A DNA stretch of 64,000 nt from Nitriliruptorales bacterium (lineage in GTDB: Bacteria; Actinomycetota; Nitriliruptoria; Nitriliruptorales; JAHWKO01), in assembly GCA_046263195.1 (NCBI GenBank), contig JBHELG010000040.1, positions 1,186 through 65,185 on the forward strand, given 5' to 3'. The notes beneath the pieces are model-generated. The model ran no database searches, was not told the origin of the DNA, and worked only from the letters and a program-made list of their open reading frames with translations. This document shows, one piece after another, positions 1 to 64,000 of the stretch. The first letter of the stretch is position 1. The number at the start of each line of letters is the position of its first letter. A program made the position numbers and the translations under genes.

Positions 1-1310
1 AGGCGCCACCTGGACTCGCGATCGTCATCGCGCTCGTGCTGCTCGGCGCGAACGCCTTCTTCGTAGCAGCCGAGATCGCCCTGCTAGCGGCGCGGCGGGC
101 ACGCATCGAGGAACGCGCCGACCAAGGAGATCGTCGCGCCCAGCTGGCCGCGGCCGCGCTGCGCGAGCTGTCGGTCACCTTCTCGGGCGCTCAGCTCGGC
201 ATCACCATGACCTCCCTCGGCCTCGGCGCGATCGCCGAGCCCGCAGCCGTCCGCCTCCTCGAGCGGGCACTCCTCGTCGCACCACTGTCGCCCGGGGCCC
301 GCCATGCGGTCGCGTTCGGAATCGGCCTCACGATCATCGTCTCCCTCCACATGATCGTGGGCGAGATGGCTCCCAAGAACATCGCGCTCGCGAGGGCGGA
401 GAGGGTCGCGCTGCGGCTCGCCCGCCCCTTCAGGGCCTTCATGCTCATCTTCCGACCGCTCATCCTCGGGTTGAACGCGAATGCGAACGCGCTCGTGCGC
501 CTCGTGGGGGTCGAACCGCGTCAGGGGCTGGGCCTCGTGCACACGCCGGAGGAGCTCGTGTTTCTGCTGCGCGAGTCACAACGGGAGGGAATCCTGCCCG
601 ATCCGGAGGCGCGCGTGCTCACGGCGGCCCTGGGCCTCGGCAGGATCGACGCCGAGGCGGCGATGACGCCGCGGGTCGACCTGGCAGCGGTCCCGGACGA
701 CGCGGGCGCAGTCGAGGTCCTCGAACTGTCCCGCGAGACAGGTTTCACCCGCTTCCCCGTGTACCACGGTGATGTAGACGACATCGTCGGTGTCGTGAAC
801 GTCAAGGACGTTCTCATCCGTGACAGCGACCAGTTCGAAGAGATGAGCGTTGCGGACGTCATCCGACCGATACCAGCGGTGCCCGAGAACCACGATCTCG
901 AGCGACTGCTCCGCGACATGCGTCGGGACCGTTCCCACGCCGTCCTCGTCATCGACGAGTTCGGCGGCACGGCGGGGATCGTGACCCTCGAAGACGTCCT
1001 CGAAGAGCTCGTCGGGGAGATCGAGGACGAGTTCGACCCTCGCGCGGCAGATGTACGCCACCTCGGCGAGAAGTGCTGGGTCGTTCCCGGCACGCTGCGT
1101 CGCGACGAGTTGGCTCATCACACCGGACTCGAGCTGTCCGAGGGTGACTACGAGACCGTATCGGGATACCTCACCGAGCGACTCGGTCGGCTCGTGCAAC
1201 CGGGTGACGAGATCACCGAGAACGGCTGGACCTTGCGAGTGCGCACACTCGACGGTAGGCGGGCCGGCGAGATCGAGGTGGTGGGGCCCGAGAAACGGGA
1301 GGAGGAGTGA
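1..1310 (+). CDS. DUF21(CNNM)-CBS-CorC_HlyC family membrane protein (hemolysin-like / putative divalent-cation efflux), 5' end off-window
   Basis: Frame of ORF 36..1310 stays open to the left window edge. It has DUF21-type TM helices (LAIVIALVLLGANAFFVAAEIALL), two CBS-like segments (VDDIVGVVNVKDVL; AVLVIDEFGGTAGIVTLEDVLEEL) and a CorC_HlyC-like C-terminus (GWTLRVRTLDGRRAGEIEV). Confidence 0.8.
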   Translation, partial: APPGLAIVIALVLLGANAFFVAAEIALLAARRARIEERADQGDRRAQLAAAALRELSVTFSGAQLGITMTSLGLGAIAEPAAVRLLERALLVAPLSPGARHAVAFGIGLTIIVSLHMIVGEMAPKNIALARAERVALRLARPFRAFMLIFRPLILGLNANANALVRLVGVEPRQGLGLVHTPEELVFLLRESQREGILPDPEARVLTAALGLGRIDAEAAMTPRVDLAAVPDDAGAVEVLELSRETGFTRFPVYHGDVDDIVGVVNVKDVLIRDSDQFEEMSVADVIRPIPAVPENHDLERLLRDMRRDRSHAVLVIDEFGGTAGIVTLEDVLEELVGEIEDEFDPRAADVRHLGEKCWVVPGTLRRDELAHHTGLELSEGDYETVSGYLTERLGRLVQPGDEITENGWTLRVRTLDGRRAGEIEVVGPEKREEE

Positions 1311-1446
1311 GGCCCTAGGCGCGCCGCACGCCCCACGCCAGTCTGATTCTCAGGTCATGGACAGCTGGCTCGAGACGGTCAGGACCGCCCCGAGTTCCTC
1401 CAGGGATGGCTCCGTCCCACCGTTCCCGAAGGTTCGTGCGGAATGT

Positions 1447-1474
1447 TTGACGCTGACGTCAGCGTCGGTATGGT
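1447..1474 (+). promoter_or_regulatory. promoter-like unit 1 with embedded 18-bp perfect palindrome (candidate fab-operon operator)
   Basis: TTGACG(1447-1452), 16 nt, TATGGT(1469-1474). The palindrome GACGCTGACGTCAGCGTC at 1449-1466 overlaps the -35 and the spacer. Confidence 0.4.
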
Positions 1475-1530
1475 ATCGAGGGGGCTGGGGCAAATTCGTC
1501 CTACCAACGGCACGTGCTAGTGTCGCACAG

Positions 1531-1558
1531 TTGACGTTGACGTCAATGTCGGTAAAGG
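1531..1558 (+). promoter_or_regulatory. promoter-like unit 2, near-duplicate of unit 1 (candidate fab-operon operator)
   Basis: TTGACG(1531-1536), 16 nt, TAAAGG(1553-1558). Palindrome GACGTTGACGTCAATGTC at 1533-1550 has one mismatch, with a perfect core TTGACGTCAA. It lies about 75 nt upstream of the fabD GTG start. Confidence 0.4.
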
Positions 1559-1632
1559 GTCTGCGCGTCCGTGAGGCGAAGGTCGTCCCCCCGATGCCTA
1601 CCGCGGCGCTCTGAACGCCCGAAAGGACAGAG

Positions 1633-2598
1633 GTGACGGTCGCGATCGTATTCCCTGGGCAAGGGGCTCACCGCGATGGCATGGCGAGCGCATGGCGCAG
1701 CCACCGCGCATATGCGACGTTTGCCGAGGTCGGACGCCTTTGCGGTATCTCCGACCTCGCCCGTCTCGCGGACGATCCGAGCGCCTGCGCGGCCACCGCC
1801 GTAGCGCAACCCGCGGTCTTCGCAGCCAGTATCGCCGCCTGGCGTGCCCTCGGCGACGTCGGCATCGAACCCAGCGCCGTCGCCGGCCACAGCCTGGGAG
1901 AGGTCACCGCTGCAGTCGCCGCCGGTTCTCTCTCCCTGCAAGACGGAGCCGTCCTCGTGGCCGAACGGGGGCGGGCATTCGCCGCCGCTTGTAGGCGCAA
2001 CCCTGGCACCATGGCGGCGGTCCTCGGTCTCGACCGAGCAGCGGTCGAGGAAGCGACCGGGGACATGGCGGACGTGACGGTCGCCAACGACAACGCGCCC
2101 GGTCAACTCGTCATTGCCGGGCCCCCGGAAGCCGTCGACGGCGCCGCCGAAGCGTGCCGCGCCGCCGGGGGTCGAGTACGGCTGCTCGACGTCGAGGGGG
2201 CCTTCCACACGCCAGCCATGACGCCAGCCGTCGTTCGTGTCGCCGCCGTCCTCCGCCGCCTCGCAGTGACCGACCCCGAGGTCCAACTCGTGCGGGGGGC
2301 TTCCGCTGATGTCGCAGCGACCGCAGCGGAAGTGAGACGCGGGATCGTGGACGGGGTACTAGCGCCCGTGAGGTGGCGAGAGGTGCAGTACCGGCTGGTC
2401 GATCTCGGCGCGGAGACGATCATAGAAGCCGGATCCGGGGTTCTGCGCGGCCTCTCGCGACGGACGGTGCCCGACCTGCCCAGCTTCTCGGCCGACAGTC
2501 CCGAAGCAGTGCGTCAGGTGGCCGCGAAGCTCATGCTGGATGGGCGCCCCCTTGCTCGGCGTGAGGAAGCGCTACTCGAGGAGGTGCACGCTCGATGA
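1633..2598 (+). CDS. fabD: malonyl-CoA:ACP transacylase
   Basis: GHSLGE nucleophile motif (AGHSLGEVTAAVAAG), 321 aa, first gene of the fab operon. Confidence 0.92.
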   Translation: MTVAIVFPGQGAHRDGMASAWRSHRAYATFAEVGRLCGISDLARLADDPSACAATAVAQPAVFAASIAAWRALGDVGIEPSAVAGHSLGEVTAAVAAGSLSLQDGAVLVAERGRAFAAACRRNPGTMAAVLGLDRAAVEEATGDMADVTVANDNAPGQLVIAGPPEAVDGAAEACRAAGGRVRLLDVEGAFHTPAMTPAVVRVAAVLRRLAVTDPEVQLVRGASADVAATAAEVRRGIVDGVLAPVRWREVQYRLVDLGAETIIEAGSGVLRGLSRRTVPDLPSFSADSPEAVRQVAAKLMLDGRPLARREEALLEEVHAR

Positions 2599-2825
2599 TC
2601 GCAATCCCCGCTTGCGTCGTCTGCGTCGCCCCGGCCGACGGCCGCGCCCGCGCGCTCGTCGAGCGCGGCACACCGGTCGAGGCGGGCCAGGTAGTCGCGA
2701 TCGTTGACACTCCGGGTCACTCCGCTCCCGTGCGGGCGCCTGTCTTCGGACAGGTCGGGGGCGCCCTCACCGGCCGCGGTCAGACCGTGAGCCGGGGAGA
2801 GGCGCTGGTGTGGCTGCTCCGCTGA
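2595..2825 (+). CDS. small biotinyl/lipoyl (hybrid-motif) domain protein lacking the modifiable lysine
   Basis: 76 aa. ATG overlaps the fabD stop (ATGA) and the 3' end overlaps the fabH GTG by 16 nt. The sequence matches the BCCP pattern (V.AP..G......G..V..GQ..AIV[EAMKM]...V.AP..G.V......G..V..GE.L), but DTPGH replaces EAMKM and the protein contains no Lys at all. Confidence 0.55.
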   Translation: MIAIPACVVCVAPADGRARALVERGTPVEAGQVVAIVDTPGHSAPVRAPVFGQVGGALTGRGQTVSRGEALVWLLR

Positions 2826-3865
2826 CCTTTGCCACCGCGCTCGATGGGCCAGCCATCGCGTCGGTGCCGGGTGCCCTCGCCGTGGCCGTAACCGGCCTTG
2901 GTGTGTCATTGCCGGAGGAGATCGTCACCAACGCGGACTGGGCGTCCCGACTCGATACGTCCGACGAGTGGATCGTGACGCGTACGGGCATCCACGAACG
3001 TCGACGTGCGGCGCCTCACGAAGCCACCTCTGACCTCGCAACCAGTGCCGCGTCAGCCGCGCTCGCCGACGCCGGAATGGACGGCGGCGACGTCGGCGCC
3101 ATCGTGCTCGCCACGACGACTCCCGACCACGTCATTCCGCAGACAGCGCCCGTCGTGGCCGCCCGTCTCGGGCTCGAGGTCCCGGCCTTCGACATCGGCG
3201 CAGGCTGCTCGGGCTTCGTATACGGCCTGGCGGTCGCTGCCAGCCTGGCCATGACCGGTCTCGCCCGCCCCGTCCTGCTCGTCGGGGCGGAGACGTTGAC
3301 GCGCGTGATCGATCCGTCCGACCGTCAGACGGCAGTGCTGTTCGGCGATGGCGCGGGCGCGTGCGTGCTCACGGCCTGCAGCGAGAGCGTCTGGGGCAGC
3401 GTCGGGCCCTTCGATCTCGGATCGGATGGCACCCAGGCCGATGCACTCGTCGTCCCGGCTGGAGGAGCTCGCACGCCCGCCACGCCCGAAACGGTCGCGG
3501 CCAACCGTCATGTCCTGCTCATGCGGGGACGCGAGGTGTACCGCCACGCCGTCACCCGTATGAGCGCGTCCGCATCGAGCGTCCTGCAACGCGCGGGGAT
3601 GGGGGCAGGAGACGTCGACCTGCTCGTGGGGCACCAGGCCAACGCGCGCATCCTCGATGCGGTGGCTCAGCGGCTCGGGATTCGTGACGAGCAGGCCTTC
3701 GTCTGTGTCGAGCGCTACGGCAACACCTCTGCTGCGTCCATCCCCATTGCGCTCGACGAGGCCCGGGCGGCAGGCCGCTTGCAACCCGGTACGCGGGTTT
3801 TGTTGACAGCGTTCGGGGCCGGCTTGACGTGGGGTTCCTGTCTGTTGACCTGGCCTGGCACATGA
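2810..3865 (+). CDS. fabH: 3-oxoacyl-ACP synthase III
   Basis: TSDEWIVTRTGI, active-site Cys context GAGCSGFVYGL, GHQANARI, GNTSAASIP. GTG start at 2810. Confidence 0.9.
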   Translation: MAAPLTFATALDGPAIASVPGALAVAVTGLGVSLPEEIVTNADWASRLDTSDEWIVTRTGIHERRRAAPHEATSDLATSAASAALADAGMDGGDVGAIVLATTTPDHVIPQTAPVVAARLGLEVPAFDIGAGCSGFVYGLAVAASLAMTGLARPVLLVGAETLTRVIDPSDRQTAVLFGDGAGACVLTACSESVWGSVGPFDLGSDGTQADALVVPAGGARTPATPETVAANRHVLLMRGREVYRHAVTRMSASASSVLQRAGMGAGDVDLLVGHQANARILDAVAQRLGIRDEQAFVCVERYGNTSAASIPIALDEARAAGRLQPGTRVLLTAFGAGLTWGSCLLTWPGT

Positions 3866-4587
3866 GCGACCTCGTCGCCCTCGTCACCGGCGGCAGCGGC
3901 GGTATCGGAGCTGCCACCTGCCGTGCGCTGTCCGCCGCCGGCATGGCCGTGCTCGTTGGCTACGGCAGGGCCCACCAGACCGCAGCGGAGGTCGCCCGGT
4001 CGTGCGCGGGACCCGCCGAGGCCGTCGCATGCGACGTGACCGCTCCCGACCAGGTGCGGGGAGCGGTCGAACGGGCCGGGGAGTTCGGCCGTCTTCATGT
4101 GCTCGTCCACGCGGCAGGCATCGCCGATGACGACCTCCTACTGCGACTCGAACCGCACCGTTGGGATCGCACCATCGAGGTGAACCTGCGTGGCGCCTAC
4201 CTCGCCTGTCGGGCGGCGCTGCGCCCGATGCTACGAGCCCGCTGCGGCCGCATCGTGCTCGTCACGTCGGTCGTGGGGCTTCGGGGCAACGCCGGTCAGA
4301 CGGCATACGGTGCTGCGAAAGCCGGTCTCATAGGCCTGGCGAAATCTCTCGCTCGCGAGGTCGCCCGTAAGGGCATCACCGTGAACGCGGTGGCGCCTGG
4401 CTATGTCGAGACACCCATGACCGCGGGGATCCCGGACGAGGTGCGTGCCCGCCACGTCGAGGAGTCCCCACTCGGTCGGGCGGTCACGGCCGTGGAAGTC
4501 GCAGCAGCCATCCGGTTTCTGACCTCGGACGAGGCGGCGCCGATCACCGGCGCCGTGCTTCCAGTGGACGGCGGTACCACCATCTGA
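3862..4587 (+). CDS. fabG: 3-oxoacyl-ACP reductase (SDR)
   Basis: TGGSGGIG Rossmann motif and YGAAKAG (YxxxK). ATG 3862 overlaps the fabH stop (ATGA). The longer ORF start at 3829 is unlikely. Confidence 0.88.
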   Translation: MSDLVALVTGGSGGIGAATCRALSAAGMAVLVGYGRAHQTAAEVARSCAGPAEAVACDVTAPDQVRGAVERAGEFGRLHVLVHAAGIADDDLLLRLEPHRWDRTIEVNLRGAYLACRAALRPMLRARCGRIVLVTSVVGLRGNAGQTAYGAAKAGLIGLAKSLAREVARKGITVNAVAPGYVETPMTAGIPDEVRARHVEESPLGRAVTAVEVAAAIRFLTSDEAAPITGAVLPVDGGTTI

Positions 4588-4598
4588 AAGGAGAAGCC

Positions 4599-4844
4599 AT
4601 GGACCAGAACATCTACGCCAACGTCGAGCGCATTCTCACGGGCACCTTCCAGGTACCTGCCGACGAAGTCTCACCGGACGCCACCTTCGAGTCGCTCGAA
4701 CTCGACTCGCTCGACCTCGTCGAACTCACGCTCGCGGTCGAGGAGGAGCTCGGCGTGAAGATCGAGGACGAGGAGATGGAGCAGATCCGTACCGTGCGGG
4801 ACTCGGTGGACCTCATCGCAGCGAAGTCCGGGGTCTCGGCGTGA
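4599..4844 (+). CDS. acpP: acyl carrier protein
   Basis: 81 aa and acidic. LDSLDLVEL contains the DSL phosphopantetheine-attachment serine. A GGAG-type SD (aaggagaa) lies upstream. Confidence 0.93.
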   Translation: MDQNIYANVERILTGTFQVPADEVSPDATFESLELDSLDLVELTLAVEEELGVKIEDEEMEQIRTVRDSVDLIAAKSGVSA

Positions 4845-6076
4845 GGGACGGGATCGTCGTCACCGGCGTCGGGCTCGTGACGCCGGCTGGGCGCGGCACC
4901 CAGGAGTCGTGGGCGGGGGTGCTCGCAGGTCAACCCGCGGCGGGGCCCGATCCCGAACTGGAGGCTGCCGGGATTCCGGTCACGATCTCGTGTCGGGTTC
5001 CCGCCTTCGACGCCGACGCCGAGCTTGGCCGGGGCGCCTCGAGGCGCCTCGACCGTTACGTCCACCTCGCGCTCCTGGCGGGACGTGAGGCGGTCGATTC
5101 GGCCGGGCTGAAGCTCGGCCCCGAGGCCGACCCTGAGCTGACCGGGCGAGTCGGCGTCGTGCTGGGCTGCGGCATCGGAGGGGTGATCTCCTGGGAGGAG
5201 CAGCATGCGAGCTTCCTCCAGCGCGGACGGGTCAGCCCACTGCTCATCCCGAAGATGCTGTCGAACATGGCTCCGGGCCAGCTCGCCATCGAGTTCGGCA
5301 CACGCGGCCCCAACTTCGCGGTGAACACCGCCTGCGCCGCGGGAGCAACCGCTCTTCACGTCGCACGCGATTTACTGCGCTCAGGTACCGCCGACATCAT
5401 GCTCGCGGGCGGGATCGAAGCCGGAATCACGCCCCTGTCGGCTGCGGCGTTCGCCCAGATGGGCGCGCTGTCCCGCCGCAACGACCGCACCGCTTCCCGG
5501 CCCTTCGACGCGGAGCGTGACGGCTTCGTGCTGGGAGAAGGGGCTGGGGTGCTCGTACTGGAGCGTGCTGCAGACGCGCACGCACGGGCGGCTGTGCCGC
5601 TCGCCGTCTTCGCCGGCGCAGGCTCCTCCGCTGACGCCCACCATCAGACCGCCCCGCCTGAAGATGGCGCGGGAGCGGTGCTTGCGATGGCCCGGGCTCT
5701 CGCCGACGCGGGTCTCGAGCCTGGCGACGTCGACCACGTGAACGCTCACGGCACCTCCACTCCTCTCAACGACCGCGCCGAGGCGCTGGCGGTGCGCAAG
5801 GTGTTCGGGTCGGCGGCAGATCGGCTCACGGTTGCCTCCACGAAGGGTGTGACCGGGCACCTGCTCGGCGCAGCGGGCGGGGTCGAGGCCGCCTTCGCGG
5901 TGCTCGCCATCCGTGAAGGAGTCGTGCCTCCGACGGCGAACCTCACCCGCCTGGACGAGGCGGTGGACCTCGACGTCGTCCAGGGCAAGGCGCGCCGCCA
6001 GCAGATACAGGTGGCGCTCAGCAACTCGTTCGGTTTCGGCGGACAGAACGAGGCGCTGCTCTTCGCCGCCGCCTGA
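4841..6076 (+). CDS. fabF: 3-oxoacyl-ACP synthase II (KAS I/II)
   Basis: NTACAAGATALH (active-site Cys), NAHGTSTPLND, GHLLGAAGG, NSFGFGGQN. The GTG start overlaps the acpP stop. Confidence 0.92.
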   Translation: MRDGIVVTGVGLVTPAGRGTQESWAGVLAGQPAAGPDPELEAAGIPVTISCRVPAFDADAELGRGASRRLDRYVHLALLAGREAVDSAGLKLGPEADPELTGRVGVVLGCGIGGVISWEEQHASFLQRGRVSPLLIPKMLSNMAPGQLAIEFGTRGPNFAVNTACAAGATALHVARDLLRSGTADIMLAGGIEAGITPLSAAAFAQMGALSRRNDRTASRPFDAERDGFVLGEGAGVLVLERAADAHARAAVPLAVFAGAGSSADAHHQTAPPEDGAGAVLAMARALADAGLEPGDVDHVNAHGTSTPLNDRAEALAVRKVFGSAADRLTVASTKGVTGHLLGAAGGVEAAFAVLAIREGVVPPTANLTRLDEAVDLDVVQGKARRQQIQVALSNSFGFGGQNEALLFAAA

Positions 6077-6101
6077 GTCGTAGCAAAGCTGGGAGCTGGC
6101 C

Positions 6102-7583
6102 GTGTCGAACCCGATCACCGCAGAGATACCCGGCGTGAACCCGACAGACCTGCGACCGGGGGACGGGGCTCGGGCCCGCATCGACCTGCTCGTGGACTCC
6201 GACAGCTTCCTCGAGCTCGGCTCCGCTCGTCATCACCGGGCGACCGGCTTCGGCCTCGAACAGCGCCACCCCGAGGGAGACGGAGTCGTTTCAGGTACCG
6301 CGACAATCGGGGGTCGCGCCGCTTACGTCTATGCGCAGGATCGCGGCGTCCTTGGTGGCTCCCTCGGAGAGGCTCACGCGGACAAGATCGCACGCACCAT
6401 TGCCACCGCAGCCCGGAGCGGCGCCCCCGTGATAGGCGTTCACGACTCCGGTGGTGCCCGTATCCAGGAGGGGGTTGCTGCCCTCGACGGCTACGGCCAG
6501 GTGTTCCACGCAAATGTCCGCGCCTCCGGACGGGTTCCCCAGATCGCGCTCGTCCTCGGGCCATGCGCGGGCGGGGCCGTGTATTCGCCGGCGCTCATGG
6601 ACTTCGTGGTCATGCGCCAGGATGCGTACATGTTCCTCACCGGACCCCGGGTCGTGAAGGCGGTCACGTACGAGGACGTTGACGCCCTCACTCTCGGGGG
6701 GCCGGTCGTCCATGCCGAACGGAGCGGCTGCGCCCATTTCGTGGCTGATGACGACGTTGCGGCTTTTGCACTCGTACGGGAGCTGCTGTCCTACCTCCCC
6801 AGCTCCTGTCACGAGCCGCCACCGTCGCTGCCAGCCGAGGACCCCGCGGAGGTCAGACTCGATGCAGTCGTGCCGTCCGATCGCCGCCAGCCCTACGACG
6901 TGCGGGAAGTCGTGCGTGGCCTCGTCGACGCCGGTCGATTCCTAGAGGTGCAGGAGGGCTGGGCGCGCAGTCTCGTCGTCGGCTTCGCCCGCCTCGATGG
7001 TCATACCGTGGGGATCGTCGCCAACCAGGCCTCCTGGCTCGCAGGCTGCCTCGACCTCCAAGCGAGCGAGAAGGGCGCCCGCTTCGTACGCTTCTGCGAC
7101 GCCTTCGGGGTGCCGATCGTCGTGCTCGTCGACGTTCCCGGCTTCCTGCCGGGCACCGCTCAGGAGTCCGGCGGGATCATCCGCAAAGGCGCGAAGTTGC
7201 TCCACGCCTTTGCGTCCGCAACGGTCCCAAGGGTCACAGTCGTGCTGCGCAAAGCCTTCGGTGGCGCCTACATCGTGATGAACTCACGCGCGCTCGGCGC
7301 AGACGCCGTCCTCGCCTGGCCGGGCTGCGAGCTGGCGGTCATGGGAGCGGAGGGTGCCGTGGACGTCATCTTTCGCCGTCAAGTGGAGAAGGACCCGTCG
7401 ACCCGGGAGCAACTCGCGGAGCGCTACCGGGACGGTGCCATGGACGTCGTCCTAGCCGCTCAGAGGGGCAGCGTCGACGAGATCATCGCACCCGACGAGA
7501 CCCGTCCCGCCCTCGTCGCACTCCTGCGCGGGCTGCGGGGCACGCGCCGGCCCGGCTTCGTCCACGACAACCTGCCACAGTAA
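6102..7583 (+). CDS. acyl-CoA carboxylase beta subunit (carboxyltransferase), accD6/pccB-like
   Basis: 493 aa with two carboxyltransferase halves (SGGARIQEG; LGPCAGGAVYSPALMDF; KAFGGAYIVM). It occupies the same operon position as accD6 in the mycobacterial fabD-acpM-kasA-kasB-accD6 operon (from memory). Confidence 0.88.
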   Translation: MSNPITAEIPGVNPTDLRPGDGARARIDLLVDSDSFLELGSARHHRATGFGLEQRHPEGDGVVSGTATIGGRAAYVYAQDRGVLGGSLGEAHADKIARTIATAARSGAPVIGVHDSGGARIQEGVAALDGYGQVFHANVRASGRVPQIALVLGPCAGGAVYSPALMDFVVMRQDAYMFLTGPRVVKAVTYEDVDALTLGGPVVHAERSGCAHFVADDDVAAFALVRELLSYLPSSCHEPPPSLPAEDPAEVRLDAVVPSDRRQPYDVREVVRGLVDAGRFLEVQEGWARSLVVGFARLDGHTVGIVANQASWLAGCLDLQASEKGARFVRFCDAFGVPIVVLVDVPGFLPGTAQESGGIIRKGAKLLHAFASATVPRVTVVLRKAFGGAYIVMNSRALGADAVLAWPGCELAVMGAEGAVDVIFRRQVEKDPSTREQLAERYRDGAMDVVLAAQRGSVDEIIAPDETRPALVALLRGLRGTRRPGFVHDNLPQ

Positions 7584-7587
7584 TGCC

Positions 7588-7938
7588 ATGAGAGCCGGAG
7601 TCGATGTCGTGGCGGTGGAGCGGGTCTCTGCCCTCCTCGCCCGCCGACGGGGCTTCCTGGAACGCGTCTTCACCGACAGGGAGGTCGCCGACAGCCTCAG
7701 AGGGGGCGTGTCCCTGTCTTCGTCGACGGCGGCAGCTCGGCTCGCGGCACGTTTCGCCGCGAAGGAGGCGGCGCGCAAAGCCCTCGACACCGCGCTCGGC
7801 TGGCGTGAGGTCGAGGTGCGCACGTCAGGCGACGGGGCTCCGGTCCTGTGGGTACGAGGGGCGCCGGCCCCCGCCAGCCTCTCGCTTGCCCATGACGGCG
7901 GCATCGCCGTGGCGTTCGTCGTGAACCAGGAGGGCTGA
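7588..7938 (+). CDS. acpS: holo-ACP synthase (4'-phosphopantetheinyl transferase)
   Basis: 116 aa: GVDVVAVERV, FAAKEAARKAL, LSLAHDGGIAVAFV. Confidence 0.88.
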   Translation: MRAGVDVVAVERVSALLARRRGFLERVFTDREVADSLRGGVSLSSSTAAARLAARFAAKEAARKALDTALGWREVEVRTSGDGAPVLWVRGAPAPASLSLAHDGGIAVAFVVNQEG

Positions 7939-7942
7939 ACGC

Positions 7943-8725
7943 GTGCTGCTCGAAGGCAAGCGCCTGCTCGTGACCGGGGTGTTCGATCCCCGTTCAATCG
8001 CCTTCCACGTGGCCCGTCTTGCCCAGGAACAGGGAGCCCAGGTGGTCCTCACCGGCTTCGGCAAGGCACGGCGGACCACCGAGCGCTCGGCGCAGCGCCT
8101 GCCGTACCCCCCGGACGTGCTCGAGCTCGACGTCACGGAGCCGAGCCATATCGCGGCCGTCGCGAAGGAACTTGATGCCCGCTGGGGTGTGCTCGACGGG
8201 TTGGTCCATGCGGTCGCCTACGCCCCGTCCTCCTGCCTTGGAGGCGGGTTCCTTCGTGCCCCTTGGCAGGATGTCGCCACGGTTTTTCACGTGTCCACGT
8301 ACTCCCTGGCTGCGCTCAGCGCCGGGCTCGCGCCACTGCTGCGGTCTCGGGGGGGCGGCGCGATAGTCGGGCTGGACTTCGATGCCAGCGTGGCCTGGCC
8401 CTCCTACGACTGGATGGGGGTCGCGAAGGCCGGACTCGAGTCCTGCGCGCGTTACCTCGCTCGTGATCTTGGGCCTGACGGGGTGAGGGTCAACCTCGTC
8501 GCTGCGGGCCCGCTCCACACCTTGTCGGCCCGTGGCATCGACGGTTTCGAGCGTTTCGAGGAAGTGTGGGCCGCCCGGGCGCCGCTCGGGTGGGACGCAC
8601 GCGACCCTCAGCCCGTGGCACGGGCGGTGTGCATGCTCCTGTCGGACTGGGCGAAAGGGATCAGCGGCGAGGTCGTTCATGTGGACGGCGGGGCGCACGC
8701 CATGGGGGCCAGCATCAGAGGCTGA
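7943..8725 (+). CDS. fabI: enoyl-ACP reductase (NADH), FabI/InhA type
   Basis: 260 aa SDR. LLEGKRLLVTGV N-terminus and Y-x6-K catalytic pair in SYDWMGVAKAGLES. Confidence 0.88.
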   Translation: MLLEGKRLLVTGVFDPRSIAFHVARLAQEQGAQVVLTGFGKARRTTERSAQRLPYPPDVLELDVTEPSHIAAVAKELDARWGVLDGLVHAVAYAPSSCLGGGFLRAPWQDVATVFHVSTYSLAALSAGLAPLLRSRGGGAIVGLDFDASVAWPSYDWMGVAKAGLESCARYLARDLGPDGVRVNLVAAGPLHTLSARGIDGFERFEEVWAARAPLGWDARDPQPVARAVCMLLSDWAKGISGEVVHVDGGAHAMGASIRG

Positions 8726-8731
8726 TGGGCA

Positions 8732-9316
8732 GTGGGATTCTCGCGTGAGCAGCTCGAGGCGGCTCGCGACCGTACGGTGCCTGACCTCGTCGGCCCGGAC
8801 CTCAGGCTGCTGTTCATCGGGATCAACCCCGGCCTGTGGACGGCTGCGGCAGGCGCCCATTTCGCACACCCGGGCAACCGCTTCTACAAAGCCCTCCATG
8901 CCGCGGGCATCATCCTGCCCGAATCCCTCGACGTCAGTGAGGGCTTCACTGAGGTCGCCGTGGCGGCCCTGCTCGACCGTGGCCTCGGGATCACGAACCT
9001 CGTTGACCGAGCCACTGCCCGAGCCGACGAGTTGACGACCGACGAGCTGCGGGAGGGCGCACGTCGCCTCGTCGAGAAGGTGGGCAGATGGCGACCGAAG
9101 GTGGCGGCGGTCGTGGGCATCACCGCCTACCGCACGGCCTTCGGTCGGGGGGATGCAGCCGTGGGCCGCCAGGAGGAGGACCTGGCCGGCGCTGAGCTGT
9201 GGGCGCTACCCAACCCGAGCGGGCTGAACGCCCACTACCGACTGATCGACCTCGCCCGCCTCTACCGCGAGGCGGCGGCCGCCGCTGGCGTCGAGCTCGG
9301 CCCCATGCGACGCTGA
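8732..9316 (+). CDS. mug: G/U mismatch-specific uracil-DNA glycosylase (Mug/TDG family)
   Basis: LLFIGINPGLWTAAAGAHFAHPGNRFYKAL and LPNPSGLN motifs. Confidence 0.85.
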   Translation: MGFSREQLEAARDRTVPDLVGPDLRLLFIGINPGLWTAAAGAHFAHPGNRFYKALHAAGIILPESLDVSEGFTEVAVAALLDRGLGITNLVDRATARADELTTDELREGARRLVEKVGRWRPKVAAVVGITAYRTAFGRGDAAVGRQEEDLAGAELWALPNPSGLNAHYRLIDLARLYREAAAAAGVELGPMRR

Positions 9317-9317
9317 C

Positions 9318-9764
9318 TCAGGCGCCGAATCCGGGGAGTCCGGGTGGCTCCTGGCGCACGGTGTCTACCGCGTGCTGGAGCGGATGCAGAAACGGGAACG
9401 CCTCGGGATCGAGCGGTTCGGACTCGCTGAACTCCCCGATCTGGCTGTCCTCGAAGGGGGCTGCCGTCACGTGTGGAGGATGCCTGCGGGCGCCATAGAC
9501 GACGAGCAGGACGTCTCCCCCGCCGACGAGCTCGGCCTCGGCGAGAAAGCCGTAGGCCGGGGTCGACGTCGCCAGGATCTCTTCGCGCGCGAGGGTGCTC
9601 ATCAAGGCGAAGCGAGCATGGTCGTCGTCTGGCCAGTCAGGGATTCGGATGAGCCGGGTCGAGTGTGGGCCTGGCAGGACGACGACCACAGGCAGTGGCC
9701 GCGGCTCGTGCGTGATGAGGTCGCGCGCCGCTTCCCGGCAGACGAACGCCAGCTCCTCGAATTG
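9318..9764 (-). CDS. hypothetical protein (no recognised domain)
   Basis: ORF 9318..9866 overlaps the ilvD 3' end. An in-frame GTG at 9764 lies just downstream of the ilvD stop and gives a 148-aa product. The ORF is convergent with mug. Confidence 0.45.
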   Translation of the reverse strand, partial: QFEELAFVCREAARDLITHEPRPLPVVVVLPGPHSTRLIRIPDWPDDDHARFALMSTLAREEILATSTPAYGFLAEAELVGGGDVLLVVYGARRHPPHVTAAPFEDSQIGEFSESEPLDPEAFPFLHPLQHAVDTVRQEPPGLPGFGA

Positions 9765-9769
9765 CACCG

Positions 9770-11452
9770 CTATCCCGAAGTCGTTGCCCCGTCCGCGGCC
9801 GACCCCACCGTACGCGCGTACTTGGCGAGCACGCCGCGGGTGTAGCGAGGCGCGGGCGGCGTCCATCCCCTGCGGCGGCTGTGCAGCACCTCCGGGTCGA
9901 CAAGCACGTCGATGCGACGGCTCGGTACGTCGATGACAACGCGGTCGCCGTCCTCCAGGAACGCGATCGGGCCCTCGTGGGCGGCCTCGGGGGCCACATG
10001 TCCGATGCAGAAGCCGCGCGTGCCGCCGCTGAAGCGCCCGTCGGTGACGAGTGCCACGCTCGACCCGAGCCCCGCCCCCTTGACCGCGGCGGTGACCGCC
10101 AGCATCTCGCGCATTCCCGGACCACCGGTCGGGCCCTCCCAGCGGATGACGATCACCTCGCCGTCTCGGATTCGGTCGGTGAGCACCGCTTCAAGCGCAT
10201 CGGACTCGTCGTCGAACACGCGAGCGGGACCGTCGAAGTGAAGCTGGTCGGAAGCCAGGCCGGCGATCTTCACCACCGCTCCGTCAGGCGCCAGGGAGCC
10301 CCGTAGGATCGCGATGCCGCCATCGGCGTGGATGGGTGCCGACAGCGGACGGATGACGTCCCCGTCCGCGCTGGGCGGGTCGAGCTCGGCAAGGTTCTCC
10401 TCCAGAGTTCTGCCGGTCACCGTCAGCGCGTCCCCGTGCAGTAGGCCGGCCTCGAGCAGCTCGCGCATGACGACCGGTACCCCGCCCACCCGGTCGAGGT
10501 CGTTCATGTGATAGCGCCCGGCGGGCTTCGTGTCAGCGAAGTGGGGCACCCGCCGCCCGATGCGATCGAAGTCGTCGAGGTGGAGATCGACGCCGGCTTC
10601 GCGGGCGATCGCAAGCAGGTGAAGCACGGCATTGGTCGACCCTCCGACCGCCATGACGACGCTGATGGCGTTCTCGAGCGCCTGCCGCGTGATGACGTCG
10701 CGTGGTGCGATGCCGGCTTCGAGCAGGCGCAGGACGGCCTCGCCGGAGTGTCGGGCGAAGTCGTCACGGCGAGGATCTGTGGCGGGGGGCGAGGACGAGC
10801 CAGGCAGTGCCATGCCGAGCGCCTCGATGGCCGAGGCCATGGTGTTCGCGGTGAACATGCCGGCGCACGCGCCCTCGCCCGGGCACGCATTGCGCTCGAT
10901 GGCGCTCAGCTCCTCCGCGCTGAGGTTCCCCCGAGCATGAGCCCCGACCGCCTCGAACACGTCCACGATGTTGAGGTCCTGACCATCGAGCCAACCCGGA
11001 AGGATCGAGCCGCCGTAGAGGAACACGGACGGGATGTTGAGACGCGCGGCGGCCATGACCATGCCGGGCAGGGACTTGTCGCACCCGGCGAAAGTGACGA
11101 TCCCGTCGAGCCGTTCGGCGTGCACGACGAGCTCGACCGAATCTGCGATCACCTCCCGGGATACGAGCGATGCGCGCATCCCCTCGTGACCCATCGATAT
11201 CCCGTCGCTGACCGCGATGGTGACGAACTCGAGGGGAAAGCCGCCGGCCTCCTTCACTCCGAGCTTCGCCTGCTTCGCCAGCCGGTCTAGAGGGAGATTG
11301 CAGGGCGTGACTTCATTCCACGACGAAGCGATCCCAACCTGAGGTTTCGTGAAGTCCTCGTCGGTCATGCCGACCGCCCTGAGCATTGCGCGGGCGGGGG
11401 CGCGCTCAAAGCCCTCGGTCACCTCGCGGCTGCGGTGACGTGGATCAGCCAT
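9770..11452 (-). CDS. ilvD: dihydroxy-acid dehydratase
   Basis: 560 aa: [52 protein letters not shown]. Confidence 0.95.
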
Positions 11453-11559
11453 CGTGACTCCTGACCTCGAGGGTGGGACAGGTTAGTCGCCGCCCTGCAG
11501 TTCGCGTCCAGGCCTCGACGAGTGCTCACCTGCAAGGGGCTGTCCCCGTCGGGCCAAAC

Positions 11560-12712
11560 TCAACGGCCCCTCGGCGGATCGCGCCCGGTGAACAAGCCGC
11601 CCTGACCATCCCGTTCGGTCTTGTCGCGGTGGTGGGGGCGGCAGCGGGCTTCGAGCTTGTGGTAGGAGGTGGGCCCGCGGTGCGCGAGGGGGTCCTCGTG
11701 GTCCCATTCCAGGCCGTGCCGGCGTCCACAGCCCTCCTCCATACAGGTGGCGCCGTCGAGGTCGGGCGGTCGCCCCAGCTCCAGGGCGGTGCGCACTTCG
11801 GCGGGGATGTGGCGGCCGAAGTGCTTCACCTTCGTGATTTCACATCCATCGATCAGCACGCCTTTGAGGAAGGCGTCGGAGGCGATGCGCCGGACAACGT
11901 TGACCGGTAGCGGGGCGACTCCGGGATATGGCAGCGCTCGCCATCCTCGGCCTGCCCGCGGCGCAGGGCATCGAGGTCGACCACGACCACAACATCCGCC
12001 CGCGAGTGGCGGCAACTGCCCTGCCCAGACAGCAGTGACACGAGGGCATCGGCGGCATACGCCGCTCGGGCCTCCCGGCCTCCCTGCTGCCAGGCGTTGC
12101 GGTATGCGCGGTCGGTGAGGGCGTCGATGCGGTTGACCAGAGGGGTGCCGACCTCGGGTGGCAGGCGGAAGCGCCCCGCCACCATGCCCTCGTCGTCCAC
12201 CCAATGGTGGAACTCCCGGGCCCGGTGCTGACGCTCGTGCAGGGCCTCGCGGTCGACCTCTGCGTTGAGACGTACCCGCCGGACCTGGTCCTTCAGACTG
12301 CGCCAGTCAGCCTGCTCGGCCACCTCCAACAGGTCGCCCTCGGCGGAGGGTCGACCGCCGCGGCCTTGGCCACCTCAGCGGCCTGGGCCTGTGAGATGCG
12401 CCCCGCCGCAAACGCCTCCCGAGTGGCGGCAAGCCCCTCGATGGCCTCGGCCGTCTCGATCAGCTCGCCGGCCTGCTGGGGCTGGTGCCCAACATCCTGG
12501 CCAGCCACTGCGCCCCCGACGCATGCCCCCCGGGCCCGATAGGTGCCGCACTCTTCCACCCTCATAGCTGCCCTGACAGGGGTTGCGGCGCACACCTTCT
12601 CCTGAGCCAGAGTCTCGACCAGCTCCAGCGCCTCCGACCCCGACAGGCCCCCGGGATCGCAGTCCGCCAGCGCCCGCCGCAGCTCCCGGGCCGTGTTAGC
12701 AGTCCTCATCAC
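11560..12712 (-). pseudogene. DUF222/HNH endonuclease (13E12-repeat type) gene broken by two frameshifts
   Basis: The gene is spread over three minus-strand frames. The DUF222 N-terminus is in 12293..12712 and the middle part in 11853..12329 (ends ...GERCHIP). The HNH C-terminus is in 11560..12204 (GVAPLPVNVVRRIASDAFLKGVLIDG...EEGCGRRHGLEWDHEDP...CRPHHRDKT). Confidence 0.75.
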
Positions 12713-12933
12713 GATCCGATCATACGTTCGGGGTACGACAGAAGGATGCGGGAAGATCAGTGGGCTGTGGAAAAACCAACTGCTACTCGAAGACGCTGCT
12801 GCTCCCTCCGCCCGCCGATGGCCGCTCTTGTCCCGTAGTCGCGCCTCTTTCGTCGTAGGCGACCGGACTTGATCAATTGCGGCGATGGCGACCGCTGGTA
12901 GGGGCGCCTAGTGCTGCGGGAGTCCCCACAGGA

Positions 12934-14826
12934 TCAGCGCCAGCGCGCCCTCCCGGTGCGCACGTGACAGTCACCGAGAAGCGTCGCACCGACCACCTCC
13001 CCGAGGAGGGGTTGGAGGAAGGGCACGCTCAGCTGGCGGACGCGGGCTGGCCGTTGCGCGGCCGGCTCCGCCCGGACAGAAACGTCGGCCAGCCGAGCAC
13101 CACGCGAGACGACCGCCCGACTCCGTCGCTGAGCGCCGGATGCCGGGGGCGCGTCCGGGTCCTCCTCGACAACGAGCTGCACCGAACCGGCCGAGCCACG
13201 GGCCATCCAGCCACCGCCCGCCGAGCGCATCTCCAGCTGGACCCGAGAAAGCTGAAATTCGGTGAGCCAGTGTGTTGCGGCAGCGGTCAGCGTCCCATCG
13301 GCCCAACCGCGCAGGAAGGTCACCCTTTCTTCCAAATCATCGAGATCTTCCTCCCGCACAGGGACGCTGAGCACGATGATGGGCGTCGGAGGCAGTCCGA
13401 GCCAGCCGGGTAGCCCCAAGGGGCGGGCGGCTTCCGTTACACCACCGAGGATCGAGAGGATTGTTCGTCCCTGCAATGCACGGGGTTCGAGACCGGGGGG
13501 GAGCAGAGCGGCGAGGCGGTCGCGGTCCACGGTGACGTCGACAACCACGGCATGGCGTATCCGGGCCTGGAACGGAATCGGATGGAGAGGCACGAGGGTT
13601 CGCACGGCGCGGCGGACCTTCATTTCGAGCGCCGGTTCGGCGCGGCGTGAAACCGCCAGCTGCCAACCGAATCCCAGCGAGAACGCAACGAACAGGCCGA
13701 TGCTCGTCCCCACCACCAGAGCAAGCCCGCCCGGCGCGATGAGCAGGAGCACACCGCTCGCGAGCGCCGCGAGGAAGGCACCCAGGCCGAACAGCCGCAC
13801 GAGGGGATGAAGCCGTTGACCGGCGGCCCGGACGAGGGCGAGCCCCACGACCCCGTACACGGCGTTGCCTGCGAGCGCGCTGAGCCCGAGAGCGGTGCGC
13901 TCCACCGCGACGAATAGGGCCGGCTGTCCGGCGGCCGCTTGCGGCGCGAGCGCCGGGAGTGCGCCTGCTAGCAGGGCGACCGCGACGAGATCAGCCGCCA
14001 CAGCCACTCCGACGGCGGCGATGGCGACCGGCCGCCAGTGAGGATGGGCCAGCTCGGCGAGCAGGACGAGAACGGCGAGCAGCCCAAGGCTGGCCACGCC
14101 CCAGGTCGCCCAACCCAACGACCACCCCGCACCTGCACGTACCACGGCCCCCGCTCGCATCACGACGGGCCCGGCCCCGGCGGAGCCGTCGGACAGCACG
14201 GTCAGGGTGAGCACCGAAGCGACAACGTTCGCGATGGCGGCAGCCCAGGCCAGGTAGGTGCCAGGCCCGGAAGCTCGCACGAGCCGTCCGAAGGCGACGA
14301 TGGCATCCCGCTCCGCCACCATGGCCCAACCAGCAAGGCCAAGAGCAGCCCCGGCAACGCCGGCTGCGGGCACGGACCATTGCAGCTGGCTGAGCAGAAG
14401 GTCTGGCAGCCCGTGTCCGACTCGCAACTCGACCGGAGCGAGGACGTGGGGGAAGATCGACACTCCCACCGCCGTGACCGCAGCGGCGATGCAGCCCACC
14501 GCCGCACCCTGCGTGAGGGGCCGCAGCCGACGGTGACGGGCCACCAGCTGCCGCGACCACGGCCCGTGACGACGAATTCTCTTGACGGGGTAGACCGGCA
14601 AGGGATGGCGGGATGTCGCCGGGTCCGGGGCGAGCGGAAGCAGTCGGGGGCCGACGATTGCGGTGGTCAAACCCCCGAGGATGGCGACCCCGAGCACCCC
14701 CGACCAGCGTACGGTGAGCACGTCCGGAGCTGCGAGGTGGGGGCCGATGAGTGCGGCGAGGAGCATGCCGAGCGACCCGGCGAGGAGCCACCAGGCGTCG
14801 TGACGCAGTCGTGCGGCAGTTCCCAC
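12934..14826 (-). CDS. polytopic membrane protein with ~230-aa C-terminal soluble domain (DUF2071/acetoacetate-decarboxylase-like?)
   Basis: 630-aa ORF with at least 10 Ala/Leu/Gly-rich hydrophobic segments. The C-terminal region (IPFQARIRHAVVVDVTVDRDRLAALLPPGLEP...) resembles DUF2071-type domains, but this is from memory only. Start codon uncertain. Confidence 0.55.
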   Translation of the reverse strand: MGTAARLRHDAWWLLAGSLGMLLAALIGPHLAAPDVLTVRWSGVLGVAILGGLTTAIVGPRLLPLAPDPATSRHPLPVYPVKRIRRHGPWSRQLVARHRRLRPLTQGAAVGCIAAAVTAVGVSIFPHVLAPVELRVGHGLPDLLLSQLQWSVPAAGVAGAALGLAGWAMVAERDAIVAFGRLVRASGPGTYLAWAAAIANVVASVLTLTVLSDGSAGAGPVVMRAGAVVRAGAGWSLGWATWGVASLGLLAVLVLLAELAHPHWRPVAIAAVGVAVAADLVAVALLAGALPALAPQAAAGQPALFVAVERTALGLSALAGNAVYGVVGLALVRAAGQRLHPLVRLFGLGAFLAALASGVLLLIAPGGLALVVGTSIGLFVAFSLGFGWQLAVSRRAEPALEMKVRRAVRTLVPLHPIPFQARIRHAVVVDVTVDRDRLAALLPPGLEPRALQGRTILSILGGVTEAARPLGLPGWLGLPPTPIIVLSVPVREEDLDDLEERVTFLRGWADGTLTAAATHWLTEFQLSRVQLEMRSAGGGWMARGSAGSVQLVVEEDPDAPPASGAQRRSRAVVSRGARLADVSVRAEPAAQRPARVRQLSVPFLQPLLGEVVGATLLGDCHVRTGRARWR

Positions 14827-14880
14827 GCCTCCTCCTTGCCTTGCGCCGTCGAGGAACGCCAGCGGCGCTGCCGTCAGTGG

Positions 14881-15870
14881 TCAGATCAGTTCGGCCACGA
14901 CTTCCCGCTCCTCTTCCAGTTCGCGTACCGAGACCTGGATCTTCTCCTGGGCGAACTCGGAGAAGGGGAGATCTTGGACGATCTCGTAGTTGCCCTTGCC
15001 GTCGGTACGGACCGGAAAGCTGCAGATCAGGCCCTCTGGGACGCCGTAGGAGCCGTCGGAGGGCACCGCCATCGAGACCCAATCATCGTCCCGCGTGGGC
15101 CGCCCGCCGAGCCAAGCTCCAACATGGTCCACGAGGGCACTCGCAGCAGATAACGCGGAGGATTGACCGCGAGCCTCGATGATCGCCGTACCCCGCTCCT
15201 GCACCGTGGGGATGAAGTCGCGCTCGAACCAGTCGTCGTCGCCTATGACCTCGCGGGCCCAAGCCCCATCAATCCTGGCATGCTCGAAGTCGGGAAACTG
15301 CGTGGCACTGTGATTACCCCACACGGCAAGGTTCGAGATGTCCGCGGCTCCGACCCCAGCCTTTGCGGCGAGCTGCGCCACAGCGCGGTTGTGGTCGAGG
15401 CGGGTCATCGCGCTGAAGCGCTCTGGCGGGATGGTCCTGGCGTTGCTCAGGGCTATGAGGCAGTTCGTGTTGGCCGGATTTCCGACCACCGCGACTCGCA
15501 CATCGTCAGCGGCTACGGCGGCAAGAGCCTCTCCCTGAGCTTTGAAGATGGGGCCGTTGTCCTTGATGAGGTCTCGGCGGGCCTGACCCTTGCCGCGAGG
15601 CTTGGCCCCGACCAGCAGGGCGAGGTTTGCGTCCCTGAATCCCTCCTCGGGGTCATCCGTGATGATCAGGTCGGTCAGGAGTGGAAAAGCGCAATCTGCG
15701 AGCTCCATCGCGACGCCGTGGAGAGGGCCCAAGGCGATGGGAAGCTCGATCAGCTGAAGGACAACTGGGAGGTCGTCACCGAACATCTCACCCGAGGCAA
15801 TGCGGGGAAGGAGGGCATACCCGATGGCGCCCGCTGCACCGGTGACCGCGACGCGGACGGGGTGTGCCAT
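14881..15870 (-). CDS. mdh: malate dehydrogenase (NAD)
   Basis: 329 aa. [28 protein letters not shown]-terminus and GNPANTNC, typical of the cytosolic-type MDH family. Confidence 0.92.
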
Positions 15871-15959
15871 CTCCGTTACTCCTCAGCGCGGGGTGGGGCG
15901 ATGCGACCGGTCGGATCAGCCTAGGTCGCTGTTGTCGTCAGTGATAGCGGGGGACCGGC

Positions 15960-16487
15960 TCATAGGGGGCCGCCACCACGAGGTTCCGGGAACGTTGCCG
16001 ACCGCCCGGGGGTTGCCTGCGCGCCGTCGACGACTTCCCGGCTGCCCAGGGGGTGATCGAGCTCGATGCGCGTCGACTTCTGCACGGCGAGCTCGATGCA
16101 GGCGAGGTCCTGGGCGGCGGGGTCGTGACCCTCGAAGAGGGTGATCGTCACCGACGCTGCACTCTCCACGACAGCAACGTGGTCGAGCACGTAGCAGGGC
16201 TCTACGCCTGACCACCACAAGACTCGAACCGTGATCCCATCGCCCTCAGGTGTGGCTGACTCGAAAGGCACCGGGCGCAGGTCGGCCATACCCGGACGTG
16301 GCCTGACATTCTGCGCTCCCGATGGTTGTGCCGGAGGGAACGCACAGGGCTCTGTGGTGGCGCACGAGGTCGGTTGCTCCGGGTCGGGGCGCGAGCTTCT
16401 TGACGTCATCCCGCCGCAACTTGCGACGAGCAGCGTCAGGGCGGCAAGGACGACCGATGACCGTGGCACGGCTTCCCCTCCTGTCAC
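15960..16487 (-). CDS. putative lipoprotein, unknown function
   Basis: Signal peptide with lipobox (LTLLVASCGG). Confidence 0.55.
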   Translation of the reverse strand: MTGGEAVPRSSVVLAALTLLVASCGGMTSRSSRPDPEQPTSCATTEPCAFPPAQPSGAQNVRPRPGMADLRPVPFESATPEGDGITVRVLWWSGVEPCYVLDHVAVVESAASVTITLFEGHDPAAQDLACIELAVQKSTRIELDHPLGSREVVDGAQATPGRSATFPEPRGGGPL

Positions 16488-16565
16488 GACGCAGCGTGAC
16501 CGAGAACCGGGTTTCGCGCCTTGGCTTGCTTCCAGCGTACGTGGGTTGTGCTGATCGGCCTGCTT

Positions 16566-17471
16566 CTAGGGCACGTGCGCTGTCGTGATCGCTTCCAAGG
16601 GTCGGCGCGGCAAGCCATTCTGGGCACGGGCCGCTTCGAGCGTGTTCTGCAGCAGCATCGCGATGGTCATCTGCCCGACGCCACCTGGCACTGGTGTGAT
16701 GGCGCCCGCCACCCTCGAGACGTCCTCGAATGCGACATCCCCCGTCAATGTGCCATCGGGTAGACGGTTCACGCCCACATCGATCACGACTGCTCCCGGT
16801 TTCACCCACGTGCTGGTCACGAGCCGGGGGATCCCAACCGCGACGACGAGCACGTCGGCGCGGGCGCATTCCTCGCGCAGGTCCACGGTACGCGAATGGG
16901 TTTGCACGACGGTGGCATCGATTCCCTTGAGGCTGAGGAGGACCGCAAGCGGCCGGCCAACGAGGATCGAACGGCCCACAATGACGACCCGAGCTCCTTT
17001 CAGATCGACTTGTGCGTCGCGCAGTATCTCGAGCACGCCGTAGGGCGTGCAGGGGATGAAGGTCGGAGTGCCCCGCAGCAGACGCCCTCCGTTGACGGGA
17101 TGGAGTCCGTCGACGTCCTTGTCGGGATCTAGGCGCTCCTGCACGTGTTCGGGATTGAGCAGGGGAGGCAGCGGCAGCTGCACGAGGATCCCGTGGATGG
17201 CAGGATCGGCGTTCAACTCCTCGATGGTCGAATCGAGCTGCTCGGGCCTCGTAGACGAGGGCAGCTTGATCTGCCGGCTGTACATCCCGACCGCCTCACA
17301 GGCGCGGTGCTTGTTGTCCACATAGATGCGTGAAGCCGGGTCGTCACCCACCAGAACTGCGGCGAGCCCAGGCAGAATGCGATGCTCGATCCGCAGCTTC
17401 GCTGTCTCCTCGGCTATGCGCTCCCGCAGCCGCCGCGCGAGCGCCCTTCCGTCGAGGATGTTGGCAGGCAC
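16566..17471 (-). CDS. folD: bifunctional methylenetetrahydrofolate dehydrogenase/methenyl-THF cyclohydrolase
   Basis: 301 aa with a GTG start: ILDGRALA, VGDDPASRIYV, PGGVGQMTIAMLLQNT. Confidence 0.93.
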   Translation of the reverse strand: MPANILDGRALARRLRERIAEETAKLRIEHRILPGLAAVLVGDDPASRIYVDNKHRACEAVGMYSRQIKLPSSTRPEQLDSTIEELNADPAIHGILVQLPLPPLLNPEHVQERLDPDKDVDGLHPVNGGRLLRGTPTFIPCTPYGVLEILRDAQVDLKGARVVIVGRSILVGRPLAVLLSLKGIDATVVQTHSRTVDLREECARADVLVVAVGIPRLVTSTWVKPGAVVIDVGVNRLPDGTLTGDVAFEDVSRVAGAITPVPGGVGQMTIAMLLQNTLEAARAQNGLPRRPLEAITTAHVP

Positions 17472-17652
17472 GGCGCCTCCTGTCTCCTCCCCGAGTTTAT
17501 GGAGGCCCCTGGTCCAGTACCGCCTCCGGTTGCAGCGACCCGACGGTGATTCCTCCCGGTTTCCGCTACGTGGGCTTCAGCGCGAATGCTCACGCGATCG
17601 GGACGTCTCCACATACCGGACCGTATTGCTCGTCGCGGTGCCATCGGCCGAT

Positions 17653-18057
17653 CTATAGGTCGTTCGGCGAGTCAGGAGCATTTCGCCGATCGATGTACTC
17701 GAACCTCGAGCCATCGGGGTGTCGTGCGACGAGGTTGCGGCCTGAGGCGGCGTCGTGAGGGCCGGACACGATCTCTCCCCCGAATTCGCGTACCACGTCC
17801 GCAACGTCGTCAATGTCGTCGACGAGAATTGTGGCGTTCACCCAAGTGAGGGCGACGAGCGCGGCGGGGGCGCCTGACAGCAGCAGGAAACCGCCGATCC
17901 GGGCGAGAGAGACCTGCCCATAGGCGAATCGTTCCGCTACCTCGCCGGTCAGCGCCTCGTAGAAGGAGACGGCATCGTCGAGGTCCTCAACGACCACCCG
18001 AACAGTGATGCCCCTGATGGCCATGTAATCAGGTCCTCCCGCAGGCCACGGCTCCAA
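17653..18057 (-). CDS. VOC/glyoxalase-family protein
   Basis: 134 aa with a single VOC-like module (ITVRVVVEDLDDAVSFYEALTG...). Confidence 0.6.
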   Translation of the reverse strand: MEPWPAGGPDYMAIRGITVRVVVEDLDDAVSFYEALTGEVAERFAYGQVSLARIGGFLLLSGAPAALVALTWVNATILVDDIDDVADVVREFGGEIVSGPHDAASGRNLVARHPDGSRFEYIDRRNAPDSPNDL

Positions 18058-18126
18058 CTCCCCCTATTCATCCCGCCCACCTCCGCCGCGGTCCGCAGGC
18101 CCGAGACCGCGGCTCCGATCTCCCAT

Positions 18127-19782
18127 CTAATGACGGAAGTGCCGTCGACCCGTGAAGACCATGGGGATTCCGTGTTCGTCCGTGGCCGCGGTCACCTCGG
18201 AGTCGCGCACCGACCCCCCAGGCTGCACGATGGCAGTCACCCCCGCGGCTGCGGCCACGTCTGGACCGTCCCTGAAGGGGAAGAAGGCGTCGCTGGCGAG
18301 AACCGCTCCGGCGGCCCGTCCCTCCGATTTCGTGACGGCCAAGTGAACCGCGTCGACCCGGCTCATCTGGCCGGCTCCCACCCCGACCACCTGCCGGTCC
18401 TTGGCAAGCACTATCGCATTCGACTTCACGTGCTTGCATACCTGCCATGCGAAGAGGAGCTCTCCGAACGCGTCGGCGCTCGGAGTGACCCTGCCGGCCA
18501 CCTTCCAGTCTGCGACGGAGTCCCGCCCAGCGTCCGCGTCCTGAACCAGGAGCCCGCCCTGAATGGAGCGCATGACGAGCGGGGGAGCGCTGGCCCCTGC
18601 CGCGTCCCGCCCGCCCGGCGGCTTCGCCGCCAACCCGTCGGGATCATCGCGCAGCACGGCGATAGCGGGACGGGTGATCTTGAGCAGGCGGAGGCCCTGT
18701 TTGCGGCGGAGCACCTCGAGCGCCTCATCCCTGTAACCGGGAGCGACGACCACCTCGGTGAATACCCCAGCGATGGCCTCGGCGGTGGGCCCGTCGACAG
18801 GACGATTCACGGCCACAATTCCGCCGAAGGCGGATAACGTGTCGCCTTCGACCGCCCGCCGGTAGGCGCTGACCAGGTCCTCCTCCCGTCCGTGCGGGGC
18901 GAGGGCAACACCGGCCGGATTCATGTGCTTGACGATGGCCACGCAGGGCTCGTCGAAGTCGCCCACCAGCTCCCAGGCCGCGTCGGCGTCGAGCAAATTG
19001 TTGTAGGACAATTCTTTTCCCTGGAGCTGGAAAGCGCTCGAGAGTCCCGTGCTTCCTCCCGCGAGGTCGATGTAGTGGGCTGCACGCTGGTGCGGGTTCT
19101 CGCCGTAGCGCAGCGTCCGCACGCGGCGGTAGACGGGCCCAAGTTGGCCGGGGAAGGGCTCGTCACGCTGGAACCAGGCTGCTATCGCCGCGTCGTAGGC
19201 CGCGGTGTGCTGGAACGCCTTTGAGGCCAGACGATGACGGGCCTCCCCGGTCAAGCCCCCGCCGGAGCGCAGCTCGGCGAGTAGCCAGCCATAGTCATCC
19301 GGGTCGACGACCACTCCAACCGAGGAGTGGTTCTTCGCGGCCGCACGCAGCAGGGTCGGGCCCCCGATGTCGATCATCTCGACGATCTCCGCACTCGAGC
19401 CGCCTGCGGCCATCGTCTCCCGGAAGGGATAGAGGTTGCAAACGACGAGGTCGATGGGCGGGATTCCGAGGGCTTCGAGCTCGGCCTCGTGGGCGGGCTT
19501 GTACCGGTCGGCGAGGATGCCGGCATGGACACGTGGATGGAGGGTCTTGACCCGACCTTCGAGGCACTCGGGAAAGCCAGTCACCTCGGCCACCTCGGTG
19601 ACCGGCACGTCGCCTGCCGCGATCGTCGCGGCCGTGCTGCCCGTGGAGACTATGGCCACGTCCAACTCGTGGAGACCTGCAGCGAGTTCGGCGAGGCCCG
19701 ACTTGTCGTAGACGCTGACGAGCGCCCGCCTGACCGCACGAAGCCCGCTTAGCTGCACGTGATTGGAGCCGGGGAGGGTCAC
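18127..19782 (-). CDS. purH: bifunctional AICAR formyltransferase / IMP cyclohydrolase
   Basis: MGS-like N-terminus ([13 protein letters not shown]), AICARFT domain, and the family-typical C-terminus FTGRRHFRH. Confidence 0.95.
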
Positions 19783-19793
19783 GCGCGGTCTCC

Positions 19794-20483
19794 TTACGGA
19801 AGAGCCGGCTGCTCGGGCGAAGCCAGATCGAGGACGGTCAGGGCATCAGCGCTCGCTGCTGGCACGATTCGTGTGCGACGACCCTCGACCAGCACGCGGT
19901 CGTTGCAGAGCAACTTCACGACCGCGGGGAGCAGGACGTGCTCGACCTCTTTGATGCGCTCGTGCAGCGACGCCTCGTCGTCATCCCAAGCAACCTCGAC
20001 GGTGTGCTGAGCGATGATGGGCCCATGGTCGACCTGCTCGTCGACGAGGTGGGCCGTCGTGCCAGTGATCTTCACGCCGTACTCGAGTGCCTCACGCACG
20101 GCCCGCGGGCCGGGGAAGGCCGGCAGCAGCGAAGGATGGATGTTGACGACCCGGTCCGGCCAGCGCTCGAGGAAGCGGGGGGACAAGATGCGCATGAAGC
20201 CCGCGAGGACAACAAGGCCGGGCTCGTAGGCGGAGATCGCTTCGGTCAGACTGTCCTCCCAGCTGTAGCGGTCGTGGTGGTCAGCGAAGGCGATCGCGAG
20301 ACCAGGTATCCCTGCCGCCCGGGCACGCTCGAGTGCGGGACATCCAGCCTGATCACTTGCCACGACTGCTACCTCCCCCCCATACGTCGGATCCGCCGCG
20401 ATAGCGTCGAGCAACGCCTGCAGGTTCGTGCCTCTTCCGGAGACGAGCACGGCAATGCGCCGGGGGGGCGTGGCTTCGGGCAC
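19794..20483 (-). CDS. purN: phosphoribosylglycinamide formyltransferase
   Basis: Only the C-terminal ~230 aa of the 601-aa ORF are GART-like (RRIAVLVSGRGTNLQALLDA, NIHPSLLP, TGTTAHLVDEQVDHGPII). An in-frame GTG at 20483 is preceded by GGAG. Confidence 0.88.
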   Translation of the reverse strand: MPEATPPRRIAVLVSGRGTNLQALLDAIAADPTYGGEVAVVASDQAGCPALERARAAGIPGLAIAFADHHDRYSWEDSLTEAISAYEPGLVVLAGFMRILSPRFLERWPDRVVNIHPSLLPAFPGPRAVREALEYGVKITGTTAHLVDEQVDHGPIIAQHTVEVAWDDDEASLHERIKEVEHVLLPAVVKLLCNDRVLVEGRRTRIVPAASADALTVLDLASPEQPALP

Positions 20484-20600
20484 CTCGGCAGCTCCGGCGT
20501 GGGGGAGGGCGGTCTTGGCTTGCCCAAGACCGCCGGCGGGACAATGTAGGACGGGTCTCCCAATACAAAGCGCCAGTCCGCTGTGCGCTCGCTGGCCGCC
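20484..20600 (-). promoter_or_regulatory. purN-purH leader with 11-bp hairpin and partial ZTP(pfl)-riboswitch-like strings
   Basis: The minus-strand RNA contains GGACUGGCG (20571-20579) and CCCGCC..UGGGCA. Hairpin GGCGGUCUUGG/CCAAGACCGCC is at 20508-20534. See finding. Confidence 0.25.
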
Positions 20601-20724
20601 CGCCGAGCCTAGGTCGACGAGGCAGTGAAGAGGTAGAGCCCGACGCGGCCACTCAGCAGCAGCACGCGAGCACAAGCCGTCGCGACGTCTTCCCGGGTGC
20701 GGTGGGTTCCCCGCAAGTCCGGCG

Positions 20725-21291
20725 ATGTCAGCCCTAGTCTGTGGGGGCTGGTGGCGAGGAGGCGACGTGCGAAGCGACTTCGCACTGCAGCTGCGCATGA
20801 TGCTGCGGCCACGCGGCACGCTCGGCATCGCCGTCGTAATCGCCGGCCTCATCGGTGTCATCGCCGTGTATCTACCGTGGTACGAGTTGAACGCGAACGT
20901 GACGCTGCTCGGCCACACCCGCGGAGGATCGCTCGCAACCCTCGCGGGATGGCAGGCCCAGCCCTGGATATGGCTGGGTGCCGCCCTCTCAGCCATCGCC
21001 TCGGCGCTGGGGCTGGCAGTAGCCCTCGACCACCAGCCGCCCTCGACCCGGCGAAACCTCTTCGCTCTCGCCCTCTCCATAGCAGCCGTAGCCGGGATGA
21101 GTGCCCTACTCGACCCACCGCCCGCTCGCTTCCTCACCGAAACGCGCATACAACAGCTCGAAGCAGCCGCTGCACGCATGCCCGAGGACGTGACTCTTCG
21201 CCTGGCCGTGCGTCCGGGATTCGGATTGTGGGTGACGCTCATCGGAGCCGCGCTGCTCATCGCTGGGGCGTTCATGATTCGGGAGGCGTGA
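20725..21291 (+). CDS. small membrane protein, unknown function
   Basis: 188-aa ORF with 4 hydrophobic helices (GIAVVIAGLIGVIAVYL; WIWLGAALSAIASALGLAVAL; LFALALSIAAVAGMSALL; LWVTLIGAALLIAGAFMI). It ends 4 nt before hyuA. Start uncertain. Confidence 0.6.
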   Translation: MSALVCGGWWRGGDVRSDFALQLRMMLRPRGTLGIAVVIAGLIGVIAVYLPWYELNANVTLLGHTRGGSLATLAGWQAQPWIWLGAALSAIASALGLAVALDHQPPSTRRNLFALALSIAAVAGMSALLDPPPARFLTETRIQQLEAAAARMPEDVTLRLAVRPGFGLWVTLIGAALLIAGAFMIREA

Positions 21292-21294
21292 ACC

Positions 21295-23376
21295 ATGTCC
21301 GAGTCCGGAGCAGCACGCCAAGCCCACGACAAGGGCTCCGGCAAGTCGGGCGAGGGGTCTGCCCGCACGCGCCTGGGTGTAGACGTCGGTGGCACCTTCA
21401 CGGACCTCGTGTTCGACGACGGAGAACGTCTCCACTCGGCAAAGGTCCCCTCCACGAAGCAGGACCAGGCCGAGGGCGTGCTCAGTGGCGTCGAACGGCT
21501 GTCGCTGGACCCGGCCGTGGTGAGCCGCTTCGCCCACGGAACGACCGTGGCGACGAACACCGTGCTCGAGCGTGTCGGTGCCCGCACCGTGCTCGTCACG
21601 ACCGCCGGCTTCAGAGATGTCCTCGAGATCGGCCGGCAGAACCGGCCCAGCCTCTATGACCTCTTTGCTGATCGGCCGGATCCGCTCGTCACCCGCGAAC
21701 TTGTGGTCGAAGCCGACGAGCGCTTGGCCGCCGACGGAACCGTGTTGCGCCCACTGGCCGACGCGAGGGGGGTTGCGGCGGCGGTGCGCGAACGGGAACC
21801 CGGATCGGTGGCGATCTGCCTCCTGTTCTCCTTTCGAGACGACCGGCACGAGGCTTCGATCGCTGAGGCGATCGAAGCGCTCGATTTCCCGGGAGACCCA
21901 CCCACGGTCAGTCGTTCGAGCGACGTGCTGCCTGTCTTTCGCGAGTACGAACGCGCGAGCACCACAGTGCTCAACGCCTACGTCGCCCCGACCATGTCGC
22001 GCTACCTCGGCAGCCTGTCGACCCGGCTCCAAGGAGCGGGCCTGAACTGTGACATCGAGGTGATGCGCTCGAGCGGGGGCACCTTCGCGGCCGACCTCGC
22101 TGCCCGCTACCCGGTCCAAACCCTGCTCAGCGGACCAGCGGCCGGAGCTTGGGGCGCGGCTGCAGTCGCACGTGCGATTGACCAACTCGAGGTCATTGCT
22201 TTCGACATGGGCGGGACCTCCACCGATGTCACGCTCATCGATGGGGGACGCCCGGAGGTGACCGGGGAGGGTGCCATCGACGGGCTTCCGTTCGCAGTGC
22301 AGGCCACTGACGTGCACACGGTCGGCGCGGGTGGGGGCAGCATCGCTTGGCGCGACGCGGGAGGCTCGTTGCGGGTGGGCCCCTCTTCGGCGGGGGCCGA
22401 CCCGGGGCCAGCTGCTTACGGACGTGGTGGAACCAAACCGACCGTCACCGACGCTCACGTCGTGCTCGGACGCCTCGACCCGGAGGCGCAGCTTGGAGGC
22501 AGCCTCCGCCTCGACCCGGATGCCGCGCGTGAAGCGGTCGAGCGGCTGGCAAAGGAGGTCGGCTTGGAGGTCGAAGAGTGCGCGGAGGGAATCGTCCGCG
22601 TCGCCGAGGCGAACATCGCCCGGGCCCTGCGGGTCGTCTCCGTCGAGCGGGGTCGCGACCCCCGCGACTACGCGCTGCTCGCTTTCGGTGGGGCCGGCCC
22701 ATTGCATCAGGGGCCGCTTGCACGCGAGCTCGGTTGCCGACTCGTCATCGTCCCTCCCCATGCCGGTGTCCTGTCCGCCATCGGACTGCTGGCGGCACCG
22801 GTCACGGTCGACGCCGTGCGAACCCACCTCGCCAGCCTGACCGACCTCGACAGCAACACTCTCGCGGCCGCCTGGGACGAGCTCGAGGACGAGACGGACC
22901 GGCTCCTCGAGTCACAAGATGTTGCCGCCGCCTCCGCGCGACGCAGCGCCGACTGCCGTTATCACGGCCAGGCCTATGAGCTCGAAGTCGTGCACGGGTC
23001 AGACGACCCTGACCCCGAGCGGCTGGCCGAAGCCTTCCACTCGGCGCACGAGGAGCGTTACGGCTATGCACAGCCTGACGAGCCGGTCGAGGTCGTCAAC
23101 CTCCGGGTCCGCGCGGAGGGACCGGTGCCGCCTGTGCCTCTCCCGGAGATCCCCGAGGGCGACGGCGCAGAGCGCGCGGAGACAGGGGCGCGACAAGTGA
23201 TCCTGTCGGGAGAGACCCGGGAATGCTCGATCTACAGGCGCGACCGCCTCGGGGCTGGCGACCACGTGAAGGGCCCCGCCGTGGTAGCCGGAGACGACAC
23301 CACCTGCTTCCTCCTGCCGGACCAGGTCGCCGAAGTTGACCGTCTCGGCTGTCTCATCATTCAGGACGAGGCATGA
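21295..23376 (+). CDS. hyuA: hydantoinase A / oxoprolinase-family ATPase subunit
   Basis: 693 aa: LGVDVGGTFTDLV, FDMGGTSTDV, GAGGGSIAW. Confidence 0.88.
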   Translation: MSESGAARQAHDKGSGKSGEGSARTRLGVDVGGTFTDLVFDDGERLHSAKVPSTKQDQAEGVLSGVERLSLDPAVVSRFAHGTTVATNTVLERVGARTVLVTTAGFRDVLEIGRQNRPSLYDLFADRPDPLVTRELVVEADERLAADGTVLRPLADARGVAAAVREREPGSVAICLLFSFRDDRHEASIAEAIEALDFPGDPPTVSRSSDVLPVFREYERASTTVLNAYVAPTMSRYLGSLSTRLQGAGLNCDIEVMRSSGGTFAADLAARYPVQTLLSGPAAGAWGAAAVARAIDQLEVIAFDMGGTSTDVTLIDGGRPEVTGEGAIDGLPFAVQATDVHTVGAGGGSIAWRDAGGSLRVGPSSAGADPGPAAYGRGGTKPTVTDAHVVLGRLDPEAQLGGSLRLDPDAAREAVERLAKEVGLEVEECAEGIVRVAEANIARALRVVSVERGRDPRDYALLAFGGAGPLHQGPLARELGCRLVIVPPHAGVLSAIGLLAAPVTVDAVRTHLASLTDLDSNTLAAAWDELEDETDRLLESQDVAAASARRSADCRYHGQAYELEVVHGSDDPDPERLAEAFHSAHEERYGYAQPDEPVEVVNLRVRAEGPVPPVPLPEIPEGDGAERAETGARQVILSGETRECSIYRRDRLGAGDHVKGPAVVAGDDTTCFLLPDQVAEVDRLGCLIIQDEA

Positions 23377-24047
23377 CCAACGAGACGAACTCAATCTCGT
23401 TGTACTGTCCTGTGAGGGTCATTATTCGAGTTGCTGTCGACAGCGCTTCCCTCTGCGCGATTGCGCTTTCCAACTTAGGCTCAGCCTACCTTACCTAGCG
23501 GCACTTCTGCCTAATTTATCCTGCTAAGCGTGCGATGATGGCACTCAACCCGCTCCAAATCACGAGTCAGCTTCTCCGGTTCCGCGGCGCGGTAGGGGAT
23601 ATGGGCCAAGAATGCTGTTGAATACCACGACAGTGGACTGGGGGAACCGCTGCTGTCTGAAACGCGACCCTCCCATCGCATTACATGCAAAACGACAAAA
23701 AGCGCCCCCCCGGAAATAACTGAACCTATGCCCCATATATTTCGGCAATTCCGATGACTAACCGACTTTACTTCCATTGTCGCTTGCGTCAGCCGCGCCC
23801 GCTTTCGCGGCGCCCCCCGGCCCGGGCTCGAAGATGTGCACCCCGGGACAAAACAACATTGGCGGAGGTCCGGGGAACTCCGGGACCGGAGACAAGCATG
23901 GGGCTCCCCTCAAGGTGAAGCGCTGTCCGGGCACGTAGCTTCCTACCTTACCCTCCAAGCGAAGAGCGGCCCCTGGGGGGCCGCTCTTCGCTTCGTTGCC
24001 ACCGCACCAGCTAGCGTCGTCGTTCGGGTAGTGAGGACAGGAGTAGC
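23377..24047. other. AT-enriched non-coding insert between hyuA and hyuB (possible ncRNA or decayed miniature mobile element)
   Basis: No credible ORF. GC by hand count is 193/360 (54%) over 23401-23760, against 65% and 75% in the flanking 60-nt coding blocks. An 11-nt direct repeat CCTACCTTACC occurs at 23485-23495 and 23942-23952. Confidence 0.6.
23959..23991 (+). terminator. perfect 15-bp GC-rich hairpin (terminator-like) just upstream of hyuB
   Basis: GCGAAGAGCGGCCCC-tgg-GGGGCCGCTCTTCGC followed by TTCGTT (weak U-tract). Confidence 0.4.
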
Positions 24048-25772
24048 GTGGACCCGGTCACGCTCGAGGTCACCCGCAATGCGCTCGTTGGAGTCGCCGA
24101 GGAGGCGGGGGCCGCGCTGCGACGTACCGCCTATTCGCCGAACATAAAGGAGCGGGTCGACTGCTCGACGGCTGTTTTCGACCCGAACGGCGACATGGTC
24201 GCGCAGGCCGAGCACATTCCCGTGCATCTCGGCTCGATGCCGGCATCGGTCGCGGCCGCCCTCGACGCTTTCGGTGAGCTGGCTCCTGGCGATCAGGTCC
24301 TCGTCTCTGATCCCTATGCCGGCGGGACCCACCTGCCAGACTGGACGATGGTCGCCCCGGTTTGGCACGAGAGCCGCTTACTCGCTTTCGTAGCGACGCG
24401 CGCTCACCACGCCGACGTCGGCGGTTCCGCGCCGGGGAGCATGCCGGCCGGAGCGACGGAGATCTTCGCCGAGGGGTTGCGCATACCACCCATCCGGCTG
24501 TTCCGAGATGGCAGCGAGGACCGTGACCTCGTCGCTCTGCTCACCACCAACACACGCACCCCGCGCGAGCGGACTGGCGACCTACGCGCCCAGGCAGGGG
24601 CCAACAGTCTCGCCACCCGCCGGGTCGTCGAGCTGGCCGGGCGACTCGGTCCCGAACTCCTGCTGCAGGCCATGGCCGCGACCCAGGACCACGCCGAGAA
24701 GGCGGTGCGGGCGGCCATGGGCGAGGTTTCCGACGGGACGTACCGCTTCACGGACGTGCTGGACGACGACGGCGTCTCCGTTGACGCAATCGAGATACGG
24801 GCGACTGTGGAGATCCGGGGCGATCGCATGGTCATCGACTTCGACGGCAGTGCGCCTCAGTGCGAGGGGAGTGTGAACGCCCCCTTCGCGGTGACACTCT
24901 CCTGTTGCTACTTCGCGTTGCGGGCAGTGGTTGCGCCGGATGTGCCGGCCAACGCGGGCACGTACCGACCTCTCGCGGTCCATGCACCGCAGGGCAGCGT
25001 CGTCAACCCCCTCCCACCCGCGGCGGTGTCGGCCGGCAACGTCGAGACCGCGCAGCGCATCGTTGACGTGCTGCTCGGTGCGCTCGCCCAGGCAGCGCCG
25101 GGGCGGGTCCCGGCAGCCTCCCAGGGAACGATGAACAACACCTTGCTCGGAGGCCCAAATCCGAGCACCGGGGAGGGTTTCGCCTACTACGAAACGGTCG
25201 CCGGCGGACAGGGCGCGCGACCCGACCGCGACGGCATGAGCGGTGTCCACACGCATATGACCAACACGCAGAACACCCCCGTCGAGGCGTTCGAGAGCTC
25301 CTATCCCCTGCGGGTCGTCGAGTATCGACTACGCGACGGGTCGGGTGGTGAAGGTCGCTACAGGGGTGGGGATGGCATCCGCCGTAGCCTCGAGGTCCTC
25401 GGGGAGCGGGCCACCCTCTCGCTGCTCACAGAGAGGCGACGCCACAGCCCCTGGGGGTTGGAAGGCGGCAAGGACGGCGCCCGCGGGCATAACTTCCTGC
25501 TGCGGGACGGCGAGGAACGAGAGCTGCCTTCGAAGGCGACCCTCACGCTGCGACGCGGAGATGTGGTGGTGGTCGAGACGCCAGGGGGCGGCGGATATGG
25601 TCACGCACGGGAGCCCGGAAGAGGGGTATCGGCCTCGCCACACCACGAACGAGGCGCGTTGGATCCCATCGGCGCTAGAAGCCCCCGCCCGCCGGGGCGG
25701 GCGGTTACCTGCCTGAGAGGAGCACATGTCGGACGAGCCGCTGGTCGCCGGCCTGGATGTGGGGACGGGTAG
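24048..25772 (+). CDS. hyuB: hydantoinase B / oxoprolinase-family subunit
   Basis: 574 aa. GTG start with AGGACAGGAG SD: MDPVTLEVTRNAL, DPYAGGTHLPDWT, ETPGGGGYG. The Arg/Gly-rich C-terminal tail overlaps the next gene by 47 nt. Confidence 0.88.
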   Translation: MDPVTLEVTRNALVGVAEEAGAALRRTAYSPNIKERVDCSTAVFDPNGDMVAQAEHIPVHLGSMPASVAAALDAFGELAPGDQVLVSDPYAGGTHLPDWTMVAPVWHESRLLAFVATRAHHADVGGSAPGSMPAGATEIFAEGLRIPPIRLFRDGSEDRDLVALLTTNTRTPRERTGDLRAQAGANSLATRRVVELAGRLGPELLLQAMAATQDHAEKAVRAAMGEVSDGTYRFTDVLDDDGVSVDAIEIRATVEIRGDRMVIDFDGSAPQCEGSVNAPFAVTLSCCYFALRAVVAPDVPANAGTYRPLAVHAPQGSVVNPLPPAAVSAGNVETAQRIVDVLLGALAQAAPGRVPAASQGTMNNTLLGGPNPSTGEGFAYYETVAGGQGARPDRDGMSGVHTHMTNTQNTPVEAFESSYPLRVVEYRLRDGSGGEGRYRGGDGIRRSLEVLGERATLSLLTERRRHSPWGLEGGKDGARGHNFLLRDGEERELPSKATLTLRRGDVVVVETPGGGGYGHAREPGRGVSASPHHERGALDPIGARSPRPPGRAVTCLRGAHVGRAAGRRPGCGDG

Positions 25773-27237
25773 CGTCAAGGCGCTGGTCTTCGACCTGCGG
25801 GGCGCGGTCGTGTCTTCGTCGGCCGTGCCCACTCCCATCCGCCGGCCTCGGCCCGGGTGGGCCGAGCACGACCCGAGGGAGTTGTGGGCCGCCGTCGCGG
25901 GGGCGCTTCGTGAAGCGGTCGGGGAACTCGAAGACCCGCGCCGTGTGAGGAGCGTCGCCGTGGCGAGCATGGCAGAGGCGGGCGTGCCCGTGGATGGGGA
26001 CGGGGAGCCTGTTCACGACATCATCGCTTGGTTCGATCGGCGCAGCGTGGAGCAGGGCCGCCAGCTGGAGGAGGCGGTGGGTGCCGACCTGCTCGCGGAG
26101 GTGGCAGGGCTGCGACCCCAGCCGATCTACGGGCTGTGCAAGCTCATGTGGCTCGAACAGAACGAGCCCGAGGCGTACTCACGCATGCGATCCTGGCTCA
26201 ACGTGGCAGATTTCATCGCCTATCGGATGTGCGGTGAGCAGGCCACCGACTATTCGCTGGCGACCAGGACCGCAGCACTCGACCTGGGTGCCCTGTACTG
26301 GTCCGAAGCGCTGCTGGCAGCCGGTAGGATCTCGGAGGAGCTCCTGCCCCCACTCACGTGGGGCGGTACGCGGCTGGGTACGGTGACATCGGAGGCCGCG
26401 GATGAGACGGGCCTGCACACCGACGTCGTCGTTGCCACAGGAGGACACGACCACGTCTGCGGGGCGCTGGCAGCCGGCGTGCTCGATCCGGGCCGGGCGC
26501 TGGACTCGATGGGAACGGCCGAATCCATACTCATACCGGTGGCCGAGCTCGATCCCGCTGAACCAGCCGGGCAGGGACACAGTTGCGGGGTGCACGTCGC
26601 TCGCGACCGCTACTACATCTCCGGCGGGGTGCATGCGGCAGGGGCAAGTGTCGATTGGGTGCTCGAGTTGGCGGGGGGTGAGCGCGACGAGCGGCTAGCT
26701 GAGGCGGCAGAGGTTCCACCTGGAGCGCTCGGAGCGTCCTTCATACCGCGCCTGCGCTCCCAGGACGGCGAGGTGGTCGAGCGGGGTGTCCTGTTCGGCC
26801 TGACGCCGGAGCTGGGAGGCCCGGAGCTCATCAGGGCCGTCCTCGAGGGGCTGGCTTTCGCTTTTCGCGACGCGTTGGACGCCGTTGCCAGCTACGCCGG
26901 GACGGACGAGGCACCGGAGGTGCGTGCCATCGGCGGTGGGGCACGCAACACGCTCCTACTCGAGTTGAAGGCCACCGTGCTGGGTCGCGCCCTGCATCGT
27001 CTGGAGGTCGAAGAGGCCACGGCTCTGGGTGCGGCCCTGCTCGGGGCGGTTGGTGCCGGTCTCCATGCCGATGCTGCCGAGGCCGCAGCCGCACTCGAGT
27101 TGGAGGTGGAGGAGTTCCATCCTCTCTCCGACCAGGTGGCCGGTTACCAGGCCCGCTTCGAGGAGGTGTGTGGGCGGGGCTATCCCGACCTGCGAGCGGT
27201 CAGTCAGGCGCTGGAGGAGCTGGCGGAGGAGGTCTGA
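25726..27237 (+). CDS. FGGY-family carbohydrate kinase (xylulokinase-like)
   Basis: 503 aa: LVAGLDVGTGSVKALVFD N-terminus, HDHVCGALAAG, RAIGGGARNTLLLELKATVLG. Confidence 0.85.
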   Translation: MSDEPLVAGLDVGTGSVKALVFDLRGAVVSSSAVPTPIRRPRPGWAEHDPRELWAAVAGALREAVGELEDPRRVRSVAVASMAEAGVPVDGDGEPVHDIIAWFDRRSVEQGRQLEEAVGADLLAEVAGLRPQPIYGLCKLMWLEQNEPEAYSRMRSWLNVADFIAYRMCGEQATDYSLATRTAALDLGALYWSEALLAAGRISEELLPPLTWGGTRLGTVTSEAADETGLHTDVVVATGGHDHVCGALAAGVLDPGRALDSMGTAESILIPVAELDPAEPAGQGHSCGVHVARDRYYISGGVHAAGASVDWVLELAGGERDERLAEAAEVPPGALGASFIPRLRSQDGEVVERGVLFGLTPELGGPELIRAVLEGLAFAFRDALDAVASYAGTDEAPEVRAIGGGARNTLLLELKATVLGRALHRLEVEEATALGAALLGAVGAGLHADAAEAAAALELEVEEFHPLSDQVAGYQARFEEVCGRGYPDLRAVSQALEELAEEV

Positions 27238-27372
27238 CTCCGGTCGTACCGCGGACGAGCGGTAGGAAGCCAAGGTCGACGCCTCGTGCCGCGCGCAGGC
27301 CCCACGAGTACGCGGAAGGACCCAAGCCGTCGCCTGATCGGCCAACTTCGAGCATGCGCACCGTCCCCGTAA

Positions 27373-27642
27373 GCGGCGAACGGAAGCTCCTCACGGCCCC
27401 TGTTCGCCGACGTCGTCGGATCCACTTCGCTCGTCGAGGTGCTTGACCCTGAGGATTGGGCGAGTGTCATCAACGGCGCCTTCGAGGTGATGTCGCAGGC
27501 GGTGCAGCGCTACGAGGGCACGGGCACGCAGTTCAGCGGGGACGCGCTCGTCGCGCTCTTCGGCGCCCATGTCACCCACGAGGATGACCCCGAGCGCGGT
27601 GCGGTCCCGGGCTCGACATGCTCCAAGCGGTCGAGGTTTTAG
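27373..27642 (+). pseudogene. N-terminal fragment of a class III adenylate/guanylate cyclase domain gene
   Basis: In-frame translation gives ...RPLFADVVGSTSLVEVLDPEDWASVINGAFEVMSQAVQRYEGTGTQFSGDALVALFGAHVTHEDDPERGAV, then stops. There is no plausible start context, and the rest of the cyclase fold and any downstream domains are absent. Confidence 0.65.
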
Positions 27643-27685
27643 GCATTCCCCAGATTCACAGGAGCTCGGCCAAGAGCCTGAAGAG

Positions 27686-27772
27686 TGCGGGCGACAGGAT
27701 TCGAACCTGCACCGGGTCGGAACCCGAGGAGGGTTTAAGCCTCCCGCCGATGCCTGATTTGGCTACGCCCGC
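27686..27772 (-). tRNA. tRNA-Leu (anticodon UAA), type II with long variable arm
   Basis: The reverse complement is GCGGGCGTAGCCAAATCAGGCATCGGCGGGAGGCTTAAACCCTCCTCGGGTTCCGACCCGGTGCAGGTTCGAATCCTGTCGCCCGCA. Acceptor GCGGGCG/CGCCCGC, D-stem GCC/GGC, anticodon stem GGAGG/CCTCC with loop CTTAAAC, variable stem CGGGT/ACCCG, T-loop TTCGAAT. CCA is not encoded. Confidence 0.92.
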
Positions 27773-27876
27773 GTTCGTGCAGATGGTACGCAGCACGAGC
27801 TTCTGAGGCGCAAGGACCGCTGTTTCGGCCCGGACGAAGCTGCTGCCCGAACCCCTACGCCAAGCCCTGACACCGT

Positions 27877-28803
27877 TCACTCTCGCGAGAGCACGAGCCC
27901 GTCAAGGCTGTCGGCTTCGCTGACGACGAGCTCGGAGAAACCGAAGTGGTCCAGCACGCCGGCCACGATGAGGGCGCCAGCGACTATGACGTCCTCGCGT
28001 CCCGCCTCTAGCGGCCCGAGTCGCTTCCGCTCGGATGCCGGCATGGAGCCGAGCTGTCCCCCAAGCCGTCGCACGATCATGCTCGACAGTCGGGCCCCAT
28101 GAATCCGCCCGTCGTCATACCGCTCGAGATCGAGGTGCAACGCCGCCAGCGTCGTGACCGTCCCCGCCACCCCGACGAGCACCTTGCAGCCGGACGGATG
28201 GGCCCCCTGTTCGGCGAGATTGGCTGCGCCCCGATGAAGCTGGGCAGCTATCTCCACGCGGGCGTCAGCGAGCTCGCTTATCGTCGGTGGGTCCGAGGGC
28301 AGACGCCGCTCGGTGAGGCGCACGCAGCCGAGTTGAAGCGACACGGAGGCGACGTAGTCGCCGTCGGAACCGCCGACGATGATCTCCGTCGAGCCGCCGC
28401 CCACGTCGAGGACAGCGGTAGGACGTGGGACGTCGAGGGCGGTCGTGGCACCCCGAAAAGTGGTTCGGGCTTCCTCCTCACCCGACAAGATCTCCGGCTC
28501 GAAGCCGGCGACCTCGCGTACGCCTGCTACGAAGCGATCCCTGTCCGCTGCGTCCCTCGCCGCTGACGTGGCCGCGATGCGGACGTCTGAGGCGCCGAGT
28601 TGCTCCCACTGCCTGCGATAGCGGGCGATCGTTTCCAGGGTGCGTTCCAGGGCTTCGTCGTCGAGGTGGCCGGTCTCGTCCACGCCGCGTCCGAGTCGGG
28701 TGATCGTGAGCTCCCGCGCGAGGCGAGTGCCGTCACCCTCCACGACGAGGAGCCGCACGGAGTTCGTGCCCACGTCGACGGCCGCCTGCCGGCCCTTTCC
28801 CAT
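27877..28803 (-). CDS. ppx: Ppx/GppA-family phosphatase (exopolyphosphatase)
   Basis: 308 aa: AAVDVGTNSVRLLV, LDVGGGSTE. Confidence 0.85.
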   Translation of the reverse strand: MGKGRQAAVDVGTNSVRLLVVEGDGTRLARELTITRLGRGVDETGHLDDEALERTLETIARYRRQWEQLGASDVRIAATSAARDAADRDRFVAGVREVAGFEPEILSGEEEARTTFRGATTALDVPRPTAVLDVGGGSTEIIVGGSDGDYVASVSLQLGCVRLTERRLPSDPPTISELADARVEIAAQLHRGAANLAEQGAHPSGCKVLVGVAGTVTTLAALHLDLERYDDGRIHGARLSSMIVRRLGGQLGSMPASERKRLGPLEAGREDVIVAGALIVAGVLDHFGFSELVVSEADSLDGLVLSRE

Positions 28804-28805
28804 GC

Positions 28806-29492
28806 TCAGGCTCCTGCCTGAGGAGCGCTCGTCCCCCGCTGAGATGGGCGGGGTCGTTCTTGAGGTGGGGCGGCAGCCGTCCAGCCCCCGGGGAAGGCGC
28901 TAGGCGGGGGCAGCGAGCCGTAGGCGGCTGCGAGGATTTGCTCGTCTACGCATGGTCCCGGGCAGGGCATGGGTGCGAGCTCGTGGTAGGTCCCCGCGCC
29001 GACGGGGTTGTCTCCGGTGGCGAGGAAGTGAGCGACCTGGACGTGGAGGCACTTGACGTAGGTGGGCATGCCTCCTGCTGCCGGTGTGCCGGGTAGTGGC
29101 GCATCGATACGGTCTCGGAAGGCGATGTACCGTTCTGCAGCTGCTTCATAGCCCGCGGCGAGGGTCGAATCGCGGGCGAGCCGCTGGTTCACCGCCGTCA
29201 TGCTGCCCTCGGATTCCATGCGCCCCACGCGCCGTCGTGCCAGTGGGCAGACGAGCCAGAAGACGGTCGGAAAGGGAGTGCCGTCTTCCAGACGTGGTGA
29301 GACTCGCACGACGGTCGGGAGCCCGTAGATGCAGCGGTGCGCGACGGCGATGTCACCGCGGGCGGGGCGACCCAGTTGGGCGGACACCACTGCCCGCTCG
29401 GCATGGCCGATCTTCGACGCTGCCTCCGCCCGTGAGTACGAGGCCTGCCCGTCCTCTCGCAGGGCGTCGTCAGCCGGAGGTGGAAGGTTCAT
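28806..29492 (-). CDS. DUF501 domain protein
   Basis: GTPFPTVFWLVCP motif. It sits in the conserved position between the ftsB-like gene and ppx. Confidence 0.75.
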   Translation of the reverse strand: MNLPPPADDALREDGQASYSRAEAASKIGHAERAVVSAQLGRPARGDIAVAHRCIYGLPTVVRVSPRLEDGTPFPTVFWLVCPLARRRVGRMESEGSMTAVNQRLARDSTLAAGYEAAAERYIAFRDRIDAPLPGTPAAGGMPTYVKCLHVQVAHFLATGDNPVGAGTYHELAPMPCPGPCVDEQILAAAYGSLPPPSAFPGGWTAAAPPQERPRPSQRGTSAPQAGA

Positions 29493-29508
29493 GGGGCCAA
29501 GACGAACG

Positions 29509-29919
29509 TCAGCGACGCGCCTCCCGCTGCCGACGGGCCTCGCCCTGGATCATCTGGGAGACGTGCATGAAGCGACGCAGCCGCTTGTCGAACTCCTTGT
29601 CGAGCTTGCTCCGACGCGGCTGAGGGGGTTCGGGCTCCCACTCAGGGTCCGCCTGCTTGATCGACAGGTCGACCTTGCCGTCCTCCTTGATATTGAGAAC
29701 CTTGACGTCGACCTCCTGGCCCTCGGCAAGGTAGGCGAAAATGTTCTCGACATAGTCGCGGTCGACTTCGGACACATGGCACAGCCCAGTCACCACGCGA
29801 TTGTCGTTCGGATCCTCGGGGCTGAGCGGAACCTCGACGAACGCGCCGTACTCCTCGAGTCGGACGACGCGACCCTTCACGATCTGACCTTCGGAGATCA
29901 ACCGCCCTCCTTCCAACAC
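29509..29919 (-). CDS. S1 RNA-binding domain protein (YabR/GSP13-like)
   Basis: 136 aa. S1 fold signature GQIVKGRVVRLEEYGAFVEV...GLCHVSEV. Confidence 0.8.
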   Translation of the reverse strand: MLEGGRLISEGQIVKGRVVRLEEYGAFVEVPLSPEDPNDNRVVTGLCHVSEVDRDYVENIFAYLAEGQEVDVKVLNIKEDGKVDLSIKQADPEWEPEPPQPRRSKLDKEFDKRLRRFMHVSQMIQGEARRQREARR

Positions 29920-30232
29920 GGGTCCCGCCCGCCTCCGTCGCCGTTTTGGGCGCTACTTGTCGCGGCCTTTGGCCATCTTTGTCGCGGCAGCGGGTTGCAC
30001 GCGAGGCCGCTCCAGCGCAAATCTTGCCGGACTTCAGTTTCCGCACTCATGCGACTCTCAGCCGAGCGCGCAGCGAAGTCGGGAGCGGGCGCCCCCGAGG
30101 CGCCCGGAGATCAGGGTAGGCAGCGCAGCAGCCGACAGCAAACCTGGCCGGGCCCCTCCCGCCCCCGTTCCGTCTTCAGCCGGTCCGGTCGCCGCCGGAC
30201 GCTGCCTGGCAAAACTCCTCGGCCTCCTGACG

Positions 30233-32548
<2,316 letters not shown>

Positions 32549-32649
32549 GTCGGTCCCTTTCGCATTCCTGGGCCCTGTCGCCCGAACCTATTCTCTGTCC
32601 CCCGAGAGGGTCGCACAATCATGCCCCCACCGCCTTCGTCGCGGTCTGG

Positions 32650-32868
32650 CAGGCCCAAGACCGTTACTACGACGTTCAGGCCCAAGCGTTACTACGACGT
32701 CTCCGGCAAAGTCGGGCCTTGCCGCCTCGGTCGTGCAGGCCCAAGACCGTTACTACGACGTCTTCGGCAAAGTCGGGCCTTGCCGCCTCGGTCATGCAGG
32801 CCCGAGACCGCTACTACGACCTCTGCCCCTGCATCTGGCCAGCTCGCCTCCGTCGCCGTCTGGCAGGC
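32650..32868. repeat. intergenic tandem repeat (61-nt period; 27-nt core x4 plus two near-identical 34-nt linkers)
   Basis: Core CAGGCCCAAGACCGTTACTACGACGTC at 32650, 32677 (2-nt deletion), 32736 and 32797 (3 substitutions). Linkers at 32702-32735 and 32763-32796 differ at 2 positions. A flanking 24-mer is repeated at 22/24 identity (32631-32654 / 32845-32868). Confidence 0.9.
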
Positions 32869-32885
32869 AAGTCACGAGCTCTGGC

Positions 32886-34019
32886 TCAGGCTTGCCCGGC
32901 TGCTTCCCACAGCCGTGACCACGACGCCGGGTCGAGCGTCTCCAGGCTGAGGCCTTCTTCTGCCGCGGCAGCGGCTGCGGACTCGAAACGGCTGCGGAAG
33001 CGCGCCGCCGCGCGTCGCAGTGCCCGTTCGGGATCGACGTCGAGCTGGCGGGCGAGAGCCACGACGGCGGCGAGCAGCTCTCCCAACCGCTCCTCGTTTG
33101 TGTCCGGATCCCCCCGCTTGTGCGCCGCATCTTCGACTCGTGTGCAGATGTGATCGGCGGCCTCGAACGAATCGAATCCGAGTCTTGCAGCCCGCCGCTG
33201 CAACTTCTCGGCAAGCTGGAGAGCTGGAAGCGCCGCGGGCACACCCTCGAATGGACCGGTGCGCGCCTTCTCCTGCTGTTTGAGGTCCTCCCATCGCGCC
33301 TTGACCTCGTCCGCCCCGGAGACCTGCACGTCGCCGAATACGTGGGGATGGCGGCGTACGAGCTTGTCGGCGATCCCACGCGCTACATCGTCGAGCGTGA
33401 AGGCTCTCCGGTCGGCGCCGATCTCTGCGTGGAAGACCACTTGCAACAGCACGTCACCCAACTCTTCGACAATGGCCTCGTCATCCCCGCTGTCGATGGC
33501 CTCCAGTAGCTCGTAGGTCTCCTCCACGAGATAGCGCGCGAGAGAAGCATGGTCCTGCTGCAGGTCCCAGGGGCAGCCCCGCTCGGGGTCCCGCAGGCGG
33601 CGCTCAACCTCGGTAAGACGCAGTACCTCGACGCCTGGTGGCTCGAGATGGAAGACGAACTCGACCTCGATTGCGTCCCGCGTCGCCTCGAGTCCCACCA
33701 CCCGACGGAAGGAGTCGCTGTCGGCCGGGCCCAGCAGGTAGAAGGCGACGCCTTCCACCTCCGCAAGTTCGAGTAGCGCTCGCGCGTAGCGACGGTCCTC
33801 GACAGAGCCTGGCTGGCTCAGGTCGAGGCGGCGCAGGTTCAGGTCGGCCGGTTCGAGTCGGACGAGCGGGATATCAGCGAGCGCGAGGTAGGGGGCTGAA
33901 GGGTGGGTGTCGGGATTGCGAGCCCAGACGAGTTCCGCGTCCCGCAGCGCTTCCCACGACTGGAGGGGGAACAGGCCGGGCAGACGCTCAGAGGCTTCGA
34001 CGAGCACGACTCGAGTCAT
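32886..34019 (-). CDS. mazG: nucleoside triphosphate pyrophosphohydrolase MazG (long actinobacterial form)
   Basis: 377 aa: RLRDPERGCPWDLQQDHASLARYLVEETYELLEAI, tandem MazG modules (EELGDVLLQVVFHAEI). Confidence 0.88.
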   Translation of the reverse strand: MTRVVLVEASERLPGLFPLQSWEALRDAELVWARNPDTHPSAPYLALADIPLVRLEPADLNLRRLDLSQPGSVEDRRYARALLELAEVEGVAFYLLGPADSDSFRRVVGLEATRDAIEVEFVFHLEPPGVEVLRLTEVERRLRDPERGCPWDLQQDHASLARYLVEETYELLEAIDSGDDEAIVEELGDVLLQVVFHAEIGADRRAFTLDDVARGIADKLVRRHPHVFGDVQVSGADEVKARWEDLKQQEKARTGPFEGVPAALPALQLAEKLQRRAARLGFDSFEAADHICTRVEDAAHKRGDPDTNEERLGELLAAVVALARQLDVDPERALRRAAARFRSRFESAAAAAAEEGLSLETLDPASWSRLWEAAGQA

Positions 34020-34051
34020 CTTCTCATGTGCCGAGGGATTCGAGGGTCACG

Positions 34052-35191
34052 TCATCCGCCCGTAGCCTCTGGCGAGGGTCCGAGGTCGCGCCCGGGAACC
34101 GGGCTGGCGGGCGCCAACGGGCTGTTGGGCACCACCTGTGCGCTCTCCGGATCCCAGTCCCCGAAGCGGGGGTCGACCTGGATTTCGGAGGACCGCAGGG
34201 CCTCGCGGAACCACTCATCCAGGGCCCGCTGGACGGCTGGGCCCTGGAGGTCGCGCTGTAACTGGTCGCGTACTTCGTCGAAGGGGAGGGTCCGAAAACC
34301 GTTCACTCTGACCACGTGCCAACCGAAGCGGGTCTGGATGGGCCCGATGAGTTCGCCCGGCTTGGCTTGCCACACCGCCTCCTCGAATTCGGGTACGAAC
34401 TGGCCGCGAGCAAACTCTCCGAGTGCCCCCCCGGCGCCCGCGGTGGTGGGATCCTTCGAGCGTTCCCGTGCGAGCTGGGCAAAATCCACACCCCCGCGCA
34501 GCATTGCCAGGATCTGCTCGGCTTCCTCGCGCGTCTGGACCAGGATGTGGTCAGAGTTGACGACCCGATAGGTGGCGTCCTTCTCGCGCTCGTACGCCGC
34601 TCGGAGATCCGCCTCACCAATCGTGACCTGTCGAGCGAAGCGGTCGCCGAGCAGCTCGGTTCGGAGGAGGGCGGCGATCTGCTCCCGTACGTCCTGCTCC
34701 GTGCGACCTCGTCTGGCGATTTCGGCCCTCAGGGCCTCGACCCCTCCGAACTGCTCCGCCACCTCCTGGAAGCGCTGCTCGACCTGGGCATCGGTGGCGC
34801 TGATCCCGAGATCCCCGGCGGACTGCCTGACGACCTCGTCGCGTATGAGCTGGGTGAGCAACTGGCGCTGGGCCTCTCCGATCCGGGGGTAGTCCGAAGG
34901 CGCCGGAGCCGCCTCCGGCGGCTGCAATGCGAGCGTCTCTGCCTTCAGGAGAACTTCCAGCGTGCTCTCCTGAATCGGGACGCCATTGACGCTCGCGGCT
35001 GCCGCGATGCCCGGCCCCTTCCCGCATGCGCTCAGGGCTAAGAACAGGGCGGCGGTGAGAACACGGGTGCGCACGGAACTGCTCCGCTTCCGAGGGAGGG
35101 GAAGGAAATCTCCGGGTGGACGGCCGGGGAAGTTAGCCACGCCCCGCAGGCTAGCTGTTGTCTGAGCCGGGGTTCGAACCGCCCCTGTCAT
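34052..35191 (-). CDS. parvulin-type peptidyl-prolyl isomerase lipoprotein (SurA/PrsA-like)
   Basis: Lipobox LALSACG and a C-terminal parvulin domain (...GPIQTRFGWHVVRV). Confidence 0.8.
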   Translation of the reverse strand: MTGAVRTPAQTTASLRGVANFPGRPPGDFLPLPRKRSSSVRTRVLTAALFLALSACGKGPGIAAAASVNGVPIQESTLEVLLKAETLALQPPEAAPAPSDYPRIGEAQRQLLTQLIRDEVVRQSAGDLGISATDAQVEQRFQEVAEQFGGVEALRAEIARRGRTEQDVREQIAALLRTELLGDRFARQVTIGEADLRAAYEREKDATYRVVNSDHILVQTREEAEQILAMLRGGVDFAQLARERSKDPTTAGAGGALGEFARGQFVPEFEEAVWQAKPGELIGPIQTRFGWHVVRVNGFRTLPFDEVRDQLQRDLQGPAVQRALDEWFREALRSSEIQVDPRFGDWDPESAQVVPNSPLAPASPVPGRDLGPSPEATGG

Positions 35192-35218
35192 CCCTTCCCT
35201 GGCCTGGTGAGGTGTCTC

Positions 35219-36112
35219 TCATCGCCTCACCCCTCGAGCCGCTGGTTCGGGTCCTCGAAGAGCATCTCGTCCCCCCCTTCGGGCCCCCGGTCGATGATGC
35301 AGTTCCCGAACCGTCAGGATGACGAAGAACTCGACCACGGCAAGGGTGGCCATTGTCGCAGAGCCCGCTGTGCCCAGATGGAAGCTTGCGAGTAGCCCGG
35401 CAACCACCGCCAGCGCTCCAAAGCCGGTCGCCGCGGCCATCATCGCCGGTACTCGCCGCACGATGAGGGCTGCCGTGGCCGGGGGAGCCACGATGAAGCT
35501 GAACACGAGCAGCGTCCCGACGGCTCGGAACGATGCGACGATGGCGACCGCGAGCAGCACGAGCATGGCCGCATGAGCAAGCTCTGGCCGCATCCCGAGC
35601 GCTTCCGCCTTGCGGCGGTCGAACGACAACACGAGCAAGGGCCGGTAGAGGAGAGCCGACGCGGCCAGCACCGTCACCGAGGAGAGCGCTGCCATGCGGA
35701 TGTCGCCGGTGGTGACACCGAGGACGTCGCCGAAGAGGATGGCGGTGAGATCTCCCGCAAAGGACTGGGCTTTCGATGCGATGAGCACACCGAGCGCCAG
35801 CATGCCCACGAACAACAGACCGATGCCGGCGTCCTCCGTGAGACGGGCACGGCGGTGCACGATGCTCAAGCCCGCGATCATGATCCCCGCCGCCACAGCC
35901 GCTCCCACGCCGAGGTTGAAACCGAGCAGGTGCGCGAGGGTCAGGCCCGGCAGAACGCCGTGGGCGAGTGCGTCACCCATGAAGGTCATGCCTCGGAGCA
36001 CGACCCAGGTTCCCACAACGGAGGTTACGACGACCGTGACGAGCCCCGCGACGAGGGCGGTGCGCATGAAAGCGCACACGTCGCAGGTAAACGGCTCGAG
36101 CAACCATTCCAC
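35219..36112 (-). CDS. znuB: metal (Zn/Mn) ABC transporter permease, ABC-3 family
   Basis: 297 aa with 8-9 TM helices, typical of the ZnuB/TroCD family. It lies adjacent to the binding protein and a Fur-family gene. Metal specificity is inferred. Confidence 0.75.
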   Translation of the reverse strand: MEWLLEPFTCDVCAFMRTALVAGLVTVVVTSVVGTWVVLRGMTFMGDALAHGVLPGLTLAHLLGFNLGVGAAVAAGIMIAGLSIVHRRARLTEDAGIGLLFVGMLALGVLIASKAQSFAGDLTAILFGDVLGVTTGDIRMAALSSVTVLAASALLYRPLLVLSFDRRKAEALGMRPELAHAAMLVLLAVAIVASFRAVGTLLVFSFIVAPPATAALIVRRVPAMMAAATGFGALAVVAGLLASFHLGTAGSATMATLAVVEFFVILTVRELHHRPGARRGGRDALRGPEPAARGVRR

Positions 36113-36130
36113 CGCCCACTCCTCGGCGAG

Positions 36131-37159
36131 TTACGTGCGCAGGGCATCGGCGATACGACGCGCATTCGTTCGCATCATGTCGAGGTAGGTGCTCGCGCCA
36201 GACCCTTCGGGGCCGAGCGAGTCCGTATAGAGCTCGACCACGTTGACCTGGCCTCCCAGTTCCTGGCTGAGGGCCTCTGCCAGGCGGGGGGAGGCGATGG
36301 TCTCTATGAAGATGGCCCGCACTCCTGTCTGTCGCACGGTTCCCGCCAGTTCGGCGAGCTGCTGACTGCTCGTCTCGGCGAGTGTCCCGCCTCCGGGAAT
36401 CACCGTGCCGATGACCTGGAAACCGTAACGCGCCGCGAAGTAGCCGAGCGTCTCATGGTTCGTCACGAGCTTGCGGTTCGAAGCGGGGACAGCCGCGAGC
36501 GTCTGTTCGATCTCGGCGTGCAGGTCCTGCACCGCCCCCATGTAGGTATTGGCGTTGTGGGTGAGACTGTCGGATGCCGCGGGGGCAACCGTGGCCAGGC
36601 TGGTCGCGATGAGCTCCACCGCCTCGACCATCCGCAGCGGATCCTGCCAGAAGTGGGGATCCAGTCCGTCCTGCTGTGGCGGGGAGGTGGCTCGCTCTGA
36701 CATGCCTTCGTGCTCGGCTTCGTGGTCGTGTTCCAGCAGCTGGGGTTCCGAGTAGGGAAGCGGGTGGATGGCCTCGGCGACCCTGACCACGGTCGTGCCG
36801 CGTTGCTCGGCGGCGGCAAGAGCGTCGAGAAGACTGCTTTCCAGGCCGAGTCCGTTGGCCACGACGATGTCCGCCTCCTCCAACTGCTTCACTTGGGTGG
36901 GGGAGGGTTGGAACGCATGGGGGTCGGTGCCAACCTGCATGAGCGGGATGACACGGCCGGTGTCGCCGACGACTTGTCCGACGACGTCCCCGAGGATCGA
37001 CGTCGTGGCGACGACCTGGAGTTCCTTGGCCTCCACCGGCCGGGACGAGGGTGCGTCGCCACAGCCGGTGACTGCGACAGCGATGGCGCCGGCTACGATC
37101 GCGTGCAAGCACCCGTCCAAGAACCTGGCACCCACGCGTCGTCGCTCCTCGTACGTCAT
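36131..37159 (-). CDS. znuA: metal ABC transporter substrate-binding lipoprotein (ZnuA/TroA family)
   Basis: Lipobox (AVTGCG) and an acidic/His-rich loop (LLEHDHEAEHEGM) typical of ZnuA. Confidence 0.78.
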   Translation of the reverse strand: MTYEERRRVGARFLDGCLHAIVAGAIAVAVTGCGDAPSSRPVEAKELQVVATTSILGDVVGQVVGDTGRVIPLMQVGTDPHAFQPSPTQVKQLEEADIVVANGLGLESSLLDALAAAEQRGTTVVRVAEAIHPLPYSEPQLLEHDHEAEHEGMSERATSPPQQDGLDPHFWQDPLRMVEAVELIATSLATVAPAASDSLTHNANTYMGAVQDLHAEIEQTLAAVPASNRKLVTNHETLGYFAARYGFQVIGTVIPGGGTLAETSSQQLAELAGTVRQTGVRAIFIETIASPRLAEALSQELGGQVNVVELYTDSLGPEGSGASTYLDMMRTNARRIADALRT

Positions 37160-37171
37160 CGGGCAGCATAA

Positions 37172-37186
37172 TGAGAATGGTTCCTA
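37172..37186. promoter_or_regulatory. candidate Zur (Fur-family) box in the znuA / znuC divergent region
   Basis: AT-rich TGAGAATGGTTCCTA (TnnGAAnnnTTCnnA symmetry), 13 nt upstream of the znuA ATG. Confidence 0.4.
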
Positions 37187-37361
37187 GGATAAACACCGGG
37201 TCTTGGTCTGTTCCCTCTCGAGTATGGGCGTGCGGTTCGCCCACGCCGTGGGGAGAGGACTGAGGTCGACCCCTTGGCCCGCAATCCGGCATAGTCAGCC
37301 GCGGAAGCGGAGAGACGGTGCGGAGGGCGAGGTAGGCGAGAGTGGAGGGCGTGGTGCGACG

Positions 37362-38162
37362 TTGAAGGCGGATGCGAGCGTGAACGGGGATCCGAACATC
37401 TCGGTCAACATTCAGGACTTGACCGTGGCCTACGGACAGCAGTTGGCCCTGCGGATCTCGCGTTTGACCGTGCCGGCGGAACGCATCACAGCGGTCATCG
37501 GACCGAACGGATCCGGCAAGTCGACGCTGCTCGACGCGGTCGCCGGTCTCGTGACACCCGTCGCAGGCGGAGTCGAGGTGTTCGGCCGGCCTCCCGCGGT
37601 CGCGCGTCGCCACGTGGCTTATGTCTTGCAGAACACGAACCCCAATGAAGTCGTCCCGCTGACGGTCAACGAGGTCGTCGCCATGGGCCGCTACGCCAGC
37701 CTGGGAACGTTCCGTCCGCTCCGCAGCCGCGACCGACATGCGGTGAAGCGGGCCATGCAGCGTCTTGCGATCGACTCATTGGGGCGCCGTCACCTGACGG
37801 AGTTGTCCGGAGGACAGCGGCAGCGGGTCTACGTGGCGCAGGCTCTCGCCCAGGAGGCGGATCTCCTGCTGCTCGACGAGGCAGGAAGCGGCCTCGACTT
37901 GCCGACCAAGGAGCGTATGGCCGAGATCCTGGTGGAGGAACGAGACGCTGGCCGGACCGTCATGTATACGACCCACGACGTGGGGGAGGCAGCGGAGGCT
38001 GACATGGTCGTGCTCCTCGCGAGAGAGGTCGTGGCGGCCGGGACAGCAGAAGCCGTGCTGAACACCAGCAATCTCGCAGCCACCTACGGAGCCCCGATCC
38101 ACCTCGCCGGGGCGGGGACTGTTGTTCTGGCCGACTCCCGTCACCCTCATCACTCAGCGTGA
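37362..38162 (+). CDS. znuC: metal ABC transporter ATP-binding protein
   Basis: Walker A GPNGSGKST, signature LSGGQRQR, Walker B LLLLDE. The N-terminal ~50 aa of ORF 37203.. look non-coding. The start is probably TTG 37362 or GTG 37380. Confidence 0.82.
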   Translation: MKADASVNGDPNISVNIQDLTVAYGQQLALRISRLTVPAERITAVIGPNGSGKSTLLDAVAGLVTPVAGGVEVFGRPPAVARRHVAYVLQNTNPNEVVPLTVNEVVAMGRYASLGTFRPLRSRDRHAVKRAMQRLAIDSLGRRHLTELSGGQRQRVYVAQALAQEADLLLLDEAGSGLDLPTKERMAEILVEERDAGRTVMYTTHDVGEAAEADMVVLLAREVVAAGTAEAVLNTSNLAATYGAPIHLAGAGTVVLADSRHPHHSA

Positions 38163-38187
38163 GGGCGACGAGGCGAGCGCCCGGCAA

Positions 38188-38208
38188 TTCTGATAGCTAT
38201 TCTCAGAA
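38188..38208. promoter_or_regulatory. second candidate Zur box upstream of zur
   Basis: AT-rich TTCTGAtagctattcTCAGAA inverted repeat. It contains TGAGAAT (minus strand, 38199-38205), the same heptamer as in the znuA box. Confidence 0.35.
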
Positions 38209-38306
38209 CGGGGCCAGGCTCTGCTGTGAGGTCCGAGCCGTGAGCGGCACGTCGTCGGAGCGAGGCGAGAGGAGCTGTCCCAGGGCCCCTAACACGGGCG
38301 ACGGGG

Positions 38307-38750
38307 ATGGTCGTGAGCGGAGACATACACGACGAGGTGGCACAGCGGCTTCGCCGCGTCCGCCAACGCTATACACGCGGTCGCAGGGAGCTCGTCGACA
38401 CGCTCACGGCGGCCGACCGTCCGCTCTCCATCCCGGAGATCATCGACACGCAGCCTGGACTACCCCAGAGCACGCTCTACCGCAACCTCCAGGTGCTCGA
38501 ACAAGCAGGCGCGGTCCGACGAGTCGTGGCCATGGCCGACACGAGTGCCCGCTTCGAGCTCGCCGAGGATCTCACGGCGCACCATCACCACCTCATCTGC
38601 ATCTCCTGCGGCTCCGTGCGGGACTTCCAGGCATCCTCGAGGCTCGAGCGCATGCTCGATGAGGCCCTCGACGAGGCGGGTAGACGAGACGGCTTCATGG
38701 CTGACCATCACCGCCTCGACCTCGTCGGGGTCTGCCGCGACTGCGGCTGA
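38307..38750 (+). CDS. zur: Fur-family metalloregulator (Zur-like)
   Basis: 147 aa with a winged helix (STLYRNLQVLEQAGAV), HHHHLICISCGSV and CRDCG metal sites. Confidence 0.85.
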   Translation: MVVSGDIHDEVAQRLRRVRQRYTRGRRELVDTLTAADRPLSIPEIIDTQPGLPQSTLYRNLQVLEQAGAVRRVVAMADTSARFELAEDLTAHHHHLICISCGSVRDFQASSRLERMLDEALDEAGRRDGFMADHHRLDLVGVCRDCG

Positions 38751-41700
38751 CCCAGCGGCTCGGCCCGCTTCGGCGGAGCCAGCGCGTCCCGGAGGGAGGA
38801 CGCAACCCAGCCAACCAGGTCGTCGACGCCTGTGGAGGGCAGTGGCAGTTCGAGCTTCTCGGCCGAAGCTAGCCAACGGGCGCCGGGGAAGCGTCTTTGG
38901 AGGCGGACGTGCTGGGATTCGGCGAGGTGGACCGGGCTCACCCGCACCATCCGGTTCGGTAGCAACACGACCTCGGTCACCCCCCACCGGCGCAGAGCTG
39001 CCTTGAGGGCCGCGACAGCGAGCAGCTGCTCCGCCGGCGGGGGTGGGGGACCGAAGCGGTCCGCCAGCTCGGCTCGTACTCGGCTGACTCCAGCCGCGTC
39101 GCGTACCGCCGCAATCTTCTGGTACAGCTCCAGCCGCAGCCTCTCATCGGACACGTAGTCGATCGGTAGGTGCGCGTCGACCGGGAGCTCGAGCTTTATC
39201 TCGGCTTCCTCCTCGAGGGGTTGGCCGGCGAGGTCGGCGATCTCTTGCTTGAGCATCTCGGTGTAGGTGTCGAACCCCACCGCGGCTACCTGACCTGACT
39301 GTTCGGCTCCAACCACGTTGCCCGCTCCGCGGATCTCGAGGTCACGTAGGGCGATGGCGAGGCCGGAACCAAGGCGAGCGTGCTCGCCGATTGTCTGCAG
39401 CCGCTCGTAGGCACCCTCGGTCAAGGCTGCGTCGGGCGGAAAGAAGAGGTAGGCGTAGCCGCGTTCCGTCGAGCGTCCCACTCTCCCCCGCAGCTGGTGG
39501 AGCTGAGCCAGTCCGAGCAGGTCGGCCCGCTCGACGATCAAGGTGTTCGCGTTCGGAACGTCCAGCCCGGACTCGATGATCGTCGTGCAGCAGAGCAGGT
39601 CGAACTCGCGCTGCCAGAAGCGGACCATGACGCGCTCGAGGTCGGCCTCCGGCATCTGGCCGTGGGCGACCTCGATGCGGGCGTCCGGGACGAGCTCTTT
39701 CAGGTGCGCAGCGGCCTGGGAGATCGTGTCGACCTGGTTGTGCACGTAGAACACCTGCCCGTCGCGAAGCAGCTCGCGGCGTATCGCGAGGGCAACCTGG
39801 GCGTCGTCATACGGTGCCACGACCGTGTGGATGGGCTGGCGATCCTCAGGGGGGGTCTCGATCACCGACAGGTCTCGGATCCCACTGACGGCCATCTCGA
39901 GGGTGCGGGGAATCGGCGTCGCCGACATGGTCAGCACGTCGACGCTCGTGCGCAGCTGCTTCAGTCGCTCCTTGTGGCGCACCCCGAAGCGCTGTTCCTC
40001 GTCGACGATGACGAGCCCAAGACGCCTGAAGGTCACGGTCCGACTGAGCAGGGCGTGAGTGCCGATGACGAGATCGACGCTGCCCGCGGCGAGGCCATCG
40101 AGGATCTCCCGGCGCTCCCTGGGTGACACGAAGCGGCTGAGCATGCGCACCTGGACCGGGAATCCTGCGAAGCGCTCGCGGAAGGTCTCGTAGTGCTGCT
40201 GTGCCAGCAGCGTGGTCGGTACGAGCACCGCCACCTGCGCACCGTCGAATACCGCCTTGGCCGCGGCCCGCACCGCCACCTCGGTCTTGCCGAACCCGAC
40301 GTCACCGCACAACAGCCGATCCATCGGACGGCCCGACTCCATGTCCCGCTTGATCTCCTCGACGACGGCGAGCTGATCAGGCGTTTCGACATACTCGAAG
40401 GCGTCCTCCAGCTCTCGCTGCCAGGTCTCGTCCGGCCCGAAGACGTGGCCCTCAGCGTGGAGGCGGGCCGTGTAGAGGCGGATGAGCTCTGACGCGATCT
40501 CCCGGACCTCACCCCGGACGCGCCGTTTCGCCCGTTCCCACTCCGCTCCGCCCAGTCGCATGATCGCCGGTTGATCCGCCCCCACATAACGGGCGATCGC
40601 GTCGACCTGGTCGGAGGGAACATAGAGCGTGTCCCCCTTGGCGTACTCGAGCACGACATAGTCTCGGCTCGCGGTGGACCCCGACGGCGTCGGCACGCGC
40701 CGGGTCTCCATGCCGATGTAGCGGCCCACGCCGTGAGTGCGATGCACGACGTAATCGCCCGGTTCGAGCTCGAGTGCCGCCTCCTGAGCGGACGCTCGCG
40801 TACCCAGCCGTCGTCCAGCACGCCGTTGGCGCCTCGGCCCGAAGATGTCGCACTCGCCGAGCAGGGCGAGGTCGAGTTCGGCGGCGAGGAAACCCTGCCG
40901 CAGCGGACTGGCGACGACGTCCACCAGGCGGCCCGCCTCGTCCGCGGCAGTGGGGCCGAGGGCGTCAAGGCAGCGCGCCGGCGTGCCCTCCTCTCGCAGG
41001 AGCTCGCTCAGCCGCTGCGCCGGTCCGTGTCCCGCGGTGGTGGCGACCACACGTGTACCCGTGGCGAGGAGAGTGCGGCCACGTTCGGCCAGTGCCGCCG
41101 TGTCGCCTCGGAAGCTGTCCCAGGACTGCCCGGGCAGAGGCTGCACTGCTCGCGTGCCCTCAGGTGCGAACGGCGTCAGTTCCCAGACCGGGCCACGTGC
41201 GCGCTCGAGGAGAGCCGCGACACTTGTGTAGCCGGAGTCATCCGGCCTGTGTCCTGCCGCCGTCTCCCACGCGACCTCGAGCAGCGCCTCGGCCTCCTCG
41301 CGCAGCTTGGCCGCCCGTTCCCGCACGACAAGAGGGTCGACGAGGGCGATCCCGCCGCTGGCGAAGTCCGTGAGCAGCGCTGGGCGCGGATGGAGGAGGG
41401 TGACGAGGGACTCGACGCCTTCGAACATGATGCCCTCGGCGAGCTGCTCGAGGCGGTCGGCGATGCTCGGGAGAGCCCGGGCGAGCTGGCGGGCGCGCGA
41501 ACGCAATTCGTCGTCGAGGACGAGCTCACGGGCAGGATCGACTTGGACCCCTTCTAGCTCGCCTGTGGAGCGCTGGTCGGACACGGAGAACGAGCGCAGC
41601 GAAGCGACGTCGTCCCCCCAGAACTCGACCCGTACGGCATGGGGCGCGGCGGTGGGAAAGACATCGACGATTCCCCCTCGTATCGCGAATTGGCCCCGCG

Positions 41701-42253
41701 CCTCGACCTGAACGCTGCGTTCGTAACCGAGCTCACCGAGGGCTTCCAGGAGTTCATCGAAACCCTGGTAGCGGCGGTCGAGCCTCAGTGGTGCGCGTCC
41801 GACCTTCGGGTCCATCGGTTGCAGTGCGGCCCTTACGGGTGCAACGACAGCGGCGAGACCGCCACCCTGGGTTTCAACGCGTCCATTGCTGACGGCGTCG
41901 TGCTGACCGCTTCGAAGTCGATTGAGCACGGCCAGGCGCTGGCCCACGGTCGCGGCCTGGGGGCTGAGACGCTCGTGGGGCAGTGTTTCCCAGGGTGGGA
42001 AGAGAGCGACCTGTTCGTGGCCGAGGAAGGCCGTTAGTCCGTCGAAGAGTGCCTCCGCATCTGAGGTACGAGCGGTGACGACGAGCAGCGGAGCGGCACG
42101 TTCGGCGATGAGAGAGAGGACGTAGGGACGCACCGACGGGCTGGCGACGAGCTTGCCCGCCTCGAGGTCGTCGACGAGGCGATCGCGGCCACGGGCGAGC
42201 AGCCCGGCTAGGGGGCCGGACGCGAGGCGGGGTGGCGAGCTGAGAGTGCTCAT
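38708..42253 (-). CDS. mfd: transcription-repair coupling factor
   Basis: 1181 aa: [17 protein letters not shown] (RNAP-interaction domain), helicase motifs [14 protein letters not shown] and [13 protein letters not shown] motif region. Confidence 0.95.
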
Positions 42254-42328
42254 GTCTCCCAGGAATCCCGTGGTCGGGCGGGACGAGCGCGTCCCGCAGA
42301 AGAAGGCGGTCGGTTCCCCGCCGTAACG

Positions 42329-42949
42329 TCAGCTGCGGCGGTGAATGCGATTCTGTGTCGGTTCCAGGCCTTCGTGCACGAGCCCGAGAACGGCGTCGGC
42401 GGCCTCTTCGACGGCGACGTCGATCTCGGCCTGTTCCCGGGCAGTGAATCTGCTCAGAACGTAGTCTGCAGCCTCCATCCGCCCAGGCGGGCGGCCGATG
42501 CCGATCCGTACCCGCACGAAGTCGCGGGTGCCGAGACTCCGCACGAGATCGTCGAGCCCGCGGTGGCCTGCGGTGCCTCCTCCGATCTTCAGCCGAACAG
42601 TTGCAGCCTCGAGGTCGAGGTCGTCGTGGAGTACGACGAGGCGTTCGGGGGGGATCTTGTACCAGCTCGCGGCCTGACGCACCGGTGCCCCAGATTCGTT
42701 CATGAACGCCATGGGCAGGGCGATGACGAGTCGTACCTCGCGATCCCGAGCCTCAGCCACCTCACACCGCACGCGCTTGTTCGGCTTCAGGGAGACACCG
42801 AGACGCCGGGCGAGGAGGCGAACCGCTCGGGCTCCGACGTTGTGCCGGGTTGGGCCATAAGCGGCATCGGGGTTGCCGAGGCCGACAACCAGCCAGCGCT
42901 CCTCCGATGAGGGTCCGCCGTTGCCGCGACCCAAGAGCCACGAGAGCAC
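42329..42949 (-). CDS. pth: peptidyl-tRNA hydrolase
   Basis: WLVVGLGNPDAAYGPTRHNVG, and HDDLDL. Confidence 0.9.
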   Translation of the reverse strand: MLSWLLGRGNGGPSSEERWLVVGLGNPDAAYGPTRHNVGARAVRLLARRLGVSLKPNKRVRCEVAEARDREVRLVIALPMAFMNESGAPVRQAASWYKIPPERLVVLHDDLDLEAATVRLKIGGGTAGHRGLDDLVRSLGTRDFVRVRIGIGRPPGRMEAADYVLSRFTAREQAEIDVAVEEAADAVLGLVHEGLEPTQNRIHRRS

Positions 42950-42982
42950 GACCGCTTCGCCTCCAACCAGGATGGCGTTCGA

Positions 42983-43681
42983 CTACGACCCGCCCCCGCC
43001 CGTCTCCTCCGGCTCCTGCGACCGGCTGCCGATAGGGACACCCTCTTGCGGCAACCCTCCCATGGGAGCCGCCTGCGGAGGCATCGCTGCGGCCTCTTCC
43101 GGCCGTTCCTCCTCCTCGACCTCCACGAGGCTCGGGGCCGTGCAGGTGACGACCGTTCGGTCGGCCTCGATGTCGAGCTCCGCTCCACTTGGCAGCGGCA
43201 TGTCGGCGACCCGCAGCACATCCCCGATGATCATGTCGCTGACGTCGAGTGTGAACGATGGGGGAATGTCGAGTGGCCTGACCCGGATGGGGACCTGATG
43301 GAGAACCTGCGAGACGACCCCCGGGGAGGAGACGTCGTCCACGCCTTCGAGGTGGATGGGCACCTCGACACGGACCAGCCTCTCCCGCTCGAGGGCGAAG
43401 AAGTCGACGTGCAGAAGGTCACCTCGCACCGGATGGCGCTGCACTTCGCGAGGGATGGTGAGGTGCTGCTCGCCATCCACGTCGAGCTGGACGATGACGT
43501 TCCCTCCGGCCTCGGTGTGGAGGACGTGGTAGAGGTCGAGGGCATCGACATGCAGGCTCGTCGTCTCAACGTCAGCTCCGTAGACGACAGCTGGGACCCT
43601 TCCCTCCCTTCGCAGCCGTCGCGCCGCGTTCTTTCCGGTTTCGCTACGAACCGTGGCTGAGAGCTTCACCTGGTCGGCCAT
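42983..43681 (-). CDS. rplY: 50S ribosomal protein L25/general stress protein Ctc
   Basis: 232 aa: VRSETGKNAARRLRREGRVPAVVYG, with an acidic C-terminal tail. Confidence 0.9.
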   Translation of the reverse strand: MADQVKLSATVRSETGKNAARRLRREGRVPAVVYGADVETTSLHVDALDLYHVLHTEAGGNVIVQLDVDGEQHLTIPREVQRHPVRGDLLHVDFFALERERLVRVEVPIHLEGVDDVSSPGVVSQVLHQVPIRVRPLDIPPSFTLDVSDMIIGDVLRVADMPLPSGAELDIEADRTVVTCTAPSLVEVEEEERPEEAAAMPPQAAPMGGLPQEGVPIGSRSQEPEETGGGGS

Positions 43682-43944
43682 CGGTCGTGCTCCTTCGAGA
43701 GCAGAGCTAACGCACTTCGGGGGCTATTCATCATGGCAGCGCACCGACGGAGGGCCTCAGGCGCCGGCCGGGGTGGCGGACTCGAGGAGGAGGTGCGCCT
43801 GGTCGGGACCATTTCGGTCACTCGAACTGCACCCGAGTAGCCAAACGGGTGATTGGAGGGAGGGTAGCTGGCCTGCTGGCGCCCCGGCAACAGGGCATCG
43901 GGTGCCGCCCCGTCCAGTCCCGACGGCCGCTAGCGCCAACCACA

Positions 43945-44487
43945 TCAGTTCAGCGACGGGTCGTGGGGGAAGGTGCGGTAAACACCACCCTGGCGCCTGA
44001 GGACGTGCTGCCACAGCCCCTCGGGCTCGGAGCTGAAAGCATCGCCAGGCTCCGCCTCGACCACGAACCAGGAACCAGCAGCGACCTCGGCCTCGAGCTG
44101 CCCGGCAGCCCAGCCCGCATGGCCCGCGAACAGCCGAACCTCATCGAGCCCGATCTCGTCCGGGGAGCGGCTAAGGTCGAGCATGCCGAGCTCGCCGATG
44201 ACCTGCTGCCAGCCTTCGACATCCATGCTCCCACGACGGCAACCCAGTCCTATGACAGCGTTGGGCTCGACCGGCCCCCCCACGAAGACGACGGAGGGCT
44301 GGGCGGCAAACCGGTCCCAGTCCTGCAGCGTGACAGCCACAGCGACTTCGCTCGGCCGGTTTAGGATGACACCGAGAGCACCATCGGCCCCATGATGGAG
44401 GAGCAGCACGACGCAGCGACGAAAGTTGGGATCGACCAACGGCGGAGCCGCGACGATGAGCCGCCCTGTCAGCGTGGTCTCGACCAT
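43945..44487 (-). CDS. YqgE/AlgH-family (UPF0301) protein
   Basis: GRLIVAAPPLVDPNFRRCVVLLLHHGADGALGVILNRP. The start is taken at the internal ATG (MVETTL...). Confidence 0.75.
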   Translation of the reverse strand: MVETTLTGRLIVAAPPLVDPNFRRCVVLLLHHGADGALGVILNRPSEVAVAVTLQDWDRFAAQPSVVFVGGPVEPNAVIGLGCRRGSMDVEGWQQVIGELGMLDLSRSPDEIGLDEVRLFAGHAGWAAGQLEAEVAAGSWFVVEAEPGDAFSSEPEGLWQHVLRRQGGVYRTFPHDPSLN

Positions 44488-44756
44488 GACCGTTCGGGGC
44501 AGTGTCTGCTCGTGATCCCGCGTCGCCCGCCCACGGGAACACGTCGCGATCAAGCGAAACAGGTTATCGAAGCGGGTCGACGGAAAGATGGAGCCGCAGC
44601 CCGGCCACCCGAACCGCGGCCTCGCGCCTCTTCGCCGCCACCCTCGGCCTCGTGATCCCGGTTCGACCTCCCGAAATGCGGCAAATCATTCCTCAAGTCG
44701 CGGTGTGAGCGGCCGATACCTAAGTCTAAGACCCGTTCCGGGCGTGTTGTCCCGGA

Positions 44757-45506
44757 GTGATGACAGCGAGTTCCGACCAGGGGAACCTCTCGATGACTCT
44801 CACGCGACGCATCCTCACACTAGGGGCCACAGCGCTGGCAGCGGTGGCGATCGCAACACCGGCCCTGGCCCATCAGGACCCGAACAATGCGACCACCAAT
44901 GACGAGCACAACCACGCCGTCACCTACTGTCGCGACAGCACCCAGCATCCTGGTGAAGGCGATGTCATCACCACCAGTGAAAAGCCAAGTGGCAACTGGC
45001 ACGAATGCCAGTCGGGCGAGGCTGCCGGCTATGAAGCGGCGCGTAAGCAGCGCTACGAAGCCGAGGCAGCCGCGCGGGAGCAGGAGAGCCAGCGCCGGCA
45101 GCAGGTGATCGCCCGCGAGCAGGCCGAAGCGGACACCCTCGAGGAGCAGGCGAAACTCTGCACGAAGCAGCCGTCGCTAGCCGCGTGCAGCCCTTACACC
45201 AGCAGCGTTCCCCAATCCAAGCCTGCCCCGCCGAAACCCGTCTCGTACCACCGTGAGACGCAGCAGGAGAAAGCGTCCCGTTACGGCAACCCGGCCGGTG
45301 TGGAGGTCCGTCCCGTCGCGGATCGGCCCGAGGACGAAGGCTTGGAGGACGCCGTCGACGTTCCCGACACGGATGGCTTCGCTCTAATCGATCGCGCGCT
45401 ACGACCCGGACCGCGCAACCTCGTTTGGTTCTCCGCCGTCGCAATGGCAGCGATCGCATCGCTCGGCTACGGTCTCTGGAGGATCCTGTTCGTCGGGGAC
45501 GTTTAG
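44757..45506 (+). CDS. secreted/anchored hypothetical protein
   Basis: Signal peptide (LTLGATALAAVAIATPALA), a charged coiled region and a C-terminal TM (LVWFSAVAMAAIASLGYGLW). Confidence 0.55.
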   Translation: MMTASSDQGNLSMTLTRRILTLGATALAAVAIATPALAHQDPNNATTNDEHNHAVTYCRDSTQHPGEGDVITTSEKPSGNWHECQSGEAAGYEAARKQRYEAEAAAREQESQRRQQVIAREQAEADTLEEQAKLCTKQPSLAACSPYTSSVPQSKPAPPKPVSYHRETQQEKASRYGNPAGVEVRPVADRPEDEGLEDAVDVPDTDGFALIDRALRPGPRNLVWFSAVAMAAIASLGYGLWRILFVGDV

Positions 45507-45520
45507 AACATCCCCGCCCC

Positions 45521-45544
45521 TGGAGCCCCCGCACGGGGGCTCCA
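45521..45544. terminator. bidirectional stem-loop between convergent genes
   Basis: TGGAGCCCCCG-ca-CGGGGGCTCCA (11-bp stem, 2-nt loop) followed by TTGCGTTGTT. Confidence 0.55.
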
Positions 45545-45573
45545 TTGCGTTGTTCCAGCCGGACGCGGCCGGC

Positions 45574-46551
45574 TCAGACGTTCTCGCCCCGGAAGATCTC
45601 CGAGACCGACTCGTCTTCGAATACAGCCCTCAGCGCCGAGGCGAGGATCGGCGCGATGGACAGCACGACCATCTTCTCGGGCCGTCGCTCGGCTGTGATG
45701 GGCAGGGTGTTGGTAACGACGACCGTTTCGATCTCCGACTCCTGCAGCCGCTCGAGCGCAGGGCCCGACAGGATCGCATGGGTCGCGCACGCGATTACCC
45801 GAGCCGCCCCGTGAGTCTTGAGCACCCGAGCCGCCTGGGTGATGGTCCCGGCCGTGTCGATCATGTCGTCGACAAGGATTGCGGTCTTGCCCTCGACGTT
45901 GCCGACGACCTCGAGTATCTGCGCCACGTTGTGGCCGGTTCGCCGCTTGTGCAGGATCGCGATCGGGGCGTGGAGGTGGCCGGCGAACTTCTCCGCCAGC
46001 CGTACCCGCCCCGCGTCCGGCGACACCACCACCCGGTCCCGCTCGCCGACGTGTTCTGCCAGCCAACCACCCAGTAGCGGCAGGGCGGTGAGGTGATCGA
46101 ACGGCTGGTCGAAGAACCCTTGGATCTGACCGGTGTGGAGGTCCACGGACATGCAGCGGTCAGCCCCGGCCGCTGCGAACAGATCGGCCATGAGCTTTGC
46201 CGCCACCGGTTCTCGCGACAGGGTCTTCTTGTCGGAGCGGGCATAGCCGTAACAGGGGACGACTGCGACGATCCGCTTCGCCGATGCCCGCTTGAGAGCG
46301 TCGATCATGACGAGCTGCTCGACGATGTGATCATTGATGGAGCGCTCCGCCGTGCTGCAGTGGGACTGGATGACGAACGCGTCGGCACCCCGAACCGACT
46401 CCAGGTAGCGACAGTACAGCTCACCATTCGCGAAGCGGCCAAGTCTCGCCTCGCCGAGACGCATGCCGAGGTGGTCGGCGACCTCGCGGGCGAACTCCGG
46501 GTACGCCGACCCGGAGAAGAGCATCATCCGCTTCTTTGTGACCACTTCCAT
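45574..46551 (-). CDS. prs: ribose-phosphate pyrophosphokinase
   Basis: MLFSGSAYPEFAREVADHLG, DLHTGQIQGFF, LVDDMIDTAGT. ATG at 46551 (internal to ORF 45574..46644). Confidence 0.93.
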   Translation of the reverse strand: MEVVTKKRMMLFSGSAYPEFAREVADHLGMRLGEARLGRFANGELYCRYLESVRGADAFVIQSHCSTAERSINDHIVEQLVMIDALKRASAKRIVAVVPCYGYARSDKKTLSREPVAAKLMADLFAAAGADRCMSVDLHTGQIQGFFDQPFDHLTALPLLGGWLAEHVGERDRVVVSPDAGRVRLAEKFAGHLHAPIAILHKRRTGHNVAQILEVVGNVEGKTAILVDDMIDTAGTITQAARVLKTHGAARVIACATHAILSGPALERLQESEIETVVVTNTLPITAERRPEKMVVLSIAPILASALRAVFEDESVSEIFRGENV

Positions 46552-46707
46552 GTCAACCGGTCCTTGCCTGAATTCGTGCGGCCCCAGCCCCTCAGCGCAC
46601 TCCGGCCCAGCCATCCCGCACCGGGGACCGCTGGCGGCGGGCACAGATTAGCGCGTCGATTTCTCCGCCATGGGGCCCGCCTGTCAGGCCCACCCGCCCC
46701 ATCCGAG

Positions 46708-47358
46708 TCACGGCAAGAGGGCGTGGCGGACGAAGGCGATCAGCTCCTCCTCTCGGCGGGCGAGGGCGGCCGCCCCGGTCGACGCACCCCCCACGGCACG
46801 AAACACGCCAGCCTCGGTCAGCGAGCCGACGACCGCCGTATAGAGCGTGAACAGCAGCAAGGCTGGATCCTGCCGGCGGAAGGCACCGCAAGCCATGCCT
46901 TCCTCGAGATGCGCAAGGGCTCGCAGTCGCAGTGGCTCGAGCCCCACAGCTACACGCTGAACCGTCTCGTGGCTCTTGCGCGCCGCCTCTCGCGCGAACG
47001 GAGGCAACTCCGGACGTTCGCGGGCCAGGGCGAACACCGCTCGGATGACGCGCTCCACCCGCTCCCAGCCTTCGGACGGGTCGTCAATTGTCCCGCCCGC
47101 GTGCTTGGAGCAGCCGAAACCGCTCTCACACCCGTCGAGCGCCGCGGTCAGGGCTTCGCGTACCGCCGCTACGAACTCCTCGACGCAAGCCTCGAACAGC
47201 GCCTCCTTCGAGGGGAAGTGGTAGAGCAGGCTCTGCTTGCGCACTCCCACCGCCTCGGCGACCTGCTCGAGACTCGTGGCGTCGTAGCCGCGAGAGCCGA
47301 AGAGGCGCAAGGCGGCAGGGACGATGGCGCGACGCGTTGCACCTCCGGCTCGAGTCAT
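46708..47358 (-). CDS. TetR-family transcriptional regulator
   Basis: Only the last 216 aa of the ORF are TetR-like, with the HTH RAIVPAALRLFGSRGYDATSLEQVAEAVGVRKQSLLYHFPSKEALF. ATG at 47358. Confidence 0.85.
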   Translation of the reverse strand: MTRAGGATRRAIVPAALRLFGSRGYDATSLEQVAEAVGVRKQSLLYHFPSKEALFEACVEEFVAAVREALTAALDGCESGFGCSKHAGGTIDDPSEGWERVERVIRAVFALARERPELPPFAREAARKSHETVQRVAVGLEPLRLRALAHLEEGMACGAFRRQDPALLLFTLYTAVVGSLTEAGVFRAVGGASTGAAALARREEELIAFVRHALLP

Positions 47359-47518
47359 CCCGGAATGCTCAGGTAGTGCCGTCCAGCGTCCTGCCCCCAC
47401 CGAGCAGACGGGTCGCGGTCCTTGCCAGGACTTGTCTCGCCGCACACGCCGAGACCGCCCCCAGGCCAAAGACAGCTGCTGCCCCAGGAAGCTCCCGCGG
47501 TCTCCACCCAATCGCCGG

Positions 47519-48430
47519 CTAGACGCGAGAACGTGGCCATGCCCGCCGGGGGGTCGATGAGGGACGAGTCGCGTCCCACACCCGCCGCCAGCGGGGGCCC
47601 GGAGGACCGCTCGGGTCGTCGCTCTCATCGGCCGCCGCTGCGCGCTGAGCCTCCCACCACGTCGCTTTGTGCTCGTGCAACGAGCGGGCCAGCGCCGCCC
47701 TGACCCGCTCATTCAGTTCGACCGTGCGCTCACCGGCTGCCGGCACGACCGGAGCCCCGAATCGGACCGCGACCGGCGGCCGGCCCGGCAGGGGCCATGC
47801 CCGTCCTCGCGGCATCGCCCGGAATGCGCCGTGCACCGCGACGGGGACGAGGGGTGCACCCGCATACGATGCGAGCATCGCCGCACCGCGCTTGAAATCC
47901 CCCATCCAGCCATCGTGGGAGCGCGTCCCCTCGGGGAACACGAGGAGATTCCAACGCTGTGCGAGCAGGTCACGTGCGACACCCACCGAGCGCAGCGCCC
48001 CGGCCCGTTCGACAGGGAAGGCGTTGAAGACCAGCGCGGTGGCATGGGCCCGCCACCAGGCATCGAAGAAGTAGTCCGCGGCGGCACCAACGGCGGTGCG
48101 CTCCTGCCAGGCCGGCGGCAGGGACGTCAGGATGAGTGGTGCGTCGAGATGGCTCGTGTGGTTTGCGACGAACACGACCGGCGGGCGCAGGCCATCGAGG
48201 ACGTCACGGCCATGTACCGAGACGTCGACCTCGGCGTGAAGCAGTGGTCTGAGCCCGAAGCGAAGGATGAGCGCCCGAGCCTGGCAGGCCCCTGGTCTCC
48301 GTGCCCAGTTCAGATCGCGATTGGAGGTCACGACGGCGGGAGGCTCGACCGACTCGGGAAGCAGCGGCTGATGCCCCCAGCGCCAACCTCGGGCTATGGC
48401 GGCGAGGTCGCTTGCGAGTCCCACGATCAC
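47519..48430 (-). CDS. lysophospholipid/1-acyl-glycerol-3-phosphate acyltransferase family protein (PlsC/AGPAT)
   Basis: HX4D motif VANHTSHLDAP, FPEGTRS, and PLVPVAVHG. The GTG start overlaps the upstream stop (GTGA). Confidence 0.85.
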   Translation of the reverse strand: MIVGLASDLAAIARGWRWGHQPLLPESVEPPAVVTSNRDLNWARRPGACQARALILRFGLRPLLHAEVDVSVHGRDVLDGLRPPVVFVANHTSHLDAPLILTSLPPAWQERTAVGAAADYFFDAWWRAHATALVFNAFPVERAGALRSVGVARDLLAQRWNLLVFPEGTRSHDGWMGDFKRGAAMLASYAGAPLVPVAVHGAFRAMPRGRAWPLPGRPPVAVRFGAPVVPAAGERTVELNERVRAALARSLHEHKATWWEAQRAAAADESDDPSGPPGPRWRRVWDATRPSSTPRRAWPRSRV

Positions 48431-50004
48431 CTCACGTCAGCCAGTAGCAGCGGGGGGCATTTCAGTGCCGTGATCCGGGGTGACGAGCCCACCGTGTCCG
48501 AGGCGATTTCGAGGGCGTCCGCCAGCGTGGACGCCGAGCGGAAGCCGAGCCGTTCGACGGTCCTGCGCTGGCCTCCCACGAAAATGACGTCCCCCAGGTG
48601 GTCGATCGCGTGTGCGGCCCAGTACCACATGTAGAAGGGATGGACGCCGTGATAGGCATAGGAGCGCCGGTAGAGGTGGATGAACCAGGGATCGGTGGCG
48701 AACTGCTGCTCGTACTTCGACTCGATCACTGCTGGGTCGGTGGTCTCGGCCAGGACCTCGTCGAAGAAGTCGACGTAGGAGGGGTGGTGGATCTGGTGGA
48801 ACTCGCGGCGGACCGGATGGAACAGGATCATGACGCCGCCGGGACGCACGAGAGGCCGCCCCCGGTACATGTTGAAGAAGTAGCCGAGCCCTTCACACAC
48901 GACGAGGATGGGGTTCATGATCGAGTTGACGTTGTAGGGCCCGATGTAGGGCAGGCCGGCCACGAGAACGTCAGCCTGGCCTTCGACCTCGACGAGTTGC
49001 TGGCGGTGAACGTTGCTGAGGGTGCGCTCGTGCACGGCGTCCGTGTCGCCCGCATGCACCCCGGTCACGCCGTAGGGGGCGGCGGCCTTCTGGAAGATGG
49101 CTCTCTTCGCGCTGGCGGGCAAACTGTCGGTGACCCGCTTCGTGGCGAGGAAGGAGGCCTGGTCGGCGAGCGACCATTCCCATTCGCGCTTCATGAGGAA
49201 CTCGACCGGCGGCCCGAAGGCCTTGTTGTCGAGAGTCGTCTCGATGGTGAAGACCCGCACGTGCTCGGCGAGCAGCCGCCCCATCCGTGAGCAGCTGTCG
49301 TGCAGAGCGCTGGACGTCGGATCCATATAGGAGCGCGAGTGCAGCATGGTGTGAACATTGTGGTGGGCACGCAGGCTGCGATAGGAGGCGAGCCCGACGG
49401 GAACGCTCTTGTGTCCGCCGTCCATGGCCACGAGGTTGATGTTCACGTACACGACGAGGTCGCTCGTCGCGGCTCGGGCGTTGATCTCGACCACCTCGCC
49501 GCGTTCCGTCTCACCGAGAAAGGCGAGGTTCGCATGGTCCTCAGCATCATGGTTGGTGAGGTCGTGAGGCCAGAAGGAGCGGAAGACCCGCTCTCCGAGG
49601 CATCGCCGGAGCTCCTCGGGCGTCATACGCCGGTGCAACGAGTTCGCCACGAGGAGTTTCACGTCGTCGACGCCGGCCCGCGCGGCACGCTCGAGGACCT
49701 TCTCGATGACGAGCTGGCGGACATCGGGCAGTCGCATCGGAGGCAGTGGCAGCGAGATGTCGTCGAAGGCGACCGTCAGGCGCATCCCGGGGCGCAGCAG
49801 CGCGTCCAGTGGCTCTGAGTCGAGTGGCTGATCGAGCGCCGCCTCGATGGCTCCGCCGAAGTCCCGGAGCGCTGGTAAAGGATCGGGGGGGTAGACGACC
49901 CGGCTGCCGAGCGGGAGCCGCTCGAGTCGGAAGTTCTCACCATGATGGAACAGGAGCGGCGGAGTGCGCTTGTCCACCCGGAGCACGAAACCGGGACGAC
50001 TCAC
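48427..50004 (-). CDS. LarA-N/DUF2088 (lactate-racemase-like) domain protein
   Basis: 525 aa. The N-terminal region (LRPGMRLTVAFDDISLPLPPM...) and the DGGHKSVP segment resemble the nickel-pincer-dependent racemase/epimerase family. This recognition is from memory only. Confidence 0.6.
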   Translation of the reverse strand: MSRPGFVLRVDKRTPPLLFHHGENFRLERLPLGSRVVYPPDPLPALRDFGGAIEAALDQPLDSEPLDALLRPGMRLTVAFDDISLPLPPMRLPDVRQLVIEKVLERAARAGVDDVKLLVANSLHRRMTPEELRRCLGERVFRSFWPHDLTNHDAEDHANLAFLGETERGEVVEINARAATSDLVVYVNINLVAMDGGHKSVPVGLASYRSLRAHHNVHTMLHSRSYMDPTSSALHDSCSRMGRLLAEHVRVFTIETTLDNKAFGPPVEFLMKREWEWSLADQASFLATKRVTDSLPASAKRAIFQKAAAPYGVTGVHAGDTDAVHERTLSNVHRQQLVEVEGQADVLVAGLPYIGPYNVNSIMNPILVVCEGLGYFFNMYRGRPLVRPGGVMILFHPVRREFHQIHHPSYVDFFDEVLAETTDPAVIESKYEQQFATDPWFIHLYRRSYAYHGVHPFYMWYWAAHAIDHLGDVIFVGGQRRTVERLGFRSASTLADALEIASDTVGSSPRITALKCPPLLLADVR

Positions 50005-51356
50005 AGTTGCTCCTTTGCTGCCGGGCTCGATCGCCGTGAAGCACCTTGCATGGCGGGGCGTGAGGTGTCGGCGAGGGTCTGCTCGCGGTCATCTGCAACG
50101 GCCTCAGACGCCGGCCGGGCTGGATGGGCCAGGCCGCCGCTGCGATCGAGGCGCGGGTCGAACGCCACCTTCACCGTGCCGAGCGAGCCGGAGTGGAGCG
50201 CGTGGTCGACCGCCTCTCTCCAGCGAGCGAGGGGGTAGGTGGCACCAACCAGCCTTCCGAGGTCGTGCTCGGCTGCGAGCTCGAGAGCGTCGGCGAATGC
50301 TCCACTGCCCGAGTAGGAGCCGATGACCTCGAGTTCACGCAGCCAGGCCGGTGACAGGTCTACGCCGGCGGGCATGCCGGCGAGCACGACCTTTCCCTGC
50401 GCTCGGGTGACCCGCAAGCACAGGTCGAGCGCGCTCGGCGAGCCCACGCAGTCAAAACTCACGTCGACCCCTCCCAGCAGGAAGGGCCTCGAGCGCTCCG
50501 GCTCGCAGCGAAAGGCGGCCGTGGCGCGACGTACCGCACCCAGCGCCTCGCCTGGACTGGTTACCGCGGAGGCGCCCAGCTGACGCGCCAGGTCGGCTTG
50601 GAAGCGATGCTTGGCAACGACCGTTATGCGGCTCGTCGTCGCCTGCTTGCGCAGCGCGATGAGCGTGAGCAGGCCGACCGTTCCGGCACCCACTACGAGG
50701 GCGTCATCCTCATCGGCAACCGCGGCGCGTCTCACGGCTCGCAGCGCGCACGCCATGGGCTCCACCATGACTGCCGTCTCGTCGCTCAAGTCGTCGCTGA
50801 CGGGGTGCAGCTGAGAGGGGTGGGCGATGAGGAGCTCGGACCAGCCCCCGTCCGTGTCATGGCAGTAGCCACTCTGGAGGCCCGCGCTCACGTCACCTGC
50901 GGTCAGTCGTTCGCACAGTCCCGGCTCACCCACGGCGCACATCTCACAGGGCGGCTGGATGCCCCGCACCGTGCAGCCGAGGACGGGGTCGAGAACGACC
51001 CTCTGCCCTGTGGACAGGGCCGGCGAGGTCGCAGGATGGGACGCTGGCGGATCGTCGAGGTGGACGTCGTCGAGCAGTTCACCGACGACTTCATGACCCG
51101 GCACGAACGGCAGCGAAACAAGCGGCGAGAAGTAGAAGCTCGCACTTCCCATGAGTGTGTTCAGATCAGAGCCGCAGATTCCGGACAGACTGGGGCGGAC
51201 ACGGACCCAGCCGTTGCCGTTCGGAGACCTGACCTCCCGGTCGACGAGACGCAGCGGCGCGATTGGACCCGCCGCAACCCTCCGCAACCGCCCGGAGAGC
51301 GTCCTGGCTGCCAGGTAACGGGGGATCGAGCGGTAGAACTCGAGGCAGAGCGTCAT
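50001..51356 (-). CDS. zinc-binding medium-chain dehydrogenase/reductase (MDR) with C-terminal extension
   Basis: GICGSDL, PGHEVVGE, structural-Zn Cys cluster (CEMCAVGEPGLC), and Rossmann VVGAGTVGLL. Confidence 0.82.
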   Translation of the reverse strand: MTLCLEFYRSIPRYLAARTLSGRLRRVAAGPIAPLRLVDREVRSPNGNGWVRVRPSLSGICGSDLNTLMGSASFYFSPLVSLPFVPGHEVVGELLDDVHLDDPPASHPATSPALSTGQRVVLDPVLGCTVRGIQPPCEMCAVGEPGLCERLTAGDVSAGLQSGYCHDTDGGWSELLIAHPSQLHPVSDDLSDETAVMVEPMACALRAVRRAAVADEDDALVVGAGTVGLLTLIALRKQATTSRITVVAKHRFQADLARQLGASAVTSPGEALGAVRRATAAFRCEPERSRPFLLGGVDVSFDCVGSPSALDLCLRVTRAQGKVVLAGMPAGVDLSPAWLRELEVIGSYSGSGAFADALELAAEHDLGRLVGATYPLARWREAVDHALHSGSLGTVKVAFDPRLDRSGGLAHPARPASEAVADDREQTLADTSRPAMQGASRRSSPAAKEQL

Positions 51357-53692
51357 GGCCCCGACCCGGAACGGAAGCCAGCAAGAGGGCCGCCATCGCC
51401 GATCGCCTGGCCGGCGGAGCGTTCTCCAGCGTCATCGAGGCCAGAGACCAGGGAGCCCGGCAGCCCGATCCTGGGGATTCCTGCCTCAGCCGGCCACTCC
51501 TCCACGGGCCAGTGGCGGGTCCGAGCAACCCGGTTGAGGGCTACCTCGGGATTGACGGCGACCGGGAATCCGACCGCCTCGAGCAGGGGCAGGTCGCTGA
51601 GGGAGTCCGCGTAGGCGTAGGACGCGGAGAGATCGGCCCCGCTTTCGCGGGCGTAGTCCCGTAGCCAGGAGGCGCGTGCCTCGCCCACCAGTGGAGGGCG
51701 GGTGAGATCGCCGGTAAGCCTGCCGTTGTCCTCCCGAAGACGAGCGCTCACCACCTCGTCGGCCAGTGCGGCGATCGGTTCGACGATGAAGTCGAGGGCA
51801 CCGGTGATGAACACGACACGGTGTCCTGCACGGCGATGGGCGCGGATGCGTCGAGCGGCCGCGGGAGAAAGACGACGCAGGACCAGGTCGCCGAGGGTGG
51901 CGCGAGCCAGCGAACGGACCGCGTCCGCGTCGGCGCCCTCGTAGCCGCGGTAGAAGAGGCGCAGGAACTCCCCTCGGTCGTACCGCTCGGCCTGCAGCAG
52001 ACGTGGCAGCCGAACGCCGGAACGGGCGAGCACCATCGCCCGCGCGGACCTGTCACCGCTGTCAGCGAGCCGAAGCCACAGGTAGGCCTCGACAACGTTC
52101 GAGTCGACGATGGTCCCCTCCACGTCGAAGACGGCGAGGATCGGGGGGGCGTCGGGACGCCGCGCCGGTAAGACCACCCGCGGCTCGGGACGAGCCGGAG
52201 GCGGCTGCCGCAGGAGTGCGGTGATCGCAGGCAGATGCACATTGATGAGGTAGTGCTGCCAGGTGAACGACGTCGAGTCGAAGCCGAAGTCGCTGCGGTC
52301 CGCGGGAGACATGGAGTCATGGAGGGCTTTCGCCCGATCGTCCGTGTAGATGACCTCCGCCTCGGCGTACGGGCCGTAGAGATCGGAGTAACGCCGGGCG
52401 AAGTCGATGCGTTGACGCAGTCCATGCATGCGGAGCGAACTCTCTCGCGCGAAGCGGCCGCGAGGCAGTCTTTCCACCAGCCTCTCAGCAGCGCCGAGTG
52501 CCCGTTCAGCAGTACGAAGTCGGCGCTCGACGATGCGACGGCCTGGAAAGCGCCATTCGGGCACCCGATAGGTGCCACGTCCCCATTCAGGCAGAGGCTT
52601 GTCGAGGAAGTAGGCGCGTGTGTGCTGGTAGATATACCGGAACTGAAGTGGGTTTCGGTTGCCCGAGCAGAGGTGGTAGACGCTGGGGCGGGCAGAGACC
52701 GCGCCGTTGGCAGTGCGCAGGTTCGCGGCGATGGCGATGCAACCGTTCACGACGAGATCGACCGGGATGAGGTCGATCACGCCTTCGGGGATGGCGGGGA
52801 ACTCCGGCAGAGCGCCACGCCCGTAGCCGAGCATGACCGGGTCCGCCATTCGGAAGCCGGAGATCCAACCCGGGTAAGGGTGGCTGAGAGCGCTCTCGAT
52901 TATGGACGGCCTCACAATCGCGATGGGGCCGTCGGCTGCGGTCTCGCCGAGGGCGACCTCGGTCAGCGCCTTCGTGAAGGTGTACACGTCTGGCCAGCCG
53001 ACGCTGCGAGCCCTCGCCCGCCCCGCTGCCACTTCGCGTTGGCGAACCCACTGGCGGCGTAGCTCCTCCGCACGCCGGGCGGCGGACTGTGGACCAGCCT
53101 TACCGATCTCGTGCTCAGCTCGGCGATGGAGACGCTCGAGCACCTCCGGCCGACGCGAAGCCGCCTCGACATCGTCACGGATGCGGGCGGCGGCGGCAGC
53201 TTCCTTGCGCCAGTCCACGCCGAGCTCGAGGGCCTCCTCATGCTGGGTGCCACGCGTGACGCCGGCCACGTAGGCCGTCGAGACGTGAACGAAGGGCCGG
53301 TGGGCGGCGGCCTGCCGCAGCCTGAGCGTCCCGTGGAGGTTCGTGTCGAAGGCTTCGTCGACGGGGGGATCGAACGAGACGGTGGCCGCTGCGTGGATGA
53401 CAAGGTCGACGTCCTCCGGAACGGTCACGTTCTGGAGGTCACCCGGGATTGGCCGCAGCTTGCTCGCCGCGAGCTCCGCTAGGCCGTCCGGGCCGAGACG
53501 CTTGCGGGCGGGGCGGAACGCGGGGCTGGCGAGCAGCTCACGCGTGCGAGCCTCGGGATCGCCGCGGATGAGCAGGTCGAGCCGCTCGAGCGGAACGTCG
53601 AGGAGAAGCCGCTCGAGCAGCGCGGTGCCGAGAAACCCGGTCGCACCCGTGAGCAGGATCCGCGCTCCCGCCAGCGACTCCCGGACCTCCAT
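51353..53692 (-). CDS. fusion protein: fatty acyl-CoA/ACP reductase-type NAD(P) domain + HAD-IB hydrolase domain
   Basis: N-terminal half: ILLTGATGFLGTALLERLL, VHVSTAYV, YTFTK (YxxxK), matching the NAD_binding_4 / male-sterility type. C-terminal half: ILAVFDVEGTIVDSN (motif I, with DVE in place of DxD), then YADSLSDLPLLEAVGFPVAVNP (HAD-IB motif IV). Confidence 0.8.
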   Translation of the reverse strand: MEVRESLAGARILLTGATGFLGTALLERLLLDVPLERLDLLIRGDPEARTRELLASPAFRPARKRLGPDGLAELAASKLRPIPGDLQNVTVPEDVDLVIHAAATVSFDPPVDEAFDTNLHGTLRLRQAAAHRPFVHVSTAYVAGVTRGTQHEEALELGVDWRKEAAAAARIRDDVEAASRRPEVLERLHRRAEHEIGKAGPQSAARRAEELRRQWVRQREVAAGRARARSVGWPDVYTFTKALTEVALGETAADGPIAIVRPSIIESALSHPYPGWISGFRMADPVMLGYGRGALPEFPAIPEGVIDLIPVDLVVNGCIAIAANLRTANGAVSARPSVYHLCSGNRNPLQFRYIYQHTRAYFLDKPLPEWGRGTYRVPEWRFPGRRIVERRLRTAERALGAAERLVERLPRGRFARESSLRMHGLRQRIDFARRYSDLYGPYAEAEVIYTDDRAKALHDSMSPADRSDFGFDSTSFTWQHYLINVHLPAITALLRQPPPARPEPRVVLPARRPDAPPILAVFDVEGTIVDSNVVEAYLWLRLADSGDRSARAMVLARSGVRLPRLLQAERYDRGEFLRLFYRGYEGADADAVRSLARATLGDLVLRRLSPAAARRIRAHRRAGHRVVFITGALDFIVEPIAALADEVVSARLREDNGRLTGDLTRPPLVGEARASWLRDYARESGADLSASYAYADSLSDLPLLEAVGFPVAVNPEVALNRVARTRHWPVEEWPAEAGIPRIGLPGSLVSGLDDAGERSAGQAIGDGGPLAGFRSGSGP

Positions 53693-53838
53693 CCCCCCCC
53701 ACCCACTGTCTACCGGGCGGCAGGCTATTCGGGAGTATCAGCGTCAGGCAACGTGGCGGCCGGATTTCAGGTCCGCCGGCTTGCCACCGACGGATGACGG
53801 GGGGGTCATACGGCTCGGCGGAGGAGAATGCTCGCTGT

Positions 53839-55239
53839 TTACTCGCCCTGACGCTGCTTTGCGCGTTTGCGTGCCGCCCAGCCCTCGATGGTGCGCTGCT
53901 CGCTGCGCTCGAGGGCGAGAGCGTCGTCGGGGACATCTTTCGTGATGACGGATCCGGCTGCGGTGAAGGCGCCCCGCCCGATGCGTACCGGGGCGACGAG
54001 CATGTTGTCGGAACCGACGAACGCACCGTCTTCGATTACCGTCTCGTGCTTCGTGAAGCCGTCGTAGTTGCAGGTGATGGCTCCAGCACTGAAGTTCACC
54101 TCTCGTCCCACGCGAGCGTCGCCGACGTAGGAGAGGTGCGGCACCTTCGAGCCCTCGCCGATCGTGGCGTTCTTCATCTCCACGAAGGCGCCGGCCTTGG
54201 CGCGGCGCTCGAGACGCGTTCCGGGCCGCAGGTACGTGAACGGTCCCACGGACGCTTCGGGTCCTACCGAGGCGCCGAGGACCACCGACTGCGCCACCGT
54301 GGCCCCGTCCTGAATCTCGGCGTCGACGAGCCGCGTGTAAGGACCGAGGCTCACCCGCTCGCCGATGTGCGTCTGGCCTTCGATCAGGCAGCCGGGCAGC
54401 AGGACGGTGTCGCGTCCGATGGAGACGTCGACGTCGACGTAGGTCGTGGCTGGGTCGACGACGGTCACGCCGCCGCGCATGAGTCGTTCGAGCGTCCGCT
54501 GGCGGAGCAACGCGCCGGCCGCGGCTAGCTGGACGCGGTCGTTGACTCCGCTCACGTCTTCGGCACTGGCCGGGGCGGTCTGCAGGTCGTGTCCCTCGTT
54601 CACGAGGATTCCGACCACGTCGGTAAGGTAGAGCTCGCTCTGCGCGTTGACGGGAGCGAGTCGTTTCAGCGCCTCGGCCAGACATGCCCGTTCGAAGAGG
54701 TACATGCCTGCGTTCGCCTCTCGCAGCCCCCGCTGGGTCTCGCTGGCATCGGCTTCCTCTACCACGCCCAGGACACGGCCGGACTCGTCCCGCAGGATGC
54801 GACCGTACCCCGTGGGGTCATCGAACTCGACCGTCAGCAGAGCCCCACTCGCGCTGGCACCGGCTTGGAGGAGACGTCCCAGGGTGGAGGCGGTCAGCAG
54901 AGGTGTGTCGCCCGGGAGGATGAGCACGCGTTCCACGGCGTCGTCGAGGGCGCGAAGACCCTGAGCGGTGGCATCACCGGTGCCGAGCTGACGCTCCTGG
55001 ACGACGGTGACCAGCCCAGGCAGGCCAGCCGAGGCGGCTTCGGCAGCGACGTCATTCCCCTGATATCCGACTACAACGACCACTTGAGACAGGCCGAGCG
55101 GGCGTAGCGCCTCGATGACGTGACGAAGGAGTGTGCGACCCCCGATCCGATGCATCACCTTCGCAAGGTCCGAGCGGAAGCGGGTTCCAAGCCCGGCCGC
55201 CAGGACGATGGCACCACAGGGAGAAGGGTCAGTGCTCAT
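53839..55239 (-). CDS. glmU: bifunctional GlcNAc-1-P uridyltransferase / GlcN-1-P acetyltransferase
   Basis: 466 aa: AIVLAAGLGTRF, LPGDTPLL, and a C-terminal hexapeptide-repeat beta-helix. Confidence 0.93.
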   Translation of the reverse strand: MSTDPSPCGAIVLAAGLGTRFRSDLAKVMHRIGGRTLLRHVIEALRPLGLSQVVVVVGYQGNDVAAEAASAGLPGLVTVVQERQLGTGDATAQGLRALDDAVERVLILPGDTPLLTASTLGRLLQAGASASGALLTVEFDDPTGYGRILRDESGRVLGVVEEADASETQRGLREANAGMYLFERACLAEALKRLAPVNAQSELYLTDVVGILVNEGHDLQTAPASAEDVSGVNDRVQLAAAGALLRQRTLERLMRGGVTVVDPATTYVDVDVSIGRDTVLLPGCLIEGQTHIGERVSLGPYTRLVDAEIQDGATVAQSVVLGASVGPEASVGPFTYLRPGTRLERRAKAGAFVEMKNATIGEGSKVPHLSYVGDARVGREVNFSAGAITCNYDGFTKHETVIEDGAFVGSDNMLVAPVRIGRGAFTAAGSVITKDVPDDALALERSEQRTIEGWAARKRAKQRQGE

Positions 55240-55417
55240 CCCGTAGCCTCCGGGCGCTGCGCCTGACTCGAAGCCTCGCTTCTGTGCGTCTCCGTCAGGT
55301 CACCTTTGGTTCGCGTCAGGAGCGTACAGACGCGTTTCCTTCTCGTCGGGCTACAGGCTCTTGATCCCGCAGCCGCGGGGGTCGACCTCCTGTCGAGGAG
55401 CACTCAGGCGGGGCGTC

Positions 55418-55840
55418 CTAACCGCCGCCTTCTGCGCGTCCGCGTGTGATCCCAGCTTCTCTCAACACCGCTGCAGGTACGCCCACCTCCCGCCAAGCCG
55501 TGTAGGTGATCCCTCGCCGCTGGGAGTACTCCTTTGCGATGGCGATGAAGTCACGTTCCAAGGCCTCTCGATCGGCGGACTCCTCGAGTCCGGCGAGTCT
55601 TCGTTCCGCATCGAGCCGCTGCTGGATCAACTCGACGCGACGGGCCGCGTTGGGCTCCTCGTCGATCTGCGCCTGCAGGCGTTCGATCTTCCCTTCCAGT
55701 GACTGCCGGTCAACCGGCCTTCCGCGCTGACCGTTGCTGTGCAGCGCCTCGAGATAGTGGCGCACGACCTTCGCCTGCTGGCGCCCTCGTGCGAGTGCTT
55801 CCTTGTGCTCTGGACTCATCTGACCTCTGGCCATGCCCAT
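55418..55840 (-). CDS. hypothetical coiled-coil protein with possible C-terminal DNA-binding tail
   Basis: 140 aa. A charged helical core is followed by a C-terminal ITYTAWREVGVPAAVLREAGI segment that looks HTH- or Lsr2-tail-like. The family was not recognised. Confidence 0.5.
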   Translation of the reverse strand: MGMARGQMSPEHKEALARGRQQAKVVRHYLEALHSNGQRGRPVDRQSLEGKIERLQAQIDEEPNAARRVELIQQRLDAERRLAGLEESADREALERDFIAIAKEYSQRRGITYTAWREVGVPAAVLREAGITRGRAEGGG

Positions 55841-56435
55841 CCTCCGGTTCCACTTCTAATGGTCCTTCGAGAGCAGATTACAACCGAATGCCTCGCGCTT
55901 CTATCCCTGCCTAGGTTCCTATTGCGAGGCCACGAGCCTGTCACCTGATGGGATCTGGGGGGTGCAATCTCGAGGATGTCTGCCTCTGACTCGTGGACCA
56001 ATAGCCGCTGATGAGACGCTACAAGACTCGCTTCAGCGGGTGTTCACCTTGCGGGTGAGAAGGCTCGCCCCCAGGCAGGAGCGCGAATATTTGGGCGTGG
56101 ACGATGACGCGTAGGTGACTCGAACGGACTGTATCCAGCCGTCACCTCGATCGAATTCCATGCCCACGAGTGCCGCAGGCTCGCCTCTAGCGGCCGATAG
56201 GAGGCTCCACGCGTACGAGGCCCTCTGAGTAGATGGGACATCTGCTCGCCGCGATTGCGACCCTCCCGACTCCAGCCTCGCCGCGCACGGGAGGGGAGCG
56301 GGTGCTCGGCTCTGCTACAGCCAGGGGTGCGAGACCCACAAGTCTCATCCGTGCTCCTCGAAAAGGGCGGAGAAGTGTGCCTGTGACTCACCTCTCAGAC
56401 TACGCTTCCCGGCCAGTCCAGTCGCGGGAGGAAGC

Positions 56436-56705
56436 GTGATCACAGGAATAATCGGCTGGCTGATCGTCGGCGCGATAGTGGGGTATATAGCGCGGCTTCT
56501 CATGCCCGGACGCGACCCCATGGGCTGCCTTGCTACCTCCGCGCTGGGGGTCGTCGGGTCACTCGTCGGGGGAACGCTGGCAAATCTGCTTTTCGACGGG
56601 GAAGTGGAACTGTCGCCAGCGGGCTTCATCGGATCCGTCATCGGTGCGATGATCGTCCTCCTCGTCATTCGCCGTACTCGTCGCCCGCCCCGAGCCCGCA
56701 TGTGA
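56436..56705 (+). CDS. GlsB/YeaQ/YmgE (transglycosylase-associated) stress membrane protein
   Basis: 89 aa: GIIGWLIVGAIVGYIARLLMPGRDPMG...GSLVGG. GTG start with GGAGGAAG SD. Confidence 0.8.
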   Translation: MITGIIGWLIVGAIVGYIARLLMPGRDPMGCLATSALGVVGSLVGGTLANLLFDGEVELSPAGFIGSVIGAMIVLLVIRRTRRPPRARM

Positions 56706-56714
56706 CCGGAAAGC

Positions 56715-58130
56715 ATGGAGCGGCCCGAGGCCAAGCCGAGGGCTGCGGCAAGGATTAGTGCCCTAAACGGCGGCACGGCAGGGATACGGGGTCAGGATCG
56801 GTGTCGGGGCGTGACGTGCGCCCTGGCCACTGCGGTGGCATCATGCGCGCCTCTCGCATCAACACCGGAGCGTCGAATACCCGAGCGTCTTACCTTCAAA
56901 CAAGTGGCATGGGCCGTTGCCGCCTCGGCGCTGGTTACCGTCCCGGTGCTCGGCCTGGCCGTCGTAGGCTCCCCAGCGTCGGTGGGGGCCAAGGCTGAGC
57001 AGTGGCCGGCCATTCCTCCCCCCGGCCCCGACGATCCGGCAGCATCCCCCACTCCCGGCGCACACAGTGCGGCCCCGGCGGTCGCCCCCCAACGCTCAAC
57101 CTCAGGGCCCCAGACGAGGGCGATCACCGTCGCCTTCGGCGGCGACGTGCACGGGGAGAAGCAGATCCGCCGGGCGCTCGAGGCGGGTGAACAGCCTCTG
57201 GCTGGGATGGCGCCGGTGCTGGCGGCTGCGGACCTCGCGATCGTCAACCTCGAGACGGCGCTGGGGGATGGAGGTCTGCCGGCAGACAAGCGGCACACGT
57301 TCCTCGCACCACACACGCTGCTCGTCGCCTTGAGAGAAGCCGGCGTAGACGTGGTGTCGCTTGCGAACAACCACAGCCTCGACTACGGCTGGACGACCTT
57401 GCGGGGCGGGCTCGCCCGGCTCGCGGATGCGGGGCTGGCGACCGTCGGGGTGGGGGAGGACGCAGCCAGCGCTTACGCCCCGCACGTCGTCGAGGTGCTT
57501 GGTGCACGAGTCGCAGTGATCGGCCTGACCCGTGTCATCCCGCGCAGAAACTGGGCGGCAGGTGAGGACCGACCCGGGCTCGCTTCCGGCTATGACTTGA
57601 GGCGCGCGGCAGCGGCGGTGCGGGCAGGGGCGGCGGCCGCTGACCATGTGATCGTCACCGTGCACTGGGGCACTGAGCTTGCAGGCTGCCCCGATGGCAA
57701 CCAGCTCACGCTCGCCCGAGTCCTGCACGAGGCAGGAGCGGATGTTGTCGTGGGCCACCACCCCCACGTCCTGCAAGGAGTCGATCACGGCCCACACGGA
57801 CTGACGGCCTACAGTCTCGGCAACCTTCTGTGGTATTCGACGGGACCAGTCACACGCCTCAGCGGCGTACTCACCGTCACCCTCGGCCCCGAAGGAGTGG
57901 AGGGTTGGCAGTTACATCCTGCAGTGGTAACCCCGAGCGGCTCGCCACTGCCTGCCGGCGACGATGACGGCAAACGGGCCCTCGAGCGCCTCGAACTGCT
58001 ACCCGGCCACCCGACCTGCCTGCATCAGGCACCTTCCCAGCCTGGACCTCCTGCATTCGTGATTCGTGACGGCGTCGGCGGTCCCTTGAGCGGCGAGCAG
58101 GACCTGCAACCCCCTCTGCCTAAACCCTGA
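56715..58130 (+). CDS. CapA-family (PGA_cap metallophosphatase-like) protein
   Basis: ITVAFGGDVH, LAIVNLETAL, VVSLANNHSLDYG, VHWGTE, VVVGHHPHVLQG. N-terminal TM. Start uncertain. Confidence 0.8.
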   Translation: MERPEAKPRAAARISALNGGTAGIRGQDRCRGVTCALATAVASCAPLASTPERRIPERLTFKQVAWAVAASALVTVPVLGLAVVGSPASVGAKAEQWPAIPPPGPDDPAASPTPGAHSAAPAVAPQRSTSGPQTRAITVAFGGDVHGEKQIRRALEAGEQPLAGMAPVLAAADLAIVNLETALGDGGLPADKRHTFLAPHTLLVALREAGVDVVSLANNHSLDYGWTTLRGGLARLADAGLATVGVGEDAASAYAPHVVEVLGARVAVIGLTRVIPRRNWAAGEDRPGLASGYDLRRAAAAVRAGAAAADHVIVTVHWGTELAGCPDGNQLTLARVLHEAGADVVVGHHPHVLQGVDHGPHGLTAYSLGNLLWYSTGPVTRLSGVLTVTLGPEGVEGWQLHPAVVTPSGSPLPAGDDDGKRALERLELLPGHPTCLHQAPSQPGPPAFVIRDGVGGPLSGEQDLQPPLPKP

Positions 58131-58459
58131 TACCAGCTTTGAGGGCGGTCGTTTCCGCCCTCGATCAGGCCGATGAGGGGGACGAGTCCCTCGGCGCTCT
58201 TCGATCACCCGCCGCTCCCGCTTGGGGTGGACACAACTCGTGGGTATCTCCGCGCCTTAGCACCTGCTATCGGCATGGGCCGCCTCAGGCCCTACCCGAT
58301 CGGACGGCTCGCCTTGATCAGATAAAGCGAACAATACAAGCAGACAGGAAAGAGACGGCCAAGGAAGTCCACACCAACCGCTCGTGGTGACCTGGACGTT
58401 GGGCGGGCAGCTTCTCGAGGCCCGGCGGGGAAGCCCGAGGTTCGACTGGCGAGAGACCG

Positions 58460-59509
58460 ATGGCACGAATGATCGCGGCAAGAGCATTCTCGCTACTGGC
58501 GGCCATGATGATGGCGGTTGCGCCCTCCACGGCGCTCGCGAACCACAGGGGTCAACCGCACGACCCTGGCACGACGTGCAAGGACCTGGGTTTCGACGCG
58601 AATCACGAGTCTTCTCACACGGGTGATTGGGGTTCGGCGTCATGGCAGGGCACTGACGACAAGACGTTGGATCTCGTCGTCAACGACGGCTACACGATCG
58701 ATCTCTGCGTGAAGGCCGGCCCGGAGGCCACGGTTGACGACGACATCGAGGGTCCGACGCAGGAAGTAGGCGAGGAAGCACGGAGGTATGAGCACGGCAT
58801 CTCCCACATCGGGGTTCGCGTGACCGACGAGCCTCCCGAGGAGCTGACGGAGGAGCTGACCGAGGATCCGACGGAGGAGCTGACCGAGGAGCTCACCGAA
58901 GAGCCCACGGAGGAGCCGACCGAGGAGCCGACGCAGGAACAGACGGCGGATCCGACGGAGGAGCTGACCGAGGAGCTCACCGAAGAGCCCACGGAGGAGC
59001 CGACTGAGGAGCCGACGCAGGAACAGACGACGGATCCGACGGAGGAGCTGACCGAGGAGCTCACCGAAGAGCCCGCCGAGGAGTTGACCGAAGAGCTCAC
59101 CGAGGAGCCGACGGAGGAGCCCACCCGGGAACAGTCTGCTGAACCCACCGAGGAGCCGACGCGGGAACAGACTGCGGAGCAAACCGAGGAGCCCAAGCAG
59201 GAACGCACGGCGGAGCCCCCGGACGGGTCCACGAAGGACTACTGCGTGCCGGCCGGTTCCAAATGGATGCTCGTGGAAAGGACCAACCCGTCGGCGGATC
59301 GTGACCGTGACGGCTTGAGGGACGGGGAGGAGCTGGTCGGCGCAGGCGGATTCGAGGTGGACGCGTCCCATACCTGCCCGCCCGCTAAGGAGACCCCGAA
59401 GCCGGCTCCGGCTCGTCTGCCACGAACCGGAGGGAACGTGCTGCTCTTCATGCTTGGCTTCGGGTCGATCGGGGTGGGTAGCTACCTGCTGCGGCTGTCG
59501 CGTCGGTAG
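58460..59509 (+). CDS. LPXTG-anchored surface protein with acidic E/T/P tandem repeats
   Basis: Signal peptide (AFSLLAAMMMAVAPSTALA), 28-aa EELTEELTEEPTEEPTEEPTQEQT.DPT repeats, a DRDRDGLRDGEE Ca-binding-like motif, and a sorting signal LPRTGG + TM + RLSRR. Confidence 0.85.
   Translation: MARMIAARAFSLLAAMMMAVAPSTALANHRGQPHDPGTTCKDLGFDANHESSHTGDWGSASWQGTDDKTLDLVVNDGYTIDLCVKAGPEATVDDDIEGPTQEVGEEARRYEHGISHIGVRVTDEPPEELTEELTEDPTEELTEELTEEPTEEPTEEPTQEQTADPTEELTEELTEEPTEEPTEEPTQEQTTDPTEELTEELTEEPAEELTEELTEEPTEEPTREQSAEPTEEPTREQTAEQTEEPKQERTAEPPDGSTKDYCVPAGSKWMLVERTNPSADRDRDGLRDGEELVGAGGFEVDASHTCPPAKETPKPAPARLPRTGGNVLLFMLGFGSIGVGSYLLRLSRR
58874..59074 (+). repeat. 84-nt coding tandem repeat (2.4 copies) inside the LPXTG gene
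   Basis: Copies at 58874-58957 and 58958-59041 differ at 2 of 84 positions. A third copy is identical for 33 nt and then diverges. Looser E/T/P repeats extend over about 58826-59215. Confidence 0.9.
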
Positions 59510-60025
59510 TCAGGCATCAGGTGCCATCTGCACCCGACAGGCGGCGGTCCGAAGCTCTCAGGAAAGCTGGGGAGACAGGTACTACGGGCCGTCATGCGCG
59601 CCCCGTCCCGCATGTCAGACCGTCACGTCCGAGACAGAGACACTCTCCGGGTGAAGTCCAATCGGGCGGGGTTTCGGAAGCCGCGAAGCAGGGGGTCGAA
59701 TCTAAACCGGGCCGATGGGATGGCGGGTAAGTCAACGAAAGGGGGCGACCGCGTGCGCTCTCGATCCGTACTCGAGGATGAGCCATCTGTGTTACGGCGC
59801 CCGTCTCGTTGTGGCCTTGAAGCCATCCCGATCCGGCCTATGTCCGTGGCCGGTCCTCGGTGCTGACAGAGGGAGCCTGGTGCCACCTCGAAGGCCTCAT
59901 CCGCGGCTTCTCACTCAGACCGCAATATGTATCGTCGGTCCGAGTGGTCCAAAGTCCCTGTTACGAAATGGCGGTTCTTGACGTTCAGACTCCGTCCTTT
60001 TTCGCTCTGAACCATGCGGCAAGAG

Positions 60026-60458
60026 CTATTGCTGCACAAGGGAATCGGCCGTCTGAGGGGACACTCCTGGATCCGCGTGACGATGCACAAGTTTCCACAC
60101 ACTGTCTTCACGCCGGAAGATGCTCGTGACCCGCACAGCCACGGGCACGATCTCCTCCCGTCCAGCGACCTTGGTCTCGTACTGCTCTATCTCGACAATA
60201 CATGCAAGATCTGGAGCCATATACGTAGCGAAGTTCTCGAAGCCAATGGCCCTGCCGTCGTGGTAATGCGATGTCGCATGATCCAGCCTCTCGTCAATGA
60301 CCTGCCAGCCACGGGCGATGCCACCAAAGGGGTTGGCGAGGGTGATGTCGTCTCGATGAGACCAAATCTCCTTCGAGGGTTCAGGGTTTCCCTTTAACGA
60401 ACTCATCCCACACCAAGTGAGATTGTTCAACTGCCTGGTCGAACTCTGCCATAACCAT
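60026..60458 (-). pseudogene. SnoaL/DUF4440 (NTF2-like) protein gene with a 1-nt frameshift
   Basis: The N-terminus M(V)MAEFDQAVEQSHLVWDEFVKGKP* is in one frame (ORF 60381..60590). The rest, ...KGNPEPSKEIWSHRDDITLANPFG...HRHADPGVSPQTADSLVQQ, is in another (60026..60520). The intact paralogue at 61525..61956 reads VKGDPEPQKRLWSRRDD through this point. The shift maps to GGGTTTCCC at 60384-60392. Confidence 0.7.
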
Positions 60459-60815
60459 TGGGTATCGCCTCCATCCCTGGGAGATCGGCCACTGTTGCTT
60501 GGGCACGGGGCTGAAGGCAATCATGCCACTGAGCAGCCGCCATGCGCAGCGAGGTCGAAGGCTCGGGCTGCCACCTGTGCGGCTGGCCACCCGAGCAGTG
60601 GCCGCGCGCGACGTGCTCGTGTACGACTTGCAGTCACGCGACCCCTGCCTACGCCTAGCTCCCGTGAGAAGCCCCTAGCGACGCCCGTCTGGCGCGTGTC
60701 AACGGAGCAAGGCTCGCCGCGTGCCTGCTCCCCGGCCTGTTCGTCGGGAACCTCAGGTGTGACCGGTCGTGAGGAGGATGGTGGCGGTGAGCATCGCATC
60801 CCAGAGGCTGCGGTT

Positions 60816-61289
60816 ATGACGACGGTTGCCTCCCACCACGATCGCTGGGACGAAATGTTCGAGTTGTACAAGGTCCGAGTCGAGGAGTACCACTTCCAGG
60901 TGAACCTGAACTGGGAGCGGACTCGCTACTTCCTCCCCTTCAATGTAGGCGTCGTAGGACTGGCCACCGGACTACTACGTTTCGGAGTCGACGGCCGAGC
61001 CCAGATCCTCGTGAGTAGCCTCTTCCTCTTTGGCGTCGTCGCTGCCCTGCTGTCACTGGCCGCTCACAATGGGCAGCACAACTACTATCGGCGAGCACGC
61101 GACTCCTTCCGCGTAATAGAAGACGAACTCGAGTTGCCCGAGGAGCACCGCTTAGGTGTGACACCTCGTATGCGCGACGAACACGGCTTCTGGCGGCGGG
61201 CGAACGTGACCAATGCCATCAACCTGCTGCTCGGCCTTCTCGCAGTCTTGAATGGGCTAGGACTCGTCTACGTCGTCTGGTTCGCCTAG
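60816..61289 (+). CDS. small 3-TM membrane protein, unknown function (SLATT/DUF4231-like topology?)
   Basis: 157 aa from ATG 60816. An N-terminal amphipathic helix is followed by a TM pair (FLPFNVGVVGLATGLL / ILVSSLFLFGVVAALLSLAA), a charged helix (YYRRARDSFRVIEDELE) and a terminal TM (AINLLLGLLAVLNGLGLVYVVWF). Confidence 0.55.
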   Translation: MTTVASHHDRWDEMFELYKVRVEEYHFQVNLNWERTRYFLPFNVGVVGLATGLLRFGVDGRAQILVSSLFLFGVVAALLSLAAHNGQHNYYRRARDSFRVIEDELELPEEHRLGVTPRMRDEHGFWRRANVTNAINLLLGLLAVLNGLGLVYVVWFA

Positions 61290-61524
61290 CCGCTCCGCAG
61301 CCCCACTCTTGTCAGGGAAGTCTGGCACACTTCTACTACTAGGCGCCCCGCACCGTCGCCTTGCGCCGAGTTCGAGGGTGCCAGACCGGGGGAAACAGCC
61401 CTCTGAAGCGCGGGCTAGAGACACATGCGGAGGTGTGAAGCAGCAAGCTGATGTGAGACGAGCGGGTCTAGCATACGGCCCTCATGCCCGTGGGTGTTCT
61501 GACTGCGTCACGCCGCCCGTCGGT

Positions 61525-61956
61525 CTACTGCTGCACGAGGTACTCGGGTGATCGCGGAGTGGTTATTGGATCGGCGTGACGATGGACGATCCTCCACTCG
61601 CCGTCCTCACGTCGGAATATGGTCGTCACACGAAGCGCAACCGGCGTGATTCCGGGGGTGCCGCCAATCCTCACCCGGGCACGCTCGATCTCGAGCATGT
61701 ACGCCAGATCCGCCGTCGCATACTCGGAGATGCGCTCGAAGCCATCGTGCTCGCCCTCCCGTAACTGGGAGGCGGCACGGTCCAGGATCTCAGCGACCTG
61801 ATGCCATCCCCGCGCCGGGGGCCCAAGAGGGTTGGCGAGGGTGACGTCATCGCGCCGCGACCACAGCCTCTTCTGTGGCTCGGGGTCTCCTTTCACGAAC
61901 GCACCCACCGTTCGGTGATACCGCTCGATCACTTCGTCGAGATCTGAAGCCGGCAT
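61525..61956 (-). CDS. SnoaL/DUF4440 (NTF2-like) protein
   Basis: 143 aa from ATG 61956. Paralogue of the 60026..60458 gene, with the same C-terminus (...IVHRHADPITTPRSPEYLVQQ). Confidence 0.7.
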   Translation of the reverse strand: MPASDLDEVIERYHRTVGAFVKGDPEPQKRLWSRRDDVTLANPLGPPARGWHQVAEILDRAASQLREGEHDGFERISEYATADLAYMLEIERARVRIGGTPGITPVALRVTTIFRREDGEWRIVHRHADPITTPRSPEYLVQQ

Positions 61957-62092
61957 CGGAAGCCTCCCAGATCGCTCGGCGCTGACATCGCTGCGCGAAG
62001 ATGCACGTCTTGGGCTGTTTCGTTGCCATGATCTTGCCACGGGACCCCACTAGGGCCCGCAAACGCGCCCTAGATGGCCCTAGAGGCCAGAA

Positions 62093-62130
62093 TGAAGAGC
62101 TGGGAGGCAGGGGGTCGAACCCTGCGGGAC
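62093..62130 (-). other. tRNA 3'-half-like fragment (T-arm + acceptor 3' strand) without a 5' half
   Basis: The reverse complement is ...CGCAGGGTTCGACCCCCTGCCTCCCAG. T-stem CAGGG/CCCTG, T-loop TTCGACC, then CCTCCCA. The matching TGGGAGG 5' acceptor strand, a D-arm and a valid anticodon loop are not found. Confidence 0.4.
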
Positions 62131-62490
62131 CCATGTCAGGTGTACGCACTGTTGCCTCGGAGTGTCACTGACCTGCGAAAAAACTTTCCTGTTGTTTCCT
62201 GTGGTGACGCCCCGTTGCCCTCCATGCCACGATTCCCGTGGTCACGCCGTGGTCACGAGAGACCGCTGTGGAGACGTGGGGAACGACCCCCGGGAGACGC
62301 CAGGTCGATCGTCACTTCGGTGCCGCTGGCCGCGCACAGGGCTGTAGGTCCTGTTGCTGAGCGACGGGCACGGAGTCGCCGCGACACTCTCGCCGGTCGG
62401 CTGGCGAAGGCTGGAGTGACGCCATCTTTGCGATCGGCGTTCTCCTGGGCTTCAGCGATGGCGATCCGACGGCGCGCTTGCTGTGCGGCC

Positions 62491-63882
62491 TCAGGCTCGA
62501 CTCGCGCGCGATGCGGTCTGGCGGTATGGCGAAAATACCTGGTCGGGGTCGAAGCGCTGTTGGAGCTCGATTAGGCGTCGGTGCGCAGAGGTCGTGAATG
62601 CCTCGGCTACACGGTGCTGGTCGTCGTGGTCGAGGAAGTTGAGGTACACGCCAGCGTGGTGGGGCTGGAGGGCGGCGATGAAATCCCTGGCCCAGGCGGT
62701 CTCGCCATCGGCGATCGTCTCCTGTGGCTTCCAGACCGCGTTGACGTTGAGCTCATGGGCTACGTCGCGATGCGAATAGGCAGTGGCCTCGGGGTCGATC
62801 TCGGCAACCGCGCCGCCGAGGTGGAACAGGACCGCATAGCTCCATGGTGACTGGGAGCGGTCGGTGTGATCGACGATCTTGTCGATCACGTCGTCATCGA
62901 GTCGCCGGAGGCCGGCTGTCTTCCAGTAATAGTGCCACCCAGGGGGAACCCCGCCGTCGAACATGGACTGAAGGTTGGTGTAGGGGCGGCGCTTGACGAG
63001 GTCGAGCAGCGGGCGACCGAACGTCCGCATGGGGGCGAGCAGCCGTTCGGCGCGGCCGGGAGGGCCGAGGGCGAGCATCGCCACGACGCACACCGGTCGG
63101 CGGTGCAGCTCGACCGGTAGGTAGGGGGCTGGTGGTGCTCGTCGAAGGGCGACAACGGTGGATACCTCGGACGCCGACGCGACGAACTCCCTATAGGCGC
63201 CCAGAACCTCGGGCGCGTCTTCGAGCCCCCAGATGACCATCCCAGCCAGAACTTCGGGACCGATGGGGTGGAGGCGAAATGTGAACGTTGTTACGACGCC
63301 GAGCCCGCCACCGCCCCCGCGCAGACCCCAGAACAGGTCGGGATGGTTGCGTTCGCTCACCGTGAGGTGCTGTCCGTCCGCAAGGACCACCTCTGCGCCG
63401 AGCAGATTGTCGTCGGTGAGCCCGTGACGGCGCATGAGCCAGCCGATGCCTCCGCCGAGTGTGAGGCCGGCGACGCCCGTTCGGGAAACCGTGCCGCCGG
63501 TGGTGGCGAGCCCGAACGCCTGGGTGGCGGTGTCGAGCTCGCCCCACACCACGCCGGCCTGCACAGTGGCACGGGCCTGAGCAGGGTCGACCGTGATGGT
63601 CTTCATGGGAGCGAGGTCGACGACCAGACCGTCGTCACACACGGCATTGCCTGCCGCCCCATGGCCACCCCCGCGAACCGAAATGGGCAAGTCGCGCTCG
63701 CGTCCAAACCGCAACACCGCAGCCACGTCGGCTGCGGAGAGACACCGGGCCACATACCGAGGCCGACGGTCTACAGCGCCGTTCCACACGGCGCGCGCTT
63801 CGTCGTAGTCAAGGTCACCGGGGGTGACCACGTCACCCTCGAACCCGGGTATGAGCGACACATCCACCCGTGTCCGCCGCAT
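62491..63882 (-). CDS. FAD-linked oxidase with C-terminal BBE (berberine-bridge-enzyme-like) domain
   Basis: 463 aa. FAD_binding_4 region (ISVRGGGHG..., GLTLGGGIGW) and a BBE-type C-terminus (HRRLIELQQRFDPDQVF). Confidence 0.85.
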   Translation of the reverse strand: MRRTRVDVSLIPGFEGDVVTPGDLDYDEARAVWNGAVDRRPRYVARCLSAADVAAVLRFGRERDLPISVRGGGHGAAGNAVCDDGLVVDLAPMKTITVDPAQARATVQAGVVWGELDTATQAFGLATTGGTVSRTGVAGLTLGGGIGWLMRRHGLTDDNLLGAEVVLADGQHLTVSERNHPDLFWGLRGGGGGLGVVTTFTFRLHPIGPEVLAGMVIWGLEDAPEVLGAYREFVASASEVSTVVALRRAPPAPYLPVELHRRPVCVVAMLALGPPGRAERLLAPMRTFGRPLLDLVKRRPYTNLQSMFDGGVPPGWHYYWKTAGLRRLDDDVIDKIVDHTDRSQSPWSYAVLFHLGGAVAEIDPEATAYSHRDVAHELNVNAVWKPQETIADGETAWARDFIAALQPHHAGVYLNFLDHDDQHRVAEAFTTSAHRRLIELQQRFDPDQVFSPYRQTASRASRA

Positions 63883-64000
63883 GCGCTGGGACAGGAGTCT
63901 GCTGTCGCGGCGGTCAACTGCTCCGAGTGGAGGGAGCGGCGGGCTGCCGGCTGTTCGCTCCTGCTCGGCCCGCAGCCGCGCGTGAATCTCCGGCCCGGTG

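Follow-up and report, generated by a model that had tools for sequence, protein, structure and literature searches.

A conserved lysine-less biotinyl-domain protein encoded between fabD and fabH, and its possible role on acyl-CoA carboxylase

Between the fabD and fabH genes of a fatty-acid-synthesis (FAS-II) operon lies gene X, a real and well-conserved protein-coding gene whose stand-alone, 76-AA product resembles biotinyl domains and contains no lysine. It was found in the window, by which we mean the whole 64,000-nucleotide stretch of DNA analysed, whose source is a Nitriliruptorales MAG. Judged from sequence comparisons, the X family is an undescribed one, linked with genes for fatty-acid synthesis and carboxyltransferase in uncultured bacteria of high GC content; Egicoccus halophilus, which has been cultured, also belongs to it. 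As our preferred, still tentative, explanation we propose that X may be a non-biotinylatable mimic of the biotin carboxyl carrier protein (BCCP) which would dock on an AccD6-type acyl-CoA carboxylase and modulate the supply of malonyl-CoA. The operon has the following features.

1447–1550, + strand: putative promoter/operator of the operon, with two copies of an 18-bp palindrome, GACRYTGACGTCARYGTC (1449–1466 and 1533–1550)
1633–2598, + strand: fabD, malonyl-CoA:ACP transacylase, 321 AA (Pfam Acyl_transf_1, TIGR00128)
2580–2598, + strand: fabD-to-X coupling element, a Shine-Dalgarno GGAGG (2580–2584) in the last fabD codons and an ATGA stop/start overlap (2595–2598) (sequence)
2595–2825, + strand: gene X, lysine-less biotinyl-domain-like protein, 76 AA, stand-alone (ORF, PF00364, AF2 model, Foldseek, lysine alignment, dN/dS, NCBI MFN2556018.1)
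2796–2825, + strand: X-to-fabH coupling element, GGAGAGG (2796–2802) in the codons of the conserved R-G-E-A of X, fabH GTG at 2810, 16-nt overlap (sequence)
2810–3865, + strand: fabH, KAS III (NF006829 and TIGR00747 above cut-offs); start GTG 2810 or, less likely, GTG 2864
3862–4587, + strand: fabG (ORF, Pfam in orthologous loci, NCBI names)
4599–4844, + strand: acpP (ORF, Pfam in orthologous loci, NCBI names)
4841–6076, + strand: fabF (ORF, Pfam in orthologous loci, NCBI names)
6102–7583, + strand: AccD6-type acyl-CoA carboxylase beta subunit (carboxyltransferase, CT), 493 AA
7588–7938, + strand: acpS (ORF, orthologous loci)
7943–8725, + strand: fabI/inhA-type enoyl reductase, last gene of the operon (ORF, orthologous loci)

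The sequence agrees with the placement of the open reading frame in the earlier note: X runs from ATG 2595 to TGA 2823–2825, shares ATGA with the fabD stop, contains the fabH GTG, and its 76-AA translation has zero lysines. The accD6-like carboxyltransferase that had been assigned to the same operon was likewise found, at 6102–7583, and no terminator-like sites were detected within 1250–9400. The coupling arrangement between fabD and X recurs in four related loci (L001, L003, L004, L005), where the overlap reads GTGA in L004 and L005, and L003 and L004 have a Shine-Dalgarno sequence of the GAGGTG type. In the gene calls of relatives fabH starts inside X or abuts it, and the X stop overlaps or abuts the start of the next gene nearly always. 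Since matches to the FabH profiles set in only near residue 24, fabH may instead start at GTG 2864; in L004 and L005 FabH homology starts right at the X stop, so that an overlapping fabH start is required there.

Several lines of evidence show that X is a real protein-coding gene under selection. It matches Pfam PF00364 (Biotin_lipoyl) with 30.2 bits against a cut-off of 22.1 (E = 4e-7), and its GC content by codon position (0.80/0.58/0.83) is patterned like that of its neighbours. The dN/dS of X is 0.06–0.38, compared with 0.18–0.23 for fabD and 0.15–0.41 for fabH, and stays well below 1 once codons in the gene overlap are dropped. In every examined locus, Egicoccus halophilus included, members of the 76-AA family are encoded between fabD and fabH. 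Both the kept position and the Ka/Ks below 1 that the earlier note asked for were found. ORFs overlapping X in the other frames and on the opposite strand gave no significant Pfam match (best E = 0.31), and coding on the opposite strand was rejected. NCBI already annotates X as a "biotin/lipoyl-containing protein" (MFN2556018.1). Automatic annotation routinely mis-names the gene 'biotin carboxyl carrier protein', and a complete acyl-CoA carboxylase would thereby be wrongly suggested for X-bearing operons.

X is predicted to have the flattened, eight-stranded beta-barrel (barrel-sandwich hybrid) fold that had been proposed for it. Its AlphaFold (AF2) model is all-beta with a pLDDT of 96.3, and Foldseek superposed it on BCCP domains (1BDO, 2EJF, 5GUA) with a TM of about 0.8 and an rmsd of 1.1–1.5 Å; the matches take in BCCP domains of mycobacterial acyl-CoA carboxylases. 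The closest solved relatives in a profile search were the BCCPs of transcarboxylase (E = 2.5e-10) and methylmalonyl-CoA decarboxylase (about 1e-6). The barrel is common, at the same rmsd of 1.1–1.5 Å, to X and the biotinyl domains of PF00364 (P. shermanii 1.3S, 1DCZ/1O78; P. horikoshii, 2D5D; mycobacterial AccA3, 9YX1-5), and both carry AP-x-x-G and G-x-V-x-x-G motifs and are of the thumb-less type. X differs from them in that the (A/V)MKM hairpin is replaced, with the carrier lysine gone, and in standing alone at 76 AA: neither a linker or N-terminal region nor a fusion that would tether it to biotin carboxylase (BC) is present, and the protein is the domain alone. Longer subgroups have only an extra N-terminal tail, modelled with low confidence (pLDDT 62–80) and free of secondary structure. 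X has neither a signal peptide nor a coiled coil nor a catalytic domain.

The hairpin D38-T-P-G-H42 of X aligns to EAMKM, and Gly41 takes the position of the lysine of the 1.3S BCCP. The replacement of EAMKM by DTPGH described earlier is thus upheld; with no modifiable lysine in its hairpin X is unable to carry biotin or lipoate, and for that reason we rejected X as a true BCCP. Across the family the biotinyl-lysine column holds no lysine in 133 sequences (arginine in 68, glycine in 43, otherwise alanine or serine). Lysine is missing from the entire protein in 122 of these 133 members, and the family-wide count is 11 lysines against about 143 expected. Rare lysines lie in or beside the hairpin (K40 in P0003; GGKGRAD in L020). 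While zero lysines and the missing hairpin lysine hold, the earlier note over-weighted the absence from the whole protein: the proteome of the window has 1.4% lysine, giving P = 0.34 for none in 76 AA, and the window FabH (351 AA) likewise contains none, so that the whole-protein absence is unremarkable taken alone. The meaningful facts are the missing hairpin lysine and the family-wide depletion.

The X family comprises at least 399 clusters at 90% identity, and nearly all of the best 120 of these are 76–77 AA long. An alignment of 114 members has nine invariant positions, and 48 of the 114 match PF00364 at E ≤ 1e-3. By profile comparison (hhalign, 99%) the 76-AA family is one branch of a wider lysine-less superfamily; the CT-coupled form, homologous at that level, has the same predicted fold. 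In other branches the gene heads fabH-acpP-fabF-CT operons or pairs with CT in X–CT bicistrons that have no FAS genes nearby. Family-specific residues of X are Arg17, Arg53 and the invariant Trp73; superfamily-wide, Arg17 is nearly invariant, and the specific residues are Arg17 and Trp73, not the hairpin tip. The hairpin is the least conserved part between subgroups (tips DTPGH, EAPRG, EGPGxS and GGRGRAD); about half of the 76-AA family has the hairpin (D/E)APRG, with arginine where the lysine used to be. Cys7 is replaced by phenylalanine in about one third of members, and no cysteine, serine or lysine is conserved that could carry a group. A tblastn search of plasmids with the family consensus gave zero matches, and a profile search of genome contigs with a narrow alignment matched one close MAG. 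A literature search for proteins of this lysine-less, BCCP-like kind, either in bacteria generally or within fabD-fabH operons, turned up no relevant paper. New here are the lysine-less superfamily, its alternative operon contexts, the near-constant coupling of the X stop and the 18-bp palindrome.

The most constant neighbour of X is fabH, not CT. In all loci with DNA beyond X, fabH lies directly 3′ of it (subgroups i, ii, iv and the remainder of iii), except in L016 and L017, which we counted as two independent loci. There, CT and a superfamily member make up a bicistron, with a 4-nt GTGA overlap in L016 and a 9-nt gap in L017, and FAS genes are absent nearby; the L016 CT, directly coupled to the X homologue, is 60% identical to the window CT. 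CT shares the operon of X in the window, in Egicoccus and in L010–L012, L015, L024, L027 and L028. It is absent from the L018 operon (fabD-X-fabH-fabG-acpP-fabF). One metagenomic protein, P0060, is an apparent FabD–X fusion that joins the C-terminal half of FabD and the X domain in one chain. IMG calls several short X proteins 'S-malonyltransferase', which hints at fused FabD–X reference proteins.

Upstream of the operon, the first palindrome copy sits between a -35-like TTGACG and a -10-like TATGGT. In related loci the same 18-bp motif precedes fabD or X; it is found before FAS-II operons and X–CT pairs in two branches. The MabR site is TTTTGT-N9-ACAAAA (PMC5541348), which the palindrome does not fit, and it was rejected as a MabR operator.

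Taken as a pseudo-carrier, X would be an expressed, non-catalytic protein that has kept the shape of a BCCP domain while biotinylation is no longer possible. It may take the docking place of the BCCP domain on acyl-CoA carboxylase, most likely on the AccD6-type CT from the same operon, and could there tune malonyl-CoA output for FAS-II in a positive or negative sense, acting either in the manner of plant BADC, as a decoy that rivals the genuine biotinyl domain, or in that of the actinobacterial epsilon subunit, as an assembly subunit. This reading is supported by the BCCP-like fold, the fixed loss of the lysine, the dN/dS, the linkage to CT, and the palindrome before both FAS-II operons and X–CT pairs. 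In actinobacterial carboxylases, small accessory proteins (AccE, MSMEG_0435-0436) act on the interplay of BCCP and CT (PMC13012033). Several observations speak against it: the L018 operon without CT, fabH as the more constant neighbour, the fusion-like P0060, the missing N-terminal region by which BCCP and BADC bind BC, a hairpin that is least conserved across subgroups although it is the part meant for the CT active site, and superfamily-specific residues (Arg17, Trp73) that lie off the tip.

In a rival reading, X would instead serve the enzymes that initiate FAS-II, as an accessory subunit that binds FabH and/or FabD and not the carboxylase; it could be a docking or regulatory module that controls the first condensation, or could form a bridge passing malonyl groups from CT through FabD to FabH. 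Such a role is possible but doubtful in itself, and we regard a FabH/FabD partner as nearly as likely as a carboxylase partner. It would account for fabH lying directly downstream, usually with ATGA/GTGA or the 16-nt overlap, in subgroups i (window, L001–L012), ii (L013, L015), iv (L018) and iii (L014, L020, L021, L023–L030), and for the coupling of X to the fabD stop in subgroups i, ii and iv; the CT-less L018 operon, P0060 and the 'S-malonyltransferase' names point the same way. The two X–CT bicistrons, however, have neither fabH nor fabD nearby, fabD is missing upstream of X in most subgroup iii operons, and the fusion is one metagenomic protein known from its protein sequence. We know of no FabH or FabD partner with a biotinyl-domain fold, whereas the natural ligands of that fold are CT and BC.

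That X carries or senses something else, through a modification on a non-lysine residue or acyl-CoA/CoA bound at an arginine-rich tip, seems improbable. The nearly invariant Arg17, the arginine of the (D/E)APRG hairpins and the rare lysines at or near the hairpin would suit it, but there is no conserved attachment residue, Cys7 being exchanged for phenylalanine so often, the tip differs by subgroup, and to our knowledge there is no precedent for the biotinyl-domain fold alone binding CoA. Far less credible still is a chance GC-rich open frame, or a decaying BCCP pseudogene that just spaces or couples fabD-fabH translation. The window does hold many spurious ORFs of this size, and the fabH Shine-Dalgarno lies inside X; against this stand the PF00364 score with the coding-type GC pattern, a dN/dS well below 1 and on par with the flanking enzymes, at least 399 clusters with nine positions invariant in 114 sequences, a very confident fold and a family kept across differing gene contexts. 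We consider the spurious-ORF or pseudogene reading refuted by this conservation.

Among known systems, the preferred pseudo-carrier role has two analogues. Plants employ lysine-less BCCP paralogues. The plant BADC proteins resemble X in being BCCP-like without the biotinyl lysine and in their link to the committed step of fatty-acid synthesis, and by analogy X may act by competing with BCCP. BADCs are reportedly full-length plastid BCCP paralogues that bind biotin carboxylase and act as negative regulators of ACCase (Salie et al. 2016). X is domain-only and bacterial, and probably arose independently. The earlier proposal of a bacterial BADC counterpart thus survives in part: a lysine-less BCCP-like protein exists, but without the N-terminal BC-binding part it can be no more than an analogue in function, differing from BADC in architecture and probably in descent. 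The epsilon subunits (AccE/PccE/AccE5) are small accessory proteins whose genes lie beside, and are translationally coupled with, the CT beta-subunit gene; they modulate or assemble the carboxylase complex (PMC13012033, PMC13118682, PMC4064979). X is unrelated to them in sequence and fold, with no match to epsilon-subunit families in Pfam at E ≤ 10 or in NCBIfam at E ≤ 1, and its gene is upstream of or far from CT and mostly beside fabH. An epsilon-style position adjoining CT is seen in L016 and L017, whereas the window X lies 3.3 kb upstream of CT, coupled to fabD and fabH. X would therefore be an analogue in function of BADC or of the actinobacterial epsilon subunits, and a member of neither.

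B. subtilis BLAP/YngHB (1Z6H; match E = 1.4e-4) and M. tuberculosis TB7.3 (NF004547, weakly matched by 23 of 114 family members) are, like X, biotinyl/lipoyl-domain-only proteins of about 70 AA; unlike X, they keep the lysine, are modified and are not in FAS-II operons. Lysine-less versions occur in the membrane fusion protein BesA (4KKT; the top Foldseek match of X by E-value), and in the C-terminal domains of AstE/AspA-type deacylases and of CphZ, but as domains within larger proteins of other function; the deacylase examples explain the IMG name 'predicted deacylase' for X proteins. Of the biotinyl-type profiles suggested for X, Biotin_lipoyl was above its cut-off and Biotin_lipoyl_2 below (13.3 against 29.8). 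HlyD_3 also scored below cut-off (14.4 against 22.2), and the sequence ends with the domain, so a membrane-fusion-protein fragment was rejected.

More speculatively, and with less confidence than in the docking itself, X might be an independent bacterial BADC-like device: a lysine-less pseudo-carrier that shares a transcript and translational coupling with FabD, FabH and an AccD6-type CT and docks on the carboxylase and possibly on FabD/FabH too, so that malonyl-CoA production would be matched to, or channelled into, FAS-II initiation, with a repressor acting on the GACRYTGACGTCARYGTC palindrome. How malonyl-CoA supply is matched to FAS-II demand at the protein level in bacteria is only partly understood, and Actinomycetota carboxylases are already known for unusual accessory proteins (AccE, MSMEG_0435-0436). 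Because a cultured member, Egicoccus halophilus, exists, the idea is testable. If true, this would make a conserved pseudo-carrier, embedded among the initiation genes, an accessory factor of a new kind, and X would represent convergent evolution with the plant BADC regulators, which are targets in oil-yield engineering.

Gene X, the small ORF between fabD and fabH, had been described in the earlier note as 76 codons long, lysine-free and translationally coupled to the fabD stop and the fabH GTG. The ORF, its translation and its overlaps bear this out:

1633-2598 (+): fabD, whose stop shares ATGA with the start of X
2595-2825 (+): gene X, ATG 2595 to TGA 2823-2825, 76 aa, no Lys, translation MIAIPACVVCVAPADGRARALVERGTPVEAGQVVAIVDTPGHSAPVRAPVFGQVGGALTGRGQTVSRGEALVWLLR
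2810-3865 (+): fabH, read from GTG 2810
6102-7583 (+): AccD6-type acyl-CoA carboxylase beta subunit (carboxyltransferase, CT)

In the window sequence, GGAGG lies inside the last fabD codons, 10 nt 5′ of the X start, and the first in-frame fabH start is GTG 2810, 16 nt within the X ORF and preceded by GGAGAGG (2796-2802). With fabH read from this GTG, FabH profile matches begin only at approximately residue 24, so that GTG 2864 is a formal alternative. This leaves the fabH start ambiguous: a Shine-Dalgarno sequence precedes GTG 2810, which overlaps X, yet this start would put ~18 extra residues in front of the conserved FabH core, and GTG 2864 has no obvious Shine-Dalgarno sequence. In two related loci (L004, L005) FabH homology starts directly at the X stop, and an overlapping fabH start is therefore required there.

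Chance 76-codon ORFs are common in DNA of 68-74% GC, and dozens occur in the ORF listing of the window. X scores 30.2 bits (E = 4e-7) against Pfam Biotin_lipoyl (PF00364; gathering score 22.1 bits), its GC content by codon position (0.80/0.58/0.83) has the same pattern as every neighboring gene, and ORFs overlapping it in other frames or on the other strand gave no significant family match (lowest E = 0.31). Pairwise dN/dS among five orthologues was 0.06-0.38 (0.06-0.35 without the codons overlapping fabD and fabH), below 1 as the earlier note had proposed to check; for the flanking genes on the same contigs it was 0.18-0.23 (fabD) and 0.15-0.41 (fabH). From the Pfam score, codon-position GC, matchless overlapping ORFs and dN/dS, we conclude that ORF 2595-2825 is a genuine gene. 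The gene itself is no discovery, since public annotation already has it under a generic or wrong name; at NCBI it is 'biotin/lipoyl-containing protein' (MFN2556018.1, from a Nitriliruptorales MAG contig).

A family profile built on X matched solved BCCP domains best, with the transcarboxylase 1.3S subunit on top (E = 2.5e-10), followed by P. horikoshii BCCP and mycobacterial AccA3. In the profile alignment V-D-T-P-G-H of X lies on L-E-A-M-K-M of BCCP, which puts Gly41 at the position of the biotinyl lysine, in agreement with the earlier reading of DTPGH in place of EAMKM. The AlphaFold2 model (114-sequence family alignment) is all-beta with pLDDT 96.3 and fits BCCP biotinyl domains with TM ~0.8 and rmsd 1.1-1.5 Å; by structure comparison it also resembles the lysine-less lipoyl-like domain of the adaptor BesA. 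On the strength of the alignment, the model and the superposition, X is predicted to be a thumb-less biotinyl-type domain with nothing added, and the biotinyl-domain interpretation stands. With the canonical lysine missing, X cannot carry biotin or lipoate there.

Six close homologues were returned by a word-based search, ~20 full-length cluster representatives (74-82 aa) by an exhaustive profile search, and at least 399 clusters by a profile search of a 5.8-billion-protein set; nearly all of the best 120 of these are 76-77 aa long. Some sources give the proteins no name; others use 'biotin carboxyl carrier protein', 'predicted deacylase' or, in Egicoccus halophilus, 'hypothetical protein'. 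Neither Pfam nor NCBIfam has a model dedicated to the family, and only 48/114 members reach PF00364 at E <= 1e-3. Pro5, Val28, Gly31, Val34, Gly52, Gly56, Leu58, Gly68 and Trp73 are invariant in the 114-sequence alignment, and Arg17 and Arg53 nearly so.

In a census of 133 family members of 72-80 aa, lysine never occupied the carrier column (0/133), where Arg (68/133) and Gly (43/133) were found, and the commonest hairpin was (D/E)APRG. No lysine at all was present in 122 of the 133 proteins, and 11 lysines were observed in total vs. ~143 expected. The window proteome has 1.4% Lys (18 genes), with one lysine in FabD and none in the 351-aa FabH, and at this background a 76-mer has a 34% chance of being Lys-free. 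Whole-protein lack of lysine is thus weak evidence in this organism, since its proteome is so lysine-poor and FabH is also Lys-free. In a few members a lysine does occur within the hairpin or next to it (GGKGRAD in locus L020, gene 1191-1508; VDTKGH in protein P0003), at a position held by Arg, Pro or Gln in related sequences and lacking the flanking Met; this looks like Arg/Lys drift, not a kept biotinylation site.

All loci that could be read for the 76-aa family (L001-L012, with the complete Egicoccus halophilus genome CP036250 among them) have X between fabD and fabH, which answers the question of conservation raised earlier. On contigs long enough the order is fabD-X-fabH-fabG-acpP-fabF-CT-(plsC)-acpS-fabI, and no terminator-like site was found within 1250-9400 of the window. 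Gene order and overlaps show a predicted co-transcription and translational coupling of X with the genes for making (CT), ACP-loading (FabD) and first condensing (FabH) malonyl-CoA. A PlsC-type acyltransferase gene stands between CT and acpS in Egicoccus (L008, 13165-13902) and in the L010-L012 lineage (L010, 13078-13812); in the window plsC is absent from the operon and acpS directly follows CT (7583-7588). The window operon has no dehydratase gene. Elsewhere in the window, an ORF of 779 aa (51353-53692, -) has fatty acyl-CoA reductase domains ('male sterility' NAD_binding_4 and Sterile) followed by a HAD hydrolase domain at the C-terminus; the fusion is unusual and may be linked to fatty alcohol or wax metabolism.

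The exhaustive search also yielded Lys-less proteins of 86-145 aa with the core motifs of X (VAPxxGRFR, G.V.G, SPF.G.LMG.LA, G(Q/E)P(V/I)AWL); hhalign shows them to be homologues of the 76-aa proteins (probability 99%, E = 4e-18), and a second profile search added 136 clusters. Their contexts are:

Subgroup ii (P0033, P0226): fabD-X-fabH-fabG-acpP-fabF-CT-fabI
Subgroup iii ('GGRGRAD'): X first gene of X-fabH-acpP-fabF-CT, fabD absent upstream
Subgroup iii (loci L016, L017): X-CT bicistron, FAS genes absent nearby
Subgroup iv (P0231, 'LPPRRF'): fabD-X-fabH-fabG-acpP-fabF, operon without CT

For subgroups ii-iv, DNA of 68-74% GC and gene orders that resemble the window and Egicoccus operons suggest membership of Actinomycetota. 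In nearly all loci the X stop overlaps or abuts the next start (ATGA or GTGA), be the next gene fabH or CT, and the CT of L016 is 60% identical to that of the window. The CT-coupled P0283 is predicted to form the same beta sandwich (residues 41-113, pLDDT ~97) behind an N-terminal tail of ~40 residues for which no secondary structure is predicted (pLDDT 62-80), and its top structural matches are, as for X, carboxylase BCCP domains. A single metagenomic protein, P0060 (222 aa), appears at protein level to fuse the C-terminal half of FabD to an X domain that has no lysine. In IMG several X proteins of 88-110 aa bear the name 'S-malonyltransferase', a hint that FabD-X fusions occur in reference genomes. 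In subgroup ii a FabA/ApeI-like dehydratase gene is divergent from fabD (L013, 415-897, -; L015, 7317-7745, -).

Upstream of these operons a palindrome recurs:

Window 1447-1550: 18-bp palindrome GACRYTGACGTCARYGTC, two copies upstream of fabD
L001 544-637, L003 4751-4854, L008 6875, L014 1196, L016 7988, L017 3260, L020-L031, L033: the same motif

By chance 0.08 copies are expected vs. the two observed upstream of fabD in the window, the first of which sits between a -35-like TTGACG and a -10-like TATGGT. In distant lineages, X-CT bicistrons included, the motif immediately precedes fabD or X. It is unlike the mycobacterial MabR site (TTTTGT-N9-ACAAAA), with which it was compared. The palindrome is probably the operator, as yet putative, of a FAS-II regulator.

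X belongs to the PF00364 superfamily by sequence and fold but is without the carrier lysine, the defining feature of functional carriers. Among stand-alone proteins the nearest to X are B. subtilis BLAP and M. tuberculosis TB7.3, both of which retain this lysine. Plant BADC is reportedly also derived from BCCP, lysine-less and associated with the step that commits to fatty-acid synthesis, with details reported by Salie et al. 2016. In contrast to X it has full-length BCCP architecture, and X is probably independent in origin; a BADC-like functional analogy, as first put forward from the sequence, is plausible. Actinobacterial epsilon subunits, described in PMC13012033, PMC13118682 and PMC4064979, resemble X only in being small and in that X is sometimes coupled to a CT gene, whereas their sequence and fold are unlike those of X.

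As to how X may work, we tentatively prefer, at somewhat below an even chance, that X modulates the AccD6-type acyl-CoA carboxylase by docking on it, because the natural ligands of the biotinyl fold are carboxyltransferase and biotin-carboxylase active sites and two lineages keep X with CT alone. Docked X would either compete with the real biotinyl domain, in a BADC-like way, or assemble or stabilize the enzyme as an epsilon-like subunit. A simple active-site decoy is disfavored, since the hairpin is the part least conserved between subgroups (DTPGH, EAPRG, EGPGxS, GGRGRAD) and Arg17 and Trp73 are conserved superfamily-wide instead; analogy with lipoyl domains would place Arg17 beside the hairpin, in the beta1-beta2 loop, and Trp73 in the C-terminal strand.

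That X acts on FabH and/or FabD is the main rival, only somewhat less likely: fabH is its most constant neighbor, one operon (subgroup iv) is without CT, and there may be a FabD-X fusion. Both sets of contexts would fit a more speculative proposal, in which X is a bridge between CT, FabD and FabH. It is improbable that X carries another modification or binds another ligand, and we give hardly any weight to a spurious or merely spacing ORF, which selection and the breadth of the family contradict.

Our literature search on the X family found no paper describing a Lys-less fabD/fabH-linked family. What appears to be new is a conserved Lys-less BCCP-like superfamily tied to the FabD, FabH and AccD6-type CT genes in several lineages, together with the X-CT bicistrons and, as a candidate from sequence comparison, a palindromic putative operator common to X-bearing operons.
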